Assembly (NCBI GenBank): GCA_030390025.1
Contig: CM059429.1
Location: forward strand, 15,686,001 to 15,750,000
DNA length: 64,000 nucleotides
Reading direction: 5' to 3'
From: Squalus acanthias
Taxonomy: Eukaryota
Positions 1-64,000 of this stretch are shown here, piece by piece. Every line of letters starts with the position of its first letter. The stretch's first letter is position 1. A program made the position numbers and the translations under genes. The notes under the pieces were generated by a model. That model did not search any database and was not told where the DNA came from. It saw only the letters and a list, made by a program, of their open reading frames with translations.

Positions 1-858
1 AACACATTTAGTAGGTGCATCAGTTCAAATATTGAGCTTGTTCTAATTGCTACTTTTTCCTCACCTTTTGCTTAAGATATGAAGAATTTGGGATTAAATG
101 GGTTTTTAATTTGGTTTTCATTTTAAAGATTGTATAGGGTTTCATCAATTTAAATTGTGTTTAAGAGCATAGATAGTGATAGGATGTGGAGGAAAAACTG
201 ATCTTGCAGGTTTGCCCATTCTACTATTAATACACATACTGTAATTATAAACATCCAAGTTTGACTTTAAGCACAGGCTTTCTTCTCTACTTTCATTCTT
301 ATTTTGTTGAAGTAGGGGGAGCTCTCCAGGCAAGCTTGATGTGTTGCCCACATAGGGAACTTTTTAATTCTGTATCTTGCATGTGCTATACCTGACTTGA
401 ATGATGCCGGTAGTGTAAAAGCAGGCAAACACTTCCCAGTGCTTGTACCCCCCTCTAAAAATTATACGAACTGAAGCTACCATACATTAATGTAGCAAAA
501 ATGGCATTTTGGCAACTCTTGCTGAAATCTGATTTTTTTTAAATTAAATATTCCAATCCTTCATCCTATTCAAATATTTAAAAGCTATTGACTTGCTTTA
601 ATTCTAATGGAACATTTAAGTTGAGTGTAATTTACTACAAATGTCATCGCTTTGGTCTATTCAGACTAGAAATTCAAAATTGTGAACAAATTGACTAGTT
701 TTCTTAAACATTACTATGTACAGCAAATAAATTGATGTACTTATTCCCAAATCAGGCTTAAAATCTTGACCTGACTCATGTAACTCTAAACTATACTAAT
801 GGGCAACAGAAAACGCTGGAAAAACTCAGCGGGCCAGACAACATCCGTGGAGAGAAAG

Positions 859-895
859 AGTTAACGTTTCAGGTCGATGACCTTTCGTCAGAACT
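859..895 (-). ncRNA. Minimal type I hammerhead ribozyme motif (PLE pLTR)
   Basis: Reverse complement reads AGTT-CTGACGA-A-AGGTC-ATC-GACCT-GAA-ACGT-T-AACT: stem I, CUGANGA core, stem II, GAAA, palindromic stem III. Confidence 0.7.
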
Positions 896-1366
896 GGGAA
901 GAGCCGGAAATCAAATAGATTTAAGGCCAGGGTAAAGCTGGGAAAAGGGGGAGGGGATAAAGGAACAAAGGGGGAGATGAAGAGACATTAAGAGATGTGC
1001 AAGGCTAGAGGTGGTGTAAATGTGACAAATTAAGGCTGAAAGAAGTGTGAAATCCACTGGCAGAATGAAGGACTGCTGCCAGCTTCTAGGAGGGGGAAAA
1101 AAAGGTGGGGGGGGGGGGGGCAAATAAAAGGGTGGGAAAAATAAAATATAAATGTGATTGGAGCTGAGGTTATGATCTAAAATTGTTGAACTCGATATTG
1201 AGTCCAGAGGGCTGTAGCGTGCCTAAACGAAAGATGAGGTGCTGTTCCTCAAGCTTACGCCTTGCATATCTCTTAATGTCTCCATCTCCCCCTTTGTTTC
1301 TTTATCCCCTCCCCCTTTTCCCAGCTTTACCCTGGCCTTAAATCTATTTGATTTCCGGCTCTTCCC

Positions 1367-1403
1367 AGTTCTGACGAAAGGTCATCGACCTGAAACGTTA
1401 ACT
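1367..1403 (+). ncRNA. Minimal type I hammerhead ribozyme motif (PLE pLTR)
   Basis: AGTT CTGACGA A AGGTC ATC GACCT GAA ACGT T AACT. Confidence 0.7.
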
Positions 1404-2829
1404 CTTTCTCTCTCCACAGATGTTGTCTGGCCCGCTGAGTTTTTCCAGCATTTTGTTTCGGATTTCCAGCATCCGCAGTATTTTGCTATCGTATACTAAT
1501 GGGCAAATGTGTGTTCTTCCTACAGACCTCTCTTTTTTTCTTGTCCCTCCACCCCTGTGATTCTGCAATCCAGCCCACTAGTACTTTGTCTAAATGGTCA
1601 TTCTTGTATTCAATCCATCAGTCAAGCTTGATCTTGTCCAAACCTGTAAGTCAGTGCATAGTGATCAGGAATAGGAATCTTGCTTGTGCAGGTTCTCCTT
1701 TTTCCTCCGTCACCAAAAAATAAAGTTCAAGAACTGTACACCCTCCAGTGCTGCCCTAGTTCAAATTGGTTAACTCAGCACAAACCAGAGATCAACTGAG
1801 ACTGTCGTGGTATGTGATTTTGATTACTTCACGTGGATTTGAAAGACCACTGATTCATTCAGATGTTCCTGAATGAGTGCTAGGAAATAGCATAATAGAA
1901 AAATTATTCAAGATTAAGAATGTGGCAAAACAGTAAAGTCTGTAATGCATTAAATTTGGTACATACATGCACTCTATTTGGATGCATGTGGTACCTCAAT
2001 AGATTTGCCACTAAGTGAGCAGCTACTGTCTTTTTTAGATGGAGCTTCAAAAGCTCCAGTTCCCTGGGTTTCTGACTCTATCTTATTCAATTAAATTATT
2101 TTTCAATCTTTTTAAAATTGAACATAACATTTTCCTTTTTTCCTTTTTCAACCTCTTGCCACCTTTCAGCTTTTACTTTTCTTCCCCCCCCCCTTCCTGT
2201 TCAGTTAAATTATACTGCTGTCTACTCTTTACACCTGGGAGCCTGGAGTGCCCATATAAAGTTATTTTACATTTTAATATATTTAGTGCTCTACTGGCTT
2301 TGTGGGTCAAATTTTGATGATGGCATAATATAAATGTTATCCATCAATTTGCCGTAGGCCCATCTCCATGATGGTGGCTGTCCCGGCTGCTTTTATGAAC
2401 CCTCCGATGGCCCCTCCACTTTCCCATTGCTTCTGCTGTATTTTTTAAAAAGTTAATGATTTCATACCTATCTCGTGCTTCAGCTCAAGGTATTTGTGCC
2501 AGCTCTTGATGTGGCTCTCTTGGATGATGTCGTGCTCTTGCCTTGCATGTATTGAGTCTGTAGCAGCATTTTTTAATTGTCCTTTTCCCCTTTTTTTGTG
2601 GAGCTTACTCAACCCACACAATATTCTGAAGAAGGTAACTAATAGTTTTTACTGATAAGTGATATTCCACGGTGCCAATCCAACCGTACTATTATCCCCA
2701 CAATTTTCAATCTCCCTATCCTATACCAATTCCATTGATTGGCTCCTCCAATTTCTTGGCAACACATTTCTGTAGAGAGCTTTATCCCTGCCATTTCTTG
2801 AAACCTTTAATGTAGCTTTCTCTTCTCCA

Positions 2830-2872
2830 CCCCCCCCCCCCCCCCCCCCCCCCCCCTCCCCCCCGCACCCCC
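2830..2872. repeat. Poly(C) tract
   Basis: Run of more than 25 C with short interruptions. Confidence 0.9.
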
Positions 2873-4059
2873 ACAAAAGTCAAGGTCAACCTTAGAGTTC
2901 CTAGTATCAGCTACTCTTGTGATTCACACACATCCATCACTGCCAAAGAAAATGTCTAACTTCCAGTCTTGCTTAAGATGTGTTAATTTTGTGCTTGCCC
3001 TCTAGCTCTAGTCGGCTCTAATGTTTTTATGCTGCCATCTTTTTAAAGATCTTGTTCTGTATTTCTAGATCTTTCATAAAAAGGAACAGATATTTCAGTA
3101 TCAACATTGAGTGCTGATTATTTCAAATTTGTAGTTTATAAAAAAAAAATCTTCAGGCCTTAATCTTCCATCAAATTATGCTCTCTAGTCTCTTTGTAAT
3201 GTCCCAGAGTCATCCTTGTCGCTCTAAATCCCTTCAATGTTGTAATTTTAATGGTGGGCTGTGCGAATGTACATAATCTAAATGGATTCAATGGAAAGTT
3301 CATACAGCAGTTAAAATCTTCAATTTTTTTCATCTGGCATTTAATCCTAGTACTTTGATCACATCCAGATGCTTATCTACCTTTTTGAATTGTCACCAGT
3401 TCATTGTGCATATCCAACTTCTGTTCAATTCCATATATACACAGCCCATACTAATCCAATTCCCATTCTTTAGTCGATTTAATTTGTCCATATCCTTTTA
3501 AATGCTGCCTGCCTTCTTTGCATTAATCATGAAGGTTGGTGTGATGGCAAAATTTATAGTACTTGATTCCCACTCAGCTGTTCCTAAGGGCATTTTCACT
3601 CTTTGGGAAATGTAACTCGTCTTCCTGTTGCCTTTGTCTGTTCCAATGGCCACTTGGAATTTTTTTTAAACATTTCTAAGCCAGTGTCTACCAATTGCTT
3701 GTGTAAATTTTGGCTCACTCTTTATGATGCTCCCCAGAGGTGGAAAATTCTTTGAACCAGGGTACTGTTGCCTCAAATTTATCTTGGCAATTGTACTTGG
3801 CTGGGAAGAAACTCTTAGTCAGTCTGTCCCTCAATATAATTTACCTGACATTCAAAGAACTATGGGCATCTAATTGATTTCAAGAGTGTGAGCAATTGTA
3901 TCTTGTAGCTGTCAACATACACCTGCACATATTCACTAACTTTGTTACATGATATATTGCTCCTGTCTTTTATAAAATACCATAGCCCTTGACTTGATGT
4001 GAGCAGTGCTATAGACCATCTACTCATATGTATATGTCTTGTCTATCATATGTCTCACA

Positions 4060-6010
4060 CCTTTTGGATGTGGGTGTCACTGGCATTTATTGCCCATCAC
4101 TATGTTACCCTGAGGGTAGTGGGCTGCCTTCACGAGCCACTGCAGTCCATGTGGTGAAGGTTCTCCTATAATGCTGTTGGGTAGGGAGTTTGAGAACTTT
4201 GACACTGTCTATGAAGGAGCAACAATACATATCCAAGTCAGGATGGTGTGACCTGGAGGTGATGGTGTTCACATGCACTTGCTGCCTTTGTCCTTCTAGG
4301 TGGTGGAGGTCGTGGGTTTGGGAGATGCTGCCAAAGAAGCCTTGGCGTGTTGCTGCAGTATCTCCTGCAGATAGTACCTTCTGTAGCTATATGTTGGTAG
4401 TGGAGGGGGTGGATGTTTAGGCCACTTGAGGTGCTAATCAAGCAGACTCCTTTGTCCTGGATGGTGTCAAACTTCTTGCAGCTGCACCCACCCAGGCAAG
4501 TGGGGAGTATTCCATCACACTCTCATCTTGTGCCTTGTAGTTGCGGAGAGGCTTTGGTGCCTTGGGTGAGCCACTCGAGAGAATAATCAGACTCTGACCT
4601 GCTCTAGTAGTCATGGCATTTGTGGTTTGCCCAATTGTTTTTAGTCAATGGTGACTGCAAGGATGTTGGTGAGGCTCTTGACAATGGTAATGCCATGGGG
4701 AGGTGGTTTGGCACTCATAAATGATTGCTATGTGGCAGCTGTTGCATGAATGTTACTGGCCACTTATCAGCCCAAGGTTGGCTGATGTCCAGGTCTTGCT
4801 GCATGGAGGCATGAACTGCTTTTGCTGTTTAAGGAATTTCAAATGGAGCTGAACAGTGTGCAATTATCAGCAGCAAACAGCCCCACTTCTGACCTTATGA
4901 TGGAGGGAAGGACTTTGGTGAAGTAGTTGAAGCCAGTTAGGACACTGCCCTGAGAAATTCCTGTAGTAATGTCCTGGGTTTGAGATGATTGGCCTCCAAC
5001 AACAAGGCTGTAATAAAGTCTGTAGCCGAGTGGTCCTGGTGGAACCCAAACTGGGAATCGGTGAGCAGGTTGTTGATGAATAAGTGGCGCTGATAACACT
5101 GTTGACTACTACTTCAGTCACTTTGCTGATTGGGAGTAGACTCTGCAGCCCAGCAATTGGACAGGAGGATTTGTCCTCCATTGTGAATAGAACACATCCC
5201 TGGGCAGTTTTCCAGATTGTCTGGTAAATGCCACTGTTGTAGTTGCACTGTTCAAGTTGGCTAGGGGCTTAGCTAGTTCTGGAGCACAGGTCTTCATTAC
5301 AGTGGGGATGTTGTTGATGCTCGTTGCTGTTTCCAATGCACTCAGCTGTTTCTTGATGTCACGTGGAGTGAATTGAATAGACTGGCATCTGTGATGCTGG
5401 GAACCTCGGGAGGAGGCTGTGAAAGTTCATCCGTGTGGTACTTTTGGCTTAAGATGGCTGCAAACACTTCAGCCTTGTTTTATGCACTTGTTTGCTAGAC
5501 TTTGCCATTGTTGAGGATGTTCATGGAGCCGCCTCTTCCAGTTAGTATCTAAATTGTCCATCACCATTCATGATTGTGGCAGGGCTGCAGAGCTTTGACC
5601 TCATCTGTTGGTTGTTGGCTTGCTTAGCTCTGTAGCATGCATGTAGTCCTGTTGTAGCCTCACCAAGTTGGCTCTTCATTTTCGGGTACATCTGGTGCTG
5701 CTTCCAGCAACCTCTTCTACACATTGAAACAGGGTTGATCATGTGGCTTGATGGTGATGGAGTAAGGGATGTACTGTGCCATGAAGTTGCAAATTGCAGT
5801 GGTATACAATTATGCTGCTGATGGCCTGCAGCACCTCATGGTTGCAGTTTTTGAGCTGCTGGATCTGTTAATGTATCCCACTTACTATGGTGGTGGTGCC
5901 ACACCACACGAGGGTGTCCTCGGTGTGAAGATGGGACTTGGTCTGTGCAAGGACTGTGCGCAGTACACTCCAACCACTGCTGTCATGGACAAATTCATCT
6001 GTGACCAGGT
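4060..6010 (-). mobile_element. Degraded CR1-group LINE (family A), RT region and 3' end
   Basis: Broken ORFs ...GISQGSVL...SEVGLFAADNCTLF and MKTCAPELAKPLA. 3' end is homologous to copies at 29631-30665 and 35793-36405. Confidence 0.8.
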
Positions 6011-8084
6011 TAAGTCGGTTCTGCTGCTGTACTTGAGCTAGAAAACAAAATTTGTTTTAAATTATTGATGTGGAATCTGAAATATACAAGCAGTTACAAC
6101 GGCCTCTAATCTCTAGATAAAATGTAGCTACAGTTACCTAGATTTATCTATTTAGAGCAGTGACTGTAAAGACCTAGACCAGGTTAGCAGCTAAACAGAA
6201 TTGTACTTCAGACTCTAGGCTACCTGTGAGCAACATCACTGAAATTCTGCCGGTGCATTTTTTGCATCTAGTACATGTTTTGTATGGTACTTTGTTAGAT
6301 GCAAAATTATTTTTAAATTGAAACCAGCCATTTAATAATGGGTGCTTCCAGCTTAAAATTTAACAGATAAACTCCAATCTGCAAAGTTCCCTTGCCAAAC
6401 AATATTTAAACTGTTTGCTTTATTTTTAGACTGGCCTGAGGATCGAGATCACTCTAGCAGAACATAAGCATAAACAAGTGCATATATTTGTACAGTACAA
6501 TATATAATACTGCATCTTGGGATGTTTTACTTTGTTAAAGGAGTTCTACAAATCCAGGTTCTTAAACAACAAATGTTTTTTTTTGCTGTGACCAGCATTG
6601 TAGATTGTGTGTAAACTTTACATGCACATGATTTTCCCATCTCTTATTTAACCATCACCTTTGTTTAATGCAAATTTCTGTCTTTCTTGGACAAGGGGCT
6701 GGAGGAAAGTATAAAGGGATAAATTCAATCCATTTGGAATGCAAAGAGAAAAATTCAGGAGCCATAATGTCTACAGCCTTTTTAATTGGTCCTCCCACAA
6801 AATTAAGCCATGATTCTGATCAGGCCCCCAACTGGCAATTAACTGTTGAACTCACTTGATCTTGGACGTGAAGTGTTAAGGGCATAAAGCTTCACCGTAG
6901 CAACAGAAAATGCATTGTTACATGGTTAAAATACATGGTATAATGTTCCTCCTGAAGCCTATCATCTGACTTGCCATAAGCAAAACTGGGAAAATAGGCT
7001 AATATACAAGTATGTCTAGTGCACTTCCTTGTTCATGCAATGCGATACTGGAGAAGTTTCAAGTTTTAATCACACTTCAACAAAAAAACACAACTGTGCA
7101 CAAAGTCCTGTAGCACCAAAAAAAAACCTCTGTTCATAATGGATGGGAATCAAATGTCTAGTAAGGCCAGTTGGATTGCAATCATTTTTATTAAAAAAGC
7201 AAAGCCAAGGTCTGATCTGCAGCCTGAACTAACTTCCCCATTTCCTCATAGCAATTTAGATGTTGTCCTTAAAGGGACATAGCGCACCTTAGAACAGTAC
7301 AAGTGCTTTAATTACATGGTATAATGCTCCCAAGGGCACAATCCAGTTTACTTTGAGCAATGTTGCAGAAGATCTTTTATACTCTTAAAGGGTATGTGCC
7401 TTTCCTGTCTGTCACACTTTAGTTAGAATTATAGGAATCTTTGACTCGTGTGCAAATTTCTTCCTACAGTCTTGCGAAAGGAAGCCAGCCACTTGGAATG
7501 TAGATATTCTTCCAACAATTAAAAAACCTTCTAGAATCATTGTGACTTAAAGGGGGAAAAAATGAACTCTGCAATCACAACTTTTATATTTTTAATAAAA
7601 GCAGCAGACATTTCATCCAGGGTTTTAACTTCCAGCCAGAAGTTAACCTCCATCTCTCTCCATTCTTACAAACAATTATACTGTTCACTTAACTATTAGA
7701 CTCTGATCGTAAAGAGACACAGTCTTGATATTTGCTTGTCTCCTTTTACTTGGGTCTAAATTTTGTAATGGCCTGTGCAAAACTTTCATCTACTCCTGAT
7801 AATTGGCCTTGGAATAAATAGACTTCTACTCCTTGTTCCATACCTGGAACAACTTAACAAAAAAAAGTGTGCTACAGCTCTTTACCTTGTGAAGTAAATC
7901 TCTACTTGACTGTTGCATTTCAGTTTTATTCAGTAGAATATTTGAGTATTTTGGCTGAGCAGTTTATAAATCTCAAACAAAAACTGCATGCATTGATTAT
8001 GCCTGATCCAAGACAGAATTTATATACCCAAGGTGCATAATTTTGCCAAGCAATGAGTTATATAAAACAGTATTTTTTCTCCAC

Positions 8085-8390
8085 AGCCTTAGTCAGGCCA
8101 CATTTAGAATACTGTATCCAGTTTTGGATTCCTCATGGATAATTTAAGGCCCTGGAAAAGGTTCAGAGGAGGGCCACTTGATTGCCTGTTAAGGCCTTTC
8201 ATGGTACATGAGAAGCCTAAGAAAGCCGAGGCTCTTTACTCAAAGGTGTAGACTCCAACGAGACTTAATTGAGGTCTTTAAAATAATGAAAGGATTAGAC
8301 TCTGTCCTAGTGGATAGGCTTTTTGAGCTAGATAGGTCAGGCAGGTTCAGGGGCCACAAGTATAAGCTATGCAACCACAGAACAATTTTT
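8085..8390 (+). mobile_element. CR1 LINE 3' fragment
   Basis: RLQRDLIEVFKIMKGLD...RFRGHKYKL, typical CR1 ORF2 C-terminus. Confidence 0.75.
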
Positions 8391-8394
8391 TAAT

Positions 8395-9250
8395 GTAATG
8401 CCATTAATGTAGCAAGATGTTCCCAAGGTGCTTCACAAACATAATCAGATAAAGTGACACCAAAAGGAGACATTAGGACAAGTGACCCAAAGCTTGGTCA
8501 GAGGTAGGTTTTAAGGAGTGTCTTAAAGAAGGGGAGAGATTTAGGGTGGGAATTCCAGAGCTTGGAGCTTAGACATAGCTGCCAATCATGGGGCAAGCAA
8601 AGTCTGGATGCACAAGCAGCCAAAATTGGAGGAACGCAGTGTTCTCTAAGGCTGGAGGTGGCTAGAGATAGGGAGGGATGGAGAGATTTGAACACTAGGT
8701 GAAGATTTTAAAATCAAGGCGTTACTGGACTAGGAGCCAATGTTGATCAGTGAGCGCAGGGGTGATGGGTGTCTGGGACCTGGTGCAAGTTAGAATATGA
8801 CAGCAGAGTTTTGGATGCACACAAGTTTATAGAGTAGAAGCTGGGAGGCTGGCCAGGAAAGCGTTGGAATAGTCTTGTCTGGAGGTAACAAAAACTGAGG
8901 GTTTCGGCACCAGATAGGCTGACATGGGCGATATTACTGAGGTGGAAGTAGGCGGTCTTGGTGACGAGGATATGGGGTCAGATGCTCAGCTCAGGGTCCG
9001 ATAGGACGCAGAGGTTGCGACATAGTCTGGTTCAGCATGAGTGGTTAGAGAAGACGATGGAATTGGTGACTAGGGACAGAGTTTGTGGAGGGGACCAAAG
9101 ATCATGTCCTGGATCTTCCCAATATTTAATTGAAGGAACTTTCTGCTCCTCTAGTTCTGGATGTCAGACCAGCAGCTTGACAACAGAGGATGATGTCGCT
9201 GAGGGGCAGCATGTAGATGCAAAATAGGAAGGGGCCAAGGATAGATCCCA
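8395..9250 (-). mobile_element. L2 LINE 3' fragment
   Basis: KLWNS...FKTLLKTYL; homologous to the L2 3' end at 45121-46200. Confidence 0.75.
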
Positions 9251-9599
9251 CATGCTAGGTTGTACCACCTCGCGAAGAAACGACCACCACCGGAACAAGT
9301 TGCTGGAATAGGCAGCGAATGTAGATTCACCAAGCATTCAAAAGGGAGCTGGATGAGTTCCTGACTAGCTAACATCTGCATGTACATTGTAGGTGGGTCA
9401 TTGGGGGGTTGCCACCCAGTCATGGTTTTCTGAAGTTTGATTGTCTTCAGGGATTGGAGTGAAATTTCAGATTTGTAAAAAAAAAAAAAAAAAAATTCCT
9501 ATGGTTTTTTCTTTGGCTTTTTACCATACCTGGGAGAGGGACGATAAGATAGGGGGTGATAGTGTGCAGAAGTTGCACCTCACCAGGGGTGGAAGTTCT

Positions 9600-10145
9600 G
9601 TTCACATAAAGCTCTAGTTAGACCCCATTTAGAATAGTGTTCAATTCTGGGCACTGAAAACCTCTAAGGATACATTAACCTTGGAGGGGCTGCAGCGCAG
9701 ATTCGCCAGAATGATACGGGGGCTAAAGGGTTCAACAGGTTGCATAGAATAAGCTTGTATTCCCTTGAGTTTAGAAAATTAAGCGGTGATGTAATTGAAG
9801 TGTTGAGGATGATTAAAGGAGGTCATAGGGTAGATAGAGAAGCTGTTTTCTCTGGAGGGGAGTCCAGAACAATTGGGCACAACCTTAAAATAAGCTAGGC
9901 GGTTCAGGGGTGATGCCAGGAAACACGTTGCAAAAGGGTAGTGGAAATCTGGAACTCTTTCTCTTCCCCAAAAAAAGCTGTTGGCTCCGTCAATTGAAAA
10001 TTTCAAAACTGAGTGGATTTTTGTTATGCAGCAGTATTGAAGTTTATGGTACCAAAGCAGGTAGATGGAATTGAGATACAGCTCAGCCATGATCTAATTG
10101 AATGGCGAAATGGGATCTGACTGGCCTACTCTTGTTCCTATGTTC
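9600..10145 (+). mobile_element. CR1 LINE 3' fragment
   Basis: Degenerate ORF2 C-terminus and CR1 3'UTR (cagccatgatctaattgaatggcg...). Confidence 0.75.
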
Positions 10146-11650
10146 CAGTATAGGACATGCTCAATGGTCCAGCTGGTCTTTAGCTGCTTTGTTTTTGGTA
10201 TGTTCCTATTTGCTCCTACTGTGTAAAGCTGCTAATGGATTGCAAAGTATTCCCCTGCCTTGTGAATTGCAAAATTGTTGGATTGTACCAACAATAGGCC
10301 TCTTGGAACCCTATTTTTATTTTGCCTGAATAAATGATGCAGGTATTAGTTGTCCTTCAAATCTGGCTCCTAATTTACTTGCTTTCACTATATTGCTTCT
10401 TGTAACCATGCCACTTTATAAAAAAAAAAATGAAATTACATCTGAATCCCCTTCTAGGAAACTGCACAAATGTCAGCATAGTTTCAAACTATCTACTTGG
10501 GTTGGTGTCCAGCAACTGATTGGCCAGTTTAATTGGGAAGTGGATAGTGAGTCCTGCTATTATAAGATCTTGATCTCGTGAGTGACTTGTATTTGTGTAC
10601 TGTAGTTAGGAATTGGTCATACAATTACCTTGCTGATCAACATACATACACAATCAGGATATTGACATCATCTGGTGCAGGGTTGGGGGAGAGACCAGGT
10701 TTAGAAAATAGGAAGAAGCTGTCCCTTGAATTCATTCTCTGTAGGATATGATGGCCTTGCACTTGTGTATATGGCTTATTGTGGGCTGTAACTAGCCCTA
10801 ATTCTCCCATGTTGAATAGTTCCTTCCTGTGATAGAAGAATTCTATAATTACATTCAGTCTACTTCTACATAGGAAAGAGTTCCGATTTAATATTGTTTC
10901 TTGCACGAGTTCTGTCTACTGTTTTGGTATCCGCTTATCCAGTGATCCTACTCCGGTCAATCATACCTCAACTACCAACTCACCAATTTTTAAAAATGTT
11001 GCATTTCATAAATCCTTCCTGTAGATTCAAGTGCCTATACAACCCACTCTAGCATTAGTCTAAAATCAACCTGATTTCTAGATTGGTACTGATTGTGACC
11101 AGCAAATCTGTGTTCAGTTGGTGGGACAGTACCAAGAGTGCATCGATTCAGGCAATGAGGTGGTGCTGACCTCATTGCTGTACTGATACAGATTTTGGCA
11201 CTGTCCAAAGTTAGTTGCCTTGGCTCCAGCCCCAGTGTGCATTTGATTCCAGTGCAAAATTTCTCCTTCCCCCTCCACTCCCTTCCCCTTTAGCACATTA
11301 AGCTTTCAAAAATTAATGGTAGAGATGGTAGTTATGTTTGCCTTGGTTGCAAAGTCCCAACTGAGTCATCTAATGGTACAAGCACTAAGCATGGGGCAAT
11401 GTTTGTCAGAGTTGCCGAGAGCCCATGGTTATTTTGCAAATCTGTTAAAGGATTTATTGTTTGGCATTAGAAGGGCTCCAAATTCAGGAGTTGCCTCATT
11501 GATTCCTGTGCCCCAGTATGGTGCTGACTTGGCACATCCTACTGAACAATAGTGATCTTTACATCACCAATGTTGCAGCATCTGAGAATGACACAGTTGC
11601 TAGATTGGGCAGAATATATATTTCCGCTTCCCACCTCCTGTAGGGATATT

Positions 11651-12368
11651 GGGGCAGAAATTCGGCTGTTGGGTGAGTGCGCACTGTGTACTCACCCGTG
11701 GACGGAACAAAAGTGCCGGTTTCTTGCATGCACTGCGCATGCGTGGGAAACCGGCACTTCCGTTCCCCTGAGGAAAGAAGTTCAGAGGTCACACGCCGGA
11801 GGGCCAGCGCGTTCGCCTCGCACTTCGGATTTTTTTTACAGGTTCCTCCGTGAAGGTAAGCACGGAGAAGATGCACTTAAAAAGGAGGCGCAAGGCCTTC
11901 TTTTAACAAGGTAAGTGTTGATTTTATTAATTTTAACTTTTTTCACATTTATCTTAATTACTTTAAAGAAAGGTAAGCTTAGTTTTAGCCCTGTTAAAAA
12001 ATGTAATTTTTTTCAAATTTAAATTTTTGTTTAAAATAGTTAATGTAATTTAGTTATTTTAAAAATGTGATTTTTAAAATTTTTGTAGTTTTAGGGCTGA
12101 TCTCTATTCATAGATTTGATAGGTCTTCCTGTCAAATCTATGAATGAAAGATGGTCTGCTGCCATTGGCTCTCCATGGCCCACGTGATCCCAGGGGATGC
12201 ATCGCACTAACTACGCCCCTGGGATACACAAGTACTGCGCGCTGGCAGTTGGAGGAGGCCCAGGAGCCGAAGTCCCCGTGGGCCCAGACGTCAACGGCAG
12301 GCGCGGTAGTTAGGTGCGCGCGCGATCCTTGCACCTGCGGGAAGCCAGGGAGCCTGAATTTCTGGCCC
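11651..12368. mobile_element. MITE, PIF/Harbinger-like
   Basis: TIR GGGGCAGAAATTC...GAATTTCTGGCCC, flanks ATT/AAT, CpG-rich ends with an AT-rich core, no coding capacity recognised. Confidence 0.65.
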
Positions 12369-12699
12369 AATATTTGTTTCACAAAGAAGCTCTGGCTCCA
12401 TAAACACAACTTGTTCTCTTATCTTTAAGTCCTGTAAAGGGGGAACTTGTATATGTAGTCATTTGAGCAAACAGATTTGTATAGGCCATGCTTGTGGGAG
12501 TTCCAAGTAAATACAGCCTCTGCAAAACCATTGGTACTATTTTGGATCTGCCACAGATGATATCTACTTGAGTTCAGTGGTGTCAGCCACTCCTGTGAAA
12601 CTTTGGGCACCTTATGGATTTTGACTCCCACTGCCTTGTATCTACTAGTAAGTTGGAGTTGGGCGTATAATACTGAAGCTCCCTAGGGTCCTGGACAGC

Positions 12700-12910
12700 T
12701 TGAATGAATGTTTAAGGTGGTGGATGGGGTGCCAATTAAGTGGGCTGCTTGTCCTGGATGGTGTCGAGCTTCGTGTTGTTGGAGCTGCACTCATCCAGGC
12801 AACTGGAGAGTATTCCATCACACTCCTGACTTGTGCTTTTGTAGGTTGTGGAAAGATGGTGGTTAGACTTTCTCTTGTTGGAGATGGTCATTGCCTGGCA
12901 TTTGTGTGGT
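12700..12910 (-). mobile_element. LINE family A fragment
   Basis: Matches 29960-30080 (gaatgtttaaggtggtggatgggg...). Confidence 0.7.
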
Positions 12911-14940
12911 GCAAATGGAAGACAAAGTTCAATTCTCTAGGTTATCTAGCAGTGGACATCATGGCTGTCTTTTCAGTTAACACTAGAATTCCACTTCAAA
13001 TTGTAACCTGCTGATTTTGAGCACAAGATATGTACTGTAAGATTTCAGGAAAGCTTATGGAAACTTCCCATGCCAGGTTAAGGAAGTGTAGGTTATTAGA
13101 CTATCTGGCCCATTAAGATTCTAAAAGGAATGAGTTCATGTTGCGATTTCTGAAATATGGAAAGTGATCTTTTGACACTCTTTGTTTTTTGATTGTAGAA
13201 TAAACATTTTGTTAGCAACTGCTTTGATCAGCAAGTGGAGGGTTTCACTTCAGGGCAACCTGGAGCATTGAAGTCTTTAATTCCTGGGAAAGGAAACTGC
13301 AGATCTACATTTTTGCAGTTTTAGTCCCAGCCCATTCTCAATGGGAACAGTTCCTGTTTACTATTGGAGTAAGAAATTGTCATCTTTGAAGTCCAACAAA
13401 ACTCTTCTGTCACTGTTTTTCTTCTATAAAATAGTATTTTGACAAAAGTAGTTCAACTCTTTCCACTTGAAGCATTGTCTTAAGCTGTCAAAATGCTGGG
13501 GAGCTTCAAGTTGGCCTGAAGGCACAAGTTTTCATGTTTCACTGCTTTTGGTGGGACTTTAGTTGAATAACAACTTGCATTTATATAGTGTTTTTAATGT
13601 AGTAAAATGTCCTAAGGTGCTTCACTGGTGTAAATCAGACACAATTTGACACAGCCACATGGGATATTAGGACAGGTGAGAGGAAGGTTTTAAGGAGGCA
13701 GAGGTGTTTAGGGAGGGAATTTGAGCTTGGGGCCTATAAATAAATGAAGAATGTTAATGGCCTCAAACATTACCATCCTCAGCTAGTTTACACTTTTTAA
13801 AATTTTTCTTTGTCATGACTTAGAGCTGCTATGTTGCTCTTGGTTTTGCTGCTGCTTTTGGCCAAAAAATGGTTAAGTTTTGTATACAACATGGTGGAAG
13901 ATTAATTTATTTTGGGGAAAATCCAAGTATTTCCCCTCCTCCATCTCTTCCTCTGCCCCTCTTTCTCTCCACCTCTCCCTTGAACCAGTGGAATGATACT
14001 AATATTCCATTGGTATGCAGAGATTGAACAAGCCAAAGGAATAATATCTACTACATGTGTTTAATTATTTCCTCAACGTCTGAGCTTCAATATAAAGGCA
14101 AGTTCTTCTGGTGAAGCTTGTCATCTTGGTCACTGGCTTAAAATTGAGTAGTTTTAATGGGCAATCCTGCAACTCTTGTTTCAGGTTTATTTCCTGCTTC
14201 CCTCTTCCTCCAAACTAGGTTGAGGTCATCCAGATAGGAACTTGCTACTTTGGCTGGCAAATTGCCTTTGCATGGCTCTGGTTTTGCTGGGCTGGCTGAG
14301 AACTTCTAAAACTGCCTTTCTGGGACGATGCAATTTAAATAATTTATGCAAGGGTTCAAATTCATGAGCCTGATCACTGTTACCATGAGTTACATGGCAG
14401 CCACTTGAGATGCATTTTCTTTAAAGTCAATTTTTAAGATGGGTTACTTTAATACTTGATTTTTTGTAAATTGTATTAGTTTAGTAAAGGAAAAGTGAAA
14501 TGTTTAAGACAAGTGATTTTTCTGACCTTGTGCATTCTGATCAACTGAAGTGCATAGTGTGAACTGCTTGAAACTAGCTGTTAAATTAGGTGCAGGGCCA
14601 TATTTGTACATTAATGTGATCATTTTCCATCTTTGCATGATTTGGGTAGTATTAAATGTAATTGTGCTGAATGCTTTGTAATTATGTTGCATATTAGAAT
14701 TTAGGGGGGGGGGTGCATAGAATGAAACTTTCAAACAAGCAGTACAAATTGTACTGAAGTATGTTACTGTCTAGTCAGTTATGATTTTCTGTTTAAATTA
14801 AAACTTGTCAGAGTAAACTCTTCTGCAGGAAAAGGTTTTTGAAAGACATTGTTCATCACTGAGCTTTGTGGCTGCACTTTTGTTAATGTTGTCCATAATG
14901 TGCAAACCTTTAAAATGTTTTCTCTTTTTTTTTCTTTCAG

Positions 14941-15038
14941 TCTTGGTCTTTGTAATGGGAAAAGAAGGGGTCCACGGAGGAAAGTTGAATTTCAAGGCAT
15001 TCTCAATGGCACAATACTTGAAAGCGGCTGGGTTCTAG
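14941..15038 (+). CDS. PFN2: Profilin-2 terminal coding exon, isoform a type
   Basis: Polypyrimidine tract and acceptor ttctttcag, phase 1, then (V)[31 protein letters not shown]. Matches the human PFN2a C-terminus [32 protein letters not shown]; 98 bp. Confidence 0.95.
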
Positions 15039-15240
15039 TCAAGCCAGGATTGCTATTCAGTAGTTTAAAAAAAAAAAAATTGCTATTAAAGTTTCCTTTT
15101 AGCAGTCACCTACTCTTTCACATTGAAGTTACGGAAAGTTTAATAGCAATGGAGTGTTATGGGGGTATGAACCCATGTCTCCTTTGTTTCCCTGTAATGG
15201 TGGGGAAAGTTTAAATTTTCATTTTCCTTGTGTACTCCAG

Positions 15241-15338
15241 CATTGGTTGTAGTCATGGGAAAGGGAAGTGTCCATGGAGGGGTACTCAACAAGAAAGCAT
15301 TTACCATGGCTACATACCTGAGGAATTCTGGATACTAA
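15241..15338 (+). CDS. PFN2: Profilin-2 alternative terminal coding exon, isoform b type
   Basis: Acceptor ttttccttgtgtactccag, same phase, then (A)LVVVMGKGSVHGGVLNKKAFTMATYLRNSGY*. Matches human PFN2b [32 protein letters not shown]; 98 bp. Confidence 0.92.
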
Positions 15339-17095
15339 GCAGCCTCTCCCCGTCCACCTAGCAACTCATTCACCCTCACCACCCAGTTGCATTGGCAGTG
15401 CTACCAGACTGTAGTTGGTGTTTTTTTTTTAATTTATCCATTTCTGCTATCATTGTTTTCCTTAGCCCCTTTACCACTTAATTGTAATAACATTGTAGGT
15501 GTAATGGAAAGTAAATCCCATGTTTTGGCACCATTAGCACAATAACTAAATGGTGATATGCATGTTATTACTTTTGATATTGTTGCAAAAAATTGGGCTG
15601 ACTTGCTAAGCCTGGGCATTGCTTTGTTTTAGCATTTAGAAAGTTTATTGGCATCCAAAGTCACCAAACCAGGTTCTGATTATTCTTTCTCTCCCTTCCA
15701 CTTCCCCATTGAAGTACTTATTAAAAATTAAAAGGTGCTGGTAGTACAATCTAAAATTTAAGTGTTGCTGAGTCAGCACTTTGAGCAGTTGCATAGCTCA
15801 TTAGGTCTTCCTTTTTGTTTGAGCATGTTGGGAGGGAAAGTGCATGCAAATTCTGCTTGCCATAATATTCCTGACTTAGTTTACTTTCCTTGTAACTTCA
15901 TTGCCCGTTCTCATTGCTAAAGCACCTGGATTTTCCTTTAGTTTCAATACCTGTTTACATCTCCTGTATTGACAACCTTGCAGCAGTTTTGTGGGTGCAC
16001 TTTAATATGAACTTTTTAACACTAGTATTAAACCTTGTGCATCCTGACTTCATTGGGTGTAATTGCAGAACTGCTTTTGGGATGTGTAAAGACTTTTTTT
16101 TTCTCCCATGGCCATGTCACAATCCTGACTTTGATCAGTTTAATCTCCAGGGACATTCCATCTTTGCAATAGCTCAGGCACTTAAATGTTGTTTTGCCAG
16201 CTCCTTTAATCTAAGTTAACTTTTTAATAAAAGTTGCCATTTTGGACAATAGATATCCCAACATAACCATCTGGAGTGTGTCCAGTTTTGAGTGCTTCAT
16301 AGGACCAATTAAGTTGCAGCTTGGGGGTTTCCAAGAGGGCAGACTGCTGTAAAATGCCACGGTAAAGGATTACTGCCACCCCTCAATACTGTATTGGCAA
16401 TTTAGGTGAAGATATAAAAATTTGTCCATGAGAATGTTAATAATTGAAGGTCAAGTGCTTTTGTTAGTATCTGATGTGGGCTGGCAGTCTCCTAATATAG
16501 AAATCAAAAACTGTTCAAAATCTTTTTAAATCAAGGGAATTGATGCATTAGACCTGGTAAGCCCATGCTGCAGAAGGAAACTGTGGAAGAATTACCTTGT
16601 GCTCCTAGTTGTTTGGAAATCTGTGGAAATGTCTGTTTTGAGCACGGTACTAACTTGTGTTCAGTTCAAACAAAATTACAAAAGTTTTGTATTCACAAAT
16701 GAATAAAATGGGAGATGGTATTGGTTGGAATAATCACACTTGGCTGTCTTGTGAAATTATTTTGCAAATGTTTGTGTATCCTGTGCCATACTGCATAGAG
16801 ATTTGATCTGTTGCTGTTGTAAGATGGATTTTAACTGCCGCTGCAAGGCTTTCAGTTGAACGGCACTTCCTTAGGGGCGTTATTCTAGCATATACTCAAT
16901 GTTCAGGCCTTGTGAAATATGTACAGATTTAAAAATTCTTGTTGCTGACTTGTCCATTTTCTTTCCCTGCACTTTTGTTACATCTGGGATACAGTCTAAC
17001 TCATCTGATTTAATATGCATTTACGAAATGCCATAACTGTTCAACCACCTTGTTTACAGACAGATGAAATAAATTTATTCCAACCAGATGTTGGC
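15339..17095 (+). promoter_or_regulatory. PFN2: PFN2 3'UTR with candidate polyA signals
   Basis: Repeat-free region. AATAAA at 16226, 16702 and 17068; the last is followed by a GU-rich tract. End point inferred. Confidence 0.6.
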
Positions 17096-17559
17096 TGTTT
17101 TGTTTTTGTATGGTTGGGGAAGGTATCATATTTTCCTCTAATATTTAGTGCTCATTTTCTTGTGTTCATCAGATGTGAAAATACATAACTGGTCATGTCT
17201 AACAAGCTTGGAACATAACCACTATTGCTATAACTGAAATTCTTTTTTTAAAGACAAATGTCTGAAGAATTTATATTTCTACACTGCATTGTTTCCACAC
17301 TTGAAAAGCAACTTTGCTTTCAGATGTTAATCTTAACTTCAGAAATTCCAAACAAATCCTTTTGTAGATCTTCTCTGAATCCTCGCCTGTGCATCACTTC
17401 ATTTTTAAAGGGCAATTTTAGGCACCTTGTTCAAATGACCCTACTTGATTTTGGCCTGATGATTGATTTGGCTAGCAAGATCAATTTTTTATTTTTCTAA
17501 TGGCTGCCAACCCTCTTTGATTTGCAGAATGCATGTAGCCTTGCATTAATATCTGCTAG

Positions 17560-17915
17560 TTCCCTTGAGTATAGGAGGGGTGATCTGATCGAAGTGTTTA
17601 AAATGTTAAGAATTTGATGGGGTAGATAAGGAGAAACTCTTTCCTCTGGTGGGGGAAAATCCAAGAACAAGGGGACATAACCTTAAAATTAGAGCTAGGT
17701 CATTCAAGAGTGAAATCAGGAAGCACTTTCCACACAGGGTAGTAGAAATTTGGAACTCTCCCACAAGTCTGTGAATGCCAGGACAATTGGATCTTCCAAA
17801 ACTGAATTTTTATTAGGTAAGGGTATTGAGGGATATGGAGTTGAGGTGCAGATCAGCCATGATCTAATTCAATGGTGGAGCAGGCTCCAGGGGCTGAATG
17901 GTCCACTCTTGTTCC
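17560..17915 (+). mobile_element. CR1 LINE 3' fragment
   Basis: ggggtgatctgatcgaagtgtttaaaatg...ggggacataaccttaaaattagagctagg followed by a CR1 3'UTR. Confidence 0.75.
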
Positions 17916-20149
17916 TAGATCTTAATGCAGTCACTTGCATGGTCTATATCTTTATTGAATGCTATGTGCTTGGTGCCTGGCCATTTTGGTTTTGCCCTAA
18001 CTTAGATCATTCAACAGTACAGGGATCCAAAAACTAAGCTGTAGAATTCTATTGGCTCCATTTTTTTTCCACCACCTGCCTGCTTTTTATTTGTCAAGAC
18101 CATGTCCAGTCTGATGTAATTTGCCACTTATTCCATGAACTTTCACAGCACTTAAGTCCCTGCATATGCCTTCTGAAAATCCCCCCCCCCCCAAAAAAAC
18201 TTTTTAATTAAATTACACCAATTTCATAACCTGTTACTTATTTGTTTGAAAGCTATGCTAGCTGCTGTTTTGTATTTACATTGAAGTCCTGTAGTATGGG
18301 TGAGTATTCTCTACATAATGGAGGTGCTTGATACTCCTTTGAAAGTCTAGATAATTTCTGTCCTTTTTGGAGTCGCCCCTATTTCCTAAAGAGTAGGAAA
18401 TAAACTTAGTAATGCTTAGATGCTGTAGATGGGAGGAGCTAATCTCCCAAAGTCAATGGTAAATCTGAATCCAAACAACTTGCAGCATACATCCTCCATT
18501 GCTGTTGCCTCTCCTGCAGGAAACCTGTTGATTCAGTGAAAGGTCATTCAACTCATTTCCCAACTACTGCATTGCCAAATCTGTAAGACAACAACCTGGA
18601 GTAATTCTCACCATCAGTGCTTGTACTCTACAACCATGGATGATGCAGTTCCAATATTGATTGGGGGGGTCTCTGCACTCCTGCAATGACTAAGTCTGTA
18701 GTGGTATGTGGAATATCCAAGGATGAATGGCTACCTCTCTGGCAGAGTCCTCATTCTTTAAATGAGAAGCATCCTGTGCAGCCCCCAGCCATTTCCTTAA
18801 GCTCTTGCAAAGGTTGTATGGGCAAAAAGAAATGGAATTGAAAACATTTTTGGGTTTTATTTGCTGCATAGGAGCTAGGGATCATGTGAGCATCATCTTC
18901 TAGCAAGGTCAGTCCACATTTTTCCCAAGCAATTCTTACTGTTGTCAGCCTACATCCTGTGATAGATCCAATGTATAGACAACCTTCCAAGGTAGGTATT
19001 GATTTCTTCTGCCCATGACCCTTCAATTCCAGATGCAGTCTAGTCATTTAACAGATTCCTTTAGTCTGAAATTGTCTAAATGTTGCTTGAAATGGTGTTG
19101 GGAGAAAAACTGTTGGGAGTGGAATGTGTTTTTACAGATCCTTTACAAAATGGTCCATAAAGTGTATGCACCCTTTGTAGATCATAAAAATAATTGAAAG
19201 GAAATGTCCAAACACTGATTTTTGTCTAGCTCTGCTTGGCAACTGGGCTAGATCAGTGACAGTCAGGATAGCAACCTGATTCAATACTAGACTCCTGGGA
19301 ATATCTATGGCTAGGTACTGTGGTGGGCCTGGTGTTGCGTTCTGGTAAAATCTTCAGCTGCAATGGACCCTACAGCTCAAAAGTTGAACATCTGTATAAT
19401 CTTGCTGGAGGAAATCACTTTGGGAGGGACCATGGCAAAAACTTTGCTCATTTCTGGTGTCCCATGAGCAAATGGACTAAACATGGGGGTGATTTTAACT
19501 TCACCAGCCAGGCAGGAAACTGACATGATCAGATGCCCAGCTGCAAGTTTTACACTCCATTGAAGTCAAATTTGGGAAGGTGTAAGACTTGGTAGCCTGA
19601 TCTGGTCCCTTCCTGCCCTGCTATGCTGGGTGGGTTGTAATTACCCTCATTTGATTCTTGAATGAACAATGGTACCATAACCCCCTTAAGCCATCTGTTT
19701 TTCATGTTAGCATATTGGCATTTAATCTCTTGTGCACAGGATGAGAATTTCAAAACTTTGCTAGTCAATTTAAACAATGACAACTTTTAAAATAGAGGCT
19801 AAATGTATAGTAGCCTGAACTTTTTGCATTGTTTTAATCTTTCCAATGTTTCCATACACTGGCCACTAAAGGAACTCTTGTGTACTTTCCTTCAGGGTGA
19901 CTGTCCATTTCAGTAGAGCTAACACCAAACCATTTTCTATAACAAAGCAACAAATTTATATAAATCCCAGCATACTAATGGTAAAACTGAAAACAGGCAA
20001 CCCCTTAAAAAAAAAATAAAGTGCTGATTAATGTCACTGGATGCAGACTTGCTGGGGTAGAGTTCACCAGCCCAGCACCATCAACCCTCCAATAGCAGTG
20101 TGTTAAGTGGGAGACCTAGGCATTATAAAGCATAAGTTCACACTTGGTA

Positions 20150-21545
20150 TTGCAAGGCTAGTAAACTGTATACAGTATTGGGATGCATTGCTAGGACAAT
20201 TCAATACTTAAAAAAAGTACCATGATGTCCTTGTACAGGCCTTGGTTAGGCCTTTAGAATACTATTCAGTTTTAGTCGCCCAACATGTGTTTTTAAACCC
20301 TGGACAAGGTTCAGAGGAGGGTCACTAGTGATGCATAATTTAAGAGCCCTTGGTTACCCGATAGGTTTAGTCTAGGGGGCATGATTAAGAAGTTTGCAGA
20401 TTATGCAAAAGTTGGCTGTGGTTTAACACTGCAGGAAGATATCAATGGACTAGTCAGGTGGGCAGAAAAGTGGCAAATGGAATTCAATTCAGAGAAATTA
20501 GGTAATGCATTTGAGGAGGGCTAACAAGGCAAGGGAATACACAATAAATGGTAGGATACTGAAGTGTAGAGTAAGAGGGACCTTGAAGTACAGATCCCTG
20601 AAAGTAGGACAGGTGGATATAAGGTGGTTAAAAAGGCATATGGGATACTTTCCTTTATTAGCTGAGGCATAGAATACAAGAGCAGGGAGGCTATGCTTGA
20701 ACTGTATGAAACACTAGCTAAGGCCACAGCTAGAGTAGTGTACAGTTCTGGTCACATTACAGGAAAGATGTGCTTGTACAAGAGGGGAGATTTGAGGATG
20801 TTGCTAGGACTGGAGAATTTTAGCTGAGGAAAGATTGGAGAGGCTGAGGGGAGATTTGATTGAGGTGTATAAAATTGAGGGGCCTAGCTAGAGTGGATAG
20901 GAAGGACCTATTTCCCCTGGCAGAGAGGTCAATAACAGGCATAGATTTAAACTACAGGAAACTCTATTAACCGGCACCGACGGGGTGCCGGTTAATCAAA
21001 AGTCTGGATAACGGAGAGTTATATCTCCCAACGTACAAGAGCCCCGTACACACTGACATGCGCCTGCATTCGGCGCTCCGTCTCCCCGGGGACCGCCAGC
21101 TGACCATCTGTCGTGTCCGCTGCCTACCCGGGCTGCACATTCCCCTCCCAATCTACACGCTCCAATACAAGGTAAACGCCTCGGGGTTTTTTTCAAAGTT
21201 ATTTTTAAAGGAGAGATGAAGGAAAACCCCGGTTACCTACTCAAGAATTTTGCCGGTAGAGAGATTTCTGGTTATTTGGGTGCCGGTTAAAAGAGTTTCC
21301 TGTAATTGGTAGAAGAATTAGAGGAGTTGAGATCTTTTTTTCACTCAAAGGGTGGTGTGTGTCAGTCTGGAATGCATTGACTGAAAGGGTGGTAGAGGCA
21401 GAAACACATTTAAAAAATACCTGGATATGCACTTGGTCACAGGCTTGTAGGTTACAGCACTAAGCCTGAAAGTGAGATTAGGCTGGATAGCTCTTTGTTT
21501 GGCCTGCAGACATGATGGGTTGAATGGCCTCCTGTGCCATCAATT
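20150..21545 (+). mobile_element. CR1 LINE fragments interrupted by a MITE
   Basis: Degenerate KFADY...WAEKWQMEFN...YGILSFI; homologous to 55400-56340. Confidence 0.75.
20955..21302. mobile_element. Tc1/mariner-superfamily (Tigger/pogo-like) MITE, copy 1
   Basis: TIR CAGGAAACTCT.TTAACCGGCAC at both ends; TA TSD at 20953-54 and 21303-04; close copy at 59601-59965. Confidence 0.85.
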
Positions 21546-22560
21546 TTTAGGAAGTGGAGTTTCTTACTCTAGAAAAGTATGCTGAGAATTTAATTGGAAT
21601 ATTTAAAATAAAGGGACTAGATAGGGGCTGAGTGGATAGACTATTTCAATTAGATAAGTTGGGGAGAACCAGGGGACATACAGACAAGTTATGAAAGCAT
21701 AGAACTAGGTTAGAAGTCAGGAAGGTTCTTCTGCACAGGATGATCAACCTCTAATAGTTGCCAGTTTGTGCAGAGTGGATTCACTGCAAACGTTCAAGAG
21801 AGCTGGATGAAGTCCTGGCTGAGGCCGATTATCAGTGCAAGCAAAAGGTAGGTGAGATATTGGGTGATATGTCTCATGGTCACTGGTGTTCTGATTGCCT
21901 TCAAGAATCAGCAATTTCCCAGAATATTTTTTCTGTGAATTGGCCAATAACACTTTGCCTTTCCCAGATAACATGGCTGCTGATGAGTGGAGTGGGTCAA
22001 AAAGCTTAATTGAGCCTGTGCCATACAATCCTGCAATGACCAACTGCTTTTCCTGTTATTTTTGTATGTTCATAGCCATGTGGCCATTCTTTACATGAGC
22101 CTAGATGATGCACATTGGCAGGCTCTTTGACCCTGTTGTCAACCCACAGATGCACTTTCCCTGCAGGAGTCACTGCATAGTAACAAGCCCCCTGGCTGAT
22201 TTCATTACTCCTTGGCCCAGGGTCCCAGACCACAGTTGTATCCTACATAGCACGGCCTGAGATGAGACCAGCTAACTCCGCACAAACCAGGGATAAAAGC
22301 TCAAATGTTCTATTATATAGGCCCTAATGCTAATTTGGTAGTGTCTTTAACCTACCAGGGGTCCAGGGATTTCTTAATCAAAAGTTTATCAGCCTGCTCA
22401 AATTGGTCATCTCATGGTAAGACTCAATTCATGTGGCTACATTACAGGGGAAAAAAAAAAAAATCTAGCCTTATGGCAATAACTTCAGTTGTTGAACTCA
22501 AATACAGCAAGCATTTCAAAGGCAACACATGCCATTGATTCATTCACTACTGCATTAGAA

Positions 22561-22802
22561 ACAAAAATGAGAAGTCGCACAACACCAGGTTATAGTCCAA
22601 CAGATTTATTTAATTTTACAAGCTTTCGGAGCTGTCGCTCCTTCCTCAGGTAAGTTAACCTAAGCTAACTTACCTGAGGAAGGAGCGACAGCTCCGAAAG
22701 CTTGTAAAATTAAATAAATCTGTTGGACTATAACCTGGTGTTGTGCGACTTCTCATTTTTGTCCACCCCAGTCCAACGCCGGCATCTCCACATCATGACC
22801 TC
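22561..22802. mobile_element. Penelope-like inverted pLTR pair (second family), perfect palindrome
   Basis: Arms 22561-22657 and 22666-22762 are exact reverse complements around an 8-nt loop, followed by a ~40-bp extension. Near-TSD CATTAGAAACAA (22553-64) / CATTAAAAACAA (22803-14). Confidence 0.8.
22670..22707 (+). ncRNA. Minimal hammerhead ribozyme motif, mirrored on - strand at 22616-22653
   Basis: TTAC CTGAGGA A GGAGC GACA GCTCC GAA AGCT T GTAA. Confidence 0.7.
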
Positions 22803-22949
22803 CATTAAAAACAAGACAGTCCTTTGGAAACCATTGTCTTATAATACTCCTGTGATGCACCTTAGGACATTTTACTACGTTAAAGGCGCTAAATAAATAC
22901 AAGTTGTTAAAATGATCACAACTTAACCCAACTTTCCACTTTACATAAG

Positions 22950-25900
22950 TTTATTTGAAAAGAACTGGTATTGAAGAACTGAATACATTTTTATTATGAG
23001 TGTTCTTTATTTACAACTCTTGTACAGTTACAGCAGATATAAAGAATGGAATTCAGAAATGAACTCTTATGCTTTGAAATGTCTACACAATCCATTTACT
23101 TACTTATGGGAATGTGTCACAAAAGTTAGAAAAAATCAAATTTATCTTTGGGAGTCAACTTAATGTAAATTTTTCCAAAAATGTAAATGGATGCTGGGTG
23201 GAGGATAGGACAAAGCAGCATAAAGAGGGATTCATGAATTTTTTTTGGACACATTCCCTTACTAGTCATGTTAGTGTAATTAAGTTTTAAAAAAATGCAG
23301 GTTAAAAATCAAGTACAAAATTAGTTAAATGGAATGACTTTACATACATTATCACAACAGTCTAAACTATACAACCTAGTAGCCTCTGTGCACCAATATT
23401 AAATTATAGTAACATTTCAAAATGCAGTGGCAAATACAACACTTTAACCTAAAGCTGATTAGTACAATACTCTTGTACTTGGGTAATATTTAATTATAGT
23501 AAATGAAAATAAAAATGTCACAAAGGATCAGAGCTGTGCCAGTCAGAGCTCCCATGGATGTTGGACACGTGAATTAAAGTTGGACTGCCCACAAATAAAA
23601 ATTTCCTGCACTCTACAAGTCATCTGCCTTTTGGGAGAGGGAGCAAGCCATGTCTCATAACAGCAATGCATTGTCTACCACCAGAACAGATTTTTTGAAC
23701 GTGTTAACATTCCTGTGGTATAAAGCATTGCAACAGCTCATGAAAGGGATGATCTTTATGCATGCCAGCTTTATTTTCTTTAAAAAGGGTTCACCAGTCT
23801 GCAGCCGTGGATCACAATGAAGTCATCCCATGTTTATCAATACTGGATAAAAAGGTTACCCAACAATTTAAGTAGGACAAGTTTGGAAACAAAGGGGCAT
23901 TTGTTGAATACTGTCATGTTATGCCAACAACTCCACAACAGGGTAGAATTCTAAAGGAACCATCTTAGAACAAGTAATATATAAACTCACCTGTATGAAA
24001 TCACAGCAGCTAACAGGCACTCTGTTCTGAACACATACCAAACACAAACTGGTACCTTTTATCCCAGGAAAGAGATTTTTCTGTATCTCAAGCTACAGTA
24101 ACAAAATGCCATTGAGGAAGGGAACTTAGAGCTACTATTGCATTTCTCCAGAGTCTGATTTATCAGTTTTAGTTTTGAGAGGCCCTCAGCAAAGATTTCT
24201 GAGAGTTACATTAAAGTTTGCATTGAGCTGCTGAGAGACTAGTTGACTGTCTCTAACTCCCAGCTCTCCCATTTGATTTATTGCACAGCCTACACAAACT
24301 TTGTCACCAATCATTTCCACTAAACTTGAATAAACCTCAACATGCTTCCACCTCACTTATTACCCTCATCTGCTGTTCCAAAATTCTGAAGGGACTATGT
24401 CCAGGAAACATTACAGCGGAATATAGATAATCTCATAACTGATCCCTATTTTTGGTGGGAGAGGGATAAGATATCAGATCTTTATAACTTTTTTAAGCAG
24501 AACAAGGCATGTACCCTTTCAGTTAAAATTCGCAAGATTCGAACACCAAACAAGCATATCTAACACCTGCCCTAAAAATAAAGAAAGACATTACTGCTGT
24601 TTTAGGAGGAGTTGGAAGGGGATTAGTGAAAGAAACAAAATCAAACTTTTTTTTTAAAGTTTAATGTGGGATTACTTACTGCACTTTGCATCAATAGCTC
24701 TCTGTACAGTAATTTTTTCTAAATATCTAGTAGGACCAAATGGATGGAAGACACCAAGAACATATTCAATCCGTCTCCATCTTAAGAGAAATGCCCAAAC
24801 ATGCCAAGCGTGCAACAGGAGTCGAACGTTAAGATGCATCATTCCAATTATAAGAATTTTTTTAATCTCAAAAGATTATGAGCCACATTAATTGTGTATT
24901 ATCCCATCTAGTCCTGACATTACAGCACTTGAATTGTCACATGAATTAGGTTTTCCCTACATAATTCCAATGGACAATTCATTATCACTGTAAAATAGCA
25001 CAGATCTTTTTCCTCTCCCTTGAAAATATCTATTTTTGAGTGATGAGGTGCAGGAGTTAGAAACAAATATCTTCGGTTATATGGAGTTTACAGTGACGTT
25101 TGATAACATTTTCCTCAGACATAGATAGCAGTTAGGGACCAGCTGAACAACTTCAAACAAATTATGGCAAATCATATCACATCCAGTCAGCACCGTCACC
25201 ACAATCGTAGGCATAGTTTGGAAACTAATTCCATTATAGCATTTTTATTAAGGATCACCTTCACTTTCAAGATTTTCTTTATACACCGAGATGGTGCATT
25301 GTGCAATACATACAACTGCAGAATGAACAGAATGACGTAGAATAAACTTTGTTCAAGTAGCTCAAATTAAAAATCTACTTGAGAATTATACACATAAAAT
25401 AATGTTTTGCACTACTTACTGGATCCTTCTTGATAAATGCAATCCAAAATATCCTATCACCTTAAAATAAAACTGGAAACAGTAATTACAAAGAGTTTAT
25501 ACATAGTGCACAGTAGAAAATTAGCCTTTTTGCTGTCAATCCTGCATTCCTACTTAATTCTGTGGGTCAATTTATTGTTGATTTATAGTAACTGAAACCA
25601 GGTACAGAATTTCCCTACTTAAAAATCAAATCCAAAATGAGTTGAGAATTTCAGCTTCAATGATAATCCTGATTTGGTCAAATACTCAAAGCAAGACATA
25701 CTTACATCTGAAACAATTAGTAGGATTCTTGGGTTCTGGTGCAGAATATACAGGAAATTGATAAAATAACATGATTTAAACATTTTACAAAGAAACAGAG
25801 TCATTCAGCCATCTTTGTATTCAAGTTTTTTTGTGTTAAAGTCATTCTCTTAGTATCTGTGTAACTTGTTGAACCCGAATACCACGGTTGGGTGATCAAA

Positions 25901-26240
25901 GTAACAGTTTTACAGGTTGCCGGCGGTACTGCAACAATGGCAAAAAAGACGGCGACGATTCAGGGGAAACATCAGTGCTGCTCGGCATTGACAACTTTTG
26001 GGTTGCCAAAAATCAATGGATGGCTGCCACACATTATTGGACTGTCGCACTTCACTCCGGCAGAAAAATGAGCAAAAAGATTTTAAATTCCTAGAAAATT
26101 TGCATATATATGTTGTGAAGTTGCAATGCATAAACTGTGGAAAAGCAAATGGAAAAATTTCCTGAACTTTTAATTTTGACACTCATTGTTTTTAAGGATG
26201 TGCAGATTTTGTGTTTTAAAAAAAAAAGAAACTAAAATCA
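22950..26240 (-). promoter_or_regulatory. RNF13: Probable long RNF13 3'UTR
   Basis: About 3.3 kb of AT-rich sequence with no recognised repeats after the stop codon. Clustered minus-strand AATAAA at 23006-11, 22990-95 and 22950-55; more proximal signals also exist. Extent inferred. Confidence 0.5.
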
Positions 26241-26635
26241 TCAAACTATTGCGGACGGCTCTCTGGTTCCTCTCTCTCCAACGATGGCTTCAGGGTTTTC
26301 CTGCTGCATCTGAACTACCGTTTCTTCATTGACTCCATCCTCAACATCGCTGCTATCTCCCTCTTCCTCCTCCTCTTCATATTCAGAGGACTCCACTGCT
26401 TCTTGGTGAGATTGGGATTCCGACATGGTACCAAAGGAGTGAGCACTGGTGGAGGCAAGTGACGATCTCAGCAGAGGCGTGTTCTCGGAGGCATCATCGT
26501 TTTCTTCGTGGCTGCTGTCTACATCATCAGTTTCTGAATCAGATTCTCCCTGAGATGCTACCACCTTCTGTTTGCAGACAGGGCAGGTCTTCTTTGTTCT
26601 AGTCAGCCACGGGTCCACACATTTACAGTGGTATG
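26241..26635 (-). CDS. RNF13: E3 ubiquitin ligase RNF13, last coding exon
   Basis: Acceptor cccag, then (A)YHCKCVDPWLTRTKKTCPVCKQKVV...ENTPLL...SAHSFG...SSEYEEE. Second half of the RING-H2 plus the RNF13-type acidic tail; adjacency to PFN2 as in human supports RNF13 over RNF167. Confidence 0.95.
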
Positions 26636-27326
26636 CTGGGTACATAAAAGAGAGGGAACCAAAAAAAAATGTATTTAAACAGTATGAAATTTGCACCCCT
26701 CAATGTTATTTGGAAGTTCTGCAAAAAAATTAAACATATATATCCTTCAGCCTACTGTTAATTCAGCTGACAGAAAGGCTCGTGTGGAACATAAACACTG
26801 ACATAGACCTGTTGGGCTGAATGGCCTGTTAGTGCTCCCACCTGTACACTGGAACATTACATCCTCATCATCAAAAGCCAGTTAACAATACTTAACATGT
26901 TTTTTCTATTTCCTTTTTACTTGTTTTTTTTAAATTAAACGGACATAGATTGAAGACTTGACCTTAAAAGTAGGTACTGCCTCAATAGCAGGAGGAATCT
27001 GAACAGAGAGTACTGAAATATAAATTGCAGAAATATAATTTACGTTTGGTCATTAATTCAGCTGCATCCCATGGTCAATCCCAAGGAACAATTTACATTT
27101 TGTTTAAAAAACGAACATTTTGGATCTTCAGTTTTATTTTTAAAAAGTGGTTCATGATGTTACTGCTTAAATATTATTAAAACTTAAGCAAAGGCAACTG
27201 GGTAGGTGCGAGAAAGAATCTTGTAAATCTGGTCACGCAAAGCACATTAAAAACATTTTTACATTCAGTACAAGCACGGCTGTATAAATGAGAGTTTGGT
27301 TTGACCTGGAGTCATAAAATCTTAAC

Positions 27327-28300
27327 TATGGGAGCACGAGATGGGTAAAGAGGAAACAATGGGAGCACGAGACGGATAAAGAGAGGAAACAATGGGAGCA
27401 CGAGACGGATAAAGAGAGGAAACAATGGGAGCACGAGACGGATAAAGAGAGGATACAATGGGAGCACGAGACGGATAAAGAGAGGAAACAATGGGAGCAC
27501 GAGACGGATAAAGAGAGGATACAATGGGAGCACGAGACGGATAAAGAGAGGAAACAATGGGAGCACGAGACGGGTAAAGAGAGGAAACAATGGGAGCACG
27601 AGACGGATAAAGAGGAAACAATGGGAGCACGAGACGGGTAAAGAGAGGATACAATGGGAGCACGAGACGGGTAAAGAGAGGATACAATGGGAGCACGAGA
27701 TGGGTAAAGAGAGGATACAATGGGAGCACGAGACGGGTAAAGAGAGGATACAATGGGAGCACGAGACGGATAAAGAGAGGAAACAATGGGAGCACGAGAC
27801 GGGTAAAGAGGAAACAATGGGAGCACGAGACGGATAAAGAGAGGAAACAATGGGAGCACGAGACGGGTAAAGAGAGGAAACAATGGGAGCACGAGACGGA
27901 TAAAGAGAGGAAACAATGGGAGCACGAGACGGGTAAAGAGAGGAAACAATGGGAGCACGAGACGGGTAAAGAAAGGAAACAATGGGAGCACGAGACGGGT
28001 AAAGAGAGGAAACAATGGGAGCACGAGATGGATAAAGAGGAAACAATGGGAGCACGAGACGGGTAAAGAGAGGATACAATGGGAGCACGAGACGGATAAA
28101 GAGAGAACAATGGGAGCACGAGACGGGTAAAGAGAGGAAACAATGGGAGCACGAGACGGGTAAAGAGAGGAAACAATGGGAGCACGAGACGGGTAAAGAG
28201 AGGAAACAATGGGAGCACGAGATGGATAAAGAGGAAACAATGGGAGCACGAGACGGATAAAGAGAGAACAATGGGAGCACGAGATGGGTAAAGAGGAAAC
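27327..28300. repeat. Minisatellite, 33-bp unit, about 30 copies
   Basis: Unit GGGAGCACGAGACGG(G/A)TAAAGAGAGGA(A/T)ACAAT, with shorter 30-31-bp variants. Confidence 0.97.
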
Positions 28301-28455
28301 AGAAATACAGCATGCAGGATGGTATTTTTAATTGTTTTGTATTTTGATGTCTATACAAGTGAAGAAGGCTGGGGAAGAAGCCAATCTAATATCGGTGTGT
28401 TGAAAGTTAAACTTACCTAATTTGCTTGTTACAGGATGGAGAAGTATTTGCTTAC

Positions 28456-28536
28456 CATGTGAACAGGGCAGGATGCGAAGCTTGTCACCTTCTTCATACT
28501 CATCCAGACAAATTGCGCACACCTCATATTCATCAC
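28456..28536 (-). CDS. RNF13: RNF13 penultimate exon (first half of RING-H2)
   Basis: tgcag|GT GAT GAA...TCA CAT G|gtaag; 81 bp; (G)[26 protein letters not shown]; phase compatible with the last exon. Confidence 0.95.
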
Positions 28537-29033
28537 CTGCAGCAACACAAAGGAACGGTTATACTTTGCTGCTCTAATGATGACATGCTACTTATGCAAG
28601 GCTATTTGAACATGAGGTATTGTGCCATTATTATATTAAAAATGTCTGAATAACAACTAATAGGCATTAGACCGTCAACAGGATTTATTTAACAAGTTGA
28701 GTGACAATCTGTTTATACAGCAGGTCCTCTCTTGGGGCACAATGAATAGAACCAGACAGCGCACGGCTGACATTTAATCTCTAGGACTGAGAATTGCAAG
28801 CTAGCAGATACCTCAGCTCCTTGCTTGTGTGTATGACAAAAGAATCACTTATGTAAATAGCGGGTTTGCCACACTTAAAGGGCCAGGCCTTGCTGGCTCT
28901 ACTAACAATACAGAAATATTTGACACTCTAATTGTTCTCCGCTGGCCATTTACCAGACTCGGCAAAAGACAAAAAACTCTTTTTGGGGGGAAAAAAAATG
29001 TACAAAATATATTTCTAAGTCTTCAATTGTGAA

Positions 29034-29162
29034 CAAAAGCAAAATACTGTGGATGCTGGAAATCTGAAATAAAAACCGAAAATGCTGGTCTCAGCCAGTC
29101 AGGCAGCATCTGCAGAGCGAGAAACAGAGTTGACGTTTCAGGTTGATGACCTTTCATCAGAA
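29034..29162 (-). mobile_element. Solo PLE pLTR with hammerhead motif
   Basis: Same family as 807-1491. TSD CAATTGTGAA at 29024-33 and 29163-72. Motif GTT CTGATGA A AGGTC ATC AACCT GAA ACGT C AAC has the canonical GUC triplet and one stem II mismatch. Confidence 0.8.
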
Positions 29163-29579
29163 CAATTGTGAAGCCTTCTCCCATTCCTCTTGCAAACCAT
29201 AAGGGATGGAGTGGCTGAAATGCAGTGTTTACAGAATGCACCTCGTTAGTAAATGATAACTTCACATAACCTGTCTCCAATACCTCTATTTGGAATGCCA
29301 CATGCGAGGATATAGCATGAGGAGCTCCTGGTTTGTTTAAACGCTGGTGCAAATCCAGCTGTTACAATTACACTAATGAATTTGCTTCCAAATTTATTTC
29401 AAATCATTGCAATGATTTTAGGGTTTGGGAGCCAATCTATGAAGAAGTGATCCTCTAAAGTGAGAAATTTCACTGCTTCTTGACAGCAGTGTGCGCGCAA
29501 AATAATTCTTTGTACCTCACGTCATTTCTTGGACTTTTAAACTTAAAGTTATTACAACCAAAAACCTACATTGTGAGGT

Positions 29580-30885
29580 AGAATCAAAGAAGTTTACGGC
29601 ATTGAAGGAGGCCATTTGGCCCATCGTGTCTTTTTTTTTATTCGTTTGTGGGATATGGGCATCGCTGGCATCCCTAATTGCCGCTGCAGTCCGTGCGGTG
29701 AAGGTACTCCCACAGTGCTGTTAGGGAGGGAGTTCCAGGCTTTTGACCCAGCGACAATGAAAGAATAGCGATATACTTCTAAGTCAGGATGGTGTGTGAC
29801 TTGGAGGTGGTGGTGTTCCCATGCGCCTGCTGCTCTTGTCCTTCTAGGTGGAAGAGGTCGTGGGTTTGGGAGGTGCTGCCGAAGAAGCCTTGGTGAGTTG
29901 CTGCAGTGCATCTTGTAAATGGTACACACTGCAGCCACGGTGTGCCGGTGGTGGAGGGAGTGAATGTTTAAGGTGGTGGATGGGGTACCAATCAAGCGGG
30001 CTGCTTTGTCTTGAGTGTTGTTGGAGCTGCACTCATCCAGGCAAGCGGAGAGTATTCCATCACGCTCCTTACTTGTGCCTTGTAGATGGTGGAAAGGCTT
30101 TGGGGAGTCAGGAGGTGAGACACTCGCCGCAGAATACCTAGCCTCTGACCTGCTCTTGTTGCCACAGTATTTAAGTTAAAGGAATATTAATGGCAAGGCT
30201 ATATAACTAATATGCTGTAGAATTTGCAACTTTCTTAGATGGTATGAATTTGTTTACATTTTAATGTTGAAATCCAATGTGCTCAATATATGTGGCTGGT
30301 CCAGTTCAGTTTCTGGTCAATGGTGACCCCCAGGATGTTGATGGTGGGGGATTCAGCGATGGTAATGCCGTTGAATGTCAAGGGGCGGTGGTTAGACTTT
30401 CTCTTGTTGGAGATAGTCATTGCCTGGCACTTGTGTGGTGCGAATGTTACCTGCCACTTATCAGTCCAAGCCTGAATGTCATCCAGATCTTGTTGCATGC
30501 GGGCATGGACTGCTTCATTATCTGAGGAGTTGTGAATGGCATTGAACACTGTGCAGTCATCAGCGAACATACCCATTTCTGACCTTATGTTGGAGGGAAG
30601 GTCATTGATGAAGCAGCTGAAGATGGTTGGGCCTAGGACACTGCCCCTGAGGAACTCCTGCAGTTTCTGCTGGCCAAAAAAGAGCTATCTAGCTACATCC
30701 CACTTTCCAGCTCTTGGTCCGTAGCCTTGTAGGTAACGGCACTTCAAGCGCATATCCAAGTACTTATTAAATGCGATGAGGGTTTCTGCCTCTACCAGTG
30801 AGCTCCAGACCCCCTTCACCCTGTGGGTGAAAACATTTACTTTAAATCTATGCCCCCTGGTTATTGACCTCTCTGCTAAGGGAGG
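29580..30885 (-). mobile_element. CR1 3' end split by a nested LINE family A copy (29631-30665)
   Basis: CR1 tail at 29580-29630 resumes at ~30667. Nested RT ORF MGMFADDCTVF...LGVTIDQKLNW. Confidence 0.8.
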
Positions 30886-31644
30886 TGTTGCAACAATTAA
30901 ACTATTTAGAGAAGTGTGCAGGAGCCAAACTGCACAAGAACCCCCAAATACAGAGGCACCATCCCTTTATAATATGCTGCTGTTTGGTTCCTCTTTTGGC
31001 AAAGATATCCGCAGCTTCTTAAAATGAACTTACCTAATATCACTTCAAAATTGCCTACTAAAAGAATGCACTGGATAAGACTATTCACTTTATTTTTATA
31101 CAGGCACTGTCAAATGCTGGATGGTCCTAATGATTTAAGGTCTTCCTTCTTTCTGGGAGAGTCAGAAACATTTGAGCTACAAACTGAAATTAACATTTTT
31201 AATATAAATGGGCATGAGTCCATAAATTGGAAACTATGACATCCTGTTGAGGTCATGCAGAAAGCCTCAAATACTTCCCTTAATTCGACAATTAGGGAGA
31301 AAACACCACAATCAGGTGAGGAATTATTTCACCAGCTACCCAGCACCCGACACCACTTCTAGGGCTTTACGCTGAAGTGACCCAGCAGACATGTCTGTCC
31401 AAAGATGGGCAGGTGAATTGTGCTAGGGTGTTAATGACAAAAGGATGTTAAATGAAGTGTTTCCTGTCATTTACAAAACTGGGGTTTAAAAGGCAAAGTG
31501 ATTAAATCAGGAATTTTAAACCTCAAAATGTTTTTAAGTCTTCAGCCTGGCACCACACTATGCTGTGACAAGGTGCTGCAGTAATTTAACAGCCCCACCC
31601 CCCGCGCCTTCCACCAAGGCAGGCACCCTTATAGTGCCATAACG

Positions 31645-32055
31645 GTAGAACAACCGGGATTTATATAGTGCCTTTTACGTCCTTTAGGGTCAATAAATTA
31701 CTTCTGAAGTGCAGTCACTGTAATGTAGGGAAACGTGGCAGCCAATGTGCACACAGTAAGGTCTCACAAACAGCAATGAGATAGATCTGTTTTTGGTGTT
31801 GGTTGAAGGATAAATTTGGACGAATGTACTGGGAGAGCTTCCCTGTTTTTTGTTGAATAGTGCCATGGGATCTTGTATATCCACCCGAACAATCAGCTGA
31901 GCCTCAGTTTAACGTCTCATCCGAAAGACGGCATCGCTAACAATTCAGCACTTTCTCAGTACTGCACTGAAGTATCAACCTAGATTATGTTCTCAAGTCC
32001 TGCTTGAACCCACAACCTTCTAACTTAGAGGCAAGAGTGCTACTACTGAGCCAAG
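31645..32055 (-). mobile_element. SacSINE1-like DeuSINE
   Basis: tRNA-like head (TGGCTCAGTAGTAG...GGTTCAAG on - strand) and central Deu-like domain; homologous to 57368-57842. Confidence 0.7.
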
Positions 32056-33291
32056 CTCCATATGTAAACTACTCTGTCCTCAGGAAATGGGTGGATAGAA
32101 GTTCTGGGTCCCCGGTCTCCTCATAGTCAGACAACTTACTAGGAAATGCCGAATAGCTCACTAATAAAATTGGACCGTGAAGTCCTAATGATAACAGTTC
32201 TTGTGAAATTGTGAATTAGTGAAGCAAGTGGTAGAGTAGAACAGAGTAAATCAATAAAATGCTACTGTTTACAATTGATGGCAAATTAAAAAACTCTCAA
32301 AAGAAATTACCCGCACTCTCCTCAAACAAAAAAATTGAGAGAGAAGTCTTTGAAAATCATTTATGAAAGGGAAGACAAGCACATATACAAATACTACTGC
32401 AAACTGGGAAAATTATCGTTGCTTAATTTCCTTCTGATGACCCTTTAGAAACCATATGGTAGTTTAAGTCATGGAGTAATTTTAATTGATGACAAATCAA
32501 TTTAGAGAAATGGCTCTGGAGATCACTTTTACTACTTCCATAAGGAAAGGTGGCAGATAAAGGTCAGTGTAATCTTTTCTGAAAGTCTAACAAATTTAAG
32601 TGATGGCTTCGTACAAGGCTAATTCTCAGCTTACTCATTTTTAAAAAAAGGTTCAGAGTTGGGTGAAGTGACTTGTAAACCTAAGGCCCACCTGAGAAAG
32701 TATTGGCATTGGATCGAAGTGGTTTGTGGGCAGGTGGACATGAACCATAATACAACATCTCAACCTCCTGCCAGTGTCAACGTGGCTCAGTGGTAATACT
32801 CTCACCTCAGTCGAAGGGCCAGGCACCCATGGCCCACAGAACACTCAGTGTTTGGGTACCACAATAGTTCAGACAAATTTCCTTTCAATTCTGGGGCCAG
32901 GCTTCAAATCCAGCCTAAACTGATGAAAATCTGTTGGCTGTTCAAATCCTTTGCAAAATTAGTTTGAAAGTCACGTGCCACGTTTAAAATTGTCAAAATC
33001 TCTTCCAAATCAGCTCAGATCTCTTTCCATGTAGCCATGGCTCCACACTTGTTCTTTTCTGAGTTGCATCCAGCTCACATCAGAAGAGTTCTATACTGCA
33101 GTTACTATAGCTGCCATTTCATTTTTACTGTTATGTTAACTTTGAACATGGGGTGCTTAAATAAAATAATTAACACTTGCCTCAACCAAGTTTTATTTCC
33201 TCCTTATTTAAAAAAAAATCAATATTGGTTGAAAAGCATTAAAAATAATAGATGCATGGGGCAGCCACACTGCCAAGTGTTAGGACATAGA

Positions 33292-33650
33292 TGGGGAAAA
33301 ATTCAGTTGGTTGTGCCTCCCGTTAGCGCCTTAAGAGGGCACTAATGGGGCGCAAAGCAACTAGCGCCCGGGCACGGCAATGTTTGCGCCGCTCGCGCAA
33401 TTAACTAGACATTTTGTGGCGGCGCTAAACACTACCGCCACGATCTCCTGTGCCGGCAGATCGTGACGTCAGTCGAGTGCGCAACGCCCCGGAGCGAATA
33501 TTGAGTGGCGCCCCCTGCCTTACCGCCTGCCGCTAGCAACGACAGGTTGAGGGGAGTGTTTTGCAGTCAGGAAGGGACTGGGGGAGCGCTATTTAAAGGC
33601 GACCGCTTCCTGCCTTTTTTTGTTGGTGACATTTTTGAACCACGCATTCT

Positions 33651-33681
<31 letters not shown>

Positions 33682-34181
33682 CTGGAGAGATTCAACGCTG
33701 TGTGAAGGAGTTTTGGGTACTGAGCAGCACTTTGCAGGTTCATTTTGATTTGCCCTTCCTTGTATCGATTTAGAAGAGACTGTGGGGGTTGCACTCTGAG
33801 CTCTTTCCCTGGTTCTCTCCATTGTTTTTTCCAGCAGATTTGATGTACAGGTCTCTCCAGGCCGAGATTCAAGGCTGCAATGAGCAGGATGTGGATGGAA
33901 AGCAAGATCAACCCTCCCCTTTGAGAACTGGCCGGCGCCATTGTGTCTGTGTTCCATTGCTGACTGACATCACGAGCTTCGCCAGCGCTCTGAGTTAGCG
34001 CCTCGCTCCTCGGCCTTTGCGCCTTAAGACAGATGTGTAGTGCCTGATTTAGCGCTCCAATCACCTCCAGGGGCGATAAAAGTCAAGTTTGCAGTCGGAG
34101 GCGATAATTAGCGCCAGGCGCTAATCTTTGCGCCCGGCCGATAATTGCGCCCCAAATGGGGCGATACTGAATTTCTCCCCC
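33292..34181. mobile_element. Non-autonomous PIF/Harbinger-like element
   Basis: 16-bp TIR (TGGGGAAAAATTCAGT / ACTGAATTTCTCCCCC, 2 mismatches), 3-bp TSD AGA, CpG-rich GCGCC subterminal repeats, internal (GA)n at ~33651-33678. Confidence 0.7.
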
Positions 34182-34483
34182 AGACTTCCTTGAATTTACA
34201 CATGGCAAGATCCCACAGTATTGGTTGAGGATTTAGAGAATGCATCAAATGAACAGTCACTCCCTGCTAGCAAATGGTTACATCATGACATGGAACAGGA
34301 ACAGGAACACCCACTGTCTAGAGAATGGCATTTGGTAACAGGATTTTAAAAAGATGATATCTCACCATCAGAACCTGTTTTAAAGAGGGACTCTCAGCAT
34401 TATTTAAGCATAAAACTTGCAAAGAATCTCGCACTAAGGTGAAGGAACAAGTGACAACACCACTGTTGGAGTAAAAGTAGACA

Positions 34484-35153
34484 GGGCGTAGTCAAGTTTC
34501 CACTCCTTTACGTCAGTAATATCCACAATCCGGGCAAAAATCGACCGAACCAGCGCAAAAGGTCGGACAGTTTTAAACGCGAGTTACACCCAAAAGCACT
34601 TATGTTCATGTTTCCGTGATCTTTTACGCTGGTTTAAGATTAAATTCGCCGGATCAGACCCTGCCCACAAAACTGGCTACGACCCCAGTTCGACATTGCA
34701 CTGGTTCGGGAAGGCTCTTTCAATTGTGCTCATTTTCTGAGGCGCACAGGTAGGCATGTAGGCATGTTTTTTGATATTAAAAAATATTTGATTTACTAAG
34801 AAACCAACTAGTGTACACCAATGAAAGTAGTAAATGGTTCAGTATAATGTTTTTTTTAAAGTCGTTATCAGTGATTTTAAATCAGGTTGCTCACAGGTGG
34901 AGGACTGGAGACACTAAAAATGTTTATTTTCTGTGATTAAAACAGTGAACCTGGTTACCACTCTTAAATACAATGAATACTTTTTAAATAGTAAGAAAAA
35001 AATAAACAATTACATTCAATTACACTGCCCGATTGCGCTGGTTCATGGAAGATTTTAAGTTTGTGATCATGCTAATGATTTTTATCGGAAACTTGAACTG
35101 TAACCTAACTGGCGCAATTTCCCGATTGTGCTCAAAGCGGAAAGCCTACCCCG
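34484..35153. mobile_element. Possible degraded MITE
   Basis: Right end GCGGAAAGCCTACCCC with a degenerate left counterpart; CpG-rich ends, AT-rich core. Confidence 0.35.
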
Positions 35154-35792
35154 ATAAATCAAGTGACAGCAATTAGGTGGAGCTAAGCTCGAGCTTTAAA
35201 AGCCTACAGACTTTACAAAGAGGGAAAAATTGGGGGAGATAATTAGTTCCAAAGTTTTGGAGCCATTGGGAAGAAAGGGTTAGAGAGAGTGGATGACTAC
35301 AGTGAGTGTCTATTTCAGATCAGTAAGGATACAGGTCAGTGAGATTGCAGTTGGAGGAAAAAAGTCTGTCCCACAAGAAAAGAAAGAGGGTGAAAGAGGA
35401 TTCACAGAAATGGTAAGACACGGTTTTGGCAAGGGACCAGAAGCAATGGTTGGTTGCTGGAAGAGCAGGAGGACAACAGATGATGTTTCTTTTCAAGAAG
35501 AAAGTGTCTAGCAGCTGTAATAGATTTAATAATTAAAAAAAAACTGTAGTGCGCGCCTTAAATAAAAGCTAAAATTATTTGGATGATCGGAACTGAAGTT
35601 AAGCCTCAACACAAATTAGGGATTTTTATAAACAAACTGAATAATCAATTCTAAGAGATTTTAAAAAGAACTTTTATATTGAGCACATTGGATTTCAACA
35701 TTAAAACATAAACAAATTCATACCATCTAAGAAAGTTGCAAATTCTACAGCATATTAGTTATATAGCCTTGCCATTAATATTCCTTTAACTT

Positions 35793-36405
35793 AAATATTG
35801 TGGCAACAAGAGCAGGTCAGAGGCTGGGTATTCTGCGGCGAGTGTCTCACCTCCTGACTCCCCAAAGCCTTTCCACCATCTACAAGGCACAAGTAAGGAG
35901 TGTGATGGACTACTCTCCACTTGCCTGGATGAGTGCAGCTCCAACAACACTCAAGAAGCTCGACACCATCCAGGACAAAGCAGCCCACTTGATTGGCACC
36001 CCATCCACCACCTTAAACATTCACTCCCTCCACCACCGGCGTACCGTGGCTGCAGTGTGTACCATCTACCAGATGCACTGCAGCAACTCGCCAAAGGCTT
36101 CTTCGGCAGCACCTCCCAAACCCGCCTAGAAGGACAAGAGCAGCAGGCACATGGGAACACCACCACCTCCAAGTTCCCCTCCAAGTCACACACCATCCTG
36201 ACTTAGAAATATATCGCCGATCCTTCATCGTTGCTGGGTCAAAATCCTGGAACACCCTACCTAACAGCACTGTGGGAGTACCTTCACCACACGGACTGCA
36301 GCGGTTCAAGGCGGCGGCTCACCTTCTCAAGGGCAACTAGGGATGGGCAATAAATGCTGGCCTTGCCAGCGACACCCAGATCCCATAAGCGAATTTAAAA
36401 AAAAC
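35793..36405 (+). mobile_element. 5'-truncated LINE family A
   Basis: ORF ATRAGQRLGILRRVSHLLTPQSLSTIYKAQVRSVMDYSPLAW, followed by 3'UTR and an A-rich tail. Confidence 0.85.
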
Positions 36406-37724
36406 TTAAATGCAAGGTATTGAATTGTGCTGTGATTCATCAAAAATAAATACTGGAAGTCCTACATCTGAACCCAGATACCCCTGAAGGTCCTGTATCA
36501 ATGTCTGCCATACAAGAAAATATCGGCAAATGCTTTAAAAATAGGTGCAAGGAAAACAGACACCCAGCCGCAAGGGAGAAAGTAGGAGGTGTGATCAAAG
36601 GCTTAGTTTATAGAAACAGCGTTTCAAGGAGTAAAACAAAACAAATTCCCCAGCAAGATCAAGTCCTAAAACCGTTCAGTACACCAGCTTCATCCTCTTC
36701 AGTGACCAATTAGACAAGTGACTGCATCACAAGAGCTATGATACTTGCTTCCAAGAACACTGGAGTACTGCTACATTGTACAAAGAATAATCCCATACTC
36801 CACTCATAACATGCCGGTTTCCTTTAGCTACATCACACAGAAGTTCTATCCTATAAATAGGATACGTATGGAGTTGATGGATGTCATATTGATTACAATT
36901 GTGCAGGAAACCTGTATAATTCACCAGGAACATAGTCACTCCAACCAGTGTAGTACCCTTCACTTCTGGAATGAAAACTGTATTTTAACAATTGTACATT
37001 GTCACTCCTGTTTTTAATTATTTTTGTAGGAAATACATAAACTCCTTTCGTTCACCAAAACACACCAAAAAATGAAATCATTTTACTGTGTGCTGCTATA
37101 TGGGACTGTAACTTTGAATAAAATTATACAGAGCATGCACCACACTGAACAAAAAGTTTTATTTGACCTTGAAAAGTAACACTTAGTACCAAACAAGTTT
37201 GAGGATAAGCTACCTATTTTCATGTAATACTGCATGAAAATAGTGCGTCATCAGCTTTTGGTTCCCCTATCCCTCCTCCACCCAGAAAAAAAACCTATTT
37301 GAATCAATGCATTAATCAGGATTTGAAAATACAATGTTCAAAATTTTACCCAAATAGGAAATGCTCCCAAAGATGGTGTGTAGCTTTCCATAAACTCAGA
37401 ACTCTTCTCAATTGCCGAGTACTTACTGGAATGGGAAACAATGCAGCTGGCAAGCAGTAATGGAAGGTTGCAAAGAGTTTTTTGTTATTGTCTTGTTATG
37501 ATGAATTACTCGCTGGGAAAAATGAATGGCATTACCAGATTCAGCATATACACAACTGCTAAAAATAGCTACTAAACAAAAGATCCAAGTGTTGAAAGCA
37601 GTTACAAAGTCCAACTGAGCCCGGGAGGAAGGGGAATGGATAGACAGAGAATTTGATAAAGTATGAAAGAAACAATAATCTCATGTTTATACCAAAAACT
37701 GAACAACATCTGCAGCAATGTGGC

Positions 37725-38853
37725 AGCATGGGATTGGGGGCAATATATTAGCATGGATTGAGGATTGGTTAACCAACAGAAAACGGAGTAGGAATAAACA
37801 TGTCATGTCATTTTCGGGTTGACAGGCTGTAACTAGTGGGGTACCACCGCAAGGATCAGTGCTTGGGCCTCAGCTATTTACAATCTATATCAATGACTTA
37901 GATGAGGGGACTGAGTGTAATGTATCCAAGTTTGGTAACAATACAAAGCTAGGTGGGAAAGTAAGTTGTGAGGAGGATGCAAAGAGGCTGAAAAGAGATA
38001 GACAGGTTAAGTGAGTGGGCAAGAACATGGCAGATTGAATATAATGTGAAGAAATGTGAAGTTATACATTTTGGAGAGAAAAATAGAAGACCAGAATATT
38101 TTTTTAAAAGGAGAGATTAGGAAATGTTGGTATTCAGAGGGACTTGGTGTCCTTGTACACGAATCACAGAAAGTTAACATGCAGGTACAGCAAGCAATTA
38201 GGAAAGCAAATGGTATGTTAGCCTTTATTACAAAAGGATTGGAGTAGAAGAGTAAAAAAGTTTTACTGCAATTATATAGGGCCTTGGTGAGACCACACCT
38301 GGAGTACTGTATACAGTCTTGTCTCCTGACCTAAGGAAGGATATACTTGCCTCAGAGGGAGTGCAACAAAGGTTCACCAGACTGATTTCTGGGATGGGGG
38401 GATTGTCCTACAAGCTACAAGGAGAGATTGAGTAGAGTAGGCCTATATTCCTTAGAATTTAGAAGAATGAGAGGTGGTCATATAAAATTCTTATAGGGCT
38501 TGACAGGGTAGATGCAGGGAGGATGTTTTCCCTGGCTGGGGAGTCCAGAACACAGGGTCACAGTCTCAGAATAAGGGGTCAGCCATTTAGGACTGAGATG
38601 AGGAGAAATTTCTTCACTGAGAGGGTTGTGAATCTTTGGAATTTTCTACCCCAGAGGGCTGCGGATGCTCAGTTGTTGAGTATATTCAAGACAGAGATCG
38701 ATATATTTTTGGATATTGAGGGAATCAAGGGCTATGGGGATAGTGCAGGAAAGGTGGAGTTGAGGTAGATGGTCAGCCTTGATCTTATTGAATGGCAGTG
38801 CAGGCTCGAAGGGTCGAATGGGTTACTCTTGCTCCTATTTCTTACGTTCTTAT
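37725..38853 (+). mobile_element. CR1 LINE 3' portion
   Basis: Degenerate [18 protein letters not shown]...; QVQQAIRKANGMLAFI; RNFFTERVVNLWN; ttcttatg tail. Confidence 0.85.
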
Positions 38854-40169
38854 GCAGAGTCCCACTGCCAAGATGCACAGCGATCAACATAGTTCAGGCC
38901 TTCAGAATTCACAACAGCTCACATCTTGGTACCAGTTTCAGTAATAAACTCCCATCCCTGCCTCCTTCACCAACCCCCGAGATCAGCCGGCTTGGTGAAC
39001 TTACACACAAATACAAAATCTCCAAGTCCCTGTTAATTACCATCTCTCTGGGTTTCAAATCATACTTGGAACTGCAGCCCAACACAGACCCACAGCAAAG
39101 GTAAGTCATCACAACATGAACCCAGAAGGAACAAAATCCCAACGATTGATACACTCGCCAAATCTGTAGGATGCATATGTTTACAGGCACGAGAAGAGTT
39201 AATTGTTAAGTACGTCAATTTGCAACAAAAAGAATATAAAAGAAACAAGATCCCTTCGCTGGCCCTTTGGTGTGAAAATCTTGCTATAAAGCAGCTTTCA
39301 TTCCAGTTTATCTAGAACAGCCAATATGGATTTATCTTGGTGAGCTTACTCTGCTGTTAAAGCATTTTCTCACTGAAGTGACCAATGAATTACTTACATT
39401 CAATCCCCACTAAATTCATCTGGTGCAAATGCTGGACAGCATTCATGTGCTCTTGGGCTCGGCTCAGTGGGTGATTTTACGGCCTCATTGAGAAATATAT
39501 AGGATATAGTAGGGCCTGGGTAAAGTGACCCATTTTCCTTTTGGTGCAGTTTTTTTGATACAAGTTGGCCTTCAAGTTTTTGGCAGAAGGCCATTCTGAC
39601 AAAATGGCTGCCAAACTAACAACTCGAAAGAAAATAACACTTCACAATTACCACAGCAGCAGCGCTGGCTTCAATCATCTGACTAGGAAGAATTATGCAG
39701 GGATAAAACAAAATGTAAAACCAGCCAGTTAACAGCGAATGTTTGAAGACTAGAATAACCAAATTCCTTTAGGGCAACAGCGTTAAAAGAAACTCAATTA
39801 AACAGCTGTGTAAAAGGAAAAGCCTGTCCCTTAGGCGCCAAGGAAGTTCCGAGGTGTGTTAATACAATGGGAAAGTGATTACTCCACTTACGATGTATTG
39901 TATGTTCTCCGGTTACGGTGTACTCTTACTTCACAGCCAGAAAGAGGAGTTATAATTACCGACTTTCTGCTCAATTCTCAGAAATGTCCCATTAAAAAGT
40001 AGGAAGAGGGTGCAGGCTGAATTCTAATCACTCTGCACTTTGGCTGCAGGATCATTTGATTCTTCATCATTTCTCATCACATTAAACTCTTTATTAACCC
40101 CGGCCACTCTGCAACAACTTTTGTAATGGTACTAAATTCTTGGCAGCTTGGGATTCTGGATTTTTAAAA

Positions 40170-40440
40170 TATTAGTTCTTGGGACGTGGGTGATGCAAGT
40201 AAGGTTACATTTATTGCCCATTCCTAGTTACACGGGGAAGCAAGTGATGGGCCTTCTCCTTGAACCACTGCAGCCCTTGTGGTGATAGGTTAGGTCGAGA
40301 ATTCCAGGATTATGACCCAGCGACAGTGAAGGAATGGCGATGTATGTTCAAGGCAGCATGGTGCATGGCTTGGAGGGGGGAACGTGGAGGTGATGGCATT
40401 CCCATAATATTGCTGTTGTTCTTCTTGCTAGTAGAGGCAT
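40170..40440 (-). mobile_element. LINE family A 3' end, degraded
   Basis: catttattgcccat...ttccaggattatgacccagcgac. Confidence 0.65.
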
Positions 40441-40552
40441 GTACACATTAAATTACACATGTCGATGTGGTTCTTCAGCTGTCAGTGTGCTTGTAGCTTC
40501 GACTTATATTAACATTTACACTGCACGATTAATGATTACAATGTCATGACTG

Positions 40553-42394
40553 CAGTAATGTCAACACCACCATCTCATAAATCATGAGACAAACTCTTAA
40601 AAAATCATGAAATAAAGTAAGAAATCACGAGTTGCTATTTTGTTCCAAACATAAACCAACACAGATAGACAGTTCGTTTATAAACCTCATTAGTGGCTTT
40701 ATTTAATCTCTAACAGGTCACAGTTCTTTACAAAAACTGCATCTGAAAATGCTTTACAAAGAACTTTTTTAAAAATCCTACCCGTTCTCACCACGCATCT
40801 CTGTTTAAGGTTCTGATGACTAATAGAAATTAATTATACAATTAAGCATATATGTATTTATTATTTTTGTTTTACTTACTTAATGTAAGAGCAGAAAGGT
40901 GTGTGGATTCGATCCCTGGCCTAGGCGGAGTTACCAGGTCTGAGCTAGGGTGGCAGTGAGTAGCGATGCTACAATTGGTCTCGAAGCCCTTTCCTAAAAT
41001 CTCAACAGGTTACGGCCTTGCAGCAGGCCCAGAGACTGGCAAGTCTCTTTTCTTTCCGACCCCCTTCTCTTCCGCCAAGGCCACATGGCGCGCGTGCACT
41101 CTCTGTTGATGGCGGCAGGCCCCCCTCCCCACCACCGGTCTTTTTCCAACCACGCGACCCGGCCGGCTTCCAACCAGCCGACACAGCCAGGGCCGCAGGG
41201 GGCTCCGGGAGTCCGCACCAGGGGAAAGAAGGAGGGTTGAATTTAAAGGAAGACCGCTGGCTCGTACCTTGGCCCATGCAACGCACGCCGGACTTACTAA
41301 CTTATTTTTCTGTGGCCCTCAGCTCGTTCTTAAACTCCTAGTCTGCTTGAGTCAGAGTCCCTCTATTTCAGTGGTTCCCAAACTTTTTTGTATGTATACA
41401 TTGGTTATTTTAAACACCATACGGGAAAAACAAAAATGGGTTTCTCAAACTGAACGGCGTAAATGCTAAACGCTCTTTCAAAGAATGTATTGTTATCTAA
41501 ACAATGTTTCTTTTCTAGTAAAAAAAAAGGAAAGCAAAACGGGTCAGCTTTACAAGTAAATGGCAGGTAAAATACTAATTTAAGTTAATCGAGCAACCTA
41601 AACAATCAAATTATAGAACAAGAAATATTAAACACATCAACCAATGAAAACATCCTCCTTTATTTGCCCAATTCACAAGCTGTTATACAGCATTGTTTTA
41701 GAATGGAAAGGTCAGTTTGGGCCCTTGCAATGGTCAAGGTCACAAAAAGCGTATCTATTATCAATAATACACTTAATGACATGATTCATTTATTGTTGAT
41801 AGTGGAAAGCTAACAAAATGTATTACAGACCATAATTTCATGTGCTATAATTAACATCTGGTTCATATATCCTATTTACTTGGATTTTATGTTGTTTTAT
41901 CCTTCGTAATTTTGGATTTAACAGCCGTTTTCTTGTAGATTCCTAATCTTCTCTTGACAACCAAAAACAATGTTACCTTAGGATGAACCTTTGAAATAGT
42001 TTGTCAGAAAAATGTGCCAATTCTTTTCTGGTGCACAATGCAAACTTCCAAACCCTTGGACCAAGCAAACCCAGACTAGGATCCCATTCGAGCGCGTGCA
42101 CAGGTGAATGGTGTGAAGCAGTGCATTGCGGCAAACACAGTTCTCGCCAAGCCGGAATTGCGCAGCCCCGGATGGCGTTACGGTGAGAATGGTACTACAA
42201 CCCTCAGCATGCCCAGTGCGTTGGACTCCTCCGCATAGCGTGGCGGGGCACGCACTTCCGGTTTGCTCAGCGTATCAACAATATTGCAGTCGAAGTTTAA
42301 AATAATGAGTTTTCCTAGGTGCATCGCGAGTTGGGCTAAGTTCTCATTAAAAATCGCGTGCCTCGCGATTAAATCGTGCGAGTTGGCATTACTG
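40553..42394. mobile_element. Non-autonomous TIR DNA transposon (hAT-like termini), copy 1
   Basis: TIR CAGTAATGTCAAC / GTTGGCATTACTG; flanks TGACTG / TTACTG; subterminal AAATCRYGAG-like repeats; left ~100 bp homologous to 61349-61440. Confidence 0.65.
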
Positions 42395-43204
42395 TTACTG
42401 CAAGTTTACCAAGAAATAATTTTGAACTGATTACTGCGAATTTCTACAGCTGCCCCATATTGTTTATAGAAAAAGGACCATGTACCAGCCAGCCCTCACA
42501 TCTACATTATTCGGTGTTGAGTTTTATGATGCATGTTCTACTCTCATTGCCAAGCCGCTTTATAGGAAACTACGCACCAGTCTTACAAGTCTATGGAAAC
42601 AGCATTACTGATGCTAATCAAGAGCTTGATTTCTTTACCCAAGGCACAAGGAGGATTACAGCAGAAACAGATTCATCCCTAGAATATAATCATAGTGGAA
42701 GAAATATATCTGTACACTCAGTGTGTCTCATTCAAGGCAAGATGCTTTCAAGCAGCCAGGAATAGACACATTCTATTACATTTTTCTTCTCCCTACACCT
42801 CCCCTTTCCCTGAGTTTAGGATTCTACACTAGTGACATCATGAAGGAGAGAGACTGCATATGTGAAAGAACTGCCATTCAAGATGTCCCGCAAACAGAAT
42901 ACCTTTCCATCAATTGGTAACACTATAATGGCGAGGAACACTGAAATGCGAATGAAGAGCAAATTACTCCAATTTTACTCTTGTTTTACACCTCATTCAA
43001 ATCCCTTCTTTGAGACTTTACGCACCGTTTCAGATGTTATATTCTGCTCATTAGTCAGTACATTAGATTTACCTCGTTTATGCCAGGTACCCATCACAAA
43101 AATTCACATCTTACTGGTCCTTTCTTACTTGCATTCAATTCAGAATGGGACCCTTCCACTATTTCCCATGAATTCCTGAGTCCAAGGTTTACTGCGACAT
43201 GCCA

Positions 43205-43280
43205 GATAGAGATATATATATAAAATTATATACAGGTAGCTAGAATATATACAAGTATATATACACACACACACACACAA
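43205..43280. repeat. (TA)n/(CA)n microsatellite patch
   Basis: gatatatatata...atatatacacacacacacaca. Confidence 0.7.
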
Positions 43281-44059
43281 ACGGCACAAAATGATGCCCA
43301 ATACTACTTTGTAACAAAATTTACACGTAATAGTAAGAATATTTGATGTCAATGAAAATTGCGGATAAAATAGTTCTCAATGTAATGAAGTCATTATCAG
43401 CATTAGACTGAATGATCACAATATAATGAGCCACCAAATAGTTTGAGATAGTCTAGATTATTAGATTTCTTTGCACTTGGTTTGTTGGTAATACTCCAAA
43501 CCTTCTGTAAGAATCAAATGTGTAATTCGGAAAGATTATGCCGTATGGGTAAGAACATAAGAGTAGGCCATACGGCCCCTCAAGCCGACTCCGCCATTCA
43601 GTAAGAGCACAGCTGATCTTCGACCTCAACTCCACTTTCCTGCCCGATCTCCATGTCCCTCAGAGTCCAAAATTCTATCTATCTCAGCCTTGAATATATT
43701 CATGACTCAGCATCCACAGCCCTTTGGGGTAGAGAATTACAAAGATTCACAACCCTCTGAAGAAATTCCTCCTCATGTCAGTCTTAAACGGCTAACCTCT
43801 TATCCGGAGACTATGCCCCCTAGTTCTAGACACTCCAGCCAGGGGAAAACAACCTCTCAGCATCTACCCTGTCAATCCCCCTCAGTATCTTATATGTTTC
43901 AATGTGATCACCTCTCATTCTTCTAAACTCCAGAGAGTATAGGCTCAATCCACTCAATCTCTCTTCATAGGACAACCCTCTCATCCCAGGGATCAATCGA
44001 GTGAACCTTCGTTGCACCGCCTCTAAGGCAAGTATATCCTTCCCCAGATAAGGAGACAT

Positions 44060-44380
44060 GGGCAACATGGTGGCATAGTGGTTAGCACTGTTGCCTCACA
44101 GCGCCAGGGACCCGGGTTCGAATCCGGCCTTGGGTGACTGTCTGTGGAGTTTGCACATTCTCCCCGTGTCTGCGTCGGTTTCCTCCGGGTGCTCCGATTT
44201 CCTCCCACAGTCCAAAGATGTGCGGGTTAGGTTGATTTGGCCATGATAAATTGACCCTTAGTGTTAGGGGGATTAAATACGTGGGGTTACGGGGATAGGG
44301 TGGGATATGTGTCAGTGCAGGCTCGATGGGCCGAAATGGCCTCTATCTGCACTGAGGGGATTCTGTGATTGGGATTCTGT
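44060..44380 (+). mobile_element. HE1-like V-SINE
   Basis: Box A TGGCATAGTGG, box B GGTTCGAATCC, V-domain tgtggagtttgcacattctccccgtgtctgcgt, CR1-like tail gatgggccgaaatggcct. Confidence 0.85.
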
Positions 44381-44444
44381 GAAAACTATGCACAGTCTCC
44401 AGGTGTGGTCTCACCAAGGCCCTGTACAATTGTAGCAAGACTAG

Positions 44445-44742
44445 TTGATGGTACAAGGACTAGGGGACACAGATTTAAGGTTTTGGGCAAGAGATAGAGG
44501 GGATGTGAGGAAAAACTTTTTTACGCAGCGAGTGGTGAGGACCTGGAACTCGCTGCCAACGGAAGTGGTGGAAGCGGACACACGCAATGTTTTCAAGGGG
44601 AGACTGGATAGGCACTTGAGGGAAATAAACTTGCAGGGCTACAGGGATAGAGCGGGGGAATGGGACTGACTGGATTGCTCTAGAGAGGCGGCACGGACCC
44701 GATGGGCCGAATGGCCTCCTTCTGTGCCGTTATGACTCTATG
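44445..44742 (+). mobile_element. CR1 3' end nested in opposite orientation
   Basis: [17 protein letters not shown]...FKGRLDRHL; tatgactctatgac tail. Confidence 0.8.
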
Positions 44743-45120
44743 ACTTCCTTACTCTTATACTCCAACCCCCTTGCAAGAAAGGCCAACATACCATTTGCCT
44801 TCCTTATTGCTTGCTGTACCTGCATGCTAGCTTTCTGTGTTTCTTGCACGAGGACACCCAAATCTCTCTGAACACCAACATTTGAAAGTTTCTCACCATT
44901 TAAAAAATATTCTGTTTTGCTATTCTTCCTACCAAAGTGAATAACCTCACATTTCCCTACATTATACTCCATCTGCCACCTTACTGCCCACTCACTTAAT
45001 CTATCTATATCCCTTTGCAGACTCTGTGTTCTCCTCACAGCTTACTGTCCCACCTAGCTTTGTATCATCAGCAAACTTGGATACATTACACTCGGTCCCT
45101 TCATCTAGGTCATTAATATA

Positions 45121-48100
45121 CTACAACAACAACTTGTATTTATATAGCGCCTTTAACGTAGTAAAACGTCCCAAGGCACTTCACAGGAGTATTTTAAGAC
45201 AACAAATTTGACACCGATCCACATAAGGAGAAATTAGGGCAGATGACCAAAAGCTTGGTCAAAGAGGTAGGTTTTAAGGAGCGTCTTAAAAGAGGAAAGA
45301 GAAGTAGAGAGGCGGAGAGGTTTAGGGAGGGGATTCCAGAGCTTAGGGCCTAGGCAACAGAAGGCACTACCACCAAAGGTTGAGCGATTATAATCAGGGA
45401 TGCTCAAGAGGGCAGAATTTGAGGAGCACAGATATCTCGGGGGGGTTGTGGGGCTGAAGGAGATTACAGAGATAGGAAGGGGCGAGGCCAGGGAGGGATT
45501 TGAAAACAAGGATGAGAATTTTGAAATCGAGGTGCTGCTTAACTGGGAGCCAATGTAGGTCAGCGAGCACAGGGGTGATGGGCGAACGGGACTTGGTGCG
45601 GGTTAGGACACGTGCAGACGAGTTTTGGATGACCTCAAGTTTACGTAGGGTGTAATATGGGAGGCCAGCCAGGAGTGCACTGGAATAGTCAAGTCTAGAG
45701 GTAACAAAGGTATGGATGAGGGTTTCAGCAGCAAATGAGCTGAGGCAAGGGCGGAGACGGGCGATGTTATGGAGGTGGAAGTAGGCCGTCTTTGTTATGC
45801 TGCGGATATGCGGTCGGAAGCTCATTTCAGGGTCAAATATGACACCAAGGTTGCGAACAAGTGTGGTTCAGCCTCAGACAGATGTTAGGGAGAGGGATGG
45901 AGTCAGTGGCGAGGGAACGGAGTTTGTGGCGGGGACCGAAAACAATGGCTTCGGTCTACCCAATATTTAATTGGAGAAAATTTTTGCTCATCCAGAACTG
46001 TATGTTGGACAAGTAGTCTGACAATTTAGACACCGTGGAGGGGTCGAGAGAAGTGGTAGAGAGGTAGAGCTGGGTGTCGTCAGCGTACATGTAGAAACTG
46101 ACGCTGTATTTTCGGATGATGTCACCAAGGGGCAACATGTAGATGGGAAATAGGAGGGGGCCAAGGATAGATCCTTGGGGGACACCAGAGGTAACGATGC
46201 GGGAGTGGGAAGAAAAGCCGTTGCAGGTGATTCTCTGGTTACGATTAGATAGAGAAGAATGGAACCAGGCGAGTGCAGTCCCACCCAGCTGGATGACGGT
46301 GGAAAGGCATTGGAGAAGGATGGAGTGGTCAACCGTGTGAAAGGCTGCAGACATGTCAAGAAGAACGAGGAGGGATAGCTTATCTTCGTCACAGTCACAA
46401 AGGATGTCATTTGTGACTTTGATAAGAGCCGTTTCGGTACTGTGGCAAGGGTGGAAACCTGATTGGAGGGATTCAAATATGGAACTGCGGGAAAGATGAG
46501 CACGGATTTGGGAGGCAACAACATGTTCAAGGACTTGAGAGGAAAGGGAGGTTGGAGATGGGGTGGTAGTTTGCAAGGATGGAGGGATCAAGGTTTGTTT
46601 TTTTTGAGGAAAAGGGTGATGACGGCAGATTTGAGGGAGAGGGGGACAGTACCTGAGGAGAGAGAACCGTTAACAATATCAGCTAACATGGGAGCCAGAA
46701 ATGGAAGTTGGGCGGTCAGCAGTTTGGTGGGAAAAGGGTCGAGGGAGCAGGAGGTGGGTCTCAGACAAGATGAGCGCAGAGAGATCATGAGGGAAGATCG
46801 GAGAGAAACTGGAGGAAGATGTGAGTTCAGGGCTAGGGCAGGGGGGAACCTCAGAGGAAGTTTGGTCCAGTGGGCTAGGGGGAGGAAGGGAATTGGCAGA
46901 GGCAGCTGAACGGATGGTCTCAATTTTAGAGACAAAGAAGTCCATGAGCTCCTCACACTTGTTATCGGAGGTGAGGGTGGAGGAGACAGGGGAGAGGGGT
47001 TTAAGAAGACGGTGAGCAGTAGGGAATAGGAGCCGGGGTTTATCTTTGCATTCCAGAATGATTCTGGAATAGTGAGCAATTTTAGCAGACGAGAGCAGGG
47101 CCCGAAAATGTTTTATGTGGTCCAGCCAGATCTGGCAGTGAATGACTAAACCAGTTGTCCGCCATATCCGTTCCAAGTTTGCGTCCCTTGGACTTAAGGG
47201 AGCGAAGATGAGGGCTGTACCAGGGGGAACGGCCAGGGTGAGAGAGAGTAATTGTTTTAGTAGGGACTAGGGCATCAAAGATAGTGGTGAGGGTGTGACT
47301 GAGTAGATTGGTAGCTGCAGAAATGTCATGGTGAATGGAGAGCCAGAGGCTGGACAGTTGGGATTTCGTAAGTGCAGTTGTAAGAGAGTTGGGAGAGAGT
47401 TTTTTCCAGGGGCGGACACAGAAGGAAGTAGGGTTGGGGGAGGGGGTGGAAGGGGGATGTGGGTGGAGAGTGATATGAGGAAATGGTCAGAGATGGCCTT
47501 ATCTGCAATTGACACAATGGGAGTAGTGAGGCCGCGAGAGATGGCAAGGTCAAGGGGGTGGCCGTGAATATGGGTTGGGGAGTTTACATGGAGGGAGAGA
47601 TTAAGGGAGGATAGGAGGCTAGTGAACTCAGAGGAGAGAGAGCGTGATGAGTTGAGATGGAGGTTGAAATCACAGAGGATGAGAAGTCGTTCGGTGCAGA
47701 GACTGAGGGAGGAGAACAGTGAAGATATCTCAGTAATAACATTTTTATGGTACTTGGGTGGGCAGTAGAGAACGAGAATTTTAAATGAGAGGTGAGAGGG
47801 GTGGAATAAGGTGAGATGCTCAAAGGAGGAGAAACTGCCGGAGGAATAGGGGGACAGACGAAGGTGTGATATGGTGATGAGAGCCACACCGCCACCATGG
47901 CGATCTGAACGGGGCAAGTGATGGAAGGTATAGCCAGGTGGGGAGGCTTCATTTAAGGGTAAGGTGTCATCACCCCTCAACCAAGTTTCCGTCAGGGCCA
48001 TGATATCGATGCAGTCATCCACGATAAACTCATGGATGGCAAGGGCCTTGTTCGCAAGTGAACAAACATTCTGTAGGGAGATGCGGAGAGGGTCGGTGAT

Positions 48101-50735
48101 GGCTGCCCCACTGCCAGCGTCCACAGGGTCAGCGCTGGAGGGGATGAGTTGGATGGGGAGGAGATTGGCAGGATTTGCCCCCAGTGGGCGCACTGGGCGG
48201 GAAGGTGGGCGAGACAGTAGGATGGGACAGTTGGGGTTGCTGCTTGTAAGGCGCCAGTGACGAGTGCCTCGATGGGCCCTTCATAGGACCCTTTGTAGGA
48301 TGCCAAGAGAGGCACAGAGGGAAGCTATAGGTTTATCTAAGAGGGAGTCAAGCCTGGGACGGCGGCAGGAGAGTAGGAAGATCGAAGAGTAATGAAGGAT
48401 TGGGGTAGGGATTTGGGAGGGCAGTGTATCAGAGAGAGGAGAGATGAAAGGAGGCATGACGACAGGAGAGTGCGGTCAGGGAGGGATAGAGAGAAAAGGA
48501 AAATAGGGGGAAAAAGTGGAATGGCTCTGGTCCGGAGTGGCAGCCAAAGTGCGCACGCGAATGGACACGGGAAAAGCTCAGGTTACATAGGCCTGTTTAA
48601 ATGTAATAATTAATGGGATACATATTTGCTGGTAGCAGGGAATAGGTTGGGGACAATAGTAGGGAGACCAGGGTCAAAGTCAGAGGTCCCATGGAGGGAC
48701 AAGCCAACGTAAGCAGGATGGGGCCGGTACGGAGCATCGACGGACCGCTGTCCAAATTCAGAGATAGGTGTAGAGAGTGAAGTCCAGAAGCTATTTGAAG
48801 GGTAGAGTTCGAGGATGGAGATTGTTGCCGTAGGAATGAGAGTCGGTAGCGGTGCAGAAAGCTGATGGCTAAATTGACGCAAGTTGGAGGTCACCGTAGA
48901 TCAAAGCGGCGGAGAAAAATTAAAACCATAAACCAGTGACCAGCAAGCTGAAAACCGGTAGAACGAGTCACTGGACAGCAAGTGGAGCTGCTACAAGCCA
49001 GCAGAGCTGAAAAACCAGTAGAACCAGTTCAGCAGATACACAGCCGGAAGTTTAAAGGTAAAAATCTTTTTACCTTTTCAGAGATAGAGACACAGCAGTT
49101 AAGTCTTACAGTGTAATCCAGTGCAGAAACATAGTGTGATCCAATGTAGTTCAAAGCAGAAACGTAGCCTAGATGTCCAGAGAAGTCCAGGAGATCGGAA
49201 ACGAATTTGACAAAAGAATTCCGCAACTTAAGATTTGAGTGACTGAAAAACAGAGCAGCGCCACAGTCGCTGAGTCAATCTGTGTAGTCAACGAAGTTCT
49301 GTCCGCGAGGAATTCAGTGAGGGGTCAAGTTTCAGCAGAGTTCCAGCAGTTGAAAGAGCTCAGTGAGAACAAAAGACACCAGGGGATGGGCAGTCGTCTT
49401 CTTCTTCTGAGGCAGTCCCTCGGAACCGAGGATGACTTGCTTCCACATTAAAAATGAGTTCTCAGGTGACTGATGAGTCCAATGCGGGACCAATGTGGGA
49501 CCTACAGTCTCTGTCACAGTGGTTGAAGGGGCGGGTGGGTGTGCTGCTTGCGCTTGGCTTGCGCTTGCTCCTGGCGAAGAGACTCGAGGTGTTCACCGTC
49601 TTCCCGGATGCTTCTCCTCCACTTTGTGCGGTCTTGGGCCAGGTATTCCCAGGTGTCAGTGGGGATGTTGCACTTTTTCAAGGAGGCTTTGAGGGTGTGC
49701 TTGAAGCGTTTCCTCTGCCCACCTGGGGCTCTCTTGCCGTGTCGGAGCTCCGAGTAGAGCGCTTGCTTTGGGAGTCTCGTATTGGGCATGCGGACGATGT
49801 GACCCATCCATTGGAGCTGATCGAGCGTGGTCAAAGCTTTGATGCTGGGGATGTTGGCCTGCGCGAGAACACTGACGTTGGTGCGCCTATCCTGCCAATG
49901 GATTTGCAGGATCTTGCGGAGGCAGCGTTGGTGGTACCTCTCCAGTGCTTTGAGGTGCCTGCTGTACATGGTCCATGTCTCTGAGGCATACAGCAGGGTG
50001 GGTATCACTGCTGCTCTGTAGACCATGAGCTTGGTGCCGGGTTTGAGGTCCTGGTCTTCAAACATTCTCTTCCTCAGGCGACCGAAGGCTGCACTGGCAC
50101 ACTGAAGGTGGTGTTGGACTTGGTCATCGACGTCTGCCCTTGTTGACAGTAGGCTCCCGAGGTATGGAAAGTGGTCCACGTTGTCCAAGGCCTCGTCATG
50201 GAATTTGATAATCAGGGGGCAGTGCTGTGTGGCGGGGGCAGGTTGGTAGAGGACCTTTGTCTTACGGATGTTTAGTGCAAGGCCCATGCTCTCGTACGCG
50301 TCGGTGAAGGTGCTGACGATGGTTTGGAGTTCGGCCTCCGAGTGAGCGCAGACGCAAGCGTTGTCTGCATACTGTAATTTGACAACAGAGGATGGGACGA
50401 CCTTGGATCTGGACTGGAGGCGACGGAGGTTGAACAGTTTCCCGTTTGTTCTGTAAATTAACTCCACTCCAGCGGGGAGCTTATTGAGGGCGAGATGGAG
50501 CATTGCAGCAAGGAAGATCGAGAAGACCGTTGGGACTCTGCAGAGATAGCTTTAAACTTGTAGTTTGGGCTGAAATGCCTTCACTATCAGAGGCAGTGTA
50601 TCTTAAGCAACTGAAAAGGGGAGATTGGGGGAAGAAAGGGCAAAGGATGGCAATGGATGACCACCGATACAGTTGAAGAGTACAGCAGCTCAGAAAGGGG
50701 CTGCTAGCCCAGCAGCCATCTTGGTCCTATATTGT
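45121..50735 (-). mobile_element. Near full-length L2 LINE with frameshifted ORF2
   Basis: APE endonuclease (MALTETWL...RHGGGVA...CDFNLH...LDLAI...SDH, 47267-48193), RT (QSGF...STETAL...GVPQGSILGP...YADDTQLY, 45956-46591), (TTG)n tail, 9-bp TSD ATTAATATA at 45112-20 and 50736-44. Confidence 0.9.
49397..50533 (-). mobile_element. RTE-clade (BovB-like) LINE 3' fragment nested in the L2
   Basis: Open 329-aa frame: LQYADN...FPYLGS...LLYASETWT...YHQRCLRKILQIHWQDRRTN...RLPKQALYSEL; (GAA)n tail. Confidence 0.9.
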
Positions 50736-50826
50736 ATTAATATAGATTGTAAATAGCTGAGGCCCCAACACTAATTGCGGCACCCCACTAGTTACAGCCT
50801 GCCAACCTGAAAAAGATCAGTTTATC

Positions 50827-50922
50827 TGACGAAGGGGCATCGACCTGAAACGTTAACTCTGTTTCTCTCTCCACGGATGCTGCCTGGCCTGCTGAGTGTT
50901 TCCAGCATTTTCTGTTTTTATT
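50827..50922 (+). mobile_element. Solo PLE pLTR with degenerate hammerhead
   Basis: CTGACGAAGGGGCATCGACCTGAAACGTTAAC; TSD TCAGTTTATC at 50817-26 and 50923-32. Confidence 0.8.
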
Positions 50923-53900
50923 TCAGTTTATCCCTACTCTCTGTTTTCTGTCCGTTAACCAATCCTCTATCCATGCTACTATATTACCCCCAACCCCATG
51001 AGCCCTAATCTTGTGTCATAATCTTTTATGTGGCACCTTATCGAATGCCTTTTGGAAATGCAAATATACTACATCCACTGGTTCCCCTTTATCTACCCTG
51101 CTAGTTACATCCTCAAAAAGCTCTAATAAATTTGTCAAACATGATTTCCCTTTCATAAAACCATGTTGACTCTGCCTAATCATGTTATGATTTTCTAAGT
51201 GACTTGATACCACTTCCTTAACAATGGATTCCAGCAATTTCCCGAGACTGATGTCAGGCTAACTGGCCTGTAGTTCCCTGTTTTTTCTCTCCCTCCTTTC
51301 TTGAATAGCGGTGTTACATTTGCGACCTTCCAATCCGCTGGGATCATTTTGGAAGATCAAAACCAATGCATCCACTATCTCTTCAGCCACCTCTTTTAGA
51401 ACCCTAGGATGTAGGCCGTCAGGTCCAGGGGATTTGTTGGCTTTTAGTCCCATTAGTTTCTCTAGTACTTTTTCTCTACTTATATTAATTACGTTAAGTT
51501 CCTCACCCTCATTAGACCCCTGGTTCCCCACCATTACGTAAGGTTTTATTGGGTTTCCTCCTTTTCAGTAAGAATAAGCCCACGTTTTTTGATCTTTTCT
51601 CATAACTTAAATCGCAGAAATCTGGCATCATCATTGCTGCCCTGCACTGTACCCACTCGAGAGCAATTTCCGTCCTACATTGGGGAAGTCAGGATCAGAC
51701 TGATCTATGATGGCAGCTGTACACATGGAGGCAGACTGCTTGGACAAAGTAACCATGGATGCTGCAAGCCATGAAACTTGTATCCTAACACAAGTTCCCA
51801 ACTTTCGGTTGGGGATGGGGTGAAGGTGAGAAAATCAGAAGTGGAAATAAAGGATGAATATATAATTGTGGGCTATATCGATAAATATAAATATTATATC
51901 TTGCAGAGCATGAGATTACTGGAATATAATGTGCGGAATGCAATTGTTCAGGGTTTGGGGTCCAGACGGAACTTTTGATTTTCCCTTTTTGGAAATTTTA
52001 ACCGATGATTATTCACCACTCCCAGCAGATTAAATAGATTGCTGATTGCATCCAATCCATTGGAAAGAGCAAGCTTGGAGCCAAATGGTTTTCTTTCCAT
52101 TTTATACTTACCTATATTCTATGCGCCTACATCATTTTCAAACATGTGCCACTGTTTAGAAAGAGTGACTCTTAGAGACACGGTGAAACACAGATTCCAG
52201 GTATACACCCAAATGCTTCTGAGGTCATTTGAATTTTGCTACGGTGATTCCACTTTGCTGGGACACATTAGGAAGAATATTCCAACAATTATTGGACAGG
52301 TTAATTCGCCACGGGAGAAGAATCTGATCGCTACGTACAGCAACAGTGTAATTACATCAATGAAGATTTCCTCTGGTTGGCATTTCTAGTAACATTGTAG
52401 AATTATTCAAAAAGAATGGGTTTACAATTTTGCTAGGAATTCTGGCCCAAGGAAATATTTATGGATCTATGTATGATGTTGCAATATGTAGTAATCAGAC
52501 CTCCCTCTTTCCGCCACAAGAATTAGAATATACATAGGATAATTTCCAAGAAATTCACTGGCAGAAGAAAAACTAGACATTACAACACCCAACATGATGT
52601 TAGACTCCTTGAAATCCAGGGAAACGTAATAGCGATAGTTTTTCTTAAGAGTTCCGTTCAGAGTTTGGGTTATCAAGATTCCATAACTGAATTACAGTCA
52701 AATATCCTGCAGACACAAACCTCCAAGAACGCAGTATGCTATGTTTAAGCACAGGCATCCGATATCCTACATGTATCTTTTGTGCCATGATCCAGACCCG
52801 CACCATTTATTATACTTGAAAATTCCAAAACTATTCTACTATGATGGTCTATGAAACCATTTCACATGGCTCTGGTTGGTCACACACCCACTTACTGATA
52901 GAAATCTTCTGGTTTCAATAGTATGATAGTGTTACAGATTCTGGCACTGATGATCTTAAAATAACAGCTGGTCTGGCTACCCTGGTAAGACGACTCTCTC
53001 ATAACAGGCCGTAAGAGATGGTGAATTTAGTTGAAAATGCAATCTGCATCCTTACTGCAATTGACAGCTGCGAATGGTGTTGAATGGTCGTGAAAAAACG
53101 CAATTAACTGACAGCTAAATTACTGAACCACATTCAGTTATTTACAAGAATAGGTCAACACTTCTCCCAAGCTTTGTACTTTCTAGTTCTAACTCCATCT
53201 TTGAGTCCTGCTGTGGCCAGCCGCAAAGCCTTTAGTATGTACAGTGTAACACGTTGACAGTGCATTGCAACAGAAGCTGCAAAAAGGTCAACTCAAGCAG
53301 TTTGTAAGGCGCACACACACAGGACAAGATTTGATAGATGGTGACGAAATGGTCAAGTTAGCTCATATTAGCTACCTGTTTTCAAATCATTACTGTATTC
53401 CACTTTGCTCTGCAGGTCATTTGCTGGTTTAAACTGCATTTTTGCACCAAAACTGCTTTCCATATTAATAAGCACAAATTGGTATAAGCAGCAAGCACAG
53501 TTCAAAATACAAATGCAGCGTCTGCAATACCCAGAAATCTTGAACAAGTTAGCACAAGAGTGAAAGTGCTAACATAAAAAGAAAAAAATCCCCCAAAAAG
53601 CCACCTGCTCAGGAACATGCCAGATGTACTGCAATTCAGCCAGTTAATTTAATTATACTATTTTAGTTTGAGTATCATATTCTTTTGGCCCGGGGGGGGG
53701 GGGGCTGGTGGAAGGGGGTTAGTGGTAAAGAATTTGATTTTATAAACAATCTTGAACTTATGCAACATTTGGCTAGGTTTTAGGGAATAGATCAAAGGAG
53801 AATAATTTGATATTGATTGGCAGTACTATCAGTGGCCACTGTGAAAACATATGGCCTTTCCAAGTCTAACAGCAGAGAATGGCAGGTTACATATTTCACA

Positions 53901-54629
53901 CCATGTACCAGCATCTCCATTACAATTATATATATATGTGATACATAAAATATACAGGTAAAATTCAGGTTTTGGAGTGGGGTTTCTTCTCTTTCCCTGC
54001 TCCAAGTCCACTCCCAAAGCCATTCTTCGGGAGGATTTTTTCTCCAGTTATTTTCTCCCTTTTGCGTACTACTTCACTTTCAGCTACCCCAATGGCCTGA
54101 CCACTGGAGACACCACAGGGTGGACTGCAAGTTCAGGCGTTCCTGCGTGCGCTGCTCTGCGCCGGGAGTGCTAGTTGGGAAATCACGGGCTGCAGTTGTG
54201 ATTTCATAACCTGTGGTGGGAGCTCCCGATTGCCGCATCAGTCCTCAAATATCTACTGTGTAAACTATATATTGGCAACTCTTGAACGGGATCCATCTCA
54301 GGCATTAGCTTTAGACTAAGATTTATTTGCACCCCCCCCCCACGGGAAAAAACAAACACTCAATTAAAAAAGTTCTACCCATACAACAGTTTTCCTGCAC
54401 CTAGCTCAGTCACTGCTCAAATGCTGGTGAAAGTCTCAATGAAAAATGAGAGTTTAAGAAAAATTAAGTGTACACACATTCTGAATCCAAGGTAGGTAAC
54501 GGAAGAATGTGAGAGAGGATTAAATATCTAATGGGTGTACAAACAGCCCTTCAATGGAACTGACCAAAAGCGTATTCTGCATTTCCAGCATTTTGTTTTC
54601 ATTTCAGTTCTCCAGTATTCACATTATAA

Positions 54630-55035
54630 GATCACAAGAACAAGGAGCAGGAGCAGGCCATATGGTCTCGCCATTTAATAAGATCATGGCTGATCTTCGA
54701 CCTCAACTCCACTTTCCTGCCCGATCCCCATATCCCACGATTCCTCTAGAGTCCAAAAATCTATCGATCTCAGCCTTGAATATACTCACGACTGAGCATC
54801 CACAGCCCTCTGGGGTAGAGAATTCCAAAGATTCACAACCCTCTGAGTGAAGAAATTCCTCCTCATCTCAGTCTTAAAAGGCCGACCCCTTATCCTGAGA
54901 CAATGCCCCCTAGTTCTAGACTCTCCATTCAGGGGAAACAATCTCTCAGCATCTTCCCCGTCAATCTCCCTCAGAATCTTATATGTTTCAATGAAATCAC
55001 CTCTCATTCTTCTAAACTCCAGAGAGTATAGGCCT
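54630..55035 (-). mobile_element. CR1 3' fragment
   Basis: MRGDFIETYKIL...[16 protein letters not shown]. Confidence 0.85.
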
Positions 55036-55397
55036 TATTACTTTTCTTTTTATTGGCACTTATTAATACAAACATAGAACTATTGTACATACCACAATAG
55101 GTTCTTTGATGATCTACAATTTTAAAACATTTATAATTTACGACAATTATTTTGAGATGCTGGGGCTGGGGCCATTGCATCTTTAAAGGGCTAGAGAATA
55201 TTGAATAGTAGAAATTACCACCAGTTCAGGAAATTATGGGAATTTCTTCTCCAAAATATAACCCCAACACACAGTAAATTATATCTTCAGTCTAAAATCA
55301 ATGAAGTTTTGTTTAAAAGAATATTTTCAACTTATGGTTAACATTCACCAATCTACAAATGCAAGACACATGCCACTCATTCAAGAGTAAAACATCA

Positions 55398-56340
55398 TAG
55401 ATAGAGTCATAGAGTCATACAGCACAAAGAGGCCCTTCGGCCCATCGTGTCCGTGCCGGCCATCAAGCCCTGTCTATTCTAATCCCATTTTCCAGCACTT
55501 GGTCCGTAGCCTTGTATGCTATGGTGTTTCAAGTGCTCATCTAAATGCCTCTTGAATGTTGAGGGTTCCTGCCTCTACCACCCTTTCAGGCAGTGAGTTC
55601 CAGATTCCAACCACCCTCTGGGTGAAAAAGTTTTTCCTCAAATCCCCTCTAAACCTCCTGCCCCTTACCTTGAAACTATGCCCCCTGGTTATTGACCCCT
55701 CTACTAAGGGGAAAAGTTCCTTTCTATCTACCCTATCTATGCCCCTCATAATTTTGTACACCTCAATCAGGTCCCCCCTCAGCCTTCTCTGCTCTAAGGA
55801 AAACAACCCCAGCCTGTCCAGTCTCTCTTCATAGCTGAAGCGTTCCAGCCCAGGTAACATCCTGGTGAATCTCCTTTGCACCCTCTCCAATGCAATCACA
55901 TCCTTCCTACAGTGTGGCGACCAGAACTGCACACAGTATTCCAGCTGTGGCCTAACTAACGTTTTGTACAGCTCCATCATAACCTCCCTGCTCTTATATT
56001 CTATGCCTCGGCTAATGAAGGCAAGTATCCCATATGCCTTTTTAACTACCTGTCCTGCTGCCTTCAGGGATCTATGTACATGCACACCAAGGTCCCTCTG
56101 ATCCTCTGTCCCTCCTAGGGTCCTACCATTCATTGTGTATTCCCTTGCCTTGTTAGTCCTCCCAAAATGCATCACCTCACACTTTTCAGGGTTAAATTCC
56201 ATTTGCCAGTGTTCTGCCCATCTAACCAACCCATCTATATCGTCCTGTAGCCTGAGGCTTCCCTCCTCGCTATTTACCACTCCACCAATTTTCGTGTCAT
56301 CTGCGAACTTACTGATCATACCTCCTACATTCAGATCATA
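55398..56340 (-). mobile_element. CR1 3' portion, relatively intact
   Basis: Open frame ISKFADDTKIGG...QLEYCVQFWSP...QRVVGIWNSLP; short tandem-repeat tail (tagagtca)n. Confidence 0.9.
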
Positions 56341-57367
56341 CCCAATAATTACAAGGATACAAGAAATAGCAACAGTAGTTACAATCATATTAAAAGAGAA
56401 TACTAGAAACAATAAAGGGAACAAGAGTATTATCCGGATGAGGTAAAGTCATTTCTAACCATCCAGATACCACTCAAATCAAGTCCAGCATTTGGTTGGT
56501 TTGCAGCCATTAAGCCTCTGCCAGAGGTTGGCTGTTGGCAATAAAGGGGGTGGGATTCACGGAGGAGACTCCAGGTTGCGAGTGCCTTGACCTCTACCTG
56601 CCATCACTGCACAGGAATATCTACATGTGGCAAGATAGGGGCTGATCCAAAATTCCTCCCATATGCAGGTCTCAAGTGACAGATCCAGCAACAATGTCGT
56701 GGGTGAAGTAACATGGTTAAAAAAAAAAGTGATCATAACTAAGATATGCAGCACAGGTAGGGAGGCAATGTTTTTTCAGTCTGTTTCAACTGTGTGCAGT
56801 ACATTAAAATATACAGAGATGTTAGAGCTGATTGGATCACCAGAAGCAGCTAGGAGTGAAACGAGATGCCAGATGTCTGGCTGCCTAGAGTATTCTACGT
56901 AAGCAGACACTGGCAGGTCACCATAATCTGAATCTGAAACTCATCTCAGACTGCTACTGTTCCAGAGGTATCTCCTTTACTGGGACATATGTAATGTGAA
57001 TGTACAAAACGAAAGGCAGATCAGAATATTCTCCAGCATTACTCGAGTTCCATATGAACCACACTCATTGCTCACCATTACTCAGAAAGCAACATTTTGT
57101 TCCAGTAACTGAATCCCTCCTCCGCCCTCCCAAGGACTGATAGTGAAAACGATACCATGTATTGCGACATGCAAAGTAAACTTACAAAACGTGTACTGGT
57201 TGGTTTATTTCTCTGGGTATCAAATTGTTCCACTCTCAGCAGCTAACATTGCAGGCCAACTACGCGAAGAATGACGAACATAAAATCAATCGATCGAGGT
57301 CTGCTGTGCGGACTACTTTTTGATGAGTCCATCACTTTCACTACTCATCATAATTTAAAGTGCTAGT

Positions 57368-57842
57368 GTCAGCCGTGGCTCAGTTGGTAGCACTCTTGAA
57401 CCCACAACCTTCTGACTCGGAGGCAAGTCCCACTCCAGAGACTTGAGCACAAAAAAAAAAAAATCTACGCCGACACTCCAGTGCAGTGCTGAGGGAGTGC
57501 TGCACTGTTGGAGGTGGCGTCTTTTGAATGAGACGTTAAACTGAGGCCCCATCTGCTCTCTCAGGTGGATGTAAAAGATCCCGTGGCGCTATTTCGAAGA
57601 AGAACAGGGGAGTTCTCCCCGGTGCCCTGGCCAATATTTATCCCTCAACCAACACCCAAAAAAACCAGATTATCTGGTCATTTATCACATTGCTGTTTGA
57701 GGGAGTTTGCTGTGTAGAAAATGGCTGCCGTGTTTCCTACATTACAACAGTGACTACACTTCAAAAAGTACCTCATTGGTTGTAAAGCGCTTTGGGATTT
57801 CCTGAGGTTGTGAAAGGTGCTATATAAATGGAAGTTTTTTTC
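57368..57842 (+). mobile_element. Full-length SacSINE1-like DeuSINE with an internal micro-inversion
   Basis: Box A TGGCTCAGTTGG, Deu-like domain, tail aaaggtgctatataaatg. Confidence 0.75.
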
Positions 57843-59600
57843 TCCATCCACTAAGAGTGAAGGAAGTTGCCAGCTGGTTGCTGTAACAGCTGGTTGTACA
57901 ATCAGCACGGGCTCAGCTCACTGACACTGTTTAAATTTACAGTTCGAATCAAAATGCTGGTAAGTGGAGTGCATGCTGACTGTATGATCGGTCATTACAG
58001 TACCCGACCGGTTGGTTGAGGGATAACTAGTGGCCAGGACACCGGGGAGAACTTCCTTCACTCCTAAGCATACTGATAAAAGCAGAGCAGCAGCCTTTAA
58101 AACACACCTTTGATTAAAAGGGGGACTTGAAGTAGGGTGAAAGGAGGTGTGTAGGGAGCAATAAACACCTGCATAAACCTGTTGGGTCGAATGGCCTGTT
58201 TCTGTGCTGGAAATTTGATGCAATTCTATGTAAAAACTAAAATGCGAGTACAGAAACCGACAAAGAAAGTTGTGTGGCGTGAAGAATCGTTTGATTTAAT
58301 CGCCAGATATTGCCAAGGCAAAAATCACTCGCTCTAATTGTCATCCAAAACAGCTGTTGACAAAAAAAAACCGCCAAACACATATAACCCCCAAACTAAA
58401 CAACACCATCCCATAAAAAGCAGATACATTTGAGAGATTCAAGGCTTTAATCTGATCACTCAGGCTTGATTTTTGTACAATATCTGAATGTGCGACTCAG
58501 GTTACTTACTGCCTTGCAATCACTTGCAGCTATTTATCAAGCTCCGTTACCCCAGCTCGCAATACTGTGCCTCCAAGGTCAAAAAACAACATCTTGGCTT
58601 TGGAAACCTCAGTTCCCTTTCTCTATCAGATATTAGGTTGCTCACCAAAAACAAATACTTTCTTTTTATGGATGCGCTGTAGATCGAAGCTTTGAATTCC
58701 CTGTTTGTTTCAAGCCACAGGGATCTGGGCTAAAGCAATACGTACAGCTAGGGAAGAGGGGGTAGGGCTTGAAGAAACATGACAGTGTGTAATGTTTCAT
58801 CAGTTACTCAAGATAGAAACATAAACCACATTAAAACAAAACTTTACTGTAATGCTTTCTATTGGCAAGTTCCAGCCAGCACTATTTCTCACACAACTTG
58901 ATCAAGCTGTCTGGAAGAGGGGAGAGAGAAAGGCACAGGGCAAGGGGCAGCAGGAAGAGAGAAAGAGAGGGAAAAAAGGTGAGGGAGAGCAAGTGGAAAA
59001 ATGGGATTGTTGCCATAGGCTGCACTCTCGCCTCTTTGATCAGCGAGTCGGAATGGCAAAGGCCAACAATGGAACTAGGTTTCCATTAGCTTTTGCAGTA
59101 AAACATGCAAGAATATTACACAAGTGTCTAAATGTAATCAGAGGAGAGGGAAGGAGTATTTTTTTTTAAAAAGGGACCAGTAAACAATATAAAAATAAGT
59201 TTCGACAGTGATGTGGACATATTGATGGGCTAAAAGAGCTGAGAAGTGAGCAAACCTTGGAAACACCAGTGACAAGAAAGGAGAATATTTACAAAAGGCA
59301 ATATGGGAAAAGATAAGGTGGAGCCCATTTAAAAAAGAGGCAATAGTGAAAGCATACAAAAAATTTAACGGGACACCAAAAAGTTTAAATTACACCTAAT
59401 TTCACCACAAAACAGAAGGGGTGGGATTTGAAATAGCGATTCTTCACCTGACTAGGTGGTTTCCAGCATTACTTCATCGTTCCTCTTTGATCACTGCAGT
59501 CAGAGATGACCACAGGAATCCTAGGTCTTGAAATTATCAAGCATCAACAGAACAGGACCACTCAAAGGACCAACTAAGAGAGAGCAGCTCATAAGAAGTA

Positions 59601-59965
59601 CAGGAAACTCTTTATTAACCGGCACCGACGGGACCGGCGTGGTGCCGGTTAATCAAAAAGTCCAGATAATGGAGAGTTATATCTCCCAACGTACAAGAGC
59701 CCTGTACACACTGACATGCGCCTGCATTCGGAGCTCCGTCTCCCTGGGGACCGCCAGCTGGCCATCTGTCGTGTCCGCTGCCTACCCGGGCTGCACATTC
59801 CCCTCCCAATCTACATGCTCCGATACAAGGCAAACGCCTCGGGGTTTTTTTTAAAAGTTATTTTTAAAGGAGAGATGAAGGAAAACCCCGGTTACCTACT
59901 CAAGAATTTTGCCGGTTAAGAGAGATTTCCGGTTATTTGGGTGCCAGTTAAAAGAGAGTTTCCTG
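59601..59965. mobile_element. Tc1/mariner-superfamily (Tigger/pogo-like) MITE, copy 2
   Basis: TA|CAGGAAACTCT...AGAGTTTCCTG|TA; highly similar to 20955-21302. Confidence 0.85.
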
Positions 59966-61348
59966 TATTAATGAAATCGGTTTTACATTCCACCTCTGAC
60001 AGGGCTACATTTCCTAGAAGTGAATATAGGTACTACTTGTCCATGACTGACCCATATACATTTCAATCTGGAAGAAATCTTTTCAAACTGACAATGCAAA
60101 ACTACTTGCATCCTGTTGGTTACTCTAGTTTTAACCCTACCATTATGTCAATTTCCTCTTGGTAAGAGTTTGCCCTCATGGGCATTTCACAGACAAGTCT
60201 GCTCTATGTTTATAGCTTCCTGGAATGAGCAAACAGTTTGGCATGATACATCAGTTAAACTTTTGCCCTCTGGAATCTAATGCATGCAGCCTTTCTCAAT
60301 GCTTTTAAAATATTTCCACACTGTTTCGCAAAAGCCCAATGAAAAGCCTGCACACAAAGAAATCTTTCCTATGAGATCCCAGTGTTTATCCCGTATCTGT
60401 GGTTTTCACTTCTTGGCCAAATTTATTTTGAGTCTGCACATCGCCATATAAGGAAGAATCATATCGGTTACACTATACGCTGCACTAATGACTCAGTTAC
60501 TTTGCCTTTACTCTCCCCTAAAAATTGTTACAGCTTGTAACAAGCGAAGGCTTCCACAGACAATAATCTTTATCGTCACAAAGCGGACTCAAATACAATT
60601 TGCATAAGAAACTCAAAGACTAGCACAATAAACTCAGAATGCAAATTTTGAGACAAAATATACATTTTCTTTTAAATGGCAAGTTTAAAATTAATTTACT
60701 GAAATGCAAATTTATAAACTGGCAAGGCAATTCCTGACAAAAGGTCTTTCAAAGCTTTGCACACTTGCAGGATTCTAGTAAACACAGACGGCACTGATTA
60801 ACTATTAACTTTTATGTGACCTTATATGGTATGCTTCATTAGGTTTCTTGCGTCCTACCTACAGCACAGCTCAACTCAAAATAATAAAATTAAAATGCAC
60901 AATAACTGCGCCAACGGATAATCTAGGCTCAAAATAGAATCCTAGCCCTGAATGGGTTCCACAAATGACATAATTGTAATTTGAAAATTGGTATGAAAAA
61001 TAATTCAAACTTATGGTCTAGCACTTACCGAGGAGCGAGCTAGTTGAGGGAAGGTGGATGGAAAATTGGCACACAGGACCTTAGAGCAACAGTGGCTTGT
61101 TTTTAAACAAGCAAAGGTACAGAATAAATATATTCCATTGAAGAAGGAGGAAAGGATGCCATGGATAAATAAAGAGGCTAGAAACCAATTGAAAGTGAAG
61201 ACGAGGGGCTACGAGGACTAGAAGAATAATGATGAAAAAAAAAGAAAAAGACTTGCATTTATATAGCGCCTTTCATGACCACCGGACGTCTCAAAGCGCT
61301 TTACAGCCAATGAAGTACAGGGAGAATGAGAAAGTAAGAGGTTAAGAG

Positions 61349-62805
61349 CAGTATTGCCAACCCAACATAAATCAGGAGACAAACTCTTAAAAATCATGAG
61401 ATTTGGTATAGAAATCATGAGTTGCTATTTTTTTCCAACCCGACCCCTCGGGATCTTTGCTCCCGGACAGGAAGCGTATTCGGCTGTCACTAACTGATTA
61501 CTGACATAAGAAATAGGAGCAGGAGTAGGTGGATCGGTGGTAACAACAGAAAACGCTGGAAAAACTCAGCAGGCCAGGCAGCATCCGTGGAGAGAGAAAC
61601 AGAGTTAACGTTTCAGGTCGAAGACCTTTCGTCAGAACTGGAAAAAAAGCAGGAAATGAAATAGATTTAAAGCAAGTGTAAAGCTGGGAAAAGGGGGAGG
61701 GGAGGTGGATCGGTGGCCCCGCTGTTGCGTCACTTGCAGGCCGGCCTCGTTCTTCTTTTGACCATTACTCTTTCCGGAACATAAAACATCTTCTCTTCAT
61801 CTACCCTATCAAACCCCTTCACAATTTTAAAGACCTCTATTAGATCATCCCTCAAGCCTTCTCTTTTGTGTTGTTTGTCCGCCACTTTAAACCCTGTGGA
61901 TTCAAATTTTCATGAAAACCAAAATTCCTCTTAATGTATTGCATGGCTAATGATTTCTTTTCCAGTTCCTATCTTAAATGTGGCTTGTGGAATTGGTGCC
62001 TGACAGGACCCAAGACTAGAGGCCGACGTTATTTGGAGGGACACCAAGTTTCCTGAAGGGAGCAGTAGGAAAGTGCACCACTTGGGCCCTGGCTTTCTGC
62101 GGTGCACAAAAGATCTCCATGGAGTTGCCTTGTAAAAGTTGCTGAGGTCGGGCTGACCGGTTTAACACCCAGAGCACTCCACTCAAAGAAAAGTGTGCGC
62201 ACAGCAAGACCGTGTACTGGAATAATCGGCGCCCCACCCGGTGCTTGTCCCCCGCCCTGGGTTCCTGATCTCGGCAGTGGGTTCAGTTTCTTTTGTAACA
62301 TTACGTAGCTTTGCTCAGATTTGTGCTAATTCTGCTCTCACCTACTTCCAAGTCCAGTTTGCCTGTCCCAGGAACAAAGGGAAAGTAGTAGTCTCCCCAG
62401 GCTGTGCTGATGCACCATCTGTGGGTTGATGTTCAAATGGTTTAGTACATTTGGTCCAGTGCTGCTGGGGGTCAGAGCCTTCACCCATCCTCGGCTCCTT
62501 CGCTCCGCTAGCCGCTTTGCGCTGCCTCTCCGTTACCACGGCAACCCTGCAGAAGGCGCCAGATATCACAAGATCTCTTGACATTCACGAGGAGGAGGAG
62601 GAAGGGGTCCAAGGTCACAGCCAATCGATGTAACGGACCGCGGTGGAACCCAACGGATGTTATGAAAGCCCTCTAAACCTGGTATTTTTTGCACATGTGC
62701 AAATCAGTATATTCCCCCCCCCCCCCCCAAAAATTCCGAGATTTAAGTGTTCCATCGCACGAGATACTTTATTTCACTACGAAATCGCGAGAAATGGCAA
62801 TACGG
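61349..62805. mobile_element. Non-autonomous TIR DNA transposon (hAT-like termini), copy 2
   Basis: TIR CAGTATTGCCA / TGGCAATACGG; flanks TAAGAG / GAAGAG; host CR1 sequence appears to resume after it. Confidence 0.65.
61541..61702 (-). mobile_element. PLE pLTR with hammerhead motif (61603-61639)
   Basis: Reverse complement AGTT CTGACGA A AGGTC TTC GACCT GAA ACGT T AACT; TSD AGGTGGATCGGTGG at 61527-40 and 61703-16. Confidence 0.8.
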
Positions 62806-64000
62806 GAAGAGTGAGATAAGGAAAGCTAAGAGTATGAGGAAAAAAATTCAGAAGGCATCACAAGGAACAGTAAAGTATTGTGCAAATACACCAATAAAGA
62901 GAGAATTGTTAAAAGTGAGCTGGAACCCCTGAGGGAGAGGATTGTCAATTTGTAGAGGATGATCAAAAAATGGCAGAGGTGTTTATTAAGTAATTCCCAA
63001 TCGGCCTTTACTAAAGAGAAGGATATCGGAGAGGAGGTGAATCCTGAAGTGGTGAAGAGCAAGATGAGTGACACTGATGGACTTCAGGGCTCTATTCAGC
63101 GTGGTTGTGTGCTGGAGGACTGGAGAATGGAGAATGGACAATGTAGGACACATTTTTAAAAAGGGGGAGCAAAACAAATACAGGCCAGTTAACTCAATGT
63201 CTGTGATAGGGAAATTTTAGTCTTTAATTAAGGATAAAATTACCACAAATCTAGAGAAAGAGAAATTAGCTAGGAGTAGCCAGCACGGATTTCAAAAGGG
63301 TCGACCATGCTTGACAAACTATAGAATTCTTTCAGGAAGTAACAAACATGGTAAATGGGGGAACTGCAGTGGATGTAGTGTGCATGGACTTTAGGAAAGC
63401 CAAGGTACCACATATGCGAGATTACTTGAGTAGATTAAGGGGTGTGGGATTAGGAGGAGGGTGGCAAACTACATTAAAAATTGAGGGTCTTCTGTTCCTT
63501 GTGCATAACAATGATTTGGATATAGTGGGAATGTTGTCGAAATTTGCAGACGATATCAAAATAGGAGGTATAGTTAATTCTTTAGAATACCAAAGGAAAC
63601 TGAAAAGGGATATTGATAAGATAGGGGAATGGGCTAAAAGGTGGCAGATGGAATTCAATGCCAGTCAGTGTGAGGTGATGCATTTTGGTAAATAAATAAC
63701 TGCAGTAATTATACTCTGAATGGAGGTGGGTTCGGTGCTGTGGAAGAGCAGAGGGATTTAGTGGTACATGTTCACAGAACATTAAAGGCAACACCTCAGG
63801 TTGATAAGGCTGTAAAAATAAAACTTTATGGAATTCCAGGTTTTATCTCAAGAGGTATAGAATATAAAACCAAGAGGTAATGATGAGCCTATATAAAACC
63901 TTGGTAAGACCAGCTGGAGTACTGTGTGCAGTATTAGGCTTCATACTACAGGAAGGATATCGAGGCTTTAGAGAAGGTACAATGCAGATTTACAAGGAAA

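What the first reader, a model, noticed from the sequence alone, without database searches (positions are those of the whole stretch)
22553..22814. Perfect 97-bp-arm palindrome encoding back-to-back hammerheads between two convergent gene ends
Seen: arms 22561-22657 and 22666-22762 with no mismatch and an 8-nt loop. Each encodes TTAC-CUGAGGA-A-GGAGC-gaca-GCUCC-GAA-AGCU-U-GUAA. Stem sequences differ entirely from the other pLTR family while keeping the same geometry (5-bp stem II, 4-nt palindromic stem III), which is in-window structural support for the ribozyme fold. The arms are identical although the presumed TSD has one mismatch, suggesting arm homogenisation or a recent insertion. It lies ~150-200 bp past the inferred distal RNF13 polyA cluster, so read-through RNA from either gene would form a long hairpin (possible Dicer/ADAR substrate, terminator or DNA cruciform).
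Basis: partly seen in the sequence, partly recalled or inferred. Interest (0 to 1): 0.7.

Follow-up and report, generated by a model that had tools for sequence, protein, structure and literature searches.

The report
Mirror-image stump of Penelope-like retroelement
This perfect DNA palindrome is a short, young insertion of a common jumping gene (a Penelope-like retroelement) whose ribozyme-bearing end sits twice, head to head; the shape is already described and recurs across this genome, and its position near a gene end is likely incidental.

Summary
Real, but ordinary. The 97-bp arms, 8-nt loop and two minimal hammerheads are as described. They form one 5'-truncated insertion of a Neptune/Nematis-type Penelope-like element (PLE): an inverted arm, 6 filler bases, a direct arm plus 40-nt tail, and a 12-bp target duplication.

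- The hammerhead core has 1301 exact copies in this genome. Of the first 100 listed, 50 form head-to-head pairs.
- All 28 two-armed insertions examined carry the tail on exactly one arm, and 11 of 28 have mismatch-free arms.
- Both window arms equal the family majority, so homogenisation is not needed.
- Two related species appear to lack the insert.
- The site lies about 150-200 bp past RNF13's candidate polyA signals but about 5.5 kb from profilin-2's.
- In read-through RNA the hairpin is predicted to abolish the ribozyme fold.

The architecture is published (PMC3846280, PMC8557442, PMC4209133). The scan has noted it before (82 findings, at least 11 genomes). The residual value is mechanistic: the arm ends fit two priming events on one RNA better than simple fold-back.

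The parts
22553..22564 (+). Left copy of the 12-bp target-site duplication; its last 4 bp also match the element's short end (microhomology)
   Evidence: orthologous contigs of organisms D and E align up to exactly 22564 and then diverge
22561..22657 (-). Inverted arm: 5'-truncated pLTR copy ending at the short 3' site, no tail; starts 8 nt upstream of the hammerhead core
22616..22653 (-). Minimal type-I hammerhead in the inverted arm; predicted cut between 22620 and 22619
   Evidence: cut site by standard hammerhead numbering (inference)
22658..22663 (.). 6 filler bases at the head-to-head junction, not found in the full-length copy L079; junction unique in the genome
22664..22762 (+). Direct arm: 5'-truncated pLTR copy, starts 10 nt upstream of the hammerhead core
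   Evidence: 22664-22802 matches the pLTR/ORF start of L079 at 99.3% over 139 nt
22670..22707 (+). Minimal type-I hammerhead in the direct arm; predicted cut between 22703 and 22704
22763..22802 (+). 40-nt PLE tail, present on this arm only; ends with the first 8 nt of the element ORF (ATG at 22795)
22803..22814 (+). Right copy of the target-site duplication (1 mismatch to the left copy)
22834..22909 (+). Unrelated older high-copy repeat fragment between the insertion and the RNF13 polyA signals (context)
   Evidence: two more copies in the window at 84-91%; very high contig depth
22950..23011 (-). Three AATAAA hexamers, candidate distal RNF13 polyA signals (context)
   Evidence: a depth-152 contig of guessed-RNA run X8 ends at 23018
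26241..26640 (-). RNF13 last coding exon (context)
14941..15338 (+). Two alternative last coding exons of profilin-2 (context)

Best explanation
The palindrome is a single, young, 5'-truncated insertion of an endonuclease-bearing Penelope-like retroelement, made of two head-to-head copies of its hammerhead-bearing end between a 12-bp target duplication, and it likely formed in one step when both nicked target strands primed reverse transcription on the same element RNA. Shown: the element identity, the anatomy, and the recurrence of this layout in the genome. Inferred: the GIY-YIG endonuclease nicked the two strands 12 bp apart; one 3' end primed at the tail site (the ORF start) and the other at the site about 40 nt upstream; both cDNAs stopped 8-10 nt 5' of the hammerhead core; the two ends were joined with 6 filler bases. 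The arms are identical because they were made together, recently, from one template. The template was uncut RNA, since both arms extend 5' of the predicted ribozyme cut. The ribozymes are passengers: they are predicted to need a same-sense partner, the two copies lie on opposite strands, and a read-through RNA would fold into the long hairpin instead. The position past RNF13's 3' end is probably a tolerated landing site. Confidence is about 0.95 for identity and about 0.55 for two-site priming over fold-back.
For: 1301 exact copies of the 32-nt core (660 +, 641 -), control 0. Among the first 100 listed, 25 pairs lie within 5 kb, all 25 head-to-head. The same pLTR flanks an intact 892-aa ORF in L079 with YIDD, DKG, a CX4CX2C linker and a GIY-YIG-like motif with two internal cysteines; RT PF00078 is above cut-off in related copies L046 and L047. 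28 of 28 two-armed insertions have one tail end and one short end; a TSD was found in 27 of 28. Both arms carry the same subfamily allele in all 28 (0 mixed; p 4e-4 if independent). The arms' 5' ends are coupled: 14 of 23 resolved loci within 30 nt, permutation mean 3.7, 0 of 50000. The tail-less arm is the longer one in 11 of 23, by more than 30 nt in 5 (L019, L028, L042, L045, L047); copying a tail-bearing cDNA back on itself cannot give that. Orthologous contigs in two other organisms stop matching exactly at the TSD end. The central junction is unique. Literature: inverted pLTR, one-sided tail and 8-10-bp TSD (PMC3846280, passages); inverted 5'-truncated copy and 30-40-bp tail (PMC8557442, passages); both strands cut and extended, two RT start sites bounding the tail, ATT preference, ribozyme cleavage not needed (PMC11167929, main-text section); dual minimal hammerheads on opposite strands 100-700 bp apart (PMC4209133, parts 1-2 of 4).
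Against: No read or contig listed spans the central junction, and the flank junctions are covered by only 20-24 letters on the element side, under the tool's 31-letter rule. The empty-site letters in organisms D and E were not displayed, and both runs come from one study. Coupled 5' ends are also what fold-back predicts, and PMC3846280 favours self-priming. PMC11167929 reports RT starting at a site not homologous to the cut DNA, whereas many junctions here show 1-8 nt of overlap with the TSD (no chance control run). Clade was assigned by motifs, not by a tree. All two-armed comparison loci come from contig C1 and were selected for an exact core in at least one arm.
Confidence: 0.85

Rival explanations
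1. Same element, but the second arm is made by fold-back: one cDNA snaps back at its 3' end and is copied as a hairpin (self-priming).
For: Arm 5' ends are tightly coupled even in long inserts (418/411, 418/425, 516/524 nt). Centre overlaps of 1-7 nt occur in 13 of 28. PMC3846280 (passages) reads junction palindromes as self-priming.
Against: The tail-less arm is longer in 11 of 23 resolved loci, by more than 30 nt in 5. The window's centre holds 6 filler bases rather than a hairpin-forming overlap.
Confidence: 0.3
2. The hairpin has a host role at the RNF13 3' end (terminator, dsRNA for ADAR/Dicer, or an alternative polyA site using the AATAAA inside the arm), kept perfect by homogenisation.
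For: It lies about 150-250 bp past three minus-strand AATAAA. A depth-184 contig of guessed-RNA run X6 (organism B) reaches 22879, past all three hexamers. The hairpin is very stable. The left arm carries AATAAA at 22610 on the RNF13 strand.
Against: Apparently absent in organisms D and E. The arms equal the family majority and perfect arms are common. There is no excess of TSD over arm divergence. The main contig of guessed-RNA run X8 ends at 23018, before the element (weak hint, one study).
Confidence: 0.06
3. A self-spreading non-autonomous palindromic unit (retrozyme- or MITE-like) copied as a whole.
For: 3 of 25 listed pairs have a centre as short as this one; 5 of 23 loci have both arms ending within 16 nt of the core.
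Against: The 30-nt junction occurs once in the genome at up to 1 mismatch. Centres differ at every locus and form a continuous size series from 4 to 2818 nt. Retrozymes are tandem direct repeats (10.64898/2026.07.22.740005, abstract and passages).
Confidence: 0.03
4. Assembly fold-back artefact.
For: The arms are perfect, and no listed read spans the centre. PMC8557442 notes that such structures trouble short-read assemblies.
Against: A TSD on both sides, asymmetric ends and a non-palindromic filler; unique sequence on both flanks; the same layout in 28 of 28 loci; flank-to-arm contigs in two studies of organism A (below the bridging rule; X1 may be the assembly's own sample).
Confidence: 0.02

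Closest known systems
Insertions of EN+ Penelope-like elements with inverted pLTR, one-sided tail and TSD (Adineta vaga Pen2a, PMC3846280; general scheme in PMC8557442 Fig. 2 legend)
   Same: Head-to-head inverted pLTRs, 5' truncation, tail on one end only, short TSD, tail running into the ORF start.
   Different: Miniature: no ORF body between the arms, only 6 filler bases. TSD 12 bp (mostly 12-15 in this family) against 8-10 bp in the rotifer examples; tail about 40 nt against 31.
Neptune/Nematis clades of EN+ PLEs
   Same: C-terminal GIY-YIG-like endonuclease with internal cysteines and a CX2-5CxxC linker in the parent ORF L079.
   Different: Clade not settled by a tree. Whether this family is already named in Repbase or Dfam could not be checked.
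Minimal/variant type-I hammerheads of metazoan PLEs (PMC4209133)
   Same: Conserved core, bulged base before stem II, G10.1-C11.1 pair, short stem I, palindromic 15-16 region, and pairs on opposite strands.
   Different: 5-bp stem II (7-8 bp in Schistosoma); the two copies here are only 24 nt apart. No cleavage data for this family.
PAc (Poseidon of Anolis) in vitro mechanism (PMC11167929)
   Same: Two 3' end positions bounding a tail; both strands used; an ATT at both element end sites and in the TSD; uncut RNA as template.
   Different: Different clade; the hammerhead lies about 90 nt upstream of the ATG here rather than overlapping it; junction overlaps are seen here.
Non-LTR retrozymes
   Same: ORF-less, hammerhead-bearing and pLTR-related.
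   Different: Retrozymes are tandem direct repeats amplified as a unit; this is a unique inverted pair.

Membership tests
EN+ Penelope-like element | Single ORF with RT and C-terminal GIY-YIG endonuclease linked to the same pLTR | tested here: met
   892-aa ORF in L079 between two pLTR copies; PF00078 above cut-off in L046 and L047. Pfam gave no GIY-YIG hit; the endonuclease was recognised by motif only.
EN+ Penelope-like element | pLTRs in partial tandem and/or inverted, with 5' truncation | tested here: met
EN+ Penelope-like element | 30-40-bp tail on one end | tested here: met
   22763-22802 here; 28 of 28 loci have exactly one tail end
EN+ Penelope-like element | Short target-site duplication | tested here: met
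   12 bp with 1 mismatch; found in 27 of 28 loci; ortholog alignment ends at 22564
EN+ Penelope-like element | RT groups with PLE RTs in a phylogeny | not tested
Neptune/Nematis clade | CX2-5CxxC linker between RT and endonuclease | tested here: met
   residues 753-761 of the L079 ORF; definition from PMC8557442 passages
PLE minimal hammerhead ribozyme | Conserved core with stems I and II and a palindromic 15-16 region | tested here: met
   127 descriptor hits in 281,548 bases (overlapping loci chosen for the core, so not a density), 0 in each of 10 shuffles; stem I has a two-sided change within the family and wholly different stems in the second family. Rfam gave no hit.
PLE minimal hammerhead ribozyme | Self-cleavage (as a dimer or protein-assisted) | not testable with these tools
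   Needs an in vitro assay; the cofold of two copies did not give the active dimer
Non-LTR retrozyme | Tandem direct repeats amplified as a unit | tested here: not met
   Inverted, with a unique junction

The most novel reading that the evidence does not exclude
This palindrome and its siblings are a natural record showing that Penelope-like elements integrate by double priming: both nicked target strands start reverse transcription on one uncut RNA at two fixed sites about 40 nt apart. That single rule would explain the long-unexplained inverted pLTR, the one-sided tail and the coupled truncation points.
Probability: 0.45. Interest if true: 0.45.

Novelty: new member of a known kind. Interest (0 to 1): 0.15.

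Why it matters
As a locus it matters little: by extrapolation from 25 pairs per 100 listed matches it is one of roughly 300 such two-armed inserts of this subfamily alone. As a series, the inserts bear on a stated open point (PMC8557442 calls the origin of PLE tandem/inverted structures undefined). The one-tail/one-short rule, the shared subfamily alleles and the coupled but either-way-unequal 5' ends give predictions testable in the existing PAc in vitro system. A host role at RNF13 would matter more but has little support.

Tried and rejected
- Rfam: no hammerhead hit, only a chance MIR1513 match.
- DNA search of the own genome was empty because common words are skipped; patterns were used instead.
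- The profilin family search missed the window's short exons; the Pfam scan of 104 plus-strand frames found them.
- PDB search with the element protein: 0 hits.
- No holder on record as RNA was listed; the 'RNA' runs are guesses.
- No contig cover of the left flank at 22332-22547 in X6 and X8, or 22320-22543 in X7. This is not used as evidence. Low-depth (3-6) pieces lie at 21900-22266. X19 laid nothing.
- One search was invalid (the reference held two pLTR copies and alignments broke at a T-run). It was redone. Five loci (L016, L039, L044, L046, L048) were dropped because over 100 nt of their centres could not be placed.
- The 'unpaired centre' values are overestimates where indels stop the ungapped extension.
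- L032 gave no TSD because a 3-nt deletion broke my end-finding. TSD mismatches printed for L037 and L046 were read as edge extensions and not counted. The Fisher test used an approximate 12 bp per TSD.
- L001 and L021 (84-86% inverted hits) were left out of the 28.
- Cofolding two hammerheads did not give the canonical dimer; this is uninformative.
- The loop's filler bases were not found in L079 or in the nearby flank.
- Literature searches for this family in cartilaginous fish and for twin priming in PLEs listed no paper that describes either. The library is partial, and paper supplements were not read.

Full report
Observation. The inverted repeat is exactly as reported: arms 22561-22657 and 22666-22762, 97 nt, no mismatch, 8-nt loop. 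It is far beyond chance (z -27.6, 0 of 200 shuffles). Each arm holds a minimal type-I hammerhead with a 4-bp stem I, the conserved core, a bulged A, a 5-bp stem II and a 4-nt palindromic region. Rfam does not detect it. A descriptor scan of the fetched loci and the window gave 127 hits against 0 in each of 10 shuffles. It showed a two-sided change in stem I within the family and wholly different stems in a second family. The fold is therefore supported; cleavage is untested.

What it belongs to. The 32-nt core has 1301 exact matches in G000, with 0 for the reversed control. Of the first 100 listed (all on contig C1), 50 form 25 pairs within 5 kb, all head-to-head, with centres of 4 to 2818 nt. 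Longer members carry RT (PF00078). L079 holds an intact 892-aa ORF between two pLTR copies, with a CX4CX2C linker and a GIY-YIG-like motif with two internal cysteines. PMC8557442 (passages) gives these features for the Neptune and Nematis clades. Window 22664-22802 matches that copy's pLTR and ORF start at 99.3%, and the last 8 nt are the start of the ORF. That the host is a cartilaginous fish is my recall of this repeat plus the earlier notes; no call names it.

Anatomy and siblings. The insert reads: TSD 22553-22564, inverted short arm, 6 filler bases, direct arm, 40-nt tail to 22802, TSD 22803-22814. I compared 28 two-armed inserts: the 25 listed pairs, two loci with one inexact core (L004, L020) and the window. 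All 28 have the tail on exactly one arm, and 27 show a TSD, mostly 12-15 bp. Arms differ at 34 of 6726 bp; 11 of 28 have no mismatch; both window arms equal the family majority. Internal TSD mismatches occur in 3 of 27, not more than arm divergence (Fisher p 0.24). A lone mismatch lands in the TSD by chance with p 0.11. Homogenisation is thus unnecessary. The central junction is unique in the genome, so the palindrome is not copied as a unit.

Age and reality. Contigs of organisms D and E (one study) align over 21760-22564 with 35 and 38 substitutions. They then run on for 74 and 73 letters unlike the arm, which fits an empty site ending exactly at the TSD. The letters themselves were not displayed. 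Contigs of organism A from two studies run from the left flank 20-24 letters into the arm, and one covers the right junction. This is below the tool's bridging rule, and nothing listed spans the centre. An artefact is unlikely given the TSD, the asymmetric ends and the filler, but it is not excluded by reads.

Gene context. RNF13's last exon is on the minus strand, with AATAAA at 23011, 22995 and 22955. Profilin-2's two last exons end at about 15338. Its nearest AATAAA signals are at 16226-17073, with further plus-strand hexamers up to 21607; which are used is not shown. The insert is thus next to one gene end, not squeezed between two. In runs guessed to be RNA, the main contig ends at 23018 (X8) or reaches 22879 (X6), so some read-through towards the element is possible. 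Any RNA crossing it is predicted to form the long hairpin, with stem II pairing probability 0. The two ribozymes lie on opposite strands and cannot partner within one transcript. PMC4209133 (parts 1-2 of 4) found no cleavage for a single Schistosoma minimal motif, and PMC11167929 (main-text section) found none for PAc without protein.

How it likely formed (inference). Both arms always carry the same subfamily allele (0 mixed of 28; p 4e-4). Their 5' ends are coupled (14 of 23 resolved loci within 30 nt; permutation mean 3.7, after dropping 5 unresolved loci; one search was invalid and redone). So both arms come from one template in one event. The tail-less arm is the longer one in 11 of 23 loci, by more than 30 nt in 5. 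Fold-back of a tail-bearing cDNA cannot produce that without later deletion. Two priming events, one per nicked strand at the two RT start sites, explain it, and they match the PAc data: both strands cut and extended, two start sites bounding the tail. Against this, coupled ends are also natural for fold-back, which PMC3846280 (passages) favours, and PAc primes without homology while TSDs here often overlap the element by a few bases (no control).

Known and novel. Inverted pLTR, one-sided tail and TSD are published (PMC3846280, PMC8557442), as are opposite-strand hammerhead pairs (PMC4209133). The scan's index holds 82 findings with these words in at least 11 genomes, none at this place or by this sequence. 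These notes are leads, not support. My searches listed no paper on this family or on double priming in PLEs; the library is partial. Of PMC6155905 and the retrozyme preprint I saw passages only. Verdict: a real, ordinary new member of a known kind, interest 0.15.

Noticed in passing
window 792-1506: A second PLE family with the same layout: 198-bp inverted arms at 96% (810-1005 / 1259-1454), two opposing hammerheads, a one-sided extension and an exact 15-bp TSD.
   Followed up: partly
window 29160 (-), 50826 (+), 61635 (-): Further single hammerheads of the second family.
   Followed up: no
L079:1017-3695 (-), G000:C1: Intact 892-aa RT-endonuclease ORF in a partial tandem; with low arm divergence this suggests recent activity of the family.
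   Followed up: partly
L080:3628-3711; L081:1436-1590: In two ORF-bearing copies the upstream pLTR begins 3' of the predicted hammerhead cut (about core +46 and +57), and L081 has a small inverted piece in front. Could be random truncation or use of cut RNA.
   Followed up: no
L025, L041, L043: Near-perfect palindromes of about 1.0-1.2 kb (98-99%) persist in the assembly; of interest for palindrome stability in vertebrate genomes.
   Followed up: no
L056, L065, L068, L069, L071, L072, L075: 7 of 30 tail ends fetched run into a similar flanking sequence, suggesting a preferred target in another repeat that resembles the ORF start.
   Followed up: no
window 14941-15038 and 15231-15338: Two alternative profilin-2 last exons in tandem, as in the two mammalian profilin-2 isoforms (isoform parallel recalled).
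   Followed up: no
window 20950-21307: 29-nt inverted repeats (93%) 300 nt apart, like the termini of a small DNA-transposon derivative.
   Followed up: no
window 57608-58056: 46-nt inverted repeats at 91%, about 360 nt apart.
   Followed up: no

Follow-up and report, generated by a model that had tools for sequence, protein, structure and literature searches.

The window analyzed in the present study, a 64,000-nucleotide stretch of the Squalus acanthias genome (G000:C5:15686001-15750000), very probably contains an old non-autonomous copy of a transposon family with 6-bp TSDs, which carries approximately 880 bases of the CPEB3/MARCHF5 promoter and was likely mobilized by a hAT6-type transposase encoded elsewhere. 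Searches were run against the 3.7-Gb genome to which the window belongs, and the named proteins closest to its genes are those of sharks. The copy is a TIR element of 1842 bp (40553-42394), the two arms of which are 13 nt long and 92% complementary, as had been claimed in an earlier interpretation of the letters alone (the sequence-only reading). In the window, the TIR pattern gave exactly two perfect matches, which are these arms (40553 and 42382), and one match with a single mismatch at 61349, which belongs to a second copy (copy 2). The near-matching 6-bp flanks, tgactg and ttactg, agree at 5 of 6 positions, and the subterminal repeats of the ATC(G/A)(C/T)GAG type were also found. The interior is unlike that of copy 2, as had been noted: the likeness between them is limited to the left end (approximately 73-90 bp by BLAST). 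The CpG-rich patches that had been highlighted are present (observed/expected ratios of 0.77 at 41001-41500 and 0.93 at 42001-42500), but are not exceptional alone because similar values occur in other 500-bp bins of the window. The features are listed in Table 1. We take the start of module A1 to be a SINE/tRNA B-box-like stretch; the names of the Charlie-like remnant and of the ZNF143/SBS-, ETS-, RFX X-box-, and CCAAT-like motifs in the table are likewise our assumptions.

Table 1. Features of the window (position 1 is its first letter)
Feature	Position	Strand	Basis
Host RNF13, last two coding exons	26244..28537 (26244-26687 and 28454-28537)	-	protein match
Left TSD, 6 bp, tgactg	40547..40552	.	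flank letters and family-wide 6-bp TSD
Left TIR, 13 bp	40553..40565	+	inverted-repeat and TIR pattern search
Family-wide left arm with subterminal ATCATGAG-type repeats	40553..40797	+	genome-wide matches
Module A1, common to several subfamilies	40823..41127	+	genome search and module map
Module A2, first CpG-rich patch	41131..41368	+	genome search
21-bp remnant of a presumed Charlie-like hAT end	41369..41389	+	comparison with longer relative
Captured copy of the CPEB3/MARCHF5 head-to-head promoter, ~880 bp, MARCHF5 orientation	41390..42272	+	donor match
Presumed ZNF143/SBS-like motif, decayed	42194..42213	+	donor comparison
Presumed ETS-like site CACTTCCGG	42253..42261	+	copy alignment
Right arm with CpG-rich subterminal TCGCGA repeats; right TIR at 42382-42394	42273..42394	+	genome and copy alignments
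Right TSD, 6 bp, ttactg	42395..42400	.	flank letters
Copy 2, TSD taagag/gaagag, different interior	61349..62805	+	pattern and flank comparison
Copy-2 cargo, DNA just past the BMS1 stop codon	61909..62455	+	match to G000:C23:28746716-28747427
Copy-2 cargo with presumed RFX X-box and CCAAT-like motifs	62489..62643	+	candidate donor G000:C4:64734709-64735533

The window element and copy 2 are both located within one RNF13 intron of approximately 68 kb, with the next exon upstream at C5:15783011-15783115. The insertion in this intron is also present in organisms B, E, and F, the contigs of which span its junctions at 3-9% divergence; an empty site was not seen among these three. Since four organisms carry it, the insertion is old and fixed. 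Contigs of X11, one of two runs guessed to be RNA (X10 and X11), did not extend over the interior that is unique to the window copy, which is not evidence of silence. Elsewhere in this gene, a tandem repeat array at 27312-28385, between the last two RNF13 exons, gives rise to long low-complexity ORFs.

A search for a TIR-free donor promoter, as the sequence-only reading had proposed, located one on another contig, between CPEB3 and MARCHF5 (G000:C14:34972152-34973072). The match, with 82.7% identity and 10.9% substitutions, covers window positions 41405-42272 of the captured stretch (41390-42272). A TIR or arm was not found within 10 kb of this donor or seen across the surrounding 78 kb. The donor is located 1.35 kb upstream of the first coding exon of CPEB3 (minus strand, 98% to shark CPEB3), for which the protein atlas gave no usable match, and the match stops approximately 360 bp before the ATG of MARCHF5 (plus strand). 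The short exon 1 of MARCHF5 matches shark MARCHF5 N-termini, and the RING exon lies 24 kb further; a guessed-RNA contig covers positions 5297-5486 of the donor locus and then the RING exon, with exon 1 spliced to it. Another such contig starts at 5051, close to position 5072, where the captured stretch ends; contigs of this type cannot fix a start. In organisms B and F, the capture junction at the donor is bridged by single contigs, with approximately 2% and 7% substitutions. We also observed a low-depth guessed-RNA contig at L062:3780-3983, a part of the donor that is also in a longer element copy and is possibly a CPEB3 5' exon. The interior thus maps to a host promoter and not to the UTR of an autonomous transposon, one of two alternatives that the sequence-only reading had itself raised.

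The proven donor accounts for the right-hand CpG patch only. A donor was not found for the first patch (modules A1 and A2, 40823-41368): the best 40 of 143 candidates scored for A1 included no arm-free locus with gene context, and the 18 of 18 candidates scored for A2 were all at sites of element arms or other element modules.

A 31-nt left-end pattern had 176 exact matches genome-wide, and its reversed control had none. The family probably totals more than 1000 ends, which is an estimate made in view of the copies being 5-10% from their majority. We sampled 80 of 100 listed left ends (from the 176 exact matches), taken by position, with 6 kb behind each. A right end was found within 5.9 kb for 42 of the 80. 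Among these paired copies, a 6-bp TSD with at most one mismatch was present in 25 (13 exact) versus 0.32 in shuffles, and a TSD of 7-10 bp was present in none; in another paired set, the 6-bp TSD was present in 15 of 25 versus 0.23 shuffled. Therefore, the 6-bp flanks of the window element reflect a property of the family. For the module map, 6 of 51 paired elements with a TSD below 4/6 were left out. The arms common to the elements measure 90-250 bp on the left and 70-170 bp on the right, and the interiors are modular and often broken by LINEs and SINEs. Minimal elements of 183-300 bp exist (L253, L264, L283, L289, and L322). At seven loci (L044, L072, L147, L157, L162, L275, and L304), internal right ends were identified: additional DNA, common to these loci, lies beyond a short complete element and leads to a second, TSD-carrying right end. 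These compound elements would have arisen via end skipping or self-insertion.

Three side observations concern individual loci. L289 and L290 (G000:C5:62883329 and 62971824), which are 88 kb apart, have the same flanks and are probably a local segmental duplication. L317 (G000:C1:163355795-163361795) contains a frameshifted carnitine O-acyltransferase coding stretch, presumably CPT2-like, 2.4-3.6 kb after the left end; the capture of this stretch is not demonstrated because there is no right end within 5.9 kb. L292:1997-2537 is an exon of the mTERF family that has splice sites and is located 1.9 kb from a left end; it looks like a host gene in an intron of which the element resides.

The TIR of this family starts with CAG, which is hAT-like. 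The length of the TSD makes hAT6 the likely, although unproven, class. A 6-bp TSD defines the hAT6 group of Repbase (PMC12730594). The present family has this TSD and a short TIR. IS3EU elements also have 6-bp TSDs, but their TIRs exceed 30 bp and end in TAYGG..CCRTA (PMC12730594); they were ruled out by the 13-bp TIR starting with CAGTA. The classical hAT groups (Ac, Buster/Charlie, and Tip) have 8-bp TSDs (PMC3942097), a length found in 0 of 42 paired copies, and Helitrons, with neither TIR nor TSD, were rejected because the family has both. An autonomous hAT6 partner would encode a hAT transposase of the Blackjack-related lineage and have the same termini. No transposase was tied to the ends of the family: the 80 sampled loci gave 246 filtered ORFs, and the 140 of these that were scanned against Pfam did not contain a hAT domain, and no hAT-domain match near the listed family ends was present among 150 scored (compared by eye). 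Separately, the genome contains a young hAT family on many contigs, with near-identical open frames of approximately 650 aa, as well as several older hAT groups.

The promoter piece of CPEB3/MARCHF5 is present at approximately 40 places, on many contigs and with different TSDs. A search with the promoter core returned 47 candidates, 40 of which were scored and gave 42 matches, nearly all ending in the right arm. A longer relative at C15:42.556M contains 1.3 kb of the donor preceded by the Charlie-like piece; compared with the window copy, it has approximately 815 further bases at the site of the remnant and approximately 380 more donor bases. The deletion that fused 21 bp of the Charlie-like piece to donor DNA is common to the window copy and the copy at C15:86.13M. 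The other alternative raised by the sequence-only reading, two independent insertions around host intron, fails since the same ends and cargo occur elsewhere with their own TSDs (C9:70.617M and C15:86.13M).

Elements with the same ends carry different interiors from other donors, together with the 6-bp TSD. The genome search with the interior of copy 2 was run without its young SINE, which swamped the matches, and a TIR or arm match was not found in 10 kb at its BMS1 donor locus. The L246/L249 subfamily carries 420 bp that lie 380 bp before the ATG of an exon at C8:61.365M, which we take to be NOL4-like; this donor keeps 17 of 20 CpGs. Pfam, PDB, and an exact look-up returned nothing for this exon, and the protein atlas gave no usable match. 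The cargo of the L014 subfamily is a 980-bp piece of a CpG island at C1:206.021M, which has a splice-donor-like end; this locus is the only one among 12 candidates without adjoining arms or module A. In the L044 subfamily, a module matching C3:173.317M is joined to the MARCHF5 core. The candidate donors on C4 (64.735M) and C3 resemble the copy majority (0.949 and 0.937, respectively) as closely as ordinary copies do, and may be arm-less copies. No gene was named from the ORF listings and no exon was recognized for the C1, C3, and C4 candidates. Further candidates were rejected because arms or TIRs were seen on reading 10 kb (C4:98.89M, C10:68.24M, C5:112.58M, C1:83.70M, C15:60.49M, C13:59.40M, C13:71.07M, and others). 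Three donors are gene-anchored (CPEB3/MARCHF5, BMS1, and NOL4-like), one is probable (C1), and two are doubtful (C3 and C4), and donors on different contigs are joined within single elements. Five of the six are promoter-like, which may point to a bias of capture towards promoters, but CpG-rich modules had been chosen as queries. The proposal that the family captures and moves host promoter fragments holds for the C14 promoter and is supported by the multi-cargo relatives, but does not describe the BMS1 cargo, which is a 3' flank.

The sequence-only reading had listed three motifs typical of promoters in the window copy. The ETS-like site is present as CACTTCCGG and is found in most copies; at this site, the donor of the present genome has CATTTCCGC. 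The ZNF143-like motif is present, but its core differs from the donor, in which it looks intact, at 4 of 18 positions. The GC box GGCGGGG (42242-48) also exists, but is specific to the window copy; the donor and the majority read GGCGGAG. In 27 aligned copies, CpG retention was 0.61 for the cargo versus 0.56 for the arm. The columns of the ZNF143 and ETS motifs ranked at the 19th and 36th percentiles of conservation, no better than neighboring sites. In the window copy, 10 of 17 cargo CpGs remain; with a non-CpG identity of 0.89-0.90, it is among the more diverged copies. Retention of CpGs and motifs above neutral, as expected of a functional promoter, was observed neither for the family nor for the window copy. 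Judging from these patterns, the window copy is most likely a dead passenger without a sign of promoter activity, and most copies similarly look dead, with cargo CpGs decaying like the arms and motifs that are not favored. Most copies would have been methylated after insertion and then decayed neutrally.

A different behavior was observed for one copy on C16 (L408:3906-4837; G000:C16:11016906-11017837). Its MARCHF5 core keeps 17 of 17 CpGs (binomial P 0.0005, 32 copies tested), and its second promoter-type module keeps 22 of 27 (P 0.004). It contains 50 CpGs in 500 bp, and another 50-CpG bin is located 4 kb away; the copy may represent an unmethylated island, or its region may be protected. 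The copy at L409 (C1:83.499M) keeps 15 of 16 ancestral CpGs. We considered the possibility that promoter cargo was selected, through open unmethylated germline chromatin or as new host promoters, and that some copies still function. Cargo of the promoter type is common, in many cases directly adjoining the right arm, and the C16 copy is consistent with this explanation. However, the CpGs and motifs are not retained in excess on average, the window copy is among the more diverged, the bin 4 kb from the C16 copy makes a regional effect possible, and the queries were chosen for CpG richness. We regard the selection of cargo as rather unlikely. A broader scenario, to which we assign a similarly low probability, is a hAT6-like promoter shuffler in sharks that preferentially took up first exons and CpG-island promoters from many genes, combined them in mosaic elements, and gave rise to new unmethylated islands or promoters, some of which, such as the C16 copy, may still be protected from methylation.

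We also weighed the reverse direction, in which the promoter module is native transposon DNA and the CPEB3/MARCHF5 promoter arose from one of its insertions. Of the 20 ancestral CpGs in the 192-bp core, 19 persist in the donor versus 64% in 32 copies, and changes from donor CpG to copy TpG/CpA number 223 versus 38 in the reverse direction, a polarity that holds in 30 of the 32 copies; these counts are not independent because the copies share ancestry. This polarity alone would also arise were the C14 locus an unmethylated copy and is, thus, compatible with the reverse direction. The substitutions in long segments (10.9-12.2% for the donor versus 6-11% for the copies) similarly place the donor at a comparable distance. 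However, the donor has no arm, TIR, or TSD, and a head-to-head Cpeb3-March5 pair exists in mouse (PMC6336207). In the 192-bp promoter core, the donor is outside the spread of copies (86% to the copy majority versus 88.5-98.5% for the copies). Furthermore, at least three gene-anchored loci match different, non-overlapping modules, and the promoter module was present in only 2 of 80 unselected left ends. The reverse direction is, therefore, very improbable, and movement from the host to the element is well supported by CpG polarity together with gene context.

The least probable explanation, that gap filling independent of transposition, or a segmental duplication, brought host DNA between two old ends at this single site, agrees with the origin of most animal Pack-TIRs, which are single-copy (PMC8277862), and may still fit the first capture, but is refuted for amplification by the same cargo and ends at approximately 40 places on many contigs with different TSDs and by the deletion junction of the window copy, which recurs at C15:86.13M with its own TSD.

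Regarding the mechanism of the capture that we favor, an ancestral element may have acquired its copy of the promoter through template switching or gap repair. We infer this step because the donors keep no ends; such capture was similarly argued for Pack-MULEs and multicopy Pack-TIRs (PMC8277862). In later rounds, cargo would have been deleted, swapped, and added, in part when a left end was paired with a right end located further away. We propose such assembly because internal right ends were seen in several subfamilies, and distant-end assembly was modelled for Pack-CACTA (PMC6379663).

The window element shows the hallmarks of multicopy Pack-TIRs: flanking TIRs, an unlinked parental locus (for 41390-42272 only), and several copies with distinct TSDs. 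Similar to multicopy animal Pack-TIRs, it is non-autonomous and has GC-rich cargo from another chromosome with a TIR-free donor. Four multicopy cases were described in vertebrate reference genomes, including Pack-hAT-N8_XT of Xenopus tropicalis, which carries 291 bp of the CAPSL 5' UTR from a single donor at three sites (Tan et al. 2021, PMC8277862); the word "shark" is absent from the accessible main text of that article. In contrast to these vertebrate cases, one promoter is present at approximately 40 places in the shark family, several donors contribute per family and per element, the TSD measures 6 bp, and the family, which is common to at least four organisms, is old. Copy number, the number of donors, and TSD length set it apart from reported vertebrate Pack-TIRs. 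Pack-MULEs (PMC8277862) and Pack-CACTA (Catoni et al. 2019, PMC6379663) likewise captured, merged, and relocated fragments of several loci, and hybrids from the ends of neighboring copies in plants (PMC6379663) fit the internal right ends observed here. However, the present host is a vertebrate, neighboring ends are not left at the shark donors, and a 13-bp TIR with a 6-bp TSD differs from the long TIRs and 9-bp TSDs of MULEs and from CACTA ends. The Helitrons of bats are another vertebrate family that captured the promoters of many genes (15 genes and 4,690 copies, with sequential capture and a 5' bias; Thomas et al. 2014, PMC4224331). They are rolling-circle elements without TIRs or TSDs, whereas the shark family is of the cut-and-paste type and has a lower copy number. 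We did not find a description of this family or of Pack-type capture in sharks in the literature covered, which excluded Repbase Reports and most subscription journals.

Multicopy gene capture by the cut-and-paste transposons of vertebrates has been reported as rare, and one shark family displays the behavior known from plants, namely, several donors, mosaics, tens of copies per cargo, and a large amount of promoter DNA. In shark assemblies, transposon cargo can account for orphan CpG islands and for promoter-like repeats, which need to be interpreted with caution. Moreover, the family offers a natural experiment on whether a moved CpG-island promoter stays unmethylated: approximately 30 aligned core copies of the same age are located in differing neighborhoods, and most of them decayed, while a few did not.
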